From: Escherichia coli | Lineage (GTDB): Bacteria; Pseudomonadota; Gammaproteobacteria; Enterobacterales; Enterobacteriaceae | NCBI RefSeq assembly: GCF_013315695.1 | Contig: NZ_CP054353.1 | Strand: one strand, 5' to 3' | DNA length: 64,000 nucleotides | Notes under the pieces: generated by a model | The model's input: the letters and a program-made list of their open reading frames with translations, nothing else | Told to the model about the DNA's origin: nothing | The model's database searches: none | Shown here: positions 1 through 64,000 of the stretch, piece by piece | Numbering within the stretch: the stretch's first letter is position 1 | Layout: every line of letters begins with the position of its first letter | Translations under genes and position numbers: made by a program

Positions 1-30
1 CCGAAGTTCTCAGACAATGGATCACCAGCA

Positions 31-1041
31 ATGAGCGAATTGACAACAAATAAGAGCAACAGCTACCTGGAACAGGCGGCGATCCTGCTGCTGTGTCTGG
101 GCGAAGAGGCGGCGGCAACGGTGATGCAAAAACTCAGCCGTGAAGAAGTGGTGCGCCTGAGCGAAAACATGGCGCGGCTTTCCGGTGTCAAAACCAGCAT
201 GGCGCGCAAAGTGATCAACAACTTCTTTGATGAGTTCCGCGAACAGAGCGGGATCAATGGCGCGTCGCGATCTATGTTGCAGGGCATTCTCAACAAAGCG
301 CTAGGCACCGAGATCGCCAGCAGCGTGATCAACGGCATCTACGGCGATGAGATCCGCTCGCGGATGGCGCGACTGCAATGGGTGGAACCGCGCCAGCTGG
401 CGATGCTGATCTCCGAAGAGCATCTGCAATTGCAGGCAGTATTCCTCGCGTTTCTGACGCCGGAAATCTCGGCGGCGGTGCTCTCGTATCTCAATGAATC
501 GGTGCAAAACGAAATTCTCTATCGGGTGGCGAAACTCAACGACGTCAACCGCGACGTGGTGGATGAACTGGACAGGCTGATTGAACGCGGCCTGTCGGTG
601 CTTTCGGAGCACGGCTCGAAGGTGAAAGGCATCAAACAGGCGGCGGATATCGTCAACCGCTTCCAGGGCAACCAGCAGGTGATCCTCGACCAGATGCGCG
701 AGCGCGACGAAGACGTGCTGGAGCAGCTTCAGGATGAGATGTACGACTTCTTTATCCTCAGCCGCCAGAACGAAGAGGTGCGTCGACGTCTGCTCGACGA
801 AGTACCGATGGAAGACTGGGCGGTAGCGCTGAAAGGCACCGAAGCCCTGTTGCGCCGTTCCATTTACGCGGTGATGCCAAAACGTCAGGCGCAGCAACTG
901 GAAGCGATCACCGCGCGTCTGGGGCCGGTGCCGGTCAGCCGTATCGAACAGATCCGCCGCGAAATCATGGGCATTGCCCGTGAACTGGAAGAGGCGGGCG
1001 AAATTCAGCTACAGCTCTTTGCGGAACAGACGGCGGAGTAA
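31..1041 (+). CDS. lfiG: Flagellar rotor/switch protein, FliG family (Flag-2 LfiG)
   Basis: 336-aa ORF of FliG-like length and helical composition; first gene of a colinear fliG-H-I-J-like block; Flag-2 assignment follows from position upstream of dinB. Confidence 0.8.
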   Translation: MSELTTNKSNSYLEQAAILLLCLGEEAAATVMQKLSREEVVRLSENMARLSGVKTSMARKVINNFFDEFREQSGINGASRSMLQGILNKALGTEIASSVINGIYGDEIRSRMARLQWVEPRQLAMLISEEHLQLQAVFLAFLTPEISAAVLSYLNESVQNEILYRVAKLNDVNRDVVDELDRLIERGLSVLSEHGSKVKGIKQAADIVNRFQGNQQVILDQMRERDEDVLEQLQDEMYDFFILSRQNEEVRRRLLDEVPMEDWAVALKGTEALLRRSIYAVMPKRQAQQLEAITARLGPVPVSRIEQIRREIMGIARELEEAGEIQLQLFAEQTAE

Positions 1042-1043
1042 CC

Positions 1044-1754
1044 ATGACCATTGAAACACTGCGCGGGCGCTATCGCCTGCACCGTTTTCCGCCGCGCCAG
1101 CGTGCGGTGACCGGAGAACCGCTCACCGCCAGCATTAGCGCCGCCGATTACCAGCGCCAGTTGATGGACGGTTTTCAGGAAGGGCTGCAAAAAGGGTTTG
1201 CTCAGGGAATGACCGAAGGCCAGGAGCAGGGCTTTAGCGAAGGTCATCAACAAGGTTTTGCCGAGGGGCGACGCCAGGGCTACACCGAAGGCAGCCTCGC
1301 CGGGCAGCAGGAAGGGCGCAAACAGTTTGTTGACGCGGCACAGCCGCTGGAAGCCATCAGCGGAAAAGTGAACGACTTTCTCGCCCATATCGAACGCAAA
1401 CAGCGGGAAGATTTGCTGCAACTGGTGGAAAAAGTCACCCGCCAGGTGATCCGCTGCGAACTGGCGCTGCAACCGACGCAGTTGCTGGCGCTGGTGGAAG
1501 AGGCACTGGCGGCCTTCCCGGCAATGCCGGAGACCCTCCAAGTGATGCTAAGTACGGAAGAATTTAACCGCTTGCGCGACGCGGTGCCGGAAAAGGTCAG
1601 CGAATGGGGGCTGACGCCTTCGCCGGATCTGCCGCCGGGTGAATGCCGGGTGATCACCGATAAATCCGAACTGGATATCGGCTGCGAGCACCGCCTGGAA
1701 CAATGCATGACCGCGCTACAAGAGACGCTAACGCCGGAGTCACAGGGTGAGTGA
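1044..1754 (+). CDS. lfiH: Flagellar export ATPase regulator, FliH family (LfiH)
   Basis: 236 aa, Glu/Gln-rich repeats (EGxxxGF) typical of FliH; immediately precedes the FliI-like ATPase with 8-nt overlap. Confidence 0.7.
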   Translation: MTIETLRGRYRLHRFPPRQRAVTGEPLTASISAADYQRQLMDGFQEGLQKGFAQGMTEGQEQGFSEGHQQGFAEGRRQGYTEGSLAGQQEGRKQFVDAAQPLEAISGKVNDFLAHIERKQREDLLQLVEKVTRQVIRCELALQPTQLLALVEEALAAFPAMPETLQVMLSTEEFNRLRDAVPEKVSEWGLTPSPDLPPGECRVITDKSELDIGCEHRLEQCMTALQETLTPESQGE

Positions 1755-3084
1755 TTTTTCCGCTTTCGATAACGCCCTGCGCTCGCTGGAGTCGATCCCG
1801 CTGGCCCGCGTCGCCGGGCGGCTGGTGCGCCTTAATGGCATCCTGCTGGAGAGCGTCGGCTGCCCGCTAATGACCGGGCAGCTGTGTCGCATCGAAAGCG
1901 CCAACCACACGCTTATCGACGCGCAGGCCGTAGGCTTTAATCGCGATATCACTTACTTAATGCCGTTTAAACAGCCGGTCGGCCTGATGGCGGGGGCGCG
2001 CGTCTTCCCGGAAGAAAAAGCCCACGACATCCTGATTGGCGAAAGCTGGTTAGGCCGCGTGGTTAACGGCCTCGGCGAACCGCTGGATGGCAAAGGCCGC
2101 CTGAACGGCAACGACCTTCTGCCGCCGCTGCCGCCGTCGGTTAATCCCTTAACCCGCCGTTCGGTGGACGAACCGCTGGACGTGGGCGTGAAAGCGATCA
2201 ACGGCCTGCTGACCATCGGCAAAGGCCAGCGTGTCGGGCTGATGGCGGGCAGCGGCGTCGGGAAAAGCGTGCTGCTGGGGATGATCACCCGCCAGACCAA
2301 AGCCGACATTGTGGTGGTCGGGTTGATTGGCGAACGCGGGCGCGAAGTAAAAGAGTTTATCGACCACTCGCTGGGCGCGGACGGGCTGGCAAAGTCTATC
2401 GTCGTCGTCGCGCCCGCCGATGAATCGCCGCTGATGCGCCTGAAAGCCACCGAACTGTGCCACTCCATCGCCGCCTGGTTTCGCGACCGCGGGCATCACG
2501 TTTTACTGCTGGTGGATTCCCTGACCCGTTACGCGATGGCCCAGCGGGAAATAGCTCTCTCGCTCGGCGAACCGCCCGCCACCAAAGGCTATCCGCCGTC
2601 GGCATTCGGCATGATCCCCAAACTGGTCGAGAGCGCAGGCAACAGCGAAAGCGCGGGATCGATGACCGCCATCTACACCGTGTTGGCGGAAGGCGACGAT
2701 CAGCAAGATCCGATTGTCGACTGCGCCCGTGCGGTGCTGGACGGGCATATCGTATTAACCCGCAAACTGGCGGAAGCGGGGCACTATCCGGCTATTGATA
2801 TCGGCCAGTCGATCAGCCGTTGCATGAATCAGGTGACCAGCCTGGAACATCAGCAATCCGCCCGTGCGTTAAAGCAAAACTACGCCGCGTATATGGAGAT
2901 CAAACCGCTGATCCCGCTCGGCGGCTACGTGGCAGGTGCCGACGCCAGCGTCGACAAAGCGGTAAAAATGTTCCCGGCTATCGAGCGTTTTTTGCGCCAG
3001 GAGATGCGCGAACCTGCCTCCCTGGAACTGGTGCAAAGCCGCCTGCAAATTCTCTTTCCTGGTGTCAAAAAGGCAGAACAGTAA
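1747..3084 (+). CDS. lfiI: Flagellum-specific ATPase, FliI family (LfiI)
   Basis: 445 aa; Walker A GSGVGKS and F1/T3SS-ATPase-like core visible in translation. Confidence 0.9.
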   Translation: MSDFSAFDNALRSLESIPLARVAGRLVRLNGILLESVGCPLMTGQLCRIESANHTLIDAQAVGFNRDITYLMPFKQPVGLMAGARVFPEEKAHDILIGESWLGRVVNGLGEPLDGKGRLNGNDLLPPLPPSVNPLTRRSVDEPLDVGVKAINGLLTIGKGQRVGLMAGSGVGKSVLLGMITRQTKADIVVVGLIGERGREVKEFIDHSLGADGLAKSIVVVAPADESPLMRLKATELCHSIAAWFRDRGHHVLLLVDSLTRYAMAQREIALSLGEPPATKGYPPSAFGMIPKLVESAGNSESAGSMTAIYTVLAEGDDQQDPIVDCARAVLDGHIVLTRKLAEAGHYPAIDIGQSISRCMNQVTSLEHQQSARALKQNYAAYMEIKPLIPLGGYVAGADASVDKAVKMFPAIERFLRQEMREPASLELVQSRLQILFPGVKKAEQ

Positions 3085-3086
3085 CC

Positions 3087-3521
3087 ATGCGACAAATCAT
3101 CGACACCCTGGCGCAGTTGCAGCGCCTGCGGGATAAATCGGTCAAAGACAAAACCGTCGAGCTGGCAAAGCAAAAACAGATTTGTGCGGGTTATGACAAC
3201 AATATCAAAGCATTAGGCTACCTGGTGGAGAAAACATCTGCGGGCGCGGCAGCGTCGGTGGAATCGCTGAAAAACGTCAGCGACTACAAAGGCACCTTGC
3301 GCAAGGTGATCGCCTGGCAGGAGCAGGAAAAAACGCTGGCTAACATCAAAGCCACGCGAATGCAGAAAAACCTGACGGCGGCGGCGTGCGAAGAGAAAGT
3401 GGTGGCCCTGACGCTGGACGACAAACGCCGCGAGCAGCAAGAAAGTGCCACGGCGAAAGCGCAAAAAGCGGTGGATGACATCGCCGTCCAGTGCTGGCTG
3501 CGGCATAAGTTAGCGGAGTAG
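3087..3521 (+). CDS. lfiJ: Flagellar export chaperone-like protein, FliJ family (LfiJ)
   Basis: 144 aa coiled-coil-type protein; ATG at 3087 two nt after the fliI-like stop; position after the ATPase gene. Confidence 0.6.
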   Translation: MRQIIDTLAQLQRLRDKSVKDKTVELAKQKQICAGYDNNIKALGYLVEKTSAGAAASVESLKNVSDYKGTLRKVIAWQEQEKTLANIKATRMQKNLTAAACEEKVVALTLDDKRREQQESATAKAQKAVDDIAVQCWLRHKLAE

Positions 3522-3523
3522 CC

Positions 3524-3928
3524 ATGAAAACGGTCATCACCTTCGGCACCTTCGATGTGTTTCATGTCGGTCATCTGCGCCTTTTACAACGCGCCCGCAC
3601 GCTGGGCGAACGGCTGCTGGTCGGCGTATCGTCCGACGCCTTAAATATCGCCAAAAAGGGCAGAGCACCGGTTTACCCTCAGGATGACCGCATGTCGATC
3701 ATCGCCGGGCTGGCGTGCGTGGATGGCGTATTTCTGGAGGAATCGCTGGAGCAGAAAGCGGAGTATCTGCGGGGGTACCGTGCGGATATTTTAGTGATGG
3801 GCGATGACTGGGCAGGAAAGTTTGACAGCTTCGCGTATATTTGTGAGGTAGTGTATTTCCCCCGCACGCCGTCGGTGTCGACGACGGGGATTATTGAGGT
3901 GATTAGGGGTAAATCAGCCACCTACTGA
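3524..3928 (+). CDS. Cytidylyltransferase (glycerol-3-phosphate cytidylyltransferase TagD-like, nucleotidyltransferase superfamily)
   Basis: 134 aa; N-terminal FGTFDVFHVGH (HxGH) motif; ATG 2 nt after the lfiJ stop with GGAG upstream, so translationally coupled to the flagellar operon. Confidence 0.75.
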   Translation: MKTVITFGTFDVFHVGHLRLLQRARTLGERLLVGVSSDALNIAKKGRAPVYPQDDRMSIIAGLACVDGVFLEESLEQKAEYLRGYRADILVMGDDWAGKFDSFAYICEVVYFPRTPSVSTTGIIEVIRGKSATY

Positions 3929-3976
3929 TTTAATTCCCGCAGTGAGAGAAGATGATGCCGTTTGGCTATGTTAAAT

Positions 3977-4079
3977 ATGTTTAAAAAATCGCGTTTTTTC
4001 GACATATCCCCAAAACATGTCGATGGCATAAACGTATTCCAACGACATGTTTAAAAATCGCATTTTATCGACATATCCC
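3977..4079. repeat. Two ~34-bp direct repeats (ATGTTTAAAAA-TCGACATATCCC) in the convergent intergenic region
   Basis: Copies at 3977-4010 and 4047-4079, each with an internal ACATGTCGA/TCGACAT inverted motif; the second overlaps the glycosyltransferase stop. Confidence 0.4.
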
Positions 4080-6521
4080 TGACGATTCCTTGCCCGCCAA
4101 CGCCTCCACAATCACCATCGTCGCCCGTTCTCCCGCCTTGCCATCCATAAACGCATCGCAATAGTGATGACGAATCTTCGTAAGCCGCGCCTGCACCGCC
4201 CCCCAGTCAAACGCCTCTGACAACAAGTAACGCAACTCTGCCATATCATGAGCCACCGGCAATATTTCGCGGATTTGCTGATCGGCGCTCTCCGGCGTGG
4301 AGTAGCTTTTCTCGCCGTCGAGCAATTCACTCATGCCCGGAAAGTCGAGCAGGATCACCCGCTTATCAACGTGGATAGCATCGAAAATAAAGCCGCTGTT
4401 ATCGGTCAGCACGTAATCGGCCTTTGCCAGCAGCGCCAGCGTGTGACGGGCGGAGTCGGTGCGCTGTTTTAAATGCCTGCGAGCCAGGGCCAGCGATGCA
4501 GCTTCTTCCGGGCGCGAGCAGGTGCCGTGGTGCAGTTTGCAAATCAGGTTCACATCATCGCTTAAGCGCCCCAATTTTTCTGCCCAGTGGGGCAGGGAGC
4601 TTAATGCGCCAAACGTTGGGGCGTAGAGTACGGTGGGTTTACGCTCGTCCAGTTTGATATTTTCCGGCAACGCGCGGTCGAACGTGGCGTTATGCCAGGC
4701 GTCGAAGCGCGGGTTGCCGACCACTATTGCGTTGCTGAGGTGCGCCAGCGCCTGCTGGCTGTAGTGGCTGTAACACAAAATGCGCTGATAAAAACGGTTC
4801 CAGTCGGCGTGGTTCCACGTTTCTTTGGCTAAGCCGTACATGGCGCGAATGTTCAGGGGGGAAAGGCCACTGAGCGCAGGCGTGTGATAGGGGCTGACCA
4901 GGCATTTTACTCGCTGACCGTGTGCCTGCATTTCTGACAGACGCATACCTTTAAGCTGCGGATCGTCGATGTTTTTCAGTGTTTCCAGCATCTCATCCAG
5001 AAACGGTTTAAACACGCGGTCATTGATCACCAGTGTGCAGCTCTGCCCCTGCGCCTGCAGGGCGGTGATGATTGGGCGGTAGAGCGCGTAGTGGAATGAG
5101 GTTTCCATAAAAAAGCCGATGGTATCGGCGATAGGTAATGTAGATGGCTTGGTGGCTACGGGTAACTTATTGAAGTAGTGGTTAATGTTATCAGTCGCTT
5201 TTTTCTCGATATCACTAAAGCCCGGTCGCTGATAACAAAGGCTCGGGTAACAGGCCAGCCATTTGTCGGTGCGCAGCAGCGGCTGCCAGCCGTCTTCCAG
5301 CGAATGCTCATCGTTGTTCATCTGCTGCGCCAGCTGCGGGTAGTAGCGGCGGTTCACCAGATAAGCGCACACTTTGCGGCAGTCCCGCGCGTGCACCAGC
5401 CCAGGCAAACTTTTTAGCATCGTTCCCTGCGAAATTTCGCCGCCGAGGATCATCACCTGCCAGGGAATTTTCGCCAGGCTCGCCAGCAGCGCGTTCAGCA
5501 CCTGAATATGTTTCTCCTGTTTGAGAATAACCGCGTCATCTTCCAGCAGCAGGTAGTTTTGCCAGCCGCGTTGTTGCGCCAGACGCAGTGCCTGCAAGTG
5601 TGATTGCTGGCGGCCCCGTTGACCGTTTTCATTTTCACTGGCGGCAAGGCGGGTGATCTTCTCAGGAGGAATATGCAGCAATGTGAGTTCTTCACGGATC
5701 TGCTGTAAGCGATCCGGGCGTTTATCCAGATTCAGCAGAACGATCTGATCGATCGCCTGATGATGAGTGGCGTTATGCAGACTCAGATAAGCATTGCGGA
5801 GCAGCGGATCGCGGACGATATCCGTAAGCGTCGCGTTTACTGGCGTGCTGGCCCCGAGAATAAAGTCTTTATCAAAGGTGTTGTGGCTGTGCGAGATACA
5901 CAAAATCGTGCGCTCGCCGGGCAGTTGTAGCGGGTTAACGCTGAAATTGTCGGTGAAACTTTTCTCTTCGCCTAAATTGCAATCGTCATCGTAGCGGTGC
6001 TTTTTCAGGTAGTTACGGTGATAGCAAAAGGTGCCGTTGAGGATGTTATGCGGGCCGAAGCTGCGGCTTTGAAAGATGCGATTGATGTGGCTGTACCAGA
6101 TGGGGATCTGGTCGGAACCGGAGATGAGCGCCCGGTTTTTTTGCATCATAGCGATGGTGTAAGAGATTTTATCTGCCGGGTAGTAGTCGTCATCGTCCAT
6201 GCAGAGGATGTATTCGCCGCGCGCCAGTTCGTTGAGCATATTGCGTTTTTTGCCCAGCGGCAGTTTTTCCGGGTGATGGATGTAGCGGATGTTGAAGGCT
6301 TCCGGTGTGCCATTGGTCAGGCGGTCGATGATGTGTTGATGGCTTTGCGGGGAATCGTCGAGGATGATGAGTTCGCGGCGGTCTGCCGGGTAGTCCTGAT
6401 AGCGGTACATATAAAGCAGGTACGGCAGGAATGCGCTGCGGTTCCAGGTTGGCGTGACGACGCTGACGGACGGTTTTTCGCGCTGGGTGGCGAGTGTTTT
6501 GATAATGGTTGGTGTTGGCAT
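4065..6521 (-). CDS. Large multidomain glycosyltransferase (GT-A family 2-like + GT25-like + CDP-glycerol glycerophosphotransferase-like domains)
   Basis: N-terminal VSVVTPTWNR and CMDDDDYY (DxD) GT-A motifs; central LLNLDKRPDR GT25-like motif; C-terminal TagB/TagF-like region. The ORF track begins at a GTG (6593) inside a repeat, so ATG at 6521 is preferred. Confidence 0.75.
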   Translation of the reverse strand: MPTPTIIKTLATQREKPSVSVVTPTWNRSAFLPYLLYMYRYQDYPADRRELIILDDSPQSHQHIIDRLTNGTPEAFNIRYIHHPEKLPLGKKRNMLNELARGEYILCMDDDDYYPADKISYTIAMMQKNRALISGSDQIPIWYSHINRIFQSRSFGPHNILNGTFCYHRNYLKKHRYDDDCNLGEEKSFTDNFSVNPLQLPGERTILCISHSHNTFDKDFILGASTPVNATLTDIVRDPLLRNAYLSLHNATHHQAIDQIVLLNLDKRPDRLQQIREELTLLHIPPEKITRLAASENENGQRGRQQSHLQALRLAQQRGWQNYLLLEDDAVILKQEKHIQVLNALLASLAKIPWQVMILGGEISQGTMLKSLPGLVHARDCRKVCAYLVNRRYYPQLAQQMNNDEHSLEDGWQPLLRTDKWLACYPSLCYQRPGFSDIEKKATDNINHYFNKLPVATKPSTLPIADTIGFFMETSFHYALYRPIITALQAQGQSCTLVINDRVFKPFLDEMLETLKNIDDPQLKGMRLSEMQAHGQRVKCLVSPYHTPALSGLSPLNIRAMYGLAKETWNHADWNRFYQRILCYSHYSQQALAHLSNAIVVGNPRFDAWHNATFDRALPENIKLDERKPTVLYAPTFGALSSLPHWAEKLGRLSDDVNLICKLHHGTCSRPEEAASLALARRHLKQRTDSARHTLALLAKADYVLTDNSGFIFDAIHVDKRVILLDFPGMSELLDGEKSYSTPESADQQIREILPVAHDMAELRYLLSEAFDWGAVQARLTKIRHHYCDAFMDGKAGERATMVIVEALAGKESSGICR

Positions 6522-6570
6522 GGTGTTTGGGTGAGTTAATGGGTGAATGTGATGAATGTGCGTGCTGATG

Positions 6571-6680
6571 CCCTCACCCCGACCCTCTCCCACAGGGAGA
6601 GGGAGAAAACCAGCGCCGATTTTAACACCGTGCTCGATCGGTTCCCTCGCCCCTTTGGGGAGAGGGTTAGGGGGAGGGGA
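6571..6680. repeat. GC-rich double palindromic intergenic element
   Basis: CCCTCTCCC-ACA-GGGAGAGGG (6583-6603) and CCCTCGCCCC-TTT-GGGGAGAGGG (6644-6666), flanked by CCCTCACCCC and GGGGGAGGGG. Confidence 0.45.
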
Positions 6681-6699
6681 AAAGCGCGCACAGAGCGAC

Positions 6700-7629
6700 T
6701 CACGTCAGCAGCGAAAATGCTGACAGCAGCGGCTCTGCCGCACATAACGACTGGAGCTGCTGGCGAATCGCCGCAGCATTTTCACTCTCTCGCCAGCGTT
6801 CAAACACCGCAAAAAGGGCGAAAATATCCTCCTTCCGCAGCGGTGAACCATCCAGCGTCCATAAACTGATTAACGTGCGGATGAGATAAAAATCACACAC
6901 CAGCGGGCAATAATCTGCTCCGTCTGCCTGCCCAATCACGTCGTGATAAACGCGGTAAATCAGCCAGTTGCGCATCATCCACGGCGCGGCGGCAAAATGC
7001 TGTTGCCAGGTGGTTTGCCACTGCACCTTAAGCTGCTGTTGCAACAAAGCTTCGCTGTTGGCGTCATGCAACGTCAGCAAAGTCACCTGCAACGGTAGCG
7101 AGGCTTTGCGCGGGCTTTCCGGCAAAATCGACCAGTCAAACGCAAAACTCCCGAGCAGCGTCACCAGTTGGCGCGCCAGTTGTGGCACGGGTGGGAGTTG
7201 GGCGAACTGTGCCTGTAGCGTGCCTTTTTGTGCATGATCCCCCAGCGCCTGTGGCAGCGTCGTCAAGCGGGCAAGAATATCTCCGTCTCTGCCCGGCATT
7301 TTACTGGCGCGGGAGAGCAAAATCCCGACGGCATACAGGGAAAGCTCCGGGGTTAAATCGGGGAGCGTAAGGGTGCTCAAAATGGCCTGGTTTACTATCG
7401 CATCGCGCGCGGATAGCTCGGCGGCATTGTCTTCCACAGGGCGGTAGGTGAGCTGTAAATCAAAGGCCCTGGCATCGTTGAGCACCGCTTTGCAACTTTC
7501 AATATCGGTCAATGCCAGGCTCTGGCGAATCTCATTCTTCCAGACCTTGCGGACGTACAAAGGCGAATCGGGATATTGCGTCATAAAATTGCGCACGTAT
7601 TCCGGTTCGTAACATTCAATAAAACTCAT
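6700..7629 (-). CDS. Hypothetical protein (unknown function) downstream of the flgN-like gene
   Basis: ORF track 6700..7668 begins with TTG; internal ATG (MSFIECYEP) at 7629 with a GGAAG-like SD is preferred; no recognisable motif. Confidence 0.45.
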   Translation of the reverse strand: MSFIECYEPEYVRNFMTQYPDSPLYVRKVWKNEIRQSLALTDIESCKAVLNDARAFDLQLTYRPVEDNAAELSARDAIVNQAILSTLTLPDLTPELSLYAVGILLSRASKMPGRDGDILARLTTLPQALGDHAQKGTLQAQFAQLPPVPQLARQLVTLLGSFAFDWSILPESPRKASLPLQVTLLTLHDANSEALLQQQLKVQWQTTWQQHFAAAPWMMRNWLIYRVYHDVIGQADGADYCPLVCDFYLIRTLISLWTLDGSPLRKEDIFALFAVFERWRESENAAAIRQQLQSLCAAEPLLSAFSLLT

Positions 7630-7756
7630 AGGTGGCTTCCAGTCTTTATTACTTTGCGGAATGTGCAATAAGCGTGCCGGGAATTTTTGTAATCAAAAAC
7701 AAGGGATTGAGAATCAGGCGGAAAATCCGTTTCCGCGATGGGGGAAGGAATTGTCG

Positions 7757-8185
7757 TTATTCCTGGTACAGAAAATCTGTTTCGCCGCCTAAAAAAAACT
7801 GAATAAATTCATACTGGCGAATCAACAGCTCGCCGTTTTTGTCGTTGTAGGCTTTGCAGCGTTCCGCTTTTTGCTCAAGGCGTTGCCACAACTGTTGTGC
7901 TGCTGCTTTTTGCACAGCCGGAAGCCAGGCAAAAACCTGCGCCAGACCGTCACGATTTACACTGACATTAAGCATTTTCAGCAGGCTGTGCCGCTGATGG
8001 CTATGCCCATGCAACTGTTCATAGTGCTGCGTTATCTCGTCGTTTACCGCCAGCAGATCTTCGCTGGCGCGGCGAATCATGCAGATCCGCTGACGCTGGA
8101 GAAGTTCGCGCAGGGAATCGTACAGTGCGTCGTCGTCACGAATGCCCTGCAACAACGCCTTCACCTGTTGTAACCGGATACTCAC
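7757..8185 (-). CDS. lfgN: Flagellar chaperone FlgN family (LfgN)
   Basis: 142 aa; position downstream of the flgM-like gene in a flgA-flgM-flgN-like minus-strand operon. Confidence 0.65.
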   Translation of the reverse strand: MSIRLQQVKALLQGIRDDDALYDSLRELLQRQRICMIRRASEDLLAVNDEITQHYEQLHGHSHQRHSLLKMLNVSVNRDGLAQVFAWLPAVQKAAAQQLWQRLEQKAERCKAYNDKNGELLIRQYEFIQFFLGGETDFLYQE

Positions 8186-8197
8186 TTCATCGGCCTC

Positions 8198-8476
8198 TTA
8201 GTTCTGGAAAAAACTCAGCATGTCGCTGGCTAACTGTTCGGTGTCCACTTGCAGGCTGCCGGACGCCAGCATCGCCTGCATTTGCGCCACTTTATCGCTG
8301 TCGATATCGCTCTCTTGCTGGTCGTTCAGCGTTTGCTGGGCAGACTGCAATCCCGCCTGGGTAATGTCGTCTGCGCTCTGCGTAGTGGTGGTGGTCGCCG
8401 TGCTTTTGCGTGGCTGGCTGGAGCCAGCCGTTGTGGCTGTCGGGCGATTGCCTGGCATAGTCGGGGTGATTTTCAT
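8198..8476 (-). CDS. lfgM: Anti-sigma-28 factor FlgM family (LfgM)
   Basis: 92 aa; Ser/Thr-rich N-terminus and conserved C-terminal helical region typical of FlgM. Confidence 0.7.
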   Translation of the reverse strand: MKITPTMPGNRPTATTAGSSQPRKSTATTTTTQSADDITQAGLQSAQQTLNDQQESDIDSDKVAQMQAMLASGSLQVDTEQLASDMLSFFQN

Positions 8477-8556
8477 CGCAACCTCGTCTCGGTATTTAGG
8501 TGGGTTACTCCAGTAAAGCGGTTAACAGGCGGCAAAACTTTAATCGCCTGCGCAAA

Positions 8557-9315
8557 TTACTCCGCGCTTACCGTCGTCACCACGCCGCTTTCTGCCACCC
8601 TCGCGCTAATGACCCGCTGGCTGCTGGCGTTACGCACTTTCACCATCTCGCCCTTACGACCATTTTTCAGCGCCACGCCGGGCATCGAGGCGCTGAGCCC
8701 CGCGCTCTGGTAAACAATCATCACCGGTTGATCGCGCTCGACCAGCACCGGAGATATCAGTTCTTCTTTGGTGATTGGCCTGCCCGGTTGCAGCGCGTGT
8801 TTACTGCTGAAACCAATCGCGTCATTGGGTTCCATCAACACCTCCCGGTGCTGGGCACTGACGTTGTAAGGCTTCAACTCCACATCATTCGCCGTGAGCG
8901 GCGTATCGCGGGCAACCAGTGACTTTGCCATCACCACCGGCACCAGAACATCCGGGCGTACCGCGACGTTCATCTGCCAGCTTTGCGGGCAACTGACGGT
9001 GAAGTTCATCCGGTTGAGGGCGATTTCCGCAGGCGAAGTCAGCGTGACGCCGGGGGCCGTAGCGCAGGGCGTGGCGGTCGCAATCTGCGAGGGAATGTAG
9101 ACCTTAAAGGTGTAGCGATAGTCATGCCACTGCCGTTGTTGCGCCAGCGATTCAATCTGCTGGCTCGCGGCATTCAGCACCTGGGCGTTGACTTGTTCCC
9201 GCGCGCTGTGTTGCACGGGGTGGACGGCGGCGTAGCCCGGTAAGGTCAGCGCCAGGAGGAAATAAAACTTCCGCCTGCAAAATTGAAAACTCATAAACCC
9301 TTTCTCATCAGTCAC
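8557..9315 (-). CDS. lfgA: Flagellar P-ring assembly chaperone FlgA family (LfgA)
   Basis: 252 aa with N-terminal signal peptide; divergent from the flgB-like operon as in canonical flg loci; alternative start at second Met. Confidence 0.7.
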   Translation of the reverse strand: MTDEKGFMSFQFCRRKFYFLLALTLPGYAAVHPVQHSAREQVNAQVLNAASQQIESLAQQRQWHDYRYTFKVYIPSQIATATPCATAPGVTLTSPAEIALNRMNFTVSCPQSWQMNVAVRPDVLVPVVMAKSLVARDTPLTANDVELKPYNVSAQHREVLMEPNDAIGFSSKHALQPGRPITKEELISPVLVERDQPVMIVYQSAGLSASMPGVALKNGRKGEMVKVRNASSQRVISARVAESGVVTTVSAE

Positions 9316-9345
9316 TTAAAAAATGGCACGGCAATTGCTTAGCGT

Positions 9346-9711
9346 ATGCGGATTGAAGCAGGAGTGACGCAGAGAATGGGGATCAGTTTTCAACAAGCAT
9401 TGGGAGTGCATCCGCAGGCAGTGAAGTTACGTCTTGAGAGGACCGAGCTACTGACTGCGAATCTGGCGAACGTCGATACGCCAAATTTCAAGGCTAAAGA
9501 TATTGATTTTGCCAGGGAGATGCAACGGGCAAATAACGCGGCGGTGGATGTCCAGTACCGCGTGCCGATGCAGCCGTCAGAAGATGGCAACACCGTGGAA
9601 CTGAACAGCGAACAGGCACGGTTTTCACAAAATAGTATGGATTATCAAAGCTGTCTGACCTTTCTGAATCTGCAAATCAGCGGCATCAGAGAGGCCATTG
9701 AAGGGAAATAA
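9346..9711 (+). CDS. lfgB: Flagellar proximal rod protein FlgB family (LfgB)
   Basis: Conserved ANLANVDTPNFKAKDIDF and C-terminal DGNTVELN rod motifs; start uncertain (9346 or 9376). Confidence 0.8.
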   Translation: MRIEAGVTQRMGISFQQALGVHPQAVKLRLERTELLTANLANVDTPNFKAKDIDFAREMQRANNAAVDVQYRVPMQPSEDGNTVELNSEQARFSQNSMDYQSCLTFLNLQISGIREAIEGK

Positions 9712-9713
9712 GC

Positions 9714-10145
9714 ATGTCATTTACTGATATCTATCAGATTTCCGGCTCGGCGATGACGGCGCAAACGCTACGTCTGAATACCGTCGCCAGTAACCTGGCG
9801 AATGCTAATGCACCTGCCAGCAGCGAGGCGCAGGCGTATAAAGCGCGCAGCCCGGTGTTTGCGACGGTGTATCACCACAGCTTGCTGGTGGGTACACATC
9901 GTCATGCCATTGATGGTGCCAGCGTGCAGGTGCAGGACGTGCTGCAAACCGGCGGGGCGGTGAAACGCTATGAACCGCATTCGCCGCTGGCGGATGCTAA
10001 CGGGGATGTCTGGTATCCCGACGTCAACGTGGTGGAACAGATGGCGGACATGATGTCGGCCTCGCGCGATTTTGAAACCAATGTCGATGTGCTCAACAAC
10101 GTGAAAAGTATGCAGCAAAGCCTGCTGAAACTGGGAGAAGCCTGA
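9714..10145 (+). CDS. lfgC: Flagellar rod protein FlgC family (LfgC)
   Basis: 143 aa; SNLANANAP N-terminal motif and C-terminal PLADANG...MVDMMSASR motifs; appears full length. Confidence 0.85.
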   Translation: MSFTDIYQISGSAMTAQTLRLNTVASNLANANAPASSEAQAYKARSPVFATVYHHSLLVGTHRHAIDGASVQVQDVLQTGGAVKRYEPHSPLADANGDVWYPDVNVVEQMADMMSASRDFETNVDVLNNVKSMQQSLLKLGEA

Positions 10146-10858
10146 TGAATACCCTGGCGCTGAATGCGCAATCGCCGCAGCCGACCGCCACGGCGGAAAG
10201 CAACAACGTGGCGGCCAGCGACACGACAAGCAGCAGCGATAGCTCGCCCGTTGATACTTTCCTGACGCTGTTTGTCGCTGAGATCCAAAACCAGGACCCG
10301 ACCGACCCGACCGACGCCACCGAATATATCGACCAGCTTTCGTCAATGGCGCAGGTGGCGATGATGGAAGAGATGAGCGTGCAGGCGAATACCAACGCGG
10401 TGTTGATGAGCAACATTCAGGTGATGGCGCTCGGCAACCTGGTGGGCGACGACATTATGGTGCAGACCACCGCCTTGCAGGTGAGTGACCAGACCATTAA
10501 CGGTCGCGCCACGCTGGATGACGCCTGTACCACCGCCGATCTCCACTTTACCGATGCTGCGGGCGATGACTACACCGTCTCGCTGATCCCGGAAGGGAGT
10601 TCGTCGGTTGGGCCAGGCCAGGTCGATTTCTCGATTAATCCGGCGGATTACGGCATCCCGCCGGGCGATTACGACGTCTCGGTGGTGACCAACACCGGGG
10701 AAGAAGAGGTGCCGATTGAAGTCTCCGGCGAAGTGGAAGATGTACGCATCCCGCTCGACGGCAGCTCTCCGGTGCTCAACGTTGCAGGTGTGGGCGAAGT
10801 GCCGTTCACCATGATTAGCCAGTTTGGCGTACCCGATGCCGACAGTGATGTGGCGTGA
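10145..10858 (+). CDS. lfgD: Flagellar hook capping protein FlgD family (LfgD)
   Basis: 237 aa; DTFLTLFVAEIQNQDPTDP N-terminal FlgD motif. Confidence 0.8.
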   Translation: MNTLALNAQSPQPTATAESNNVAASDTTSSSDSSPVDTFLTLFVAEIQNQDPTDPTDATEYIDQLSSMAQVAMMEEMSVQANTNAVLMSNIQVMALGNLVGDDIMVQTTALQVSDQTINGRATLDDACTTADLHFTDAAGDDYTVSLIPEGSSSVGPGQVDFSINPADYGIPPGDYDVSVVTNTGEEEVPIEVSGEVEDVRIPLDGSSPVLNVAGVGEVPFTMISQFGVPDADSDVA

Positions 10859-10869
10859 TGTCTGGTGCC

Positions 10870-10975
10870 AAATTGCCTGATGCGCTTCGCTTATCAGGCC
10901 TACATGAAACTGCAATGTATTGAATCTGCATGGTTTTGTAGGCCGGACAAGGCGTTCACGCCGCATCCGGCAAAA
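10870..10975. repeat. REP/BIME element (two REP units)
   Basis: GCCTGATGCGCTTCGCTTATCAGGCCTAC and GTAGGCCGGACAAGGCGTTCACGCCGCATCCGGCA palindromic units. Confidence 0.7.
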
Positions 10976-11017
10976 CAACGGGCACGCAGTCAAAATTTGA
11001 ATTAACAGGACGAAACA

Positions 11018-12220
11018 ATGAGTTATGAAATTGCCGCAACGGGGTTGAATGCCGTTAACGAACAACTGGACGGGATCAGTAACAACATCGCCAACGCCGG
11101 AACGGTAGGCTATAAGTCGATGACCACCCAGTTTTCAGCCATGTATGCCGGAAGTCAGGCGATGGGCGTCAGCATGGCAGGCACCGCGCAAAGTATTTCG
11201 CGCGGCGGTTCGCTGGTATCCACCGGTAACGCGCTGGATCTGGCGATTAACGACGACGGCTTTTTTGTTACCTGCGACAGCGCGGGCAACATTTCTTATA
11301 CCCGCGCCGGATCGTTTGAAACCGACAAAAACGGCTATATCGTCAACGCCTCAGGCGCTTATTTGCAGGGCTATCCGGTCGATGACACGGGCACTCTGCA
11401 AACCGGTACAGTCACCGATATCCAGATCAAAACTGGCAATATTCCGGCGCAGGCCAGCAGCAGCCTGACCTTTACCGCCAACTTCGATGCCAGCGACGAC
11501 GCTATCGACCGCACTACCGTACCGTTCGACGCGACCAACAGCAGCTCGTATACCGACAGCTACACCACCACGGTGTACGACTCATTAGGTAACGAACACT
11601 CGGTATGCCAGTACTTCACCAAAACCAGCGACAACACCTGGGAAGTGCAGTACACCTTCGACGGTCAGCAGCAGACCGGCGTTCCGGCGACGACGTTAAC
11701 CTTCGACCCGAACACCGGAAAACTGACCTCGCCAACTACGCCGCAGACCATTGAGTTTCAGACCGACGCCGCCGCGCCCATCGATTTAACCGTCGATTAC
11801 TCCACCTGTACGCAATACGGTTCTGAATTTTCTGTCACCACCAACGCCGCCGACGGCTACGCCTCCGCGACTCAGAACGGTGTGCAGGTCGATGACGATG
11901 GCAAAGTTTACGCCACCTACAGCAACGGCGAGCGCATGTTGCAGGGCCAGGTGGTGCTGGCGACTTTCCCGAATGAAAACGGCCTGGAGGCAGTGAGCGG
12001 CACCGCGTGGGTACAAACCGGGGAATCCGGCACCCCGCTGATTGGCGTTCCCGGCTCCGGCACCTGCGGTACGCTGTCGTCCGGCGTGCTCGAAAGCTCT
12101 AACGTCGATATCACCAGCGAGTTAGTCAACCTGATGACCGCCCAGCGTAACTATCAGGCCAACACCAAAGTTATCGCTACCAGCACGCAGCTCGATGACG
12201 CGCTGTTCCAGGCAATGTAA
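11018..12220 (+). CDS. lfgE: Flagellar hook protein FlgE family (LfgE)
   Basis: 400 aa; conserved N-terminal (GISNNIANAGTVGYK) and C-terminal (SNVDITSELVNLMTAQRNYQAN) rod/hook motifs. Confidence 0.9.
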   Translation: MSYEIAATGLNAVNEQLDGISNNIANAGTVGYKSMTTQFSAMYAGSQAMGVSMAGTAQSISRGGSLVSTGNALDLAINDDGFFVTCDSAGNISYTRAGSFETDKNGYIVNASGAYLQGYPVDDTGTLQTGTVTDIQIKTGNIPAQASSSLTFTANFDASDDAIDRTTVPFDATNSSSYTDSYTTTVYDSLGNEHSVCQYFTKTSDNTWEVQYTFDGQQQTGVPATTLTFDPNTGKLTSPTTPQTIEFQTDAAAPIDLTVDYSTCTQYGSEFSVTTNAADGYASATQNGVQVDDDGKVYATYSNGERMLQGQVVLATFPNENGLEAVSGTAWVQTGESGTPLIGVPGSGTCGTLSSGVLESSNVDITSELVNLMTAQRNYQANTKVIATSTQLDDALFQAM

Positions 12221-12957
12221 TGGATCGCCTGATTTATACCGCCCTGAGCGGGGCTTCTCAGACGTTGTACGAGCAGCAAATTAGCGCCAACAACCTGGCG
12301 AACGTCAACACCAACGGTTTTCGCGCCGATATGGCGATGGCGACCAACGACAAGGTGAAAGGCGGCGGCTTCGACACGCGCTATATGGCGCAGGAAGGGG
12401 CCAGCGGCGTGAACGACAGCACAGGTGTGGCGGAGAAAACAGAACGCCCGCTGGACGTGGCGATTCAGGGCGCGGGTTACATTGCGGTGCAGGATAAAAA
12501 CGGCAACGAAGTCTATACCCGCAACGGCAACATTCAGCAGGACGACCAGGGGCAACTGACCATCGACGGCAATCTGGTGCTGGGGGATAACGGGCCGATT
12601 ATTCTGCCGCCGAACGCCATCGCCTCGTTTGGCAGCGACGGCACGCTGTCGGTGACGCCCGATGACGGCGACGTGACCGCGACGATGGATATCGACCGCC
12701 TGAAGCTGGTGGATATTCCGGTCGCTAACCTGGCGAAAAATCCTGAAGGGATGCTGATAACTGCCGACGGCGTTCCGGCCCAGCGCGATGAAAACATCAA
12801 AGTCAGCGGCGGTTTTCTCGAAGGCAGCAACGTCTCGGCGGTGAGCGAAATGATGTCGTCCATCGCCATGAATCGCCAGTTTGAAGCGCAGATCAAGATG
12901 ATGAAAACCGCCGAAGATATCAGCGACGCGGGCAACCGCTTATTGCGCGGCTCGTAA
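12220..12957 (+). CDS. lfgF: Flagellar rod protein FlgF family (LfgF)
   Basis: 245 aa with rod-protein N- and C-terminal motifs; ATGA-type overlap with the flgE-like gene. Confidence 0.85.
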   Translation: MDRLIYTALSGASQTLYEQQISANNLANVNTNGFRADMAMATNDKVKGGGFDTRYMAQEGASGVNDSTGVAEKTERPLDVAIQGAGYIAVQDKNGNEVYTRNGNIQQDDQGQLTIDGNLVLGDNGPIILPPNAIASFGSDGTLSVTPDDGDVTATMDIDRLKLVDIPVANLAKNPEGMLITADGVPAQRDENIKVSGGFLEGSNVSAVSEMMSSIAMNRQFEAQIKMMKTAEDISDAGNRLLRGS

Positions 12958-12964
12958 CCGCACA

Positions 12965-13003
12965 TCGTAGGCCGGATAAGGCGTTCACGCCGCATCCGGC
13001 AAC
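12965..13003. repeat. REP element
   Basis: GTAGGCCGGATAAGGCGTTCACGCCGCATCCGGCA unit between the flgF-like and flgG-like genes. Confidence 0.7.
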
Positions 13004-13035
13004 TGCGGCCCAAAAATAACACGGAATTTACCACC

Positions 13036-13821
13036 ATGAACGCAGCGCTATGGATCAGCAAAACCGGCCTCTCGGCGCAGGATGCTGAAATGAGCGCGAT
13101 TGCCAACAACATCGCCAACGTTAACACCACCGGCTTCAAGCGTGACCGGGTGATGTTTCAGGATCTGTTCTACCAGACCCAGGAAGCGCCGGGCGCGATG
13201 CTCGACCAGAACAACATCATGCCGACCGGGCTGCAATTCGGTAGCGGCGTGCGCATTGTCGGCACCCAAAAAACCTTCACCGAAGGCAACGTCGAAACCA
13301 CCGACAACGCCATGAATGTCGCCATCATGGGACAGGGATTTTTGCAGGTGCAAAAGGCTAACGGCGATATCGCCTATACCCGCGATGGCAACTTGCAGGT
13401 GAACGCCGACGGCGTGTTGACTAACTCGCAGGGTTTGCCGTTACAACCGGAAATCGACGTTCCGGCGGGGGCGACTAACGTTGCGTTTGGTGAGGACGGC
13501 ACGGTGACGGCGATCTTACCCGGCGACAGCGATGTGACCGAGTTAGGGCAACTGACACTGGTGAACTTCGCTAACCCGGCGGGGCTTTCCGCCGAGGGCG
13601 ACAACCTGTATCTGGAAACCGCTGCCAGCGGTCAGCCGACCGAAGGCGTACCGGGCGAAGATGGGCTTGGCACCTTGCAGGACAACGCGCTCGAAGGCTC
13701 GAACGTGGATATCGTCAACGAGATGGTGGCGATGATTACGGTGCAACGGGCGTACGAGATGAACGCCAAAATGGTGTCGGCTGCGGACGATATGTTGCAG
13801 TACATCAGTCAGACGCTGTAA
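13036..13821 (+). CDS. lfgG: Flagellar distal rod protein FlgG family (LfgG)
   Basis: 261 aa; rod motifs ANNIANVNTTGFK and GSNVDIVNEMVAMITVQRAYEMN. Confidence 0.9.
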   Translation: MNAALWISKTGLSAQDAEMSAIANNIANVNTTGFKRDRVMFQDLFYQTQEAPGAMLDQNNIMPTGLQFGSGVRIVGTQKTFTEGNVETTDNAMNVAIMGQGFLQVQKANGDIAYTRDGNLQVNADGVLTNSQGLPLQPEIDVPAGATNVAFGEDGTVTAILPGDSDVTELGQLTLVNFANPAGLSAEGDNLYLETAASGQPTEGVPGEDGLGTLQDNALEGSNVDIVNEMVAMITVQRAYEMNAKMVSAADDMLQYISQTL

Positions 13822-13822
13822 G

Positions 13823-13866
13823 GCCGAAATGTCGGATGCGACGCTGACACGTCTTATCCGACCTAC
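13823..13866. repeat. REP element
   Basis: GCCGAAATGTCGGATGCGACGCTGACACGTCTTATCCGACCTAC palindromic unit; the ORF-track N-terminus of the next gene reads through it. Confidence 0.7.
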
Positions 13867-13903
13867 AAGAGCACATAACTCACTGTATTTAAACAGGCAG
13901 AAC

Positions 13904-14569
13904 GTGAAAAATTATCTCTGGCTGGTGGCGCTGCTTCCCCTGCTTAGCGGGTGTGAATCGCAGGCCATTCTGGTCAAAAAAGACGACGCATACTTTGCGC
14001 CACCGAAAACCGAAGCACCGCCTCCGGCAGACGGGCGTGCCGGGGGCGTGTTTGAAACCGGCTACAACTGGTCGCTAACTGCCGACCGGCGGGCTTACCG
14101 CGTGGGCGATATCCTGACGGTGATCCTCGAAGAATCCACCCAGTCGAGCAAACAGGCGAAAACCAACTTCGGCAAAAGCAACACCGTCGATATCGGCGCA
14201 CCGACCATTTTTGGTCACACCAAAGATAAGCTTTCCGGCTCCATCGATGCCAACCGCGACTTTGACGGCAGCGCCACTTCCCAGCAGCAGAACAGCCTGC
14301 GCGGGGAGATCACGGTTTCCGTCCATGCGGTGCAGCCCAACGGCATCCTGGAAATTCGCGGCGAGAAATGGCTCACCCTCAACCAGGGCGATGAGTACAT
14401 CCGTTTAAGCGGTCTGGTGCGCGCCGACGATATCCAGAACGACAACTCGGTTTCCTCCCAGCGGATCGCCGATGCCCGCATCTCCTATGCCGGACGCGGC
14501 GCGTTAAGCGACGCCAACGCCGCAGGCTGGCTGACGCGGCTGTTTAACCATCCTCTGTTCCCGATTTAA
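13904..14569 (+). CDS. lfgH: Flagellar L-ring lipoprotein FlgH family (LfgH)
   Basis: GTG start at 13904 gives a lipoprotein signal peptide with lipobox LLSGC; the ORF-track start at 13829 lies inside a REP element. Confidence 0.85.
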
Positions 14570-15684
14570 TGCCGGAGAGTGCAATGCAAAACTGGATAAA
14601 GGCCGCAGTTATCGCCCTAAGCCTGGCGCTGCCCGGCGTGGCGCTGGCGCAATCGCTGGAGTCGCTGGTCAACGTACAAGGCGTGCGTGAAAACCAACTG
14701 GTCGGCTACAGCCTGGTGGTCGGCCTCGACGGTACTGGCGATAAAAACCAGGTCAAATTCACCAACCAGACCATCACCAATATGCTGCGCCAGTTTGGCG
14801 TGCAATTGCCGAATAAAATCGACCCGAAGGTGAAAAATGTCGCGGCGGTGGCAGTGAGCGCCACGCTGCCACCGATGTACTCACGCGGGCAGACTATTGA
14901 TGTCACCGTCTCGTCGATTGGTGATGCCAAAAGTATTCGTGGCGGCACCTTGCTGCTGACCCAACTGCACGGCGCAGATGGCGAGGTTTATGCCCTGGCA
15001 CAGGGCAGCGTGGTGGTGGGCGGGATGAACGCCACCGGGGCCAGCGGTTCCAGTGTGACGGTTAATACGCCAACTGCCGGGTTAATTCCCAACGGCGCGA
15101 CGGTGGAGCGCGAGATCCCCAGCGATTTTCAGATGGGCGACACCATCACGCTCAACCTGAAACGCCCGTCGTTTAAAGACGCCAACAACATTGCGGCGGC
15201 GATCAACGCCTCGTTTGGCGGCATTGCCACGGCGCAGAGTTCCACCAACGTCACCGTGCGTGCGCCCACCAGCCCCGGCGCGCGGGTGGCATTTATGTCG
15301 CAACTGGATGATGTACAGGTGCAGGCAGAGAAAATCCGCGCCCGCGTGGTGTTTAACTCGCGTACCGGCACGGTGGTGATGGGCGATGGCGTTGCGCTGC
15401 ATGCGGCGGCGGTGTCGCACGGCAGTTTGACCGTCTCGATTAACGAAACCAGCAACGTCAGCCAGCCGAATGCCTTTGCAGGCGGGCGCACGGCGGTAAC
15501 GCCGCAGAGCAATATCGCGGTGAATCATGCGCGCCCGGGCGTGGTGAGTTTGCCGGAGTCGAGCAGCCTGAAAACGCTGGTCAATGCGTTGAACAGTTTG
15601 GGCGCGACGCCGGACGACATTATGTCGATTTTACAGGCGCTGCATGAGGCGGGCGCGCTGGATGCCGACCTGGAGGTGATCTGA
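14569..15684 (+). CDS. lfgI: Flagellar P-ring protein FlgI family (LfgI)
   Basis: 371 aa with signal peptide (alternative start MQNWIK at 14584). Confidence 0.9.
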
Positions 15685-15983
15685 TGAAAGTGAACGCCAG
15701 CGGCGGGATTGATGGCAGCGATGCGTTAATGGGGCCGAAGGTTCAGGCCAATGATATTAAGCAGGCCGCGGAGCAGTTTGAGGCGATTTTTTTACGCAAC
15801 ATGCTGAAAGAGATGCGTAAAACCAACGAGTTGTTCGATTCGAAAGATAACCCGTTTAACAGCGATTCGGTGCGCATGATGCAGGGGTTTTATGACGATG
15901 AGTTGTGTAACACCCTGGCGCAGCAGCACGGGATTGGGATTGCGGCGATGATTGTGAAGCAGTTGTCGCCGAAGCATAAATGA
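15684..15983 (+). CDS. lfgJ: FlgJ-like rod-binding protein, single domain (no muramidase domain)
   Basis: 99 aa; matches only the N-terminal rod-binding region of FlgJ; the ORF stops before any glucosaminidase domain. Confidence 0.65.
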   Translation: MKVNASGGIDGSDALMGPKVQANDIKQAAEQFEAIFLRNMLKEMRKTNELFDSKDNPFNSDSVRMMQGFYDDELCNTLAQQHGIGIAAMIVKQLSPKHK

Positions 15984-15999
15984 GGCTCCGACGTTCGGT

Positions 16000-16335
<336 letters not shown>

Positions 16336-16403
16336 TACGGAACTTAAGAATCCCCATCTTCACGCCGCTTTTAACCGGCACGATTTACCGGTAAGGATCC
16401 AAC

Positions 16404-17780
16404 ATGGACATGATTAACATCGGCTACAGCGGCGCATCAACCGCGCAGGTAGAGCTGAACGTCACGGCGCAAAACACCGCCAACGCCATGACCACGGGCT
16501 ACACCCGTCAGGTGGCGGAGATCAGCACCATCGGCGCCAGCGGTGGTTCGCCGAACAGCGCCGGTAACGGCGTGCAGGTCGACAGTATTCGCCGCGTCTC
16601 CAACCAGTATCAGGTGAATCAGGTGTGGTATGCCGCCAGCGATTACGGCTATTACAGCACCCAGCAGGGGTATCTCACGCAACTGGAAGCGGTACTGAGC
16701 GACGATAACAGCAGCCTGAGCGGCGGCTTCGATAACTTCTTCGCCGCCCTCAACGAAGCGACCACCAGCCCTGATGATTCCGCCCTGCGCGAGCAGGTGA
16801 TCAGCGAAGCCGGGGCGCTGTCGTTGCGTATCGACAACACGCTGGATTACATCGACTCGCAAAGCACGGAAATCATCAGCCAGCAGCAGGCGATGGTCTC
16901 GCAAATCAACACGCTCACCAGCGGTATCGCCAGCTATAACCAGCAAATCGCTCAGGCCGAAGCCAACGGCGATAACGCCTCCGCGCTGTACGACGCCCGC
17001 GATCAGATGGTGGAAGAACTGAGCGGAATGATGGATGTGCAGGTCAATATTGACGACCAGGGCAACTACAACGTCACCCTGCAAAACGGTCAGCCGCTGG
17101 TGAGCGGGCAGCAAAGCTCAACCATCGCGCTGGAAACCAACGCCGATGGTACAGCAAGCATGACGCTGACCTTCGCTGGCACCACCTCGACCATGACCAC
17201 CGACACTGGCGGTTCGTTAGGCGCTCTGTTCGACTATCAAAACGACGTGCTGACGCCGCTGACCGACACCATCAACAGCATGGCGTCGCAGTTCGCCGAT
17301 GCGGTCAACAACCAGCTGGCGCAGGGCTACGATCTCAACGGTAACCCCGGCGAGCCGCTGTTTATTTACGATGCCAGCAATGCCGATGGCCCGCTGACCG
17401 TTAACCCGGATATCACCGCCGATGAGCTGGCGTTCTCCAGTTCGCCGGATGAAAGCGGCAACAGCGACAACCTCCAGGCGCTGATCAATATTTCCACCGA
17501 ACCGCTGGAGATAGCCAACCTCGGCAGCGTGACGGTCGGGCAGGCGTGCTCGTCAATCATCAGCAATATCGGCATTTACAGTCAGCAAAATCAGACGGAA
17601 GTCGATGCCGCGTCCAATGTCTATTCCGAAGCTCAAAACCAGCAGAGTAGCGTCAGCGGCGTCAGCATGGACGAAGAAGCGGTGAACCTGATCACCTATC
17701 AACAAATTTATGAAGCTAATCTGAAAGTCATTTCCGCCGGGGCCGAGATTTTCGATTCGGTGCTGGAAATGTGCAGCTAA
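16404..17780 (+). CDS. lfgK: Hook-associated protein 1, FlgK family (LfgK)
   Basis: 458 aa with conserved N-terminal and C-terminal (EAVNLITYQQIYEANLKVI) HAP1 motifs. Confidence 0.85.
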   Translation: MDMINIGYSGASTAQVELNVTAQNTANAMTTGYTRQVAEISTIGASGGSPNSAGNGVQVDSIRRVSNQYQVNQVWYAASDYGYYSTQQGYLTQLEAVLSDDNSSLSGGFDNFFAALNEATTSPDDSALREQVISEAGALSLRIDNTLDYIDSQSTEIISQQQAMVSQINTLTSGIASYNQQIAQAEANGDNASALYDARDQMVEELSGMMDVQVNIDDQGNYNVTLQNGQPLVSGQQSSTIALETNADGTASMTLTFAGTTSTMTTDTGGSLGALFDYQNDVLTPLTDTINSMASQFADAVNNQLAQGYDLNGNPGEPLFIYDASNADGPLTVNPDITADELAFSSSPDESGNSDNLQALINISTEPLEIANLGSVTVGQACSSIISNIGIYSQQNQTEVDAASNVYSEAQNQQSSVSGVSMDEEAVNLITYQQIYEANLKVISAGAEIFDSVLEMCS

Positions 17781-17794
17781 GCGGGAGCGCGAAA

Positions 17795-18724
17795 ATGCGA
17801 GTAACCACCCAACAAACCTACGTCTCGATGACGCAAAGTTTTAATAATCTCTCCGGCTCTCTGGCGCATGTGGTCGAGCAGATGGCAACCGGCAAGGAAA
17901 TTTTGCAGCCGTCGGATGACCCGATCGCCGCCACGCGTATCACCCAGTTGAACCGCCAGCAGTCGGCGATTGAGCAGTATCAAAGCAATATTGACTCTGC
18001 GTCGGCGGGGTTAAGCCAGCAGGAGTCGATTCTCGATGGCGTCAACAACAGCCTGCTGGCGGTGCGCGACGACCTGCTGGAAGCGGCGAACGGCACCAAT
18101 ACCGCTGATTCGCTCGCAAGCCTCGGGCAGGATATTCAGTCGCTCACCGAATCGATGGTGGCGGCGCTCAATTATCAGGACGAAGACGGGCATTACGTGT
18201 TTGGCGGTACCATCAACGATCAGCCGCCGATTGTGGCGGTGGACGATGACGGCGACGGCGTGACCGACAGCTACAGCTACCAGGGCAACAGCGATCACCG
18301 CCAGACCACCGTGTCGAACGGCGTGGAAGTGGACACCAACGTGGCGGCGAGCGATTTCTTCGGCAGTAATTTAGACGTGCTCAACACCCTTAATTCCCTG
18401 TCGCAGGAGCTGCAAAACCCGGACGTCGATCCGGCAGATCCGCAGGTGCAGAGCGATATTCAGAACGCCGTTGATGTGGTGGACACCGCCTCGGACGATC
18501 TCAACGCCTCGATTGCGTCGCTCGGCGAGACGCAAAACACCATGTCGATGCTGAGCGATGCGCAGACGGATATCTCTACCTCTAATGATGAGCTGATTGG
18601 TTCATTACAGGATCTCGATTACGGCCCGGCGTCGATCACCTTTACCGGACTGGAAGTGGCAATGGAAGCTACCCTCAAGACTTACTCGAAAGTGAGTGAG
18701 TTGAATTTGTTCAGCGTTCTCTAA
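17795..18724 (+). CDS. lfgL: Hook-associated protein 3, FlgL family (LfgL)
   Basis: Flagellin-like N-terminus; ATG at 17795 (MRVTTQQTY) preferred over the ORF-track start at 17771. Confidence 0.75.
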   Translation: MRVTTQQTYVSMTQSFNNLSGSLAHVVEQMATGKEILQPSDDPIAATRITQLNRQQSAIEQYQSNIDSASAGLSQQESILDGVNNSLLAVRDDLLEAANGTNTADSLASLGQDIQSLTESMVAALNYQDEDGHYVFGGTINDQPPIVAVDDDGDGVTDSYSYQGNSDHRQTTVSNGVEVDTNVAASDFFGSNLDVLNTLNSLSQELQNPDVDPADPQVQSDIQNAVDVVDTASDDLNASIASLGETQNTMSMLSDAQTDISTSNDELIGSLQDLDYGPASITFTGLEVAMEATLKTYSKVSELNLFSVL

Positions 18725-18740
18725 CTCTTTCAGGAACAGT

Positions 18741-19718
18741 ATGCAGGTCGGACTTACATCTTCATCACTCGCCACCGGCGGCGCGCATAGCGCTGCGGTA
18801 TCGTCGTCAACCGTTGCGCCCACTCAGGCGGTGCGGCAAACGCTCCCGGCGACGGCGAGTGAATATCCGGCCTCGCCGCTGATTACCACTCGCCCGCAGC
18901 GTTACAGCGTACAGCTTAACGACCAGCTCACCACGTTGCAGCAGGCGGATCACTATCTCGGGCAACTGGAGCAGCAGTTGCTCGATTATCGTCATAGCCA
19001 GCGTAAAGGCGGGCAGGCGCAGAGTTCGGCGCTGATGCAGATGCTGGACAAACGCGCCGCACTTTCCGGCGGCGCGGTGGACCGCCAGTTACAACCAGTG
19101 TTGCAGGGGGAAGCGCGGGTGACTTTTCACTCGCCGGATCTGACGAATCTGGTACACAATCCCACGCCGGGAACGCGCATGTTCAGTGTCACTGGCGGGC
19201 GGCAGACCCAGCTTTCGGCGGTGATGCTGTCTGAGGATGACAGCGCCGCGCAGTATCAGACGCGGCTGACCAACGCTCTGCGCCGCGTGGGTGTGCAACT
19301 GCATCAGCAAGCGGACGGCATCAGCTTCTCCACCACTGAAAAACAGTGGCCCCATATCGAGCGCACCTTAAGCGTGCGCACCGATGGCGATAAGTCGGCG
19401 TTTATGCCGCTGAAAACCTTTGCCGAACCGTCACAGGCGGACCGCTTAGCGCAAAGCCTGCAACAAGGCGGGGCGGGAATTTCTCAAATGCTGGAAAACA
19501 TTAATCAGCAGCGCGCGCAAATGGCGGTGCAGCAGGAAAAAGCGCGGCAGTTGATCGACGGCATGTCCCGCTTCCCGCAAACGGAAAGCGCCGTGCAGGC
19601 GTCGGAAAATCTCGGCGGCGTGCTGGATAGCGCCAATCATAACTATCAAGTTTTATTGCAGGCGGTGAACGGTCAGGCACGGATTTCCAGCCAGACGGTG
19701 AGGAGTTTATTGGGGTAG
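18741..19718 (+). CDS. Hypothetical Gln-rich protein in LafW position
   Basis: 325 aa, no recognisable motif; located between the flgL-like and regulator genes. Confidence 0.45.
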   Translation: MQVGLTSSSLATGGAHSAAVSSSTVAPTQAVRQTLPATASEYPASPLITTRPQRYSVQLNDQLTTLQQADHYLGQLEQQLLDYRHSQRKGGQAQSSALMQMLDKRAALSGGAVDRQLQPVLQGEARVTFHSPDLTNLVHNPTPGTRMFSVTGGRQTQLSAVMLSEDDSAAQYQTRLTNALRRVGVQLHQQADGISFSTTEKQWPHIERTLSVRTDGDKSAFMPLKTFAEPSQADRLAQSLQQGGAGISQMLENINQQRAQMAVQQEKARQLIDGMSRFPQTESAVQASENLGGVLDSANHNYQVLLQAVNGQARISSQTVRSLLG

Positions 19719-19968
19719 TGTTATTGAAAATCAATCAAATGAGGTTGTCGTAAAAAATCATTTCAGTGCAGAATATGCTGTAACTCTGCGGGTTAAAAAA
19801 GGAATGAAATGGCCACTCTCAAGCAACTGATGGATAAGCAAAGCCCTGAAAGTCGTAGGCGAATAATAAAAAAAGCAGAACGACTCCGCCAAACTGTCAT
19901 TAATAAAAAGCTAGAGTTACCAATAACTAAACCTATCAGCAATTCCGATTGATTTCATTCGGGATTTT

Positions 19969-20005
19969 CGTAGGCCGGATAAGACGCCTTTAGCGTCGCA
20001 TCCGG
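19969..20005. repeat. REP element
   Basis: GTAGGCCGGATAAGACGCCTTTAGCGTCGCATCCGGCA unit. Confidence 0.7.
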
Positions 20006-20021
20006 CATATATTGGCACTCA

Positions 20022-20864
20022 TCAGCATTTCTGCACAGTATTTAACAACTTCTCCAAATTCTGATACATCGCGCTATTAATATCGCTGTTCTGCCAACCT
20101 TCCACATTAAAGGTTAATTGCCAGCTGCCGTTGCACTGGTTACGCAGAACAATATCGCTTTCCAGTCGGTTACGAACATATTTATAATAGGTTGTCATTG
20201 TCATATTATGCGCTGACAATAAATTATCGAGTTTGTCTTTTCCTGGTGCGAGGGTTTGTGATAGTAACGGTACGGAATTATTTTCTCCAGCAGAAGTTAA
20301 ATGAAATATTTTTATTCTTGGACTGTTAATTGACTCTTTTACCAGTTGCGGGGCGTCAGGTGTACTTTTCAAGTGTGAATACCCCACGGTCGAGCCAATA
20401 AATATAACAGCCGCGGTCAACGCTAACCCCATCAGTCCTTTATGTTTTTTTCTAACTGGTACAGGCGGTGTTGTCGAAGATATCTCTTCTGACACAGTTT
20501 CCTGTACCTGGTCGGTAATAATCAGCGCTTCCGCAGGCGATAACTCCGGCAAAGACACATACTCTTTATTGCACAAGTAACCTTTCTTCGGAATTGTTTT
20601 AATAATGTTCTGTTGTTTGCCATCATCGTCGATAGCAACGCGCAACGCATGGATCGCCGTCGGCAGGCTGTTACCGCCGACTATGCGGTTCTTCCATACT
20701 TCGGCACATAAATAAGATCGCGATAAAACCACATCGGCATTTTTTGCTAATGTTTCCAGCAAAATAAAATGGTATTCGCCGAGACGACGTGTTTCACCCG
20801 TTTCGCAATGTATTAAGGCATTAAGCGACGGGTCCATCCGCCAGTTGTTGATAATAATACTCAT
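20022..20864 (-). CDS. Membrane-anchored winged-helix transcriptional regulator (ToxR/CadC-like) in LafZ position
   Basis: N-terminal OmpR/PhoB-type winged-helix region, one hydrophobic TM segment (GLMGLALTAAVIFIGSTVGY), periplasmic C-terminal domain; alternative start at 20915. Confidence 0.6.
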   Translation of the reverse strand: MSIIINNWRMDPSLNALIHCETGETRRLGEYHFILLETLAKNADVVLSRSYLCAEVWKNRIVGGNSLPTAIHALRVAIDDDGKQQNIIKTIPKKGYLCNKEYVSLPELSPAEALIITDQVQETVSEEISSTTPPVPVRKKHKGLMGLALTAAVIFIGSTVGYSHLKSTPDAPQLVKESINSPRIKIFHLTSAGENNSVPLLSQTLAPGKDKLDNLLSAHNMTMTTYYKYVRNRLESDIVLRNQCNGSWQLTFNVEGWQNSDINSAMYQNLEKLLNTVQKC

Positions 20865-21350
20865 AGTTGAGTTTACCTTAGCAAGGGATAAATGTTTCCT
20901 GATAGTGCTTTGCATAAAGCACAGTCTTATACGTCCCTGAGAAGATGATTTTTCTGCGTGATAATTAATATTTTATGGTAATAGGATTATTCTTAATCAC
21001 TATATGGCGTGGAAATGTAACGAAATGACAGGACAGGTACAATAGCCAAATGTGTACTATTTGCAACGCAATGTAAATTTTGGCATCAGTACATTGAGAA
21101 CAAAACGCGATAATTGATGGCAATCTTAACTATATCAAGCATTTGATAAAGACATATTTTGATACCTGGCCATGTGGCAGATATTGCTAATAATCTTTTT
21201 ATCTGAATTTAAACTCTGCTTTTTTTTAGCTAAAAGTGGCATCGGATAATACGTGGCGAAAAAATTTTAACGGCGATTTTAAGTTTGCTCCTGAGGTGTC
21301 GTTTTTACAGGGTATCGAAACGAAAACGATTAATCCCAAGGAGCAGTATC

Positions 21351-22265
21351 ATGTTATCTATTAACACCAATAACGCCTCAATGGCCGCCGTTAATGCAAT
21401 CAGCAAAAGCAGCTCTTCTCTGTCTACATCTATGGAACGCCTGGCAACGGGTAACCGGATTAACTCTTCTGCCGATGACGCAGCGGGCAAACAAATTGCT
21501 AACCGTCTGACAGCACAGTCCAGCGGTATGGGTGTGGCGCTGAGCAACATCAATGATGCCACCGCGATGCTGCAAACCGCCGACAGCATGTTCGACGAAA
21601 TGTCTGATGTGCTGGGTCGTATGAAAGACCTGTCAACTCAGGCAGCGAACGGCACCTACAGCGACGACGACCTGCAGGCGATGCAGGACGAATACGACGA
21701 ACTGGGTCAGCAGATGTCTGACATGCTGCAAAACACCACTTACGGCGGTACCAACCTGTTCGGTGTTTCCGGCACCAGCAACACCGGTACTGACGGCCTG
21801 TTCCAGAGCGCGGTAACTTTCCAGGTGGGCGCGGAATCTTCCGACACCATGACCGTGAACATTTCAAGCCAACTGAACACCCTGGTGACCGATCTTTCTT
21901 CTATCAGCAACTCCTTTAGTGCGGATCAGGCTGACACCACGGGCACCGCAGGTGTTTCTGGCGGTACTGAGCTGACCGCGTCTGGCTCGGCTAACCAGAT
22001 GATCACCAGCATCTCTACCGCGATGGATGATGTTTCGCAGATCCAATCCAAGCTGGGTGCGTCTATTAACCGTCTGAACGACACTGCCAACAACCTGACC
22101 AGCATGCAGAACAACACGGAAGTCGCTATCGGTAACATCATGGATACCGACTACGCGACGGAAGCGTCCAACATGACCAAACAACAGGTGCTGATGCAGA
22201 CCGGCATCACTATGCTGAAACAGTCCAACAGCATGTCCAGCATGGTTTCCAGCCTGCTGCAGTAA
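21351..22265 (+). CDS. lafA: Lateral-type flagellin (LafA)
   Basis: 304 aa; canonical flagellin N-terminus (MLSINTNNASM...LATGNRINSSADDAAG); AAGGAG SD 8 nt upstream of the ATG. Confidence 0.9.
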   Translation: MLSINTNNASMAAVNAISKSSSSLSTSMERLATGNRINSSADDAAGKQIANRLTAQSSGMGVALSNINDATAMLQTADSMFDEMSDVLGRMKDLSTQAANGTYSDDDLQAMQDEYDELGQQMSDMLQNTTYGGTNLFGVSGTSNTGTDGLFQSAVTFQVGAESSDTMTVNISSQLNTLVTDLSSISNSFSADQADTTGTAGVSGGTELTASGSANQMITSISTAMDDVSQIQSKLGASINRLNDTANNLTSMQNNTEVAIGNIMDTDYATEASNMTKQQVLMQTGITMLKQSNSMSSMVSSLLQ

Positions 22266-22267
22266 TG

Positions 22268-22306
<39 letters not shown>

Positions 22307-22312
22307 ACGAAC

Positions 22313-22341
22313 AACACCGCCTGCGGGCGGTGTTGTTCTTT
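22313..22341 (+). terminator. Rho-independent terminator after lafA
   Basis: Hairpin AACACCGCC-TGCG-GGCGGTGTT followed by a T-rich tract (GTTCTTT). Confidence 0.55.
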
Positions 22342-22470
22342 CTGCGGCAGGCCTTTTTCCGCCAGACCGGAAACACCATTTCCGCCCCTTTTTCAATTTA
22401 TTGATTATTCACATAAAAATTATTGGCACGCCTTTTGCCAATAACCTGACATCGTTATCCGGAGTCATCA

Positions 22471-23787
22471 ATGATCAACCCAAGAACCATTGCGCAAGAA
22501 ATCGCCTATGCGGATGTTGCCACTCAGGCGGCAAACTTGCAGGAGAAGCAGAGCGAGCTGGATGCGGAAAGCAGCGGCCTGGACTCGCTCAGCTCAGCGT
22601 TGAGCGATTTTCAGAGCGCCGTTGACGCGCTGAACAGCGATACTGACGGCCCGGTGACGTTTGCCGCCACCAGCAATAATGACTCGGCGACCGTTTCCGC
22701 CAATTCCCAGGCGCAGGCGGGAAGCTACTCATTTTTCGTTGAGCAACTGGCACAGGGGCAGCAAACCACGTTCAGTATGGGCGACGACGCCTTTTCCGCT
22801 ACCGGCACCTTCGAACTGACGATGGGCGGCAGCACCATGGATATCGATCTGTCGGCGGCGGATCAAAACGGTGACGGCGACGGTTTTATCGACGCCAGTG
22901 AACTGGTGAATGCGATTAACGACTCTGATGACAATCCGGGCGTGTCGGCGGCACTGGTAAAAACCGACGGCACCACCACGATTATGCTCACCTCCGATAG
23001 CACCGGGGCGCAGAGCGCATTTTCGGTGAGCGTAACGGGGCATGACGCCAGCAACGACAGCGCCAGCGCGCCTGTTGCTACGGATGTTTCCTCCGCCCAG
23101 GACGCGATTATTCATCTCGGCAGCGCCACGGGGCCAGAGATCACTAATAGCAGCAATACCTTTGATGATGTGATCCCCGGCGTCACCATGACTTTCACCG
23201 AAGTCAGCGATTCTGACAGCGATCTCACTACCTTTAACATCAGCGAAGATTCCAGCGCCAGCCAGGAGAAAGTACAGACCTTTGTCGATGCATATAACAC
23301 CTTGATTGATACGGTTGATTCGCTGACCACCCACGGTGATGACAGTACCAGCGCCGGGGTATTTGCAGGCGACGCCGGACTCAGCTCACTGGCAAACCAG
23401 CTCGATGACATCGCCCATGCCAGCTACAACGGCGTGTCGATTGTCGACTATGGCATTACGCTCGATTCTCACGGCCATTTACAGATTGATTCAGACCAGT
23501 TCAACGACGCGATGAAGAGCGATCCCGACGGCCTGACCTCTATTTTCGTCGGCGATAACAGCATGGTGGCGCAGATGGACAGCCTTATTGACACCTATAC
23601 CGACTCCAGCAACGGCATCATCACCCTGCGCCAGCAGAACATTGACGATCAGATGAGCAAAATTCAGGACGAAGGCGATCAGCTTACCGATACCTATAAC
23701 GCCAACTACGACCGTTATCTGGAGGAGTACACCAACACGCTGGTTGAGGTGTACACCATGAAAGCCAGCATGGCGGCATTCGCGTAA
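22471..23787 (+). CDS. lafB: Flagellar filament cap protein, FliD family (LafB)
   Basis: 438 aa; FliD-like N-terminal coiled-coil region and overall composition. Confidence 0.8.
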   Translation: MINPRTIAQEIAYADVATQAANLQEKQSELDAESSGLDSLSSALSDFQSAVDALNSDTDGPVTFAATSNNDSATVSANSQAQAGSYSFFVEQLAQGQQTTFSMGDDAFSATGTFELTMGGSTMDIDLSAADQNGDGDGFIDASELVNAINDSDDNPGVSAALVKTDGTTTIMLTSDSTGAQSAFSVSVTGHDASNDSASAPVATDVSSAQDAIIHLGSATGPEITNSSNTFDDVIPGVTMTFTEVSDSDSDLTTFNISEDSSASQEKVQTFVDAYNTLIDTVDSLTTHGDDSTSAGVFAGDAGLSSLANQLDDIAHASYNGVSIVDYGITLDSHGHLQIDSDQFNDAMKSDPDGLTSIFVGDNSMVAQMDSLIDTYTDSSNGIITLRQQNIDDQMSKIQDEGDQLTDTYNANYDRYLEEYTNTLVEVYTMKASMAAFA

Positions 23788-23809
23788 CTCAGAAGGAATA
23801 TCCCTAAAG

Positions 23810-24202
23810 ATGTACCAAGTACAGGATGGCTATTCGCAATACAAAGAGGTCGATCTCGCGGCGCGTACCGCTGCGGCATCGCCTCTTGAACTGGTGCTGG
23901 TGCTGTTTTCTGGCCTGATGGACGAGCTGGAACGCGCCAGAAGCCACATTGAAGGGCGGCGTTTCGAGAAGAAAGCCCAGAGCATCAATAAATGCATCGA
24001 CATTCTCAATGCGCTCACCAGTTCGCTGGAGTTTGAAACCGGTGGCGAGCTGGTGGTGAATCTTTCTCGCCTCTATGACCACTGCGTGTATCGCTTGTAT
24101 GAAGCCAGTGGCGAACTGTCGGCAGAGAAAATCGATGAAGTGATGCTGATCTTAAGCAACCTGCGTGAAGGCTGGGAAGGGCTTTCGGGCAAGCTGGGTT
24201 AA
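23810..24202 (+). CDS. lafC: Flagellin chaperone FliS family (LafC)
   Basis: 130 aa; helical-bundle protein with the FliS-like N-terminus MYQVQDGYSQY; position after the fliD-like gene. Confidence 0.8.
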   Translation: MYQVQDGYSQYKEVDLAARTAAASPLELVLVLFSGLMDELERARSHIEGRRFEKKAQSINKCIDILNALTSSLEFETGGELVVNLSRLYDHCVYRLYEASGELSAEKIDEVMLILSNLREGWEGLSGKLG

Positions 24203-24206
24203 GACG

Positions 24207-24518
24207 ATGGAAAAACAACGCAGGCAACTTTTCGCGCTGGTTGAAGCGATGAACGAAGCCCTCGACAAGCAACGCTGGCGACGCCTTCCGGCACTGCATC
24301 AGCAGTTGATGCGCCAGTTTCACGATTACGTGGCGGCGGAAACCGACGCGGCGCAGTTGTGTGCGGTGAAGGCGCAGCTGTACGGCGCGTTTAATGCCCT
24401 GATTAAACGGCGCGAGCAGCGTGCAGAAGTGTTGAAGGCGCGTATGGAACAGCATCAGCGGCATCAGGAAGGCGTACTGGCCTACTCAATTGTTAATTTA
24501 CTTTCGGAGAAGTCATGA
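24207..24518 (+). CDS. Hypothetical small helical protein (FliT-like position, LafD)
   Basis: 103 aa from ATG at 24207; assignment by position only. Confidence 0.4.
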   Translation: MEKQRRQLFALVEAMNEALDKQRWRRLPALHQQLMRQFHDYVAAETDAAQLCAVKAQLYGAFNALIKRREQRAEVLKARMEQHQRHQEGVLAYSIVNLLSEKS

Positions 24519-25603
24519 ATCCGGCATTGCTTGCCACGCTCGGAACACTTGCGGAAACGGCGTCGCTGAAAGCGGATATTTTACCGCCGGTGAGTAGTGA
24601 AAACGCGCCCGCGTTTACCCTGCCGAAAATGGCGGTCGCGGCGGTGGCGGAGCGCGTTCATAGCGCTAAAACCAGTCAGCATCAGGCGACGCGCCCGCAG
24701 GAGAACGATCCGGTGGCGATGCAGGCGCTAATGGCGCTGTTACTTCCGCAACCTGCCGCGCCGCATCAGGACACGCCGCAGCCGCGAAACGTCGCAACAT
24801 CGCCGGTTATCCAGCAATTGACGAAAGCGGTGGTGCAAAACGCGCCGCAACGCCCGACGCAGCAGCAGGAACTCACGTCGTTGCCGCCGCAGTTGCAGGA
24901 ACTCACGTCGTTGCCGCCGCAGTTGCAGGAACTGATCGGTCAGTTGCCGCAGGCGAAACCCGAACAGCAGGCCAGACTGGCGACTTACGCCAGTGACGAT
25001 TTACATGCCATTGCGCCGACGCAGCCGCGCGTCTCAACACCGCCAGCTCGCCCGAAACCTGAACTACCCCGTGTGAACGCGCGCCCGCAGGTCGAGCGTA
25101 AAACGGAAAAAGTGCCGGACAGCGAACCGGTTATTGCGCGTGCGGTGTTGCAGGTTAAGACGCCGGATCTGGTCAGCGAACATCATGAGATTGTCGCCAA
25201 ACCAGCCACGCTTTCGATGGACGAACTGGGCGAAAAACTGACGACGCTGTTGAAAGATCAGATCCACTTTCAGCTCAACAAACAACAGCAGATCTCCACC
25301 ATCCGTCTCGATCCACCGTCGCTTGGCAAGCTTGAGATCGCCGTACAACTCGATAACGGCAAACTGATGGTGCACATCGGCGCGAACCAAAGTGAAGTTT
25401 GCCGCGCGTTACAACAGTTTAGCGACGATCTCTGCCAGCATTTGACGGCGCAAAATTTTATGGAGGTGAACGTACAGGTTTCCTCCGAAGGGCAGTCGCA
25501 GCAACAACAGTCGGGCCATCAGCAGGAAGAGGTGAGTGCCGCCTTACAGCTTGATGATGCGCCTCAATTTCAACAGAACGAATCCGTTTTGATCAAAGTG
25601 TAA
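24515..25603 (+). CDS. lafE: Hook-length control protein, FliK family (LafE)
   Basis: 362 aa; Pro/Gln-rich linker with tandem repeat and C-terminal Flg_hook-like domain (LGKLEIAVQLDNGKLMVHI). Confidence 0.7.
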   Translation: MNPALLATLGTLAETASLKADILPPVSSENAPAFTLPKMAVAAVAERVHSAKTSQHQATRPQENDPVAMQALMALLLPQPAAPHQDTPQPRNVATSPVIQQLTKAVVQNAPQRPTQQQELTSLPPQLQELTSLPPQLQELIGQLPQAKPEQQARLATYASDDLHAIAPTQPRVSTPPARPKPELPRVNARPQVERKTEKVPDSEPVIARAVLQVKTPDLVSEHHEIVAKPATLSMDELGEKLTTLLKDQIHFQLNKQQQISTIRLDPPSLGKLEIAVQLDNGKLMVHIGANQSEVCRALQQFSDDLCQHLTAQNFMEVNVQVSSEGQSQQQQSGHQQEEVSAALQLDDAPQFQQNESVLIKV

Positions 25604-25610
25604 AGGCAAT

Positions 25611-26078
25611 ATGAAGAAAATCGTGGTGGCGGGCGTGGTCAGCGCCGTTCTGGCGTTGGTGGTGGGGGCCGGAGCTGGATGGGGTGTCTGGCATCATTAT
25701 GCCGGAAAAGGAAAACCGACTGCCGCCGCGCAGACGGAAACGGTGGAAACCCTGGATGAAAGCAAAAGCGTATTTGTGACGTTGCCGGAAACCATTGTCA
25801 CGCTGCATGACAACAACGGCGCGGACCATTATTTGTCGGCGGAATTAGTGATGGTGGTCGCCAGTGACAAAGAAGCGGAAAAAATAAAACATCAGGAGCC
25901 GCTGTATCAAAGTATTGCAGTTGAATGCCTGACGGAAATGAAATTTGAAGATTTGCGTGGCATGAAAATATCCGCCATCCGCAAACTGATTTCGGATGCG
26001 TTAAAGAAAGATCTTCAACGTCGCAAAATGAGCGCACCGTATAAGGATTTGCTGGTGAAAAAAGTGGTCTTCCAGTAA
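25611..26078 (+). CDS. lafF: Flagellar basal-body-associated protein, FliL family (LafF)
   Basis: 155 aa with a single N-terminal TM helix and FliL-like C-terminal region. Confidence 0.65.
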   Translation: MKKIVVAGVVSAVLALVVGAGAGWGVWHHYAGKGKPTAAAQTETVETLDESKSVFVTLPETIVTLHDNNGADHYLSAELVMVVASDKEAEKIKHQEPLYQSIAVECLTEMKFEDLRGMKISAIRKLISDALKKDLQRRKMSAPYKDLLVKKVVFQ

Positions 26079-26097
26079 TCACCAGGCGGATATAAAC

Positions 26098-26817
26098 ATG
26101 CTACAGGACGTATTATTCGAGTCAGAAGAATTTGCTGCCGCGCCGGTATTAACCCCGCAGCAGGAGAGCCACTACTTGCAGGCCTATTTACCTCTGGTGC
26201 GTAAAGTGGTGCGGCAACTTGCCCCGCAGTGTAATTGCATTATTGATCGTCAGGATATGGAACAAACGGCGTTAATGGGGCTGTTGAACGCCATTCGTCG
26301 CTATGGGCTGCCGGACGAAGGTTTTGCGGGCTATGCCGTGCACCGGATTCGCGGCGCGATCCTTGATGAGCTGCGCGCTCTCGACTGGCGACCGCGCCAG
26401 CTGCGACAGAAATATCATCAGATGAAAGACCTGATTCGCGAAACGCGTAAAAAACTGGGGCACGAACCGGAGTGGCAGGAGCTGGCTGAGGAAGGGATCT
26501 CGCATGAAGATTATCTCGAATATCAGCAACTGGAAGGGGCGGAAACGCTCGCCAGCCTGGACGAACTGCTGAACGGCGAAGGGCCAGGCATTCCGCTTGC
26601 TGGCAGAGACCTGGAAGATCAGTTTGTCACCCAGCAAATGCTGCAACACGCGCTTTCACAATTAAGCGAAAAAGAGCAACTGATCCTCTCCATGTATTAC
26701 CAGCATGAGATGAATCTCAAAGAGATTGCGCTGGTATTAGGGCTAACCGAGGCCCGAATTTGTCAACTGAATAAACAGATCGCGCAGAAAATTCGTGATT
26801 TTGTCTATCCGAATTAA
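26098..26817 (+). CDS. lafS: Flagellar sigma-28 factor, FliA family (LafS)
   Basis: 239 aa; sigma-70 region 2 and region 4 helix-turn-helix (LKEIALVLGLTEARICQL). Confidence 0.85.
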   Translation: MLQDVLFESEEFAAAPVLTPQQESHYLQAYLPLVRKVVRQLAPQCNCIIDRQDMEQTALMGLLNAIRRYGLPDEGFAGYAVHRIRGAILDELRALDWRPRQLRQKYHQMKDLIRETRKKLGHEPEWQELAEEGISHEDYLEYQQLEGAETLASLDELLNGEGPGIPLAGRDLEDQFVTQQMLQHALSQLSEKEQLILSMYYQHEMNLKEIALVLGLTEARICQLNKQIAQKIRDFVYPN

Positions 26818-26829
26818 AGTGAAGAAATC

Positions 26830-27693
26830 ATGCAAAAAATATTAGGTTTACTGGTGGTGCTCGGCTGCGTATTTGGCGGTTATTTTGAAGCGGGCGGCCA
26901 ATTAGTGGCTATCTGGCAGCCTGCAGAGATAGTTATTATTTTAGGTGCTGGTTTCGGGGCGATGATTATTGGGAACCCGAAACATGTGCTGAAAGAGATT
27001 GCCCATCAAATTAAAGGCGTGATCAGTAAAAAACAGCTCGGGCCGGAGTTTCAGCGCCAGCTATTAATGTGCCTGTATGAGTTGCTTGAAATGGTACAAA
27101 ACGGCGGTCTGCGGATGTTGGATCAGCATATTGAGCAGCCGGAAGAGAGTACCGTTTTCCAGAAATACCCGCTGGTGTTAACCCAGAAGCGGCTGGTGAC
27201 TTTTATTGCCGATAACTTTCGCCTGATGGCGATGGGTAAAATCGACGCCCATGAACTGGAAGGCATTCTCGATCAGGAGCTGGATACCGCCGAAGAGTCG
27301 CTGCTAACGCCGTCACGCTCGCTGCAACGGACCGCCGAAGCGATGCCGGGATTTGGTATTTGTGCAGCAGTGTTGGGCATCATCATTACCATGCAGTCGA
27401 TTGACGGCTCTATCGCCCTGATCGGCCTGAAAGTGGCGGCAGCGCTGGTGGGGACGTTTTTAGGCGTGTTTATCTGCTACTGCCTGATGGATCCGCTTGC
27501 CAACGCCATGGAACAACAGGCGCGGGCGGAACATTCGCTGCTGGAGTGTGTGCGTACCGTGCTGGTGGCCCAGGCGGGCGGCAAACCGACGCTGTTGGCG
27601 GTGGACGCCGGGCGTAAGTTGCTGCATCTGGCGTCCAAACCGACCTTCGCCAACCTCGACGCGTGGGTGAATGCGATGCTGGAGCAAGAATAA
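26830..27693 (+). CDS. lafT: Flagellar stator protein MotA family (LafT)
   Basis: 287 aa polytopic membrane protein with a MotA/TolQ/ExbB-type channel region. Confidence 0.85.
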   Translation: MQKILGLLVVLGCVFGGYFEAGGQLVAIWQPAEIVIILGAGFGAMIIGNPKHVLKEIAHQIKGVISKKQLGPEFQRQLLMCLYELLEMVQNGGLRMLDQHIEQPEESTVFQKYPLVLTQKRLVTFIADNFRLMAMGKIDAHELEGILDQELDTAEESLLTPSRSLQRTAEAMPGFGICAAVLGIIITMQSIDGSIALIGLKVAAALVGTFLGVFICYCLMDPLANAMEQQARAEHSLLECVRTVLVAQAGGKPTLLAVDAGRKLLHLASKPTFANLDAWVNAMLEQE

Positions 27694-27695
27694 GC

Positions 27696-28619
27696 ATGAG
27701 AAAGACGGGCAACCGCCGCGAGCGTGGGGCAAAAACCACCATCGTCCGGCGGCAGATCAAAAAGAATCATGCCGGGCATCATGGCGGGGCGTGGAAGGTG
27801 GCGTTCGCCGACTTTACCCTGGCGATGATGGCGCTATTTATGACGCTGTGGATTGTCAACAGCGTCAGTAAATCCGAGCGTGAAAGCATTATCGCCGCGC
27901 TGCACGGGCAGTCGATTTTTAATGGTGGAGGGCTGTCGCCGTTAAATAAAATCAGCCCGTCTCATCCGCCAAAACCTGCCACCGTGGCGGTGCCGGAAGA
28001 GACGGAGAAAAAAGCGCGTGACGTCAATGAGAAAACGGCGCTGCTGAAGAAGAAATCCGCTACTGAGCTTGGCGAGCTGGCGACCAGTATCAACACTATT
28101 GCCCGTGATGCACATATGGAAGCGAATCTGGAGATGGAGATTGTTCCCCAGGGACTGCGCGTGCTGATTAAAGATGACCAGAACCGCAATATGTTTGAAC
28201 GCGGCAGCGCACAGATTATGCCGTTCTTTAAAACTTTGCTGGTGGAGTTAGCGCCGGTTTTTGATTCGCTCGACAATAAGATCATCATCACCGGGCATAC
28301 CGATGCGATGGCCTACAAAAACAATATCTACAACAACTGGAACCTTTCGGGTGACCGCGCGCTTTCGGCTCGTCGGGTGCTGGAAGAGGCAGGAATGCCG
28401 GAAGATAAAGTGATGCAGGTGAGCGCAATGGCGGACCAGATGCTGCTGGATGCCAAAAATCCGCAAAGCGCGGGCAACCGGCGCATTGAGATTATGGTGC
28501 TGACTAAAAGCGCGTCCGATACGCTGTATCAATACTTTGGTCAGCATGGGGATAAAGTGGTGCAGCCGCTGGTGCAAAAGCTGGATAAGCAGCAGGTACT
28601 TTCACAGCGAACGCGCTAG
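27696..28619 (+). CDS. lafU: Flagellar stator protein MotB family (LafU)
   Basis: ATG at 27696 immediately after the lafT stop; N-terminal TM helix and C-terminal OmpA-like peptidoglycan-binding motif (NWNLSGDRALSARRV). Confidence 0.85.
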   Translation: MRKTGNRRERGAKTTIVRRQIKKNHAGHHGGAWKVAFADFTLAMMALFMTLWIVNSVSKSERESIIAALHGQSIFNGGGLSPLNKISPSHPPKPATVAVPEETEKKARDVNEKTALLKKKSATELGELATSINTIARDAHMEANLEMEIVPQGLRVLIKDDQNRNMFERGSAQIMPFFKTLLVELAPVFDSLDNKIIITGHTDAMAYKNNIYNNWNLSGDRALSARRVLEEAGMPEDKVMQVSAMADQMLLDAKNPQSAGNRRIEIMVLTKSASDTLYQYFGQHGDKVVQPLVQKLDKQQVLSQRTR

Positions 28620-28657
28620 ATGCTGAATCTTTACGCATTTCTCAAACCCTGAAATCA

Positions 28658-28673
28658 CTGTATACTTTACCAG
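28658..28673 (+). promoter_or_regulatory. LexA (SOS) box upstream of dinB
   Basis: CTGTATACTTTACCAG matches CTGT-N8-ACAG, 17 nt upstream of the dinB start. Confidence 0.65.
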
Positions 28674-28689
28674 TGTTGAGAGGTGAGCA

Positions 28690-29745
28690 ATGCGTAAAAT
28701 CATTCATGTGGATATGGACTGCTTTTTCGCAGCGGTGGAGATGCGCGACAATCCCGCTCTGCGCGATATCCCTATTGCTATTGGCGGCAGCCGCGAACGT
28801 CGGGGGGTGATCAGCACCGCCAATTATCCCGCGCGTAAATTTGGCGTACGCAGCGCTATGCCGACAGGGATGGCGCTCAAATTATGCCCACATCTCACCT
28901 TGCTTCCGGGGCGCTTTGACGCCTACAAAGAAGCCTCAAATCATATCCGAGAAATTTTCTCGCGCTATACCTCGCGCATTGAACCGTTATCACTGGATGA
29001 AGCCTATCTCGACGTCACCGATAGTGTGCATTGCCACGGTTCTGCGACCCTCATCGCCAAGGAAATCCGTCAGACGATCTTTAACGAGCTGCAACTGACG
29101 GCATCTGCGGGCGTTGCGCCGGTAAAGTTTCTCGCCAAAATTGCTTCCGACATGAATAAACCCAACGGTCAGTTTGTGATTACGCCGGCAGAAGTTCCGG
29201 CATTTCTGCAAACCTTACCGCTGGCAAAAATTCCCGGCGTCGGCAAAGTCTCGGCGGCAAAACTGGAAGCGATGGGGCTACGGACCTGCGGCGATGTACA
29301 AAAGTGTGATCTGGTGACTCTGCTCAAACGTTTTGGCAAATTTGGACGCATTTTGTGGGAGCGTAGTCAGGGCATTGACGAGCGCGACGTTAACAGCGAG
29401 CGGTTGCGAAAATCCGTCGGCGTGGAACGCACGATGGCGGAAGATATTCATCACTGGTCTGAATGTGAAGCGATTATCGAGCGGCTGTATCCTGAACTTG
29501 AACGCCGTCTGGCAAAGGTAAAACCTGATTTACTGATTGCTCGCCAGGGGGTGAAATTAAAGTTTGATGATTTTCAGCAAACCACTCAGGAGCACGTCTG
29601 GCCGCGGCTGAATAAAGCTGACTTAATCGCCACCGCGCGTAAAACCTGGAATGAACGCCGTGGCGGGCGCGGTGTGCGTCTGGTGGGGCTGCATGTGACG
29701 TTGCTTGACCCTCAAATGGAAAGACAACTGGTGCTGGGATTATGA
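28690..29745 (+). CDS. dinB: DNA polymerase IV (Y-family translesion polymerase)
   Basis: 351 aa; N-terminal [14 protein letters not shown] motif and full-length Y-family architecture. Confidence 0.95.
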
Positions 29746-29796
29746 TGTATACTATTATGTATATTCTGATGTGCATTATTATGAGGGGATCACTGT

Positions 29797-30090
29797 ATGC
29801 ATCGAATTCTCGCTGAAAAATCGGTCAATATCACTGAGTTACGTAAAAACCCAGCTAAATACTTTATTGATCAACCGGTTGCGGTTCTTTCTAATAATCG
29901 CCCCGCAGGATATCTCTTAAGTGCCAGCGCATTTGAAGCGTTAATGGACATGCTTGCTGAACAAGAGGAGAAAAAACTGGTTAAGGCGCGCTTCCGTCCG
30001 AGTGCCGCAAGATTAGAGGAAATTACACGCCGCGCTGAACAATATCTTAATGATATGACGGATGATGATTTCAATGACTTTAAGGAATAA
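29797..30090 (+). CDS. yafN: Antitoxin YafN (Phd/YefM-type)
   Basis: 97 aa; position downstream of dinB and upstream of the yafO-like gene. Confidence 0.85.
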   Translation: MHRILAEKSVNITELRKNPAKYFIDQPVAVLSNNRPAGYLLSASAFEALMDMLAEQEEKKLVKARFRPSAARLEEITRRAEQYLNDMTDDDFNDFKE

Positions 30091-30092
30091 GG

Positions 30093-30491
30093 ATGCGGGT
30101 ATTCAAAACAAAACTTATTCGCCTGCAACTTACAGCAGAGGAACTTGATGCGTTAACGGCGGATTTTATTTCCTATAAGCGTGACGGTGTTTTGCCAGAT
30201 ATATTTGGTCGCGATGCACTCTACGACGACTCGTTTACCTGGCCATTAATCAAATTTGAGCGAGTTGCTCATATTCATCTGGCAAATGTGAATAATCCAT
30301 TTCCGCCACAGTTGCGCCAATTCAGCAGAACGAATGACGAAGCGCATTTGGTATATTGTCAGGGTGCGTTTGATGAGCAAGCATGGTTGCTCATTGCCAT
30401 TCTGAAACCTGAACCTCATAAACTGGCTCGAGATAACAACCAAATGCATAAAATTGGGAAAATGGCAGAAGCGTTTCGCATGCGTTTTTGA
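30093..30491 (+). CDS. yafO: Ribosome-dependent mRNA interferase toxin YafO
   Basis: 132 aa; begins 2 nt after the yafN stop in the dinB-yafN-yafO-yafP arrangement. Confidence 0.85.
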   Translation: MRVFKTKLIRLQLTAEELDALTADFISYKRDGVLPDIFGRDALYDDSFTWPLIKFERVAHIHLANVNNPFPPQLRQFSRTNDEAHLVYCQGAFDEQAWLLIAILKPEPHKLARDNNQMHKIGKMAEAFRMRF

Positions 30492-30500
30492 ATTTATATT

Positions 30501-30953
30501 ATGAATAACATACAAATAAGAAACTATCAGCCTGGCGATTTTCAGCAACTATGCGCTATTTTCATTAGAGCGGTTACGATGACCGCCAGTCAGCATTATT
30601 CACCACAACAAATTGCCGCCTGGGCGCAGATTGACGAATCTCGCTGGAAGGAGAAACTCGCGAAATCACAAGTGCGGATTGCAGTCATTAATGCAAAACT
30701 GGTCGGCTTTATTACCTGCGTTGAACACTATATCGATATGTTATTTGTTGACCCTGAGTACACCCGCCGTGGGGTTGCCAGCGCTTTGTTAAAACCTTTG
30801 ATTAAGTCTGAATCCGAACTTACTGTGGACGCCAGCATAACCGCAAAACCCTTTTTTGAACGTTATGGTTTTCAGACAGTTAAGCAGCAGCGCGTTGAAT
30901 GCCGGGGAGCGTGGTTTACTAATTTTTATATGCGATATAAACCGCAACATTAA
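30501..30953 (+). CDS. yafP: GNAT-family N-acetyltransferase YafP
   Basis: 150 aa; GNAT-like core (RRGVASALL). Confidence 0.8.
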   Translation: MNNIQIRNYQPGDFQQLCAIFIRAVTMTASQHYSPQQIAAWAQIDESRWKEKLAKSQVRIAVINAKLVGFITCVEHYIDMLFVDPEYTRRGVASALLKPLIKSESELTVDASITAKPFFERYGFQTVKQQRVECRGAWFTNFYMRYKPQH

Positions 30954-31131
30954 ATCCAGCTTGCAAAGAAAATAACGCCCGCCTAGTATGTGCGCGTTTT
31001 CTTATTCCACAAACTGCAAGGAGGTAAATCATGACAAATCCTTTATCAATGACTCTTTCCAGACCTTTCCAGGATTAATTCTTTTTTTCTTGCCCTGGAT
31101 TCGTCTGCCATTTCCTGATTTTTATTCATAA

Positions 31132-32280
31132 ATGGAATGGTACATGGGCAAATATATTCGTCCCTTATCTGATGCGGTACTTACCATCGCATCTGATGAC
31201 CTGTGGATCGAGAGTTCAGCGATCCAACAATTACACACCACGGCAAATTTACCCGACATGCAACGCGTAGTAGGGATGCCAGATTTACACCCCGGACGCG
31301 GCTATCCGATTGGCGCAGCGTTCTTCTCCGTAGGCCGTTTTTACCCGGCACTGGTCGGCAATGATATCGGCTGCGGTATGGCGCTATGGCAAACAGATAT
31401 TTTCGCGCGCAAATACAACGCCGATAAGTTTGAAAAGCGATTATCTGCGCTGGATGACGTTGCTGAAGAAAGCTGGCTGGAGGAAAACCTGCCGTCAGCG
31501 TTAGCACAGCATCCGTGGCGCAGCTCGCTGGGTTCCATCGGTGGCGGAAACCACTTCGCAGAACTGCAACAAGTTGATCAAATTATCGACGCTGAACTGT
31601 TTGCACTGACAGGTCTGGATGCGCAGCATCTGCAACTGCTGGTTCATAGCGGCTCGCGGGGTTTGGGCCAGTCTATTTTACAGCGGCATATTGCCTCGTT
31701 TTCGCATCATGGTTTGCCTGAAGGCAGTGACGACGCGCTAAGTTATATTGTGGAACATGATGATGCGCTGGCGTTTGCGCGTATTAATCGCCAGATGATC
31801 GCTTTGCGCATAATGCAACAGGTTAAGGCCACCGGAAGTCCTGTTCTGGATGTGGCGCATAACTTTGTTAGCGCCTGTCAAATCGGCGATCAACAGGGCT
31901 GGTTGCATCGTAAAGGTGCCACGCCGGATGACAACGGTCTGGTGATTATTCCCGGTTCACGCGGTGATTACTCCTGGCTGGTTAAACCTGTTGCGAACGA
32001 AAAAACGCTCCACTCGCTGGCGCATGGGGCAGGGCGTAAATGGGGGCGCACCGAGTGTAAAGGGCGTCTGGCAGCGAAATACACGGCGACGCAACTCTCG
32101 CGTACTGAACTTGGCAGTCGGGTAATTTGTCGCGATAAACAACTCATCTTTGAAGAAGCGCCACAAGCCTATAAATCGGCTGAAAGCGTGGTGCAATGTC
32201 TGGTGCAGGCCGGTTTAATTATTCCTGTCGCGCGGCTGCGTCCGGTGCTAACGCTCAAAAACAATGGAGAAAAAGGATGA
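31132..32280 (+). CDS. rtcB2: RtcB-family RNA ligase paralog (RtcB2; intact form of K-12 pseudogene ykfJ)
   Basis: 382 aa; RtcB metal/GTP-site motifs visible ([35 protein letters not shown]); possible start at 31144. Confidence 0.75.
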
Positions 32281-32891
32281 TCTTGCTACAACTCTCCTCA
32301 GCTCAGGGGCCGGAAGAATGTTGCCTGGCAGTGAAAAAGGCGCTGGACAGGTTGATTAAAGAAGCTACCCGACAAGACGTCGCGGTAACGGTGCTGGAAA
32401 CAGAAACGGGTCGCTACTCTGACACACTGCGTTCGGCGCTGATTTCTCTGGATGGCGATAACGCATGGGCTCTAAGCGAAAGCTGGTGTGGCACTATCCA
32501 GTGGATTTGTCCGAGTCCGTATCGGCCTCATCATGGGCGCAAAAACTGGTTTCTGGGCATTGGGCGTTTTACCGCTGATGAGCAGGAACAATCCGACGCG
32601 ATCCGTTATGAGACGCTGCGTTCGTCGGGGCCGGGCGGTCAACATGTCAATAATACCGACTCGGCGGTACGCGCCACGCATCTGGCATCCGGTATTAGCG
32701 TGAAGGTTCAGTCAGAGCGCAGTCAGCATGCTAACAAACGGCTGGCGCGATTACTGATTGCCTGGAAGCTGGAACAACAGCAACAGGAAAATAGCGCGGC
32801 GCTGAAATCGCAGCGGCGAATGTTCCATCACCAGATTGAACGTGGCAACCCGAGACGGACATTTACAGGGATGGCTTTTATCGAAGGATAA
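32277..32891 (+). CDS. prfH: Peptide chain release factor homolog PrfH
   Basis: 204 aa from ATG at 32277 (ATGA overlap with the rtcB2 stop); GGQ motif SGPGGQHVN. Confidence 0.8.
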
Positions 32892-32947
32892 TGAAGGATG
32901 AAACTGCCGGAAGGCGATTAAACGCCATCCGGCAGCAAATCAAATAA

Positions 32948-34405
32948 TTACTTCGCCGGAATTTCTTTCAGCAGTTCAGTCAGCAGTGTCCAGTAATGAC
33001 CTACGCTTTCGATATGAACTTGCTCATCCGGAGAGTGTGGACCGGTAATGGTTGGCCCGATAGAAACCATGTCCATTTCCGGATACGGTTTTTTGAACAG
33101 ACCACATTCCAGGCCCGCGTGAATAATCTGGATGTTCGGCGTCTTGTTGAACAGGCGCTGATAGGTTTCACGTACCAGATGCATCACCGGAGAATTAGCG
33201 TCCGGCTGCCAGCCAGGATATGCGCCTTTCGCTTCGGTTTTCGCGCCAGCCAGTTTACCCAGAGAATCCAGCATGCTCACCACGTAGTCTTTACCGCTGT
33301 CGATCAGAGAACGGATCAGGCAGTGAATTTCTACGTTATTGTCAGTCATGGTCACCACACCCACGTTCAGGGAGGTTTCGACCACGCCTTTTGCCACGTC
33401 GGAGTTGCGGATCACACCGTTCGGGGTGGCGTTCAGCAGACGAATAAAGGTATCGCGAGATTTCGCAATCAGGGCAGCTTTATCGTTCGCAACAGAGTCC
33501 AGCAGCAATGCCAGATTTTTCTCTTTCTCTGCCAGCTCGTTTTTCAGGATCTCCTGATAGGTATTCACCAGAGATTTCAGTGCGTCGACTTTATCAGCTG
33601 CGACAGCAATCGTCGCAAAGGCTTCACGCGGGATGGCGTTACGCAGTGTGCCACCGTTGAAATCGATAAGGCGCAGGTCCAGCTCTTCCGCATGACCCGC
33701 CAGGAAGCGCACCAGCAGTTTGTTGGCATTACCCAGGCCAACGTGGATTTCACCGCCGGAGTGACCGCCTTTCAGACCTTTTAAGGTTAACTTGAAGGTT
33801 TCAAAACCAGCTGGAACCGCTTCACGATCTAAATGCAGGTTGGAGGTGAAGTCGATACCCCCCGCACAACCCATGTAGATTTCACCTTCTTCTTCGGAGT
33901 CGGTGTTAATCAGAATATCAGCCTGCAACCAGTTGCTCTGTAAGCCAAAAGCACCGTCCATACCGGCTTCTTCGGTCATGGTCAGCAGCACTTCCAGCGG
34001 GCCGTGAACCACGTTTTCGTCAGCCAGAACCGCCAGTGCAGAGGCCATACCAATGCCGTTATCCGCACCCAGCGTGGTGCCGCGCGCTTTAACCCATTCG
34101 CCATCAATATAAGGCTGGATAGGATCTTTCGTGAAGTCATGCACGGTGTCGTTATTTTTCTGCGGCACCATATCGAGGTGGGCCTGCAAGACGACCGGTT
34201 TACGATTTTCCATACCTGCGGTGGCAGGTTTACGAATCAGGATATTACCCACCTGATCGCGTTCGACATGGAAACCTTTCTCTTTTGCCCAACCAACAAT
34301 GTATTCAGCGAGTTGCTCTTCATGATAGGACGGGTGAGGAATAGAACAGATTTTGGCAAAAATATCCCACAGCGGCTGTGGAGATAATTGAGACAGTTCA
34401 GACAC
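32948..34405 (-). CDS. pepD: Cytosol nonspecific dipeptidase (aminoacyl-histidine dipeptidase)
   Basis: 485 aa M20-family metallopeptidase; conserved backbone gene. Confidence 0.95.
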   Translation of the reverse strand: MSELSQLSPQPLWDIFAKICSIPHPSYHEEQLAEYIVGWAKEKGFHVERDQVGNILIRKPATAGMENRKPVVLQAHLDMVPQKNNDTVHDFTKDPIQPYIDGEWVKARGTTLGADNGIGMASALAVLADENVVHGPLEVLLTMTEEAGMDGAFGLQSNWLQADILINTDSEEEGEIYMGCAGGIDFTSNLHLDREAVPAGFETFKLTLKGLKGGHSGGEIHVGLGNANKLLVRFLAGHAEELDLRLIDFNGGTLRNAIPREAFATIAVAADKVDALKSLVNTYQEILKNELAEKEKNLALLLDSVANDKAALIAKSRDTFIRLLNATPNGVIRNSDVAKGVVETSLNVGVVTMTDNNVEIHCLIRSLIDSGKDYVVSMLDSLGKLAGAKTEAKGAYPGWQPDANSPVMHLVRETYQRLFNKTPNIQIIHAGLECGLFKKPYPEMDMVSIGPTITGPHSPDEQVHIESVGHYWTLLTELLKEIPAK

Positions 34406-34665
34406 GTTAAGTCTCCTTGTCGATCACCCGCAAAACAGTATTGCAGGTCACAGGGTTAGCAGAAAATGTTGTCAACACAAGACAGGCTTGCGAGATATGT
34501 TTGAGAATACCACTTTATCCCGCGTCAGGGAGAGGCAGTGCGTAAAAAGACGCGGACTCATGTGAAATACTGGTTTTTAGTGCGCCAGATCTCTATAATC
34601 TCGCGCAACCTATTTTCCCCTCGAACACTTTTTAAGCCGTAGATAAACAGGCTGGGACACTTCAC

Positions 34666-35124
34666 ATGAGCGAAAAATACATCGTCACCTGGGACATGTT
34701 GCAGATCCATGCACGTAAACTCGCAAGCCGACTGATGCCTTCTGAACAATGGAAAGGCATTATTGCCGTAAGCCGTGGCGGTCTGGTACCGGGTGCGTTA
34801 CTGGCGCGTGAACTGGGTATTCGTCATGTCGATACCGTTTGTATTTCCAGCTACGATCACGACAACCAGCGCGAGCTTAAAGTGCTGAAACGCGCAGAAG
34901 GCGATGGCGAAGGCTTCATCGTTATTGATGACCTGGTGGATACCGGTGGTACTGCGGTTGCGATTCGTGAAATGTATCCAAAAGCGCACTTTGTCACCAT
35001 CTTCGCAAAACCGGCTGGTCGTCCGCTGGTTGATGACTATGTTGTTGATATCCCGCAAGATACCTGGATTGAACAGCCGTGGGATATGGGCGTCGTATTC
35101 GTCCCGCCAATCTCCGGTCGCTAA
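34666..35124 (+). CDS. gpt: Xanthine-guanine phosphoribosyltransferase
   Basis: 152 aa; PRPP-binding motif [11 protein letters not shown]. Confidence 0.95.
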
Positions 35125-35215
35125 TCTTTTCAACGCCTGGCACTGCCGGGCGTTGTTCTTTTTAACTTCAGGCGGGTTACAATAGTTTCCAGTAAGTATT
35201 CTGGAGGCTGCATCC

Positions 35216-36460
35216 ATGACACAGGCAAACCTGAGCGAAACCCTGTTCAAACCCCGCTTTAAACATCCTGAAACCTCGACGCTAGTCCGCCGCTTTAATC
35301 ACGGCGCACAACCGCCTGTGCAGTCGGCCCTTGATGGTAAAACCATCCCTCACTGGTATCGCATGATTAACCGTCTGATGTGGATCTGGCGCGGCATTGA
35401 CCCACGTGAAATCCTCGACGTCCAGGCGCGTATTGTGATGAGCGATGCCGAACGTACCGACGATGATTTATACGATACGGTGATTGGCTACCGCGGCGGC
35501 AACTGGATTTATGAGTGGGCTACCCAGGCGATGGTGTGGCAACAAAAAGCCTGTGCGGAAGAAGATCCGCAACTCAGCGGTCGACACTGGCTGCATGCGG
35601 CTACGTTGTACAACATTGCTGCCTATCCTCATCTGAAAGGAGATGACCTGGCCGAGCAAGCGCAGGCTTTGTCAAACCGCGCCTATGAAGAGGCCGCTCA
35701 GCGTCTGCCGGGCACGATGCGGCAGATGGAGTTTACCGTACCCGGCGGTGCGCCCATCACCGGCTTTTTGCATATGCCGAAAGGTGATGGCCCGTTCCCG
35801 ACAGTATTAATGTGTGGTGGTCTGGATGCGATGCAGACGGACTATTACAGCCTGTATGAACGTTATTTTGCGCCGCGCGGCATTGCGATGCTGACTATTG
35901 ATATGCCGTCGGTGGGCTTTTCTTCAAAATGGAAGCTCACCCAGGACTCCAGCCTGTTGCATCAGCACGTCTTAAAGGCGCTGCCTAACGTACCGTGGGT
36001 AGATCACACTCGCGTCGCGGCCTTTGGTTTCCGTTTCGGCGCTAACGTTGCCGTGCGTCTGGCATACCTTGAATCGCCGCGTCTGAAAGCGGTTGCCTGT
36101 CTTGGTCCGGTAGTTCATACCCTGTTGAGTGATTTTAAGTGCCAGCAACAGGTGCCGGAAATGTATCTTGACGTTCTGGCGAGCCGTTTGGGGATGCATG
36201 ATGCTTCCGACGAAGCGTTGCGCGTGGAGCTGAATCGCTATTCATTAAAAGTGCAAGGATTGCTGGGACGTCGCTGCCCAACGCCAATGTTATCAGGCTA
36301 CTGGAAGAACGATCCGTTCAGCCCGGAAGAGGACTCACGCTTAATCACCTCATCATCTGCTGACGGTAAATTGTTAGAGATCCCATTTAACCCGGTGTAT
36401 CGGAATTTTGACAAAGGTCTTCAGGAAATCACCGACTGGATCGAAAAACGATTGTGTTAA
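35216..36460 (+). CDS. frsA: Esterase FrsA (fermentation/respiration switch protein)
   Basis: 414 aa alpha/beta hydrolase-type protein in the conserved gpt-frsA-crl order. Confidence 0.9.
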
Positions 36461-36919
<459 letters not shown>

Positions 36920-36957
36920 GTGAAATGTGCCGGATGCATCACATCCGGCAATATCCA

Positions 36958-38013
36958 TTAAAACTGATAGGTCATGCCAACCGCGACAATATCATCATTA
37001 TTGATGTTCAGCTTATTATCGCTATCCAGTTGGTTTATTTTATAATCAACAAATGCCGACATATTTTTGTTGAAATAATACGTAGCACCAACATCGATAT
37101 AATTGACCAGATCTTCATCACCGATGCCTTCAATATCTTTCCCTTTCGATAAGACATAACCCAGCGACGGACGCAGACCAAAGTCAAACTGGTATTGGGC
37201 GACCGCTTCAAAGTTCTGTGTCTTATTGGCAAAGCCGCCAGTTATTGGCGTCATTTTGCGTGTTTCAGAATAGAAAGTTGCCAGATAAATATTATTGGCA
37301 TCGTATTTCAGACCTGTTGCCCATGCTTCTGCACGCTTGCCTGTGCCACGGCTTTGCAGGTTCTGCTCGTTGGTGCGATCAGAGTTGGTATAGGCTCCAC
37401 TGATGGCGAAATCGCTGCCACCAAAGTCATATGTCAATGACGTGCCGAAGCCATCGCCGTTTTGCTTTTTAACGTCGCGGTTTTCGTTTTTCCCTTGATA
37501 TTGCAGGGTTAAGTTCAGACCATCGATAACGCCGAAGAAGTCGGTGTTCCTATACGTCGCCAGACCGCTGGCACGTTTGGTCATAAAGTTGTCGGTCTGT
37601 GCGGAGGAGTCGCCACCAAACTCCGGGAACATATCGGTCCAGGCTTCCACGTCATACAGCGCGCCCAGGTTACGACCATAATCGAAAGAACCCAAATCTT
37701 TATATTTCAACCCGGCAAAAGCGAGACGCGTTTTTTGCTGTGCAGTATCACTCTCCGCTTTATTACCGGCAAACTCTGCTTCCCACCGACCATAACCCGT
37801 CAGTTGATCGTTAATTTGTGTTTCGCCTTTAAAACCAAAACGGATATAACTTTGGTCGCCATCTTTACTGTCATTATCGCTCATATAATGCATGGCTTTA
37901 ACTTTGCCATAGACATCCAGTTTATTACCGTCTTTGTTATATATTTCTGCGGCCTGTACGGATGCCGATGCCACAATGCCCATCACCACTAATGCCAGAG
38001 TGCTCTTTTTCAT
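36958..38013 (-). CDS. phoE: Outer membrane phosphoporin PhoE
   Basis: Porin with signal peptide [21 protein letters not shown] and C-terminal ...GMTYQF; second Met taken as the start. Confidence 0.95.
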
Positions 38014-38093
38014 TTTCATTCCTGATTTTAATTAACGCGCGAATATTCAGCGGGAGAGCCCCGTTGAAAACAGGAAAGTTTTTAACCTGAGAT

Positions 38094-38112
38094 TGTTAAA
38101 GATATATTACAG
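38094..38112 (-). promoter_or_regulatory. Pho box (PhoB binding site) in the phoE promoter
   Basis: Minus-strand CTGTAATATATCTTTAACA matches the Pho box consensus, about 80 nt upstream of the phoE start. Confidence 0.55.
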
Positions 38113-38300
38113 ATTAATGATATTCTTAAAATGTGGTAATTTATTAAATCTGTAATAAAAGCGTAAACAACTGCCGCTACGCTTGCTGATCCCGCGCAAC
38201 AAAACGCCATGCTTTGCTTGCAGATGGTTGGCAACCGACGACAGTCCTGCTAAAACGTTCGTTTGATATCATTTTTCCTAAAATTGAATGGCAGAGAATC

Positions 38301-39404
38301 ATGAGTGACAGCCAGACGCTGGTGGTAAAACTCGGCACCAGTGTGCTAACAGGCGGATCGCGCCGCCTGAACCGTGCCCATATCGTTGAACTTGTTCGCC
38401 AGTGCGCGCAGTTACATGCCGCCGGGCATCGGATTGTTATTGTGACGTCGGGCGCGATCGCCGCCGGACGTGAGCACCTGGGTTACCCGGAACTGCCAGC
38501 GACTATCGCCTCGAAACAACTGCTGGCGGCGGTAGGGCAGAGTCGACTGATTCAACTGTGGGAACAGCTGTTTTCGATTTATGGCATTCACGTCGGGCAA
38601 ATGCTGCTGACCCGTGCTGATATGGAAGATCGTGAACGCTTCCTGAACGCCCGCGACACCCTGCGTGCGTTGCTCGATAACAATATCGTTCCGGTAATCA
38701 ATGAGAACGATGCTGTTGCTACGGCAGAGATTAAGGTCGGCGATAACGACAATCTTTCTGCGCTGGCGGCGATTCTGGCGGGTGCCGATAAACTGTTGCT
38801 GCTGACCGATCAAAAAGGTTTGTATACCGCTGACCCGCGCAGCAATCCGCAGGCAGAACTGATTAAAGATGTTTACGGCATTGATGACGCACTGCGCGCG
38901 ATTGCCGGTGACAGCGTTTCAGGCCTCGGAACTGGCGGCATGAGTACCAAATTGCAGGCCGCAGACGTGGCTTGCCGTGCGGGTATCGACACCATTATTG
39001 CCGCGGGCAGCAAGCCGGGCGTTATTGGTGATGTGATGGAAGGCATCTCCGTCGGTACGTTGTTCCATGCCCAGGCGACTCCGCTTGAAAACCGCAAACG
39101 CTGGATTTTCGGTGCGCCGCCGGCGGGGGAAATCACGGTAGATGAAGGGGCAACCGCCGCCATTCTTGAACGCGGCAGCTCCCTGTTGCCGAAAGGCATT
39201 AAAAGCGTGACTGGCAACTTCTCGCGTGGTGAAGTCATCCGCATTTGCAACCTCGAAGGTCGCGATATCGCCCACGGCGTCAGTCGTTACAACAGCGATG
39301 CATTACGCCGTATTGCCGGACACCACTCGCAAGAAATTGATGCAATACTGGGATATGAATACGGCCCGGTTGCCGTTCACCGTGATGACATGATTACCCG
39401 TTAA
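38301..39404 (+). CDS. proB: Glutamate 5-kinase
   Basis: 367 aa from ATG at 38301; amino-acid kinase domain plus C-terminal PUA domain. Confidence 0.95.
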
Positions 39405-39415
39405 GGAGCTGGCCG

Positions 39416-40669
39416 ATGCTGGAACAAATGGGCATTGCCGCGAAGCAAGCCTCTTATAAATTAGCGCAACTCTCCAGCCGCGAAAAAAATCGTGTGCTGG
39501 AAAAAATCGCCGATGAACTGGAAGCACAAAGCGAAATCATCCTCAACGCTAACGCCCAGGATGTTGCTGACGCGCGTGCCAATGGCCTTAGCGAAGCGAT
39601 GCTTGACCGTCTGGCACTGACGCCCGCACGGCTGAAAGGCATTGCCGACGATGTGCGCCAGGTGTGCAATCTCGCCGATCCGGTGGGGCGGGTAATCGAT
39701 GGCGGCGTACTGGACAGTGGCCTGCGTCTGGAGCGTCGTCGCGTACCGCTGGGGGTTATTGGCGTGATTTATGAAGCGCGCCCGAACGTGACGGTTGATG
39801 TCGCTTCGCTGTGCCTGAAAACAGGTAACGCAGTGATCCTGCGCGGCGGCAAAGAAACCTGTCGCACTAACGCTGCAACGGTAGCGGTGATTCAGGACGC
39901 CCTGAAATCCTGCGATTTACCGGCAGGCGCAGTACAGGCGATTGATAATCCTGACCGCGCGCTGGTCAGTGAAATGCTGCGTATGGATAAATACATCGAC
40001 ATGCTGATCCCGCGCGGCGGGGCTGGTTTGCATAAACTGTGCCGCGAACAGTCGACAATCCCGGTGATCACTGGTGGTATAGGCGTATGCCATATTTACG
40101 TTGATGAAAGCGCAGAGATCGCTGAAGCATTAAAAGTGATCGTCAACGCGAAAACTCAGCGACCGAGCACATGTAATACGGTAGAAACCTTGCTGGTAAA
40201 TAAAAACATCGCCGATAGCTTCCTGTCCGCATTAAGCAAGCAAATGGCGGAAAGCGGCGTGACGTTACACGCAGATGCTGCTGCGCTGGCGCAGTTGCAG
40301 ACAGGCCCCGCGAAGGTGGTGGCGGTTAAAGCCGAAGAGTATGACGATGAGTTTCTGTCATTAGATTTGAACGTCAAAATCGTCAGCGATCTTGACGATG
40401 CCATCGCCCATATTCGTGAACACGGCACGCAACACTCCGATGCGATCCTGACCCGCGATATGCGCAACGCCCAGCGTTTTGTTAACGAAGTGGATTCGTC
40501 CGCTGTTTACGTTAACGCCTCTACGCGTTTTACCGACGGCGGCCAGTTTGGTCTGGGAGCGGAAGTGGCGGTAAGCACACAAAAACTCCACGCGCGTGGC
40601 CCGATGGGCCTGGAAGCACTGACCACTTACAAGTGGATCGGCATCGGTGATTACACCATTCGTGCGTAA
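39416..40669 (+). CDS. proA: Gamma-glutamyl phosphate reductase
   Basis: 417 aa aldehyde-dehydrogenase-family protein directly after proB. Confidence 0.95.
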
Positions 40670-40783
40670 ATAAAACCGGGTGATGCAAAAGTAGCCATTT
40701 GATTCACAAGGCCATTGACGCATCGCCCGGTTAGTTTTAACCTTGTCCACCGTGATTCACGTTCGTGAACATGTCCTTTCAGG

Positions 40784-40859
40784 GCCGATATAGCTCAGTT
40801 GGTAGAGCAGCGCATTCGTAATGCGAAGGTCGTAGGTTCGACTCCTATTATCGGCACCA
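40784..40859 (+). tRNA. thrW: tRNA-Thr (anticodon CGU), thrW-like
   Basis: 76-nt GCCGATATAGCTCAGTTGGTAGAGCAGCGCATTCGTAATGCGAAGGTCGTAGGTTCGACTCCTATTATCGGCACCA; cloverleaf arms, CGT anticodon, encoded CCA. Confidence 0.9.
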
Positions 40860-41024
40860 TTCAAACATCTCCCCAAGTCTACTAAAGTCTTTCAAAACCC
40901 CTTATAATCCGCGTATTAAAGCCCCGTTCGTCTTTTGACGTCTACTAAAGTCCCTCAAAATCTACGGTCAGATGGGGGTACTTATGGGGGTATTTGCTGT
41001 TCGGTTTAGTGGAGGTACCCCCAA

Positions 41025-42239
41025 GTGAAACTCAATGCCCGTCAAATAGACACAGCCAAGCCAAAAGAGAAGGCTTACAAGCTGGCCGATGGTGGCGGTT
41101 TGTATCTCTTGGTAAAACCTAATGGAGGTAAATACTGGCGACTTAAATATCGTGTAGCTGGTAAAGAGAAGCTATTGGCACTAGGTGTTTATCCTGAGGT
41201 TACTCTAGCCGATGCTCGGGCAAAACGTGAAGATGCGAAAAGAGGTATCGCTGGTGGTATCGAACCGATGGAAGCGAAACGAGAGGAAAAGATTGCCCGG
41301 GAAACGCAGTTAAACAACACCTTCAAAGATATTGCCCTTGAGTGGCACAGCAGCAAATTAAAAAAATGGTCTGCTGGTTATGCTTCAGACATCCTCGAAG
41401 CCTTCAACAAAGATGTGTTCCCTTACATTGGCAAAAAACCCATCGCCGAAATCAAACCACTTGAACTTCTGAATGTGCTGCGTCGCATCGAGGGGCGCGG
41501 TGCTACAGAAAAAGCCAAAAAAGTGAGGCAACGGTGCGGGGAAGTTTTCCGCTATGCAATAGTCACTGGTCGCGCAGAGTATAACCCTGCACCAGACCTT
41601 ACTAGCGCGATGCAAGGCCATGAATCTAATCATTACCCTTTCCTTACAGCCAAAGAATTACCTGATTTTTTCAAGGCATTGTCCAGTTACTCAGGAAGCG
41701 CATTGGTTGTTATGGCGGCTCGTCTACTGATTATCACCGGCTTGCGGACTGGCGAACTACGTGGCGCATTATGGGATGAAATTGATTTCAACAAGGCTAT
41801 CTGGGAGATACCCGCTTCACGTATGAAAATGCGGCGGCCTCATATTGTGCCATTGTCTGAGCAGGCTCTTTCGCTTATTGGGAAGATTAGAGAAATAACA
41901 GGCAATTACCCTCTTATGTTTCCCGGGCGCAATGATCCAAGGAAAACAATGAGCGAGGCCAGCATAAACCAAGTGTTTAAGCGCATTGGCTACGCTGGAC
42001 GTGTAACTGGTCATGGGTTCCGGCACACTATGAGTACGATTTTGCATGAGCAGGGCTATAACACTGCGTGGATAGAAACGCAGCTCGCTCACGTTGATAA
42101 GAACTCAATTCGTGGCACATACAACCATGCGCAATATCTGGATGGAAGGCGGGAGATGCTTCAATGGTATGCCGACTATATGGATTCTCTCGAGCATGGC
42201 GGAAATGTGGTGCATATGGTGTTTGAAAAACACGCATGA
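41025..42239 (+). CDS. int: Tyrosine site-specific integrase (P4-type)
   Basis: 404 aa, GTG start with GGAGG SD; N-terminal arm-binding-type region (GGGLYLLVKPNGGKYWRLKYR) and C-terminal catalytic R-H-R-Y region (HGFRHT ... RGTYNHAQY). Confidence 0.85.
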   Translation: MKLNARQIDTAKPKEKAYKLADGGGLYLLVKPNGGKYWRLKYRVAGKEKLLALGVYPEVTLADARAKREDAKRGIAGGIEPMEAKREEKIARETQLNNTFKDIALEWHSSKLKKWSAGYASDILEAFNKDVFPYIGKKPIAEIKPLELLNVLRRIEGRGATEKAKKVRQRCGEVFRYAIVTGRAEYNPAPDLTSAMQGHESNHYPFLTAKELPDFFKALSSYSGSALVVMAARLLIITGLRTGELRGALWDEIDFNKAIWEIPASRMKMRRPHIVPLSEQALSLIGKIREITGNYPLMFPGRNDPRKTMSEASINQVFKRIGYAGRVTGHGFRHTMSTILHEQGYNTAWIETQLAHVDKNSIRGTYNHAQYLDGRREMLQWYADYMDSLEHGGNVVHMVFEKHA

Positions 42240-42890
42240 AACAACTGGACAAGTATACAGAGGTTTACTAAAGTATAAGGGAGTAGATTGATAAAAACTC
42301 ACAGAGGATTGCTATTTAACAGTTAGCCATGGAGAAGGGCAATCGCTCTTTTAACAACGAAGATGGAATCTTCTACGCAGCTGAAAAGCTGGATGCTCTT
42401 TAACAGCCTTTGGTGCTTTTCTGATGCAGGAAAGAATAGGGATACATGCACCTTTACAATGCATGTAATGATTCATCCATGAGGCTGCGGAGCGCTGACA
42501 AAGCGCAATTGCTCTTTAACATTGATGTGGGCGGGATGGTTCGTCCCGCAGTGACCGATAGATTTCTATCGGGAAACATACAATGATTCAAATATGAATC
42601 TACGGCGCTGACAAAGCGCAATTGCTCTCTTGCCTGCCCACCATGCCCTGAAAAAGGGCGTTCTTTAAAACTACTGGATGTCACGCCTAATAGCGTGATC
42701 CTGCCGAAATGCAGGGTAGCTCTACCCTTGTGGAGCAAACAAACCAAAACAATCTGACTATCTTTTATAAAAGACCGCAATATGTTTTTCATATTGTGGT
42801 CTTTGGCGTATTCGACATTTGACGCAAATAAAACTCTCGCCATTCGTTGCAGGAGGGGGTTATTGCGTCATTAGTACAGGATATTAATAA

Positions 42891-43094
42891 ATGGCTAATT
42901 ACAATTCATTAATTCGTCTCTCTGAAGTTCAAAGGCGAACTGGTTATAGCAAAGCATGGATTTATCGTCTTATTAGTCAGGGGAGGTTCCCTAAACAGGT
43001 AAAAATTGGAAGTCGGGCAATTGCTTTTGTTGAGTCTGAAATAGATGAATGGATTGAGAAGTGTATATTAGAATCTAGAGACGAGGTGGCCTGA
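42891..43094 (+). CDS. alpA: AlpA-family phage transcriptional regulator / excisionase-like protein
   Basis: 67 aa; AlpA signature RLSEVQRRTGYSKAWIYRLISQGRFPKQVKIGSRAIAFVESEIDEWI. Confidence 0.8.
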   Translation: MANYNSLIRLSEVQRRTGYSKAWIYRLISQGRFPKQVKIGSRAIAFVESEIDEWIEKCILESRDEVA

Positions 43095-43525
43095 TGGAAA
43101 AGAAAAACCGCCCATTACAGGCGGCTAATTCAGATATTCGTGTATCTGATGTTACGCCCCTTACAAAATCCCTTCAAGCACCAAAGCGCACACCGAAAAA
43201 GCATCGTGCCAGAGTCTATATGCTGCGTACTGGTATAGAGGGATGGACAGAAAATGACATTCTTCGCTACTGCCGTCTGTCTTCTGGTCGTAACTATGCA
43301 ACAGAGTTAGAACGCCAGCTTGGAATCACTCTGGAGCGTATCGACGAAAAGAATCCTGATGGTATCGGAACACACCTTCGCTACCGTTTCTCCTGCCGTG
43401 GTGATGTTCTGAAAGTGATCACTCATGTTAACCATCTTGCGAACATAAATGATCACAACGGACTTTCTCAGCAGGAAATTGCCGACATTCTGAAACTCTA
43501 CCCGGACGCGTTTAACGCCGCCTAA
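43094..43525 (+). CDS. Hypothetical basic protein
   Basis: 143 aa; begins at the alpA stop; no recognisable motif. Confidence 0.4.
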   Translation: MEKKNRPLQAANSDIRVSDVTPLTKSLQAPKRTPKKHRARVYMLRTGIEGWTENDILRYCRLSSGRNYATELERQLGITLERIDEKNPDGIGTHLRYRFSCRGDVLKVITHVNHLANINDHNGLSQQEIADILKLYPDAFNAA

Positions 43526-43537
43526 CGGAGACTGAAA

Positions 43538-44371
43538 ATGAACATCGAAAAAAGCAGATTAATTTCTGAGGCCGCCCCTCATCTGAACGCCTCTCTGGGC
43601 ACAATTAACGGTAATGAATTTGCCGCAATTGTCCCGGTTATTCCTGGTCATATCGGTGGGCGTGAAACCAATATTGTTAGCGCAAAAGCGTTACACAAAG
43701 CGTTGGGCGTGGGAAAAGACTTCTCTACATGGATCACTGATCGCATCTCTGAATATGACTTCACCATTGGGCACGATTACTCAGTCCATAAAACAATTTC
43801 CCCAAATTTGGGGAAAAGCCCGAATGGCGCGGCTTACAGCAAGATAAAGCACTCTGGCAGACCCGGTAAAGACTATCTGTTAAGTGTCGGAATGGCGAAA
43901 GAACTGGCAATGATCGAACGCAATGATCAGGGTCGCGCTATCCGCCGTTATTTCATCCAGTGCGAGGAAGAATTACAGCGTAGCGTTCCTGAAATCGCCG
44001 CCCGCTATCGTCGCCAGCTAAAAGCCCGTCTCAGTGCCGCAAACAACTTTAAGCCAATGTGCGATGCGCTGAATATGGCCCGTGCCGAGATGGGTAAAAC
44101 GACGCAGCAACACCACTACACAAACGAGAGCAATATGATTTCTCGTATCGTTCTTGGTGGGCTAACTGCTAAGCAGTGGGCGCGGATAAATGGCTATTCT
44201 GGCGAACCTCGCGACCATATGAACGCAGAACAGCTTGAGCACCTCTCATATCTCGAAAGCACCAATATCACGTTAATTGATATGGGCATGGAATATGAGC
44301 AGCGCAAAGGAGAACTCACCCGCCTGTCGCAACGCTGGCTCGCCAAGCGTCTGGAGGCGGTCCATGTTTAA
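43538..44371 (+). CDS. Phage antirepressor-like protein
   Basis: 277 aa; N-terminal SAKALHKALGV...FSTWITDRI block resembles the antirepressor N-terminal domain. Confidence 0.5.
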   Translation: MNIEKSRLISEAAPHLNASLGTINGNEFAAIVPVIPGHIGGRETNIVSAKALHKALGVGKDFSTWITDRISEYDFTIGHDYSVHKTISPNLGKSPNGAAYSKIKHSGRPGKDYLLSVGMAKELAMIERNDQGRAIRRYFIQCEEELQRSVPEIAARYRRQLKARLSAANNFKPMCDALNMARAEMGKTTQQHHYTNESNMISRIVLGGLTAKQWARINGYSGEPRDHMNAEQLEHLSYLESTNITLIDMGMEYEQRKGELTRLSQRWLAKRLEAVHV

Positions 44372-44546
44372 GCCGACAGGAACACCACAACCTCAAAAAC
44401 GCTACAAAGATGCCCACGGAGCACTCGTTACTGTCGAAAGCGTGTCTCACAACCGAGTGACGTTTTATCGCGACGGGTATCAATCGCCATGCGTACAACC
44501 GCTGGCGCGCTTCATGAAGGAGTTCGCGGAGGTTAACAAATGCTAA
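44364..44546 (+). CDS. Hypothetical small protein
   Basis: 60 aa from ATG at 44364 (ATGTTTAA overlap with the preceding stop). Confidence 0.3.
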   Translation: MFKPTGTPQPQKRYKDAHGALVTVESVSHNRVTFYRDGYQSPCVQPLARFMKEFAEVNKC

Positions 44547-45607
44547 CCGTCCAGAAGAAGATATTTTCACTGGCTGGTATGTCACCAAAATCCAGCAATA
44601 TGACAGCAAAGTCTGGCATTAATACAGCAGATACAAGCAAAGTTTATCATTTTCTGGTGGTAGGAGCGGATGCCTTAACTATGTCAGAAATTACGGTCGA
44701 TGGTGTTAGCGTTGAGAAGGTCAGCGGCTGCGCCAGAGAATTTCTGGTCGTAGATGGCTTTCTCTGCTCGCGTAGTGACTCCACAAAAACCTTCGTCCAT
44801 ACGCGCGACGTTAACGAAATGAGCGCGATGTATTGTGCATCTGGTGCTTCCAATACTGAGTTTTCGGAGTCCATAAAAAAGAGCTTGCCGTTATGCGGCA
44901 ACACGGTTTATGGTTATAAGGCACCTCATAAAACGGGTGCCGGGATTGGCGTCCTGAAAATTCTGAAGGCGACATATGACGCGCCGAGCGTCTTTTTTTA
45001 TGTCGTAGGTCTGACTCACCCATTTTTTGGGCGTTGGTGTATAATCCAGCGCCTTTGTCAATCAATGGTGGCTCAGGCGGGGGCTTCTTCGGAAGCGCCG
45101 GTATCCTTCAGAGCCGGTTACGCCAACCCTGTCTGGGCTACCACCAGCGAAATTGGCGTTTCCGGTGGTAGCGTAACCTGCTATCTGAAGGAGGCTGCCA
45201 CATGCTGGCTACTACCCCTACCCAAAAACCGCAATTTATCTGGATTATCGCCGCAGTTCGCCGCGATTGCCCGACAATTACCGCCAAAATTCATCATATT
45301 GCTGCCGAGTCTGAACGCGATGCTCGCCGTTCTCTGGTGCGCGATCACGTCTGCTTTTTTGCTGGTCGTATCCGCATGGAGGTGGCACATGATTAAAACC
45401 TACGATGTGCATATGGATCCCCTCGAACGCACAAGCCAGATCATCACACTGACAGAAGTGATTAACGACATTCTGGTGAGCAACTCTCCCTCACGAGACG
45501 AAAGGCTGAAGGCGTTACTCGCGATATTGGATCTCGCCGTTCGTGACGTTCATTTCCTGCTGGAAGGTGGCGAAATGCCAGGAAAAACGGGGGCAACCAA
45601 TGAATAA
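44540..45607 (+). CDS. Hypothetical ORF, possibly over-called or chimeric
   Basis: 355-aa open frame with heterogeneous composition; the only long open frame over 44.5-45.6 kb; its C-terminal part could be an independent small gene. Confidence 0.25.
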
Positions 45608-45794
45608 CTCAATTAATACCCCTCGCCTTACGTCCGCACTTCAATTAATCGAGCAAGCAGCGGCTGTCCTGGTTGCTGTCAGTCTTTCGGCTGAAGAAAT
45701 GGACGCTGCTGATGTCGTGGATGCGATTAAAGCGTGCTCATCTTTGGTTAACGATGCCCGTGCCGAGCTGGTAATTCTTGGGGGTGAAAAATGA
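45600..45794 (+). CDS. Hypothetical small protein
   Basis: 64 aa from ATG at 45600. Confidence 0.3.
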   Translation: MNNSINTPRLTSALQLIEQAAAVLVAVSLSAEEMDAADVVDAIKACSSLVNDARAELVILGGEK

Positions 45795-46054
45795 ATATCA
45801 ACTTAATTTATCGTCATCCGTGTGAGCTGGAAATTGAATCATTGCTGGGGCGTGAAGAGCCATATCCAGACTCATTCACTCCCGCAGATTGCGCGACTGA
45901 ACGGCTTACCAGAGCGCGCACAGGTCTGGTTCATGTGATGAATGAGATTGTTCCCTCGGTGGGAGGGGAACAGGCGACAGTAATCAATAGCTGGCTACAA
46001 AAAGTTACCTCCCTGATAGATATCGGTTTAATCGATGTGGAGAGTGCGAAATGA
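45791..46054 (+). CDS. Hypothetical small protein
   Basis: 87 aa; overlaps neighbours by 4 nt on the same strand. Confidence 0.35.
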   Translation: MNINLIYRHPCELEIESLLGREEPYPDSFTPADCATERLTRARTGLVHVMNEIVPSVGGEQATVINSWLQKVTSLIDIGLIDVESAK

Positions 46055-46272
46055 CCAACATCCAGCTCATTGAAGCGCAATGTCGCATCGAACAGGTTCA
46101 GACTGTTTTAGGGTTCTGGCTTGAAGGGGCCAGCCCCAGCAACAGAGACAAGTTAATGATTGGCGCGGTTATGTCACTGCTCAATGGCGTACCAGAAGCT
46201 ATTCAGGAAGCGGACGAATTGTTGGGCAAATATGAGTTACAGAATCATTCAGGCGAGGCGAAACATGAATAA
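46051..46272 (+). CDS. Hypothetical small protein
   Basis: 73 aa; 4-nt overlap with the upstream gene. Confidence 0.35.
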   Translation: MTNIQLIEAQCRIEQVQTVLGFWLEGASPSNRDKLMIGAVMSLLNGVPEAIQEADELLGKYELQNHSGEAKHE

Positions 46273-46867
46273 TTTCTTAACTTTCCATGCAGAAGCAACG
46301 CCTGACGGCGTAAACATCATGTACCGCAGCAACGATGGCATGACAGAACGCGTTGAGGCCGTCTCATATATTGATGCCGTAAATCGTCTGGATGCCGGGG
46401 ATTATGACGATAAACCAGATGAAGGTATGTCAATACATCTCGCTATTGCCGATGGCGGCAACCAGGGATATTTCGATTACACATCACAGCATAACGTCAT
46501 TATGTGGAGATGGCTGATCGCAACAGTATTCATGCTGGAAATGAGAGAGGAAAACGGCACTGTCAGCATCATTGATGATACTGGCAATCCTTCCGAAGTG
46601 GCTGTTTATTCCAACGGCATCGTCGCCATGCCGCTGTATCCAGTAGCAGAGCGCCTCGCTATGGCAAACAACATTGAGGGCGCGATGATAGAACGTTTTG
46701 GCATCGAGTCTGGCACAGAACGCGCCATCATTTTCTACAGAGCCATGATGGATGTGGAACAAGGAGCACTGACTCCATTTGGTCGTGAAACGCTTGCTGA
46801 ACTTCACAACAGCTTTATAGCTGAACTGAATGAAAACGGCATGCCAGCGGAACCAGTGACGCACTGA
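46265..46867 (+). CDS. Hypothetical protein
   Basis: 200 aa from ATG at 46265 (MNNFLTF). Confidence 0.4.
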   Translation: MNNFLTFHAEATPDGVNIMYRSNDGMTERVEAVSYIDAVNRLDAGDYDDKPDEGMSIHLAIADGGNQGYFDYTSQHNVIMWRWLIATVFMLEMREENGTVSIIDDTGNPSEVAVYSNGIVAMPLYPVAERLAMANNIEGAMIERFGIESGTERAIIFYRAMMDVEQGALTPFGRETLAELHNSFIAELNENGMPAEPVTH

Positions 46868-46877
46868 GGATGGAGCC

Positions 46878-47219
46878 ATGATTACTAAAAATTTCCGACT
46901 GAATGCGCTGGCAAATAAGTATGCGTCGGCACTGTATAACCACATTACCTCCACCAGCGGCGGGGACTATTTCATGGTTGATGCGGACGGCGAGGCCGTA
47001 CGTGTGGAAATCGTCAATGGAGTAAAAGGCGTTCGCAGCCTGATCGATAGCTACACACTGGCAGCCATGAAAGTGTTCTACCCGCAGTGGGAAACCGTGG
47101 GGATCGAGCTTCTTGAGCGTTGCGTCACTAAGGACGGATTGACTGACGTCGGGCGTGAGATATGGCAAAGCATGGTTAATGACATGGGCGCAACTGTAGC
47201 GGGAGGTTCTCATGCGTGA
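46878..47219 (+). CDS. Hypothetical protein
   Basis: 113 aa; same-strand operon member. Confidence 0.35.
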   Translation: MITKNFRLNALANKYASALYNHITSTSGGDYFMVDADGEAVRVEIVNGVKGVRSLIDSYTLAAMKVFYPQWETVGIELLERCVTKDGLTDVGREIWQSMVNDMGATVAGGSHA

Positions 47220-47583
47220 AAATGCAGAAATGGCGCTTAGCTCCGCAATCGGAGAGCAGGTGGCAAAGATTGCTGGTGCTGTGTGGATTCATAACCTTCA
47301 TTCTACTGGTGAAGAGAAAATGGCAATTCAGACGCCAGAGGGACGCACCATTACTACATCTCTGAAGCCGTCAGATGTTTGTGATCTGATTTGCGCATTC
47401 ATGTACCCAGCAATGAGGACTGTCCACGGCGATAAGTGGAAACTTGCGACAACCGCTGAATTTGATATGTGGCTAAACAATGATGGCATGCTGACTGATT
47501 ACGGAATAACCAAGTGGCAGATGCTGGTTAGCCATATCGCAAACGCTATAGACCACGTGGGGTACGGTGATGCGAAACATTGA
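47212..47583 (+). CDS. Hypothetical protein
   Basis: 123 aa; overlaps the primase start. Confidence 0.35.
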   Translation: MRENAEMALSSAIGEQVAKIAGAVWIHNLHSTGEEKMAIQTPEGRTITTSLKPSDVCDLICAFMYPAMRTVHGDKWKLATTAEFDMWLNNDGMLTDYGITKWQMLVSHIANAIDHVGYGDAKH

Positions 47584-50326
47584 TCTTATCCGTCAGGTTA
47601 TCAGTGCGTCTGAAAACAACTGGCCTCATGTGCTGGGCTGCCTGAACATAAATGTCCCTGACTCTCCGCGCCGTCATGCTCCCTGCCCTGCATGTGGGGG
47701 CAAAGATCGATTCCGGTTCGATGACAACGGGCGCGGTAGCTTCATCTGTAATCAGTGCGGCGCTGGTGATGGGCTGGATTTAATTAAACGCGTAAATAAC
47801 TGCGACACAACAGAGGCGGCGCTTCTTGCCGCTGATGTTCTGGGTATTGATTACCGGACAACGGAAACACCAGAAGCCACCAGCCAGAAACGGGAACAAC
47901 TGGAAACCGAGCGCCAGCGACGCGAACAGGAGCGCCTGAAAAGGGCAGAGAAGGACGAACAACAAAGACGGGATACGTTTTCCCGTCAGTTTGATGACAT
48001 GCGCAGAAAGGCTGTAAACGGCAAATCTGATTATCTGGTTGCGAAAGGGGTAGGTGATTTTACATTCCCCGTGTTGCCCGATGGATCTCTGTTGCTGGCG
48101 CTGGTGGATAAATCCGGCGCAGTCACAGCAGCACAGACTATTACATCACATGGTGAAAAAAGACTCCTGACAGGTTCAGCAAAGCGGGGGGCATATCACG
48201 CCATAAACGCGCCAGAAACAACACAGAGCATCTTAATCGCAGAAGGGCTGGCAACGGCATTATCTGCCCATTTAATTCGTCCAGAGGCGCTGACAGTGGC
48301 GGCGATTGATGCCGGGAACCTGTTATATGTCGCCCAGGTACTGCGGGATAAATTTCCTTCAGCACAAATCATCATTGCTGCGGATAACGACCACAGCGAA
48401 GGAAGACAAAACACGGGGAGAATAGCAGCAGAAAAAGCAGCTTTATCTGTTTCTGGATGGGTGGCATTACCCCCGACAGATCACAAAGCAGACTGGAATG
48501 ATTACCACCAAAAACACGGCATTAAATGCGCCACAGAAGCGTTCAATAAGTCAATGTACCAACCACAGGGTAATGGCGTGAAACATGAGCCACAGACCAT
48601 TGAGGGAAGCGATTTTAAGGTTATGGATACCGACCCACTGAAACCAAGAATAGAAAGCCGCGAGGATGGTATTTATTGGGTATCTCCGAGAGCTGACAGC
48701 CAGAGTGGAGAAATCATCAATAACGAAAGCTGGTTATGTTCTCCGTTAAGCGTTATCGGTACTGGCAGAGACGATAAAGACCAGTATCTCATTCTTCGCT
48801 GGCTGTCGTTTGGTTCTGAAACGCCGACAACCGCTGCCATTCCACTGGCTGATATTGGTGAACGTGAAGGATGGCGCACACTTAAAGCTGGTGGGGTAAA
48901 TGTCACGACCAAAAGCAGCCTCAGAGCAATACTGGCAGACTGGCTACAACGCAGTGGCTCTCGTGAATTGTGGCGTGTTGCTCATGCCACTGGCTGGCAA
49001 TGCGGAGCGTACATCATGCCTGATGGGGAAATCATCGGAACACCTGAAAATCCTGTGCTGTTCAGCGGGAGAAGCTCAGCCGCAGCCGGATATACCGTCT
49101 CAGGGAGCGCGAAAAGCTGGCGTGATAACGTGGCGCGTCTGGCCTTTGGTAACTATTCAATGATGACCGGGATCGGCGCAGCACTGGCAGCGCCATTGAT
49201 TGGGCTGGTGGGCGCTGACGGGTTCGGCATTCATTTCTATGAGCAGTCGAGCGCAGGTAAGACCACCACGGCAAACGTGGCGAGCAGCTTATACGGCAAC
49301 CCTGATTTACTGCGGCTGACGTGGTACGGAACCGCGCTGGGGCTGGCAAATGAGGCCGCCGCCCACAATGACGGACTAATGCCGCTTGATGAAGTTGGTC
49401 AGGGCGCTGATCCTGTCAGCGTTTCACAGTCTGCCTATGCGTTATTTAACGGTGTAGGGAAACTGCAAGGCGCTAAAGATGGTGGAAACCGGGATCTAAA
49501 ACGCTGGCGTACAGTGGCAATCAGCACCGGAGAAATGGATTTAGAAACATTTATCGCTACTTCCGGGCGAAAAACCAAAGCCGGGCAACTGGTGCGACTG
49601 CTGAATATTCCGTTGAGTAAAGCAGTACGCTTTCACGATTACCAGAACGGAAAACAGCACGCAGACGCACTGAAAGACGCTTACCAGCATCACCACGGCG
49701 CGTCCGGGCGTGAGTGGATTAAATGGCTGGCAGACCACCAGCAACAGGCTATTAAAACCGTTCGTGACTGCGAAAGCAGATGGAGAAGCCTGATCCCATC
49801 CGATTATGGTGAGCAGGTTCACCGTGTAGCCGCGCGATTTGCCATTCTGGAGGCCGCATTGTTGTTAGGCGAGGTTGTAACAGGCTGGGATGCTCAGACA
49901 TGCCGTGATGCGATACAGCACAGCTATAACGCATGGTTGCGCGAGTTCGGCACAGGTAACAAAGAGCATCAGCAGATTATTGAACAAACGGAGGCATTTC
50001 TTAATGCCTATGGGCTTAGCCGTTTTGCACCATTTCCATACAGCCCGGCAGATTTGCCCATCAAAGATTTAGCCGGATACCGTCAGCGTGGAGAACATGA
50101 CGAAAGCCCAATGATTTTCTACACATTCCCGGCCACATTTGAAAAGGAGATCGCATGTGGTTTCAACGCAAAACAGTTTGCTGAAGTGTTGAAAAAAGCC
50201 GGGATGCTAACCCCACCAAACAGCGGTCGTGGATACCAAAGAAAATCACCACGTATTCAGGGACGACAAATAAACGTTTATGTACTCAATTACCAGCCAG
50301 GAGATTATAACTCATCTGAAGAATGA
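47567..50326 (+). CDS. Satellite-type DNA primase/helicase (zinc-finger + TOPRIM + D5-like NTPase)
   Basis: 919 aa; N-terminal CPACGG...CNQCG zinc finger, TOPRIM-like region (ILIAEGLATALS), Walker A SSAGKTT in the C-terminal half. Confidence 0.8.
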   Translation: MMRNIDLIRQVISASENNWPHVLGCLNINVPDSPRRHAPCPACGGKDRFRFDDNGRGSFICNQCGAGDGLDLIKRVNNCDTTEAALLAADVLGIDYRTTETPEATSQKREQLETERQRREQERLKRAEKDEQQRRDTFSRQFDDMRRKAVNGKSDYLVAKGVGDFTFPVLPDGSLLLALVDKSGAVTAAQTITSHGEKRLLTGSAKRGAYHAINAPETTQSILIAEGLATALSAHLIRPEALTVAAIDAGNLLYVAQVLRDKFPSAQIIIAADNDHSEGRQNTGRIAAEKAALSVSGWVALPPTDHKADWNDYHQKHGIKCATEAFNKSMYQPQGNGVKHEPQTIEGSDFKVMDTDPLKPRIESREDGIYWVSPRADSQSGEIINNESWLCSPLSVIGTGRDDKDQYLILRWLSFGSETPTTAAIPLADIGEREGWRTLKAGGVNVTTKSSLRAILADWLQRSGSRELWRVAHATGWQCGAYIMPDGEIIGTPENPVLFSGRSSAAAGYTVSGSAKSWRDNVARLAFGNYSMMTGIGAALAAPLIGLVGADGFGIHFYEQSSAGKTTTANVASSLYGNPDLLRLTWYGTALGLANEAAAHNDGLMPLDEVGQGADPVSVSQSAYALFNGVGKLQGAKDGGNRDLKRWRTVAISTGEMDLETFIATSGRKTKAGQLVRLLNIPLSKAVRFHDYQNGKQHADALKDAYQHHHGASGREWIKWLADHQQQAIKTVRDCESRWRSLIPSDYGEQVHRVAARFAILEAALLLGEVVTGWDAQTCRDAIQHSYNAWLREFGTGNKEHQQIIEQTEAFLNAYGLSRFAPFPYSPADLPIKDLAGYRQRGEHDESPMIFYTFPATFEKEIACGFNAKQFAEVLKKAGMLTPPNSGRGYQRKSPRIQGRQINVYVLNYQPGDYNSSEE

Positions 50327-50350
50327 GCTTCTTCATGTGCGTAGAAAAGG

Positions 50351-50456
50351 TGTTGGTTCAGTTGGTTCAATTTGTAAAGAGTATTGTTTTATAAGGATTT
50401 TATTCTTTTTATTGAACCAACACTGAACCAACAACACGGTATTTTGAACCAACACA
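50351..50456. promoter_or_regulatory. Candidate replication origin: inverted clusters of TGAACCAAC iterons flanking an AT-rich spacer
   Basis: GTTGGTTCAGTTGGTTCAA (50352-50370) then ~42 bp AT-rich, then TGAACCAACACTGAACCAACAA and TGAACCAACACA (50413-50456); begins 25 bp after the primase stop. Confidence 0.5.
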
Positions 50457-50774
50457 ATGTGACTGAATTGATGCGCACAACACCTGGCTGGCATCAGAGA
50501 GTGTTTTACGAGACTTTCGTAAAATCCTGTGTACAAGGGCGTGACGTTTTTGAAAGTGAGCACTACGAAATTTTCGTAGTTCAGAAAACAGCCTCTGAGA
50601 AGTTGTTATGCCTGTTCAGCAAACCATCCGCATAGCTGATCGCGAATCAAATTACCAATGGAGCCAGAAGCAAGGGCAGAACTGAAAAGCGCCTGCCGTG
50701 AAGAGTAATGCGACACCATAAATATAGTTTTTAGAGTCCATAAAAAACCTGTCAAAACCTGACACACAGAACGA

Positions 50775-50806
50775 TGCCACCAGCTACTGAGCGGTGGCAT
50801 TTTTTT
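50775..50806 (+). terminator. Rho-independent terminator
   Basis: Hairpin TGCCACC-AGCTACTGAGC-GGTGGCA followed by TTTTTTT. Confidence 0.6.
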
Positions 50807-50901
50807 GTGCTATTTGTTTCATATTTTGCAATTACGATGATGAATATTGCGATTTGTGAAACTATAATAACTGTTGTTTTATACAGTTCTAAGGGGGCGT
50901 T

Positions 50902-51063
50902 ATGGCTATTTCAGTAAAGCCGGTATTGATAAGTGAGAAGCAAATGGAAGCGATAAAGAAAATTCAGGAAGAGCAGCGTAAAAAATCAGGAATTGGAGTA
51001 GCGCCAACTCTGCATGAAATTGCACGAGGGTTAATAGATAAGGCGCTGGCAGGCTGTATGTGA
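50902..51063 (+). CDS. Small ORF (53 aa) not in the ORF track; possible small DNA-binding protein
   Basis: ATG at 50902 with AAGGGGG SD 7 nt upstream; charged helical composition. Confidence 0.35.
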   Translation: MAISVKPVLISEKQMEAIKKIQEEQRKKSGIGVAPTLHEIARGLIDKALAGCM

Positions 51064-51079
51064 AAATGGATGGCATCGC

Positions 51080-51541
51080 ATGGAACTAAAATTTATTGAT
51101 AACCCTGTGCGATTACAGGCCTTTCTTAACGAGCCAGGCAATACCGAAAATATTGTTGAGCCGGGGCACACGTACTACATCAAGCCTGATGCGGTATATC
51201 TCGGCATCTACGAAGGATTAGTGCTGGCTGGCGTTCATGAAGTGCGTAACTTCTGGCATAGCGTTGTTGAATGCCATGCGGTGTACGACCCCGGATTCCG
51301 TGGTGAATATGCACTGCAAGGACATCGATTATTCTGCAAATGGCTTCTCGAAAACTCACCATTCCTTAACAGCATTACCATGGTTCCTGACACCACGAAA
51401 TACGGACGGGCAATTATCCGTTTGCTTGGCGCTACCCGTGTTGGTCATCTTGATGATGCTTATATCAGATGTGGTAAACCCGTCGGCGTAACGCTTTATC
51501 AGTTAACTCGGCAACAATATAAGGAATTCAGCGAATGTTAA
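51080..51541 (+). CDS. Hypothetical protein (candidate virion-associated protein)
   Basis: 153 aa; first of three tightly coupled same-strand genes. Confidence 0.4.
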   Translation: MELKFIDNPVRLQAFLNEPGNTENIVEPGHTYYIKPDAVYLGIYEGLVLAGVHEVRNFWHSVVECHAVYDPGFRGEYALQGHRLFCKWLLENSPFLNSITMVPDTTKYGRAIIRLLGATRVGHLDDAYIRCGKPVGVTLYQLTRQQYKEFSEC

Positions 51542-52212
51542 TTACCCATATAGCTTATAAACATCTCAATCGTGCCGTATACGAAAAAGGCGGTGATGGT
51601 GGTGCCTCTAAAGCTCAGGCGAAGGCCCAGCAGCAGGCAATTGATTTGCAGCGCGAGCAGTGGAATACGGTGATGAATAATCTCAAGCCGTATGCAGAAG
51701 TCGGATTGCCTGCTTTACAACAACTACAAGGACTGATGACTCTGGAAGGGCAGAATAAAGCCGCGAATGATTTCTTTGGTTCTGGTTTATATAAAACACA
51801 GGCAGATCAGGCCCGTTATCAGAACCTTGTCTCAGCAGAAGCTACCGGGGGGCTTGGCTCAACAGCTACCAGTAACCAGTTATCTTCCATTGCGCCCATG
51901 CTTTATAACAATTGGCTCAGTGGGCAAATGCAAAATTATGGAAACCTGCTAAATGTCGGGATGAATGCGGCATCAGGGCAGGCAACAGCAGGGCAAAACT
52001 ACGCCAATAATACCGGACAACTCTTGCAGGGGCTTGGCGCTATTCGTGCAGGTCAGGCGCAGCAGCCATCCAGTCTTGCGCGTGGTATTGGTGGGGCGGC
52101 ATCAGGCGCTTTAGCGGGTGCGCAACTTGGTTCCGTTGTTCCGGGTATAGGTAATGTCGCCGGGGCTATTGGTGGTGGGCTTATTGGTCTTGTTGGGGGG
52201 CTTGGATTCTAA
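51535..52212 (+). CDS. Hypothetical protein with Gly-rich hydrophobic C-terminus (candidate phage ejection/internal protein)
   Basis: 225 aa; Gln/Asn-rich middle, C-terminal GxxxG-rich tail (GIGNVAGAIGGGLIGLVGGLGF). Confidence 0.4.
   Translation: MLITHIAYKHLNRAVYEKGGDGGASKAQAKAQQQAIDLQREQWNTVMNNLKPYAEVGLPALQQLQGLMTLEGQNKAANDFFGSGLYKTQADQARYQNLVSAEATGGLGSTATSNQLSSIAPMLYNNWLSGQMQNYGNLLNVGMNAASGQATAGQNYANNTGQLLQGLGAIRAGQAQQPSSLARGIGGAASGALAGAQLGSVVPGIGNVAGAIGGGLIGLVGGLGF

Positions 52213-64000: not shown

Follow-up and report, generated by a model that had tools for sequence, protein, structure and literature searches.

A cluster of five 9-bp repeats (iterons) at positions 50352-50453 of the window, the whole 64-kb stretch of DNA analyzed here, very probably forms one unit (unit A) of the replication origin of an EcCIMP1-like Gram-negative PICI. 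On sequence grounds, the 918-aa protein encoded immediately upstream, Pri-Rep, very probably serves as initiator, helicase, and primase. The features on which this reading is based are as follows.

40784-40856, plus strand: tRNA-Thr, integration site and left end of the island, with the sole att core in the window, TCCTATTATC, at 40843-40852
41025-42239, plus strand: island integrase (PGAP annotation)
47570-50326, plus strand: Pri-Rep gene, 918 aa (PGAP CDS in the identical MSB1_4I record)
49940-50323, plus strand: encodes the last 128 residues of Pri-Rep (791-918), predicted to be the domain that recognizes the iterons
50333-50344, no strand: motif TCATGTGCGTAG (CACATGTG-like) in the interval between the stop codon and the left array, at the same position across iteron types (alignments and upstream sequences of 43 loci)
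50352-50369, minus strand: left iteron array of two abutting 9-bp iterons (plus-strand sequence GTTGGTTCA)
50370-50412, no strand: A+T-rich spacer between the arrays, the predicted melting and helicase-loading region (43 bp, 84% A+T)
50384-50396: spacer motif TTGTTTTATAAGG (also given as TTGaTTTATAAGG), recurring across iteron types
50413-50453, plus strand: right iteron array, three TGAACCAAC copies at 50413, 50424, and 50445, spaced by about one and two helical turns
50484-50493, no strand: motif CTGGCTGGCA, the right edge of unit A, recurring across iteron types
53641-54338, minus strand: IS1 truncating the island (by comparison with NCTC9040, L008, and EcCIMP1 of MP1, L077)
Unit B, the second iteron unit, inverted, in relatives: L008 28318-28438, L077 10736-10856, and L007 3992-4112

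The sequence TGAACCAAC was present in exactly five perfect copies in the window, all of them within the 102 bp of the cluster. Two contiguous copies lie on the minus strand (50352-50360 and 50361-50369) and three on the plus strand (50413-50421, 50424-50432, and 50445-50453), the latter with start-to-start distances of 11 and 21 bp. By chance, about 0.5 exact copies would be expected on both strands of 64 kb, and in 30 first-order Markov simulations of the window the maximum clustering of a 9-mer within 110 bp was two copies, compared to the five observed. The number of one-mismatch copies in the whole window was 17, which is not above chance, indicating that the signal consists of the exact clustered copies. 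These results confirmed the inverted 9-mer arrays around an AT-rich segment that had been described in the original prediction, except that the segment is 43 bp long and not 42 bp.

The repeats are located in a 575-bp intergenic gap without annotation, and the first iteron starts 25 nt past the stop codon of the primase-helicase gene (50324-50326). The inverted repeats have cruciform potential, with a fold z-score of -4.6. No DnaA box or IHF consensus was found in the iteron region, which fits a self-loading initiator independent of the host initiator. A DnaA-dependent origin of the plasmid type was rejected because these consensus sequences were absent, the iterons are 9 bp long and inverted, and the initiator is a helicase-primase. 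A scan of positions 50200-51100 found no sigma-70-like promoter, and the intergenic region holding the repeats had no match to an Rfam RNA family. Two ORFs running across the repeats (50333-50563 on the minus strand and 50384-50635 on the plus strand) are unannotated and were discarded as coding sequences, as conservation follows the repeats and not the codons. A full-text literature search with the iteron sequence returned unrelated primers and oligonucleotides only.

Pri-Rep consists of a Zn-ribbon/Toprim primase domain (residues ~7-361), a DUF927 helicase domain (~365-813), and a winged-helix-like C-terminal domain (~825-918), with Pfam matches to Zn_Ribbon_Prim, Toprim_3, and DUF927. Residues 7-361 were 33% identical to the primase domain of phage P4 alpha (E 2e-41), while residues 403-813 matched PDB 8tch, SaPIbov1 Rep (E 1.5e-11), and more weakly SCCmec Cch (5dgk). 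The NCBIfam Cch-type match scored 37 bits against a cutoff of 700. Judged from these alignments, Pri-Rep fuses a P4-alpha-like primase to a DUF927 helicase of the SaPIbov1-Rep/Cch type. It is identical to the EcCIMP1 primase at 913 of 918 residues.

The last 128 residues had 262 relatives among 1.84 billion representative proteins, and in the full-length proteins among the matches listed the domain was always at the C-terminus of a helicase-sized chain. The Cch helix-turn-helix family of Pfam (HTH_56) matched 14 of 59 aligned members of the C-terminal domain and, weakly, the window protein itself (E 0.14). Sequence-profile searches of the domain against PDB sequences gave nothing significant, and hhalign detected no relation to the C-terminus of P4 alpha. 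When few sequences, all close homologs, were aligned, the AF2 model had a pLDDT of <50 over the last 90 residues; it was superseded by one from a deeper alignment. As modeled, the C-terminal fold of the helicase-initiator appears to match that of SaPIbov1 Rep, with Foldseek E-values that were not significant. In these comparisons, Pri-Rep has the make-up of a SaPI-type initiator, a Rep-family helicase with a predicted winged-helix DNA-binding domain at its C-terminus.

To place the cluster in a wider context, one genome per bacterial species was scanned for the protein, which gave 64 loci, mostly in Enterobacterales, with 54-100% protein identity; iteron positions were compared at the 49 loci with a usable 3' end. 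In most of the 49 the cluster starts 22-48 nt past the stop codon, and in three at 5-7 nt. At two loci (L035 and L061) the array precedes the called stop codon, and both genes are frameshifted. Eight iteron types were distinguished, namely GAACCAAC, GAGACAAC, AACCCGT, GAACCGAC, AACCGAC, TTAGCCCA, AACCCAC, and TTATCCCA. Across these types the scaffold is constant: a leftward tandem array with a 9-bp period is followed by rightward iterons about 11 and 21 bp apart. The spacer measures 45 bp from core to core in 29 of 43 loci and has a mean A+T content of 78%, its sequence being otherwise variable. Among 25 species-level loci of the window type, the iteron columns were 90-100% conserved, and the spacer, the segments between iterons, and the third positions of upstream codons varied.

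The left array contains 2-7 copies in relatives and steps by 9 bp between strains. Two copies are present in the window and in strain B2.3, three in NCTC9040, MP1, and most other E. coli genomes, four in N12, and seven in a MAG of an uncultured Erwinia sp. A 136-bp query covering the cluster had matches in 567 of 5426 complete genomes, with a median of two matches among E. coli genomes. The two-copy allele of the window is in the minority (28 records at ≥99% identity, compared to 317 with a 9-bp-longer match). The MSB1_4I chromosome contains a second match to this query outside the window, which may belong to a further island or be a unit B that has moved.

Two E. coli strains indicate with which part of the island the iterons travel. 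Strain LR-33 carries a diverged homolog (~70% nucleotide identity) with ssb, not ejection genes, behind it. The six iterons of this strain have the same sequence and spacing as the window type, and its spacer sequence is unrelated. ETEC H10407 shares the sequence rightwards of window position ~50497, has a DUF5906 primase, and has no TGAACCAAC. These patterns show that the iterons accompany the primase-helicase and not the downstream cargo. The layout was also observed in phages. Klebsiella phage P12620-1 (106 kb) encodes a 71%-identical helicase followed by a compact TGAACCAAC origin of ~12 iterons (L078 4189-4500), and Pseudomonas phage phiAH14b (16.8 kb) encodes a 29%-identical helicase followed by the same layout with GGGGAAC iterons (L079 3883-4170). 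In Yersinia pekkanenii (L035), three iteron clusters of the window type, 4.6 and 1.2 kb apart, surround a disrupted primase homolog and may represent tandem or rearranged islands.

We further compared the iteron type with the protein sequence. At loci with other iterons, identity to the window protein drops selectively in the last ~80-85 residues; at one such locus it was 85% at residues 760-800 and 26% at residues 880-918. Identity over the C-terminal 84 residues was 0.71 for pairs with the same iterons and 0.61 for pairs with different iterons at a core identity of 0.8-0.9, and 0.68 and 0.49, respectively, at a core identity of 0.7-0.8. None of 2000 label shuffles reached the observed difference, a statistic that ignores phylogeny. 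The closest pair of types, GAACCAAC and GAGACAAC, differs by two nucleotides, and the corresponding proteins carry the patches GRGYQRKSPRI and GRGYQGRV-RE, respectively, in an otherwise near-identical domain. In the structural model, the putative specificity patch QRKSPRI (residues 890-896) is located in the hairpin before the last strand, which would be the wing. Only the helicase and its C-terminal region track the iteron type, even where the N-terminal primase domain has been replaced; no other island protein was present in all window-type loci, and several occur with other types as well. Pri-Rep is accordingly predicted, from sequence, to recognize its own iterons.

Taken together, the distance of 25 nt from the stop codon, the conservation, and the covariation with the C-terminus support the original prediction of an iteron-type origin that forms a replicon with the adjacent primase/helicase. 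The following sequence of events is conceivable. The C-terminal winged-helix domain of Pri-Rep would read the 9-bp iterons, as suggested by homology with SaPI Rep, and Pri-Rep protomers would assemble on both arrays, which point in opposite directions. Between these assemblies, the 43-bp A+T-rich spacer would be melted, and the DUF927 helicase would load itself as hexamers, needing neither DnaA nor a dedicated loader. The first primers would then be made by the N-terminal Zn-ribbon/Toprim domain, and the host polymerase would complete synthesis. In intact relatives, a mirrored unit B would complete a quasi-palindromic origin. We infer iteron binding, melting, self-loading, and present-day activity from homologs.

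The window was 100% identical to the chromosome of E. coli MSB1_4I, and the island is inserted at tRNA-Thr next to proA. Its genes are on one strand in the order integrase, small HTH protein (in the AlpA position), AntA/B antirepressor, "ash" ORF, several small ORFs, and primase-helicase. Within the 'ash family' ORF called by PGAP (44540-45607), Rfam identified isrK (44921-44998) and C4 antisense RNA (45061-45148), an immunity RNA module of the P4-CI kind, which Gram-negative PICIs have been reported to carry; the ORF call may be spurious. Downstream of the iteron gap there are a 53-aa ORF, P22-like head-morphogenesis and DNA-ejection genes, and then IS1. Published Gram-negative PICIs have the architecture int, alpA, Bro zone with immunity RNAs, pri, ori, and captured late genes, and the island agrees with this layout in its unidirectional int, alpA, pri, ori, and late genes, its specific att, and a size within the range of ~10-20 kb. 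EcCIMP1 is 19,963 bp long, is integrated at the same site, and is excised and transferred by the P22-like phage Kapi1, and the att core, locus, and gene order of the window island are those reported for it (PMC11773190). A search of PMC11773190 by terms found no description of the EcCIMP1 origin.

The island has been cut to ~12.8 kb by IS1. It lacks attR, and its ends are not intact, as a single att core (40843) was found in the 64-kb window; the second iteron unit, perC, and attR, which intact relatives have beyond this point, are missing. Two IS1 copies are present in the window (53641-54338 and 57143-57840), an ejection-protein gene of the island is frameshifted, and the neighboring ykg/ecp genes are disrupted. 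The single att core, the IS1 pair, and the broken genes suggest an IS1-mediated deletion or rearrangement. The element is therefore a truncated EcCIMP1-like PICI at tRNA-Thr, a remnant and not a complete PICI.

The late-gene cargo module begins at ~50497 in the window, where compact origins have a second iteron unit directly after CTGGCTGGCA. The leader of this module (~50497-50910) is shared at ~95% identity with islands that have another primase. It contains near-identical palindromes (TACGAnnnnnTCGTA) at 50507-50521 and 50564-50578, 57 bp apart. As the leader is common to islands with different primases, the palindromes are part of the cargo module, in which they are candidate operators. 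A terminator-like hairpin with a T-run (50774-50806) and an A+T-rich stretch precede the 53-aa ORF (50902-51063), which had no PHROG or NCBIfam match. Its homologs (43-79% identity) follow the origin in many relatives across iteron types. The DUF2824/head-morphogenesis and DNA-ejection genes at 51080-53630 showed ~91% DNA identity to Kapi1 (L073 27948-30429), which fits the capture of late genes from the helper.

Examination of the relatives revealed a further iteron unit, unit B, that the window lacks. The origin is compact in about 20 loci: the cluster spans 256-316 bp and unit B directly follows CTGGCTGGCA, with spaced iterons, a spacer, and an outward tandem triple, so that the whole origin is quasi-palindromic. 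In compact origins, a TTTTT...TATATA stretch lies between the outer tandem array and the next gene. The origin is split in about 12 loci, where unit B is 0.5-8.8 kb downstream. In NCTC9040 and EcCIMP1 (MP1), unit B is inverted and located 8.2-8.5 kb from unit A, on the far side of the ejection-gene cargo, ~37 nt ahead of perC, where it overlaps a TATATAAT-like element. An O111 strain has an orphan unit B beside perC and no primase. In about 15 loci from other species, unit A was found alone within a downstream flank of ~5-10 kb. The window cluster is probably a relic half-origin beside an intact initiator gene, and with unit A only, two left iterons, and no attR, this copy may be inactive. The original prediction, in which the two parts form the replicon of the element, is supported as regards the origin, but the copy observed here is probably a half-origin in a truncated island.

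It is possible, though we do not favor it, that unit A is an auxiliary site resembling P4 crr or one half of a bipartite origin, which binds the initiator and cannot fire alone because initiation needs or occurs at unit B. This reading refines the main explanation and does not exclude it. The mirrored second unit of the intact relatives, adjacent in ~20 and at 0.5-8.8 kb in ~12, is in its favor, as are the presence of both units in EcCIMP1 (MP1) and NCTC9040 and the median of two matches per E. coli genome. The validated EcCICFT073 origin also holds both units in compact form, and P4 requires both ori1 and crr, of which crr directly follows alpha. Since crr adjoins alpha and initiation nevertheless takes place at ori1, position alone does not prove a start site. 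On the other side, unit A has the full minimal layout of the SaPI type, in which two or more iterons flank an A+T-rich spacer on either side, and the ~15 loci with unit A alone argue weakly that A suffices, unless those elements have decayed too.

A further step, which we consider rather doubtful and which draws on the comparison of loci, is that origins of this helicase family are inherently bipartite, with separable mirrored units looped by the initiator and replication coupled to perC expression. The idea of a loop follows the precedent of P4 alpha with ori1 and crr. If this were true, the island in the window, having kept one half, would be replication-dead. In EcCIMP1-like islands, the whole late-gene cargo, with its P22-like ejection genes, would lie between halves 5-9 kb apart, and the distal half would overlap the promoter region of perC, the gene of a PerC-type virulence regulator. 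Neither a split origin nor coupling to perC was described in the PICI literature examined.

The very probable role of unit A in replication was also weighed against its being solely a transcriptional operator, used by Pri-Rep or some other regulator to control the late genes or perC or for autoregulation. Initiators often autoregulate, unit B is situated ~37 nt before perC over the TATATAAT-like element, and the TTTTT...TATATA stretch of compact origins separates the outer tandem array from the next gene. However, the distance between unit A and the helicase stop codon is constant whichever gene follows (ejection genes, ssb, or others), and in the window the next ORF is 450 bp away, with no sigma-70-like site in the scanned region. 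The iterons, moreover, covary with the C-terminal domain of the helicase-initiator, and the iteron type shows no co-occurrence with any other DNA-binding protein of the island. An operator without a role in replication is hence unlikely.

A site for packaging by the helper phage (pac) or for site-specific recombination is more improbable still. PICIs need helper packaging and the repeats could form a cruciform, but GAACCAAC does not occur in the genome of the helper Kapi1, on which ground a packaging site was rejected. The motif also tracks the helicase C-terminus and not the integrase or the late genes, and unrelated phages have the same architecture behind homologous helicases. Neutral tandem and inverted repeats made by slippage are scarcely credible, for although the 9-bp steps of the left array between strains show that slippage occurs, five exact copies stand against 0.5 expected in 64 kb, the iteron columns are conserved across species as the flanks drift, and position, spacing, and spacer length are kept across eight iteron sequences.

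Origins of this kind are already known, as SaPI and Gram-negative PICI origins are defined by exactly such an arrangement, and the general picture of satellite replication is unchanged. The origin of EcCIMP1-like islands appears to be new, with nothing on it in the papers examined or in the full-text search with the motif; so do the set of eight iteron specificities that share a scaffold, together with the candidate patch for specificity, and the compact and split origin forms. The result fills the origin gap for EcCIMP1-like islands, which are present in roughly a tenth of complete E. coli genomes. Many of the chromosomal copies, including that in the window, have decayed. The comparative set provides a natural experiment on how a self-loading helicase-initiator reads DNA, with eight specificities on one scaffold and a two-nucleotide iteron change paired with the swap of a short wing patch.

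Among known systems, iteron origins of plasmids (pSC101, R6K, RK2, P1, and F) have direct repeats of ~17-22 bp and a WH1-WH2 Rep (RepA/pi/TrfA), and rely on DnaA boxes, IHF, and host DnaB/DnaC. They resemble the window in that initiator sites lie by an A+T-rich unwinding element with the initiator gene adjacent; direct iterons of 17-22 bp, DnaA boxes, and a WH1-WH2 Rep were not found in the window. SCCmec Cch/Cch2 has remote sequence similarity to Pri-Rep and differs in its separate primase-polymerase, in a putative origin with direct repeats only, and in its Gram-positive host.

Phage P4 is closer in several respects. P4 alpha, like Pri-Rep, combines initiator, helicase, and primase in one polypeptide, with a homologous primase domain (33% identity), and the window island shares with P4 the C4/isrK immunity RNA. 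In P4, crr directly follows alpha and is an auxiliary site required in cis, whereas initiation takes place at ori1, 4.7 kb away. Like unit A, crr has tandem iterons with a 9-bp period, an A-rich spacer of ~40 bp, and inverted iterons. The P4 iterons are 8 bp long and occur in two separate clusters. They differ in sequence (TGTTCACC), and P4 has at crr a 120-bp direct duplication where the relatives of the window have mirrored units. No relation to Pri-Rep was detected in the helicase and C-terminal DNA-binding portions of P4 alpha; homology is confined to the primase domain, and Pri-Rep is not an initiator of the P4 alpha type.

In SaPIs, the C-terminal winged-helix domain of Rep binds opposed iterons immediately 3' of rep, at least two per side (PMC9371898); origin melting by Rep needs no ATP, and Rep self-loads, probably in the form of two hexamers. 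Autonomous replication driven by the initiator-origin segment has been shown for SaPIs as well as for EcCICFT073. The window agrees with SaPI and PICI origins in both position and arrangement: the cluster immediately follows the initiator-helicase ORF (by 25 nt, with homologous loci alike), and two minus-strand and three plus-strand iterons oppose each other across the A+T-rich center, where at least two on each side are expected (PMC9371898, PMC6092414). The SaPI origins (SaPIbov1 Rep, SaPI1 Rep, and PriRep5) have iterons of 5-6 nt, compared to 9 bp in the window, and the window origin further differs in its Gram-negative host, the fused P4-alpha Zn-ribbon/Toprim primase, and a strictly tandem left array with a 9-bp period. 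Its relatives, unlike SaPIs, have a second, mirrored unit added.

The nearest validated counterpart is EcCICFT073. In Gram-negative PICIs the origin is directly 3' of pri/rep and always has two sets of iterons around an A+T-rich region (PMC6092414). The pri-ori segment of EcCICFT073 drives plasmid replication (Fillol-Salom et al. 2018, PMC6092414), and deletion of its origin lowered but did not abolish colony numbers (PMC6092414). Its primase has 584 aa and no BLASTP similarity to Pri-Rep, its iterons are CTGTCTACC, and its adjacent second unit ends in an inverted tandem pair, whereas the window has unit A only. EcCICFT073 nevertheless has the same island architecture as the window island (int, alpA, pri, ori, and late genes), and its origin, like those of the window family, consists of a tandem pair with a 9-bp period, an A+T-rich spacer of ~40 bp, and opposed, spaced iterons.

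Follow-up and report, generated by a model that had tools for sequence, protein, structure and literature searches.

Small ribbon-helix-helix (RHH) regulators that head operons are a familiar kind of protein. RHH proteins are obligate dimers, and the S/T/N residue of the G-x-S/T/N turn between helix A and helix B caps helix B. Short, repeated palindromic sites that flank or enter the core promoter are the targets of RHH autoregulators, among them Arc, Mnt, CopG, Omega and TraM; the RHH antitoxins bind their toxins with their tails, and the RHH proteins TraM and TraY act at oriT of F-like plasmids.

When considering the possibility that a phage satellite employs such a protein, the described organization of PICIs is the natural starting point. 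These islands have been reported to contain a "new accessory region adjacent to pri" (He et al., Nat Commun 2024, PMC11364771), and those of E. coli encode Rpp (redirecting phage packaging) proteins, which consist of 144-153 residues and bind the TerS of the helper (PMC6739421). Of immediate relevance is EcCIMP1, an experimentally tractable island of E. coli MP1. According to excerpts of the report on this island (Pick, Stadel and Raivio, ISME J 2025, PMC11773190), its att site is the tRNA-Thr gene between proA and yagU, with the core TCCTATTATC; its excision and transfer depend on the helper phage vB_EcoP_Kapi1; and its DUF2824 and DNA-transfer genes are discussed as packaging candidates. The small gene that is the subject of this analysis is not singled out in the excerpts of the EcCIMP1 report (PMC11773190) or in those that describe the PICI accessory region (PMC11364771).

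The stretch of DNA analyzed here, hereinafter the window, comprises 64,000 nt of an E. coli contig (NZ_CP054353.1) and contains an element that is a truncated copy of an EcCIMP1-type PICI, as can be judged from the tRNA-Thr integrase, the core TCCTATTATC, the AlpA, antirepressor, Ash and DUF927 primase genes, and the absence of capsid and lysis genes. The integration site, a tRNA-Thr gene with the anticodon CGT (40784..40859, + strand), carries the attL core at 40843-40852 and is followed by the tyrosine integrase (41025..42239, +), an AlpA-like HTH protein, an AntA/B antirepressor, Ash and the DUF927/Toprim primase, in this order. The conserved replication module ends with this primase-helicase (zinc ribbon, Toprim, DUF927; 47567..50326, +), and the array of five GTTGGTTCA-core repeats, direct and inverted, that lies just after it (50350..50455) is presumed to be the PICI replication origin. 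The predicted RHH gene, 53 codons long (50902..51063, +), precedes three genes related to ejection functions of phage P22: a DUF2824 protein homologous to gp14 (51080..51541, +), which is the first cargo gene and starts 16 nt after the RHH stop codon, a homologue of the ejection protein gp7 (51535..52212, +), and a gp20-like ejection protein (Inj_translocase; 52212..53630, +), whose 100%-identical RefSeq match is annotated as a frameshifted pseudogene. Inside the DUF2824 gene, positions 51104-51119 resemble a terminator, a match that was dismissed as due to chance.

The island shares with EcCIMP1 the att site, the backbone genes, the 53-aa protein and the DUF2824/DNA-transfer genes; in the E. 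coli MP1 genome, the identical protein (WP_001018524.1) is encoded between the primase and DUF2824 genes. It differs from EcCIMP1 in being truncated by an IS1 element (53641..54338, -) that abuts the gp20-like gene, so that it lacks attR and the gp16-type gene. The att core occurs just once in the window; hence this copy of the island has lost its right end and is probably immobile. A second IS1 (57144-57841) truncates ecpC, and the two IS1 copies bracket ykgR-ykgM-ykgO.

The position of the small gene corresponds to the accessory region adjacent to pri, as this region is described in the excerpts of the PICI survey (PMC11364771). The reading frame, taken from the sequence and the list of ORFs, begins with ATG at 50902 and ends with TGA at 51061-51063. 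The Shine-Dalgarno motif AAGGGGG (50891-50897, +) is separated from the ATG by 4 nt (cgtt), an acceptable distance, in accord with the original prediction that this motif is correctly spaced. In the same prediction, the ORF was considered to be unannotated; this was incorrect because, in all E. coli genomes inspected, RefSeq/PGAP already lists the product, as the hypothetical protein WP_001018524.1. The 12 kb around the gene are overlapped by 130 ORFs of at least 30 aa, and, since ORFs of such size are common by chance, the case for the gene rests on the comparison with its relatives.

Of the 5426 complete E. coli genomes, about 500 carry the gene. A word-indexed protein search detected 41 relatives, in Escherichia, Citrobacter, Serratia, Klebsiella and Salmonella, and an exhaustive profile search yielded 60 clusters at 50% identity, nearly all with proteins of 50-90 residues. 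For the comparison of loci, we used 59 of them, from E. coli, Klebsiella, Citrobacter, Serratia and metagenomes, with the DNA taken from E. coli genomes, assemblies and IMG/VR, the last of these sources being biased towards islands with phage-like genes (individual loci are denoted below by L numbers). Conservation of the frame in related elements had been named beforehand as a check on the ORF, and both the open frame and the Shine-Dalgarno site proved to be intact in all 59. Among the 45 distinct DNA alleles, the median dN/dS, calculated from 405 usable pairs, was 0.16; most of the synonymous sites have reached saturation, and the proteins are still 60-87% identical. The window copy, for example, differs from that in L019 by 26 synonymous and 8 non-synonymous substitutions. 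These comparisons show that the 53-aa ORF is a real gene under purifying selection. The reading in which it is a chance frame, or the shadow of a 56-aa ORF on the opposite strand (50906..51076), could draw on the small size of the ORF, with many others of such size arising by chance, and on the lack of a family match; we regard it as refuted by the strong purifying selection on the + frame amid saturated synonymous change, by the retention of the start codon and the Shine-Dalgarno site at 59 loci from several genera, and by the confident AF2 model of the product (see below). The minus-strand ORF was, accordingly, rejected as the gene: because purifying selection acts on the + frame, it is the ORF on the minus strand that is the shadow.

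What kind of protein does this gene encode? The product was originally described as highly charged and helical. Indeed, 15 of the 53 residues (28%) are charged, with a net charge of +3 and a concentration of charges in helix 1, but the protein is not just helical, as its N-terminal strand pairs in the modeled dimer. The predicted layout consists of a strand (residues 5-11), a helix (12-28), a loop (29-36) and a second helix (37-52), and the AF2 model of the monomer (pLDDT 85.5) shows an extended N-terminus followed by two helices. Since RHH proteins are obligate dimers, two copies of the protein were modeled together, joined by a flexible linker, with an alignment in which the homologues were concatenated likewise. 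In the resulting model, the only beta strands are residues 5-11 of the two copies, which pair into an antiparallel ribbon, and the protein has the beta-alpha-alpha topology, in about 45-55 residues, that characterizes the RHH superfamily. The fold prediction that had been proposed as a further check thus gives an RHH fold. The closest structural matches of the model are TraM and TraY, and the matches also include ParD-type antitoxins and CopG/Omega. The N-terminal strand, paired in the modeled dimer, is presumed to be the DNA-reading element.

The family alignment starts with a basic N-terminus and K-P-V-L-L, continues with the charged helix E-Q-x-x-A-L-x-x-I-Q-E-x-E-R-x-x-S and, in the C-terminal half, with the loop G-x-A-P-S/T and I-H-x-I-A-R-x-L-x-D-K-A-L. 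Within the loop, no less than 90% of 35 sequences have G32, which is thus nearly invariant, and position 36, the last before helix B, is commonly S/T. The spacing of the inter-helix G and T, G-V-A-P-T in an 8-residue loop, departs from the canonical RHH turn, G-x-S/T/N. The strand S-V-K-P-V-L-I-S is hydrophobic to an extent unusual for a DNA-reading ribbon, the only likely-looking DNA contacts in the predicted ribbon being K/R6 and the basic residues of the N-terminus. Neither the 53-aa protein nor 35 of its relatives matched a family in Pfam, NCBIfam, PHROGs or PADLOC; sequence and profile searches of the PDB gave chance matches only, with no RHH protein among them; and hhalign against the N-terminus of F TraM returned the expected register with a probability of 2.9%, which is not significant. 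Thus, the RHH fold is well supported as a prediction, and sequence-level homology to RHH families is not; the best reading is that the protein represents a new RHH family, absent from current databases.

The second line of evidence comes from the genes that follow. The 53-aa gene was originally placed ahead of a three-gene module. It is, indeed, the first gene of the operon, with its own conserved promoter and a terminator upstream; however, it is part of the satellite backbone, not of the P22 gp14-gp7-gp20 module. Among E. coli records, 189 matched the query at no less than 99% and 255 over at least 80% of its length, through the ORF into the gp14-gp7 region; in other records, the match ends at window position 51050, and anchored comparison between elements shows that identity falls to random exactly after codon 50 (...DKALA). 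At the 59 loci, the gene comes after the primase, usually together with SSB and sometimes with ProQ or PerC, and it stands, with its promoter, in front of no fewer than ten different cassettes. These comprise gp14-gp7-gp20 with a gp16-type or SLT-domain protein after them; gp20-gp16; a 66-aa protein and, after it, three large proteins, of which the first has an SLT domain; a 111-aa protein and then a tape-measure-like protein of about 1000 aa; an SLT-domain tape measure, then a Dit-like protein, a hub and a gpV-type spike; a hub together with a spike-like protein; a protein of 609 aa that resembles tape measures and transglycosylases; two TerS-like proteins, with the RHH gene directly before them (L008); a zinc-protease-like protein and PerC; and cargo of unknown kind. 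Nearly all fillings of this slot are virion DNA-delivery, tail-tip or packaging genes.

In satellites such as L006, L007, L019, L029, L030, L049, L058, L060 and L061, among others, virion DNA-delivery modules directly follow the RHH gene; integrase, AlpA, primase and SSB are present in these elements, and no capsid genes were detected among the proteins scanned. In some E. coli islands (L002 10376-11047 and L004 7348-7986), the virion genes are replaced by a protein of 212-223 aa with weak similarity to zinc metalloproteases (M41-like), which has no PHROG or PADLOC match and is accompanied by a PerC-family regulator. In L006, a Rap1a/Tai-family immunity protein (28293-28676) is encoded after the SLT cassette, and a Tlde1-domain, type VI effector-like gene is divergent to a distant RHH homologue in L011 (697-1056) and L012 (428-754); these neighbors hint that some cassettes may involve cell-wall-active proteins that need immunity. 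Two metagenomic homologues are located next to genes for SLT-domain virion proteins, one within a phage-like structural gene cluster (L010) and the other on a 1.6-kb contig (L013). A tblastn search of 50,697 phage records with two family members found no homologue.

In most of the other cassettes, the gene that comes next begins before the RHH frame has ended (at -3, -7 or -10), compared with the distance of 16 nt in the window; such overlaps point to an operon with translational coupling. The last 3-14 codons of the RHH gene vary with the type of the cassette, as became apparent when the window (51040-51063) was compared with the 3' ends in L002, L003, L006, L029, L030, L049 and L059: the tails include AGCM, AYTLTGRG, ASLASEGA, QQHLG, ASLSNECMPDGVCS, ATISAETATRLQE and ASLSDGAKV, among others. 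This co-variation implies a recombination junction inside the gene, at the DKAL(A) codons. A derivation of the P22 genes from the debris of a neighboring prophage was judged less likely given the precise junction inside the RHH gene, because this junction recurs with intact, often overlapping operons and with many cassette types.

The one-to-one correspondence between the residues after DKAL and the cassette type, the frequent translational coupling to the next gene, and the presence of ParD-type antitoxins among the fold matches are also what would be expected of an adaptor or chaperone for the cargo proteins, whose variable C-terminal tail would bind the first product of the cassette and may couple the cargo level to transcription. 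We consider such a function very unlikely. The junction at codon 50 fully explains the co-variation; the tail encoded in the window has only four residues (GCM after A50), not enough to form a binding module; and the cargoes are structurally unrelated. Nor is there any toxin-like gene after the ORF: the downstream genes (DUF2824, P22_gp7, Inj_translocase, SLT, tape measure, hub, TerS) include no toxin and have no PADLOC match. Identification of the protein as a type II antitoxin was rejected on the same grounds, the downstream genes being those of virion proteins. CopG, Omega and ParD-type proteins are fold matches that are likewise encoded by the first genes of operons, usually autoregulated via short repeated sites; unlike in these systems, no toxin, partition or replication-initiator gene is found downstream of the 53-aa gene, and its product has no Pfam RHH match.

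Compared with the closest structural matches, the N-terminal domain of TraM (F, pED208) and TraY, which are DNA-binding RHH proteins of conjugative relaxosomes, the 53-aa protein has no significant sequence similarity to TraM and lacks its C-terminal tetramerization domain, its candidate sites (see below) are ATTGCAAT-like rather than TraM sbm sites, and its gene belongs to a phage satellite rather than to a plasmid transfer region. The Arc and Mnt repressors of the P22 immI region also show no sequence similarity to it, and their ribbons are polar whereas that of the 53-aa protein is hydrophobic; Arc is encoded in immI after gene 16, whereas the gene considered here precedes gp14 in a satellite. 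Rpp and, by prediction, the 53-aa protein are both PICI-encoded DNA-binding dimers from the part of the island concerned with exploitation of the helper; the two are, however, unrelated in size and sequence and differ in fold, and identity with Rpp was rejected on size (53 aa versus 144-153 residues).

The resemblance to TraM and TraY raises the possibility that the protein serves in the processing of island DNA and not in transcription, marking the pac site or the origin and recruiting the terminase or the replication proteins of the helper in the way TraM and TraY act at oriT. About 450 nt separate the gene from the iteron origin, and, in one relative (L008), it is directly followed by the two TerS-like genes; moreover, EcCIMP1-type islands have no recognizable TerS or Rpp, and their packaging by the P22-like Kapi1 is left unexplained in the excerpts of the EcCIMP1 report (PMC11773190). 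We nevertheless regard this possibility as unlikely: the resemblance in fold is generic to RHH proteins, the conserved words upstream of the gene sit on a promoter rather than on a demonstrated pac site, and islands whose cargoes suggest widely differing types of helper all retain the gene, which makes a helper-specific contact with the terminase unlikely.

Turning to the upstream DNA, the gene appears to be insulated from the primase/ori transcription unit by an intrinsic-terminator-like hairpin with a T-run (50783..50806, +); analogous hairpins precede the gene in L019, L022 and L059. The roughly 450 nt from the origin repeats to this terminator (50326-50780) contain only short, unconserved-looking ORFs, among them a 64-aa ORF on the minus strand (50606-50800), and a 15-nt near-palindrome present at both 50507 and 50564. 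When 50200-51300 was scanned against Rfam, the only matches were sub-threshold ones to microRNA models, on the iteron hairpins. Downstream of the terminator, a putative promoter is formed by a consensus -10 hexamer, TATAAT (50863..50868, +), which is kept in an alignment of 21 upstream regions, and a weak -35 element, ATGAAT (50840-50845, +); because of this weakness, the promoter was not called by a strict two-hexamer sigma-70 scan. Two candidate operator sites accompany it: TTTGCAAT (50825..50832), with one mismatch to the palindrome ATTGCAAT, and the palindrome-like ATTGCGAT (50846..50853), which is located 21 bp downstream of the first site, between the -35 and -10 elements. Both fall within an imperfect inverted repeat, GTTTCATATTTTGCAAT / ATTGCGATTTGTGAAAC (50816..50862, with the arms at 50816-50832 and 50846-50862), which spans the -35 region and holds the conserved words TTTCAT and GTGAAA.

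The same arrangement recurs in 21 divergent upstream regions, which share, in this order, TTTCAT (50817-50822 in the window), (A/T)TTGCAAT, about 13 nt, ATGATCATTTCATT, then (G/A)TG(A/C)AA(T/C), directly followed by TATAAT, and the Shine-Dalgarno region; the window copy of the word immediately before TATAAT is TGTGAAAC (50855-50862). In a representative set of 16 upstream regions, most of which cannot be aligned with one another, 13 contain TGCAA/TTGCA, where shuffled sequences give an expectation of 2.3, and eight contain AATTGCA (0.4 expected), counts that partly reflect common ancestry because the regions are related by descent. The motif prefers two positions upstream of the start codon, one at a distance of about 70-75 nt and the other, which abuts the -10 element, at about 39-45 nt. 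Across the 64-kb window, the ATTGCAAT motif is not enriched (28 matches versus 45 expected), and its sole closely paired occurrence is at the promoter of the 53-aa gene. The L010 and L013 homologues have no ATTGCAAT-type motifs; in L010 (7185-7296), the ribosome-binding site of the homologue is found within a hairpin (tttcctcctg...caggaggaaa) that could sequester it.

Taken together, the predicted fold, the conserved promoter and the exchange of cargo make it somewhat more probable than not, in our estimate, that the gene encodes a regulator, possibly an autoregulator, from a new RHH family and serves as the leader gene of the PICI accessory operon, with its coding sequence doubling as the left arm for exchange. 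In this scenario, the gene would head the variable accessory operon of the island, after the primase, the iteron origin and the terminator. It would do so together with its own promoter, in which the -10 is of the consensus type and the -35 weak, and the ATTGCAAT-type palindromes are found at about -46 and in the -35/-10 interval. The protein would dimerize through its N-terminal strand and bind DNA, and a dimer, or a dimer of dimers, on the candidate palindromes would set its own expression along with that of the co-transcribed cargo, which in the window comprises the P22-type gp14-gp7-gp20 ejection genes. DNA binding, the role of these palindromes as the operator and a transcription start near 50875 are inferred, and, with regard to direction, repression appears more likely because one of the candidate sites is within the core promoter. 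For exchange of the cargo cassettes, the left homology arm would be provided by the first 150 nt of the gene, which are conserved.

The strongest argument for the regulatory role is that the gene is constant and the cargoes are structurally unrelated: a constant gene and promoter in front of such cargoes fit a cargo-independent role, that is, control of transcription, better than that of a cargo-specific partner. Against a regulator count the hydrophobic ribbon, the long loop, the lack of a sequence match and the L010 and L013 homologues that have no motifs, the atypical ribbon being among the strongest of these arguments; the conserved upstream words could instead be sites for AlpA, PerC or a host protein. 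That the gene is real and that its product is an RHH-fold dimer are much more secure conclusions than that it regulates the downstream genes, as originally proposed. In another rival reading, the protein would act in trans, on promoters of the helper, so as to interfere with the late genes or retime them as part of superinfection immunity. EcCIMP1 contributes to immunity against Kapi1, with the responsible gene not pinned down in the excerpts of that report (PMC11773190), and the region next to pri is a known immune hotspot of PICIs, as stated in the excerpted survey (PMC11364771). We hold an action on the helper to be less probable still than an adaptor function, given that neither a homologue nor a matching context was found in the phage records searched, that PADLOC gave no match, and that the conserved sites lie in the promoter of the island itself.

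A protein so far listed as hypothetical, which roughly every eleventh complete E. coli genome encodes, receives a name and a testable role, and the same protein is present in EcCIMP1. The context appears to be more interesting than the regulator itself: a fixed promoter-regulator unit is positioned before interchangeable injection modules in satellites that are otherwise devoid of structural genes. It is possible, although we put this forward only tentatively and see it as rather doubtful, that a widespread group of PICI-like satellites of Enterobacterales has, in the RHH gene with its promoter, a conserved platform for expression and recombination which serves to swap in virion DNA-delivery modules. 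The RHH protein would then time the expression of the swapped-in modules, be they P22-type ejection proteins, SLT internal proteins or sets of tape measure, Dit, hub and spike, and, were this the case, the satellites would re-equip or sabotage the injection apparatus of the helper particle. In the literature searched, we found only a passing mention of DNA-delivery modules in such satellites, for EcCIMP1 (PMC11773190). With nearly all cargoes being DNA-injection, tail-tip or packaging parts, the islands seem to follow a satellite strategy that has received little attention so far. If the 53-aa protein does control the accessory operon, it would be the switch for the genes by which such satellites interact with the virions of their helpers, and the promoter, the regulator and the recombination arm together would provide a handle to study or engineer this region.
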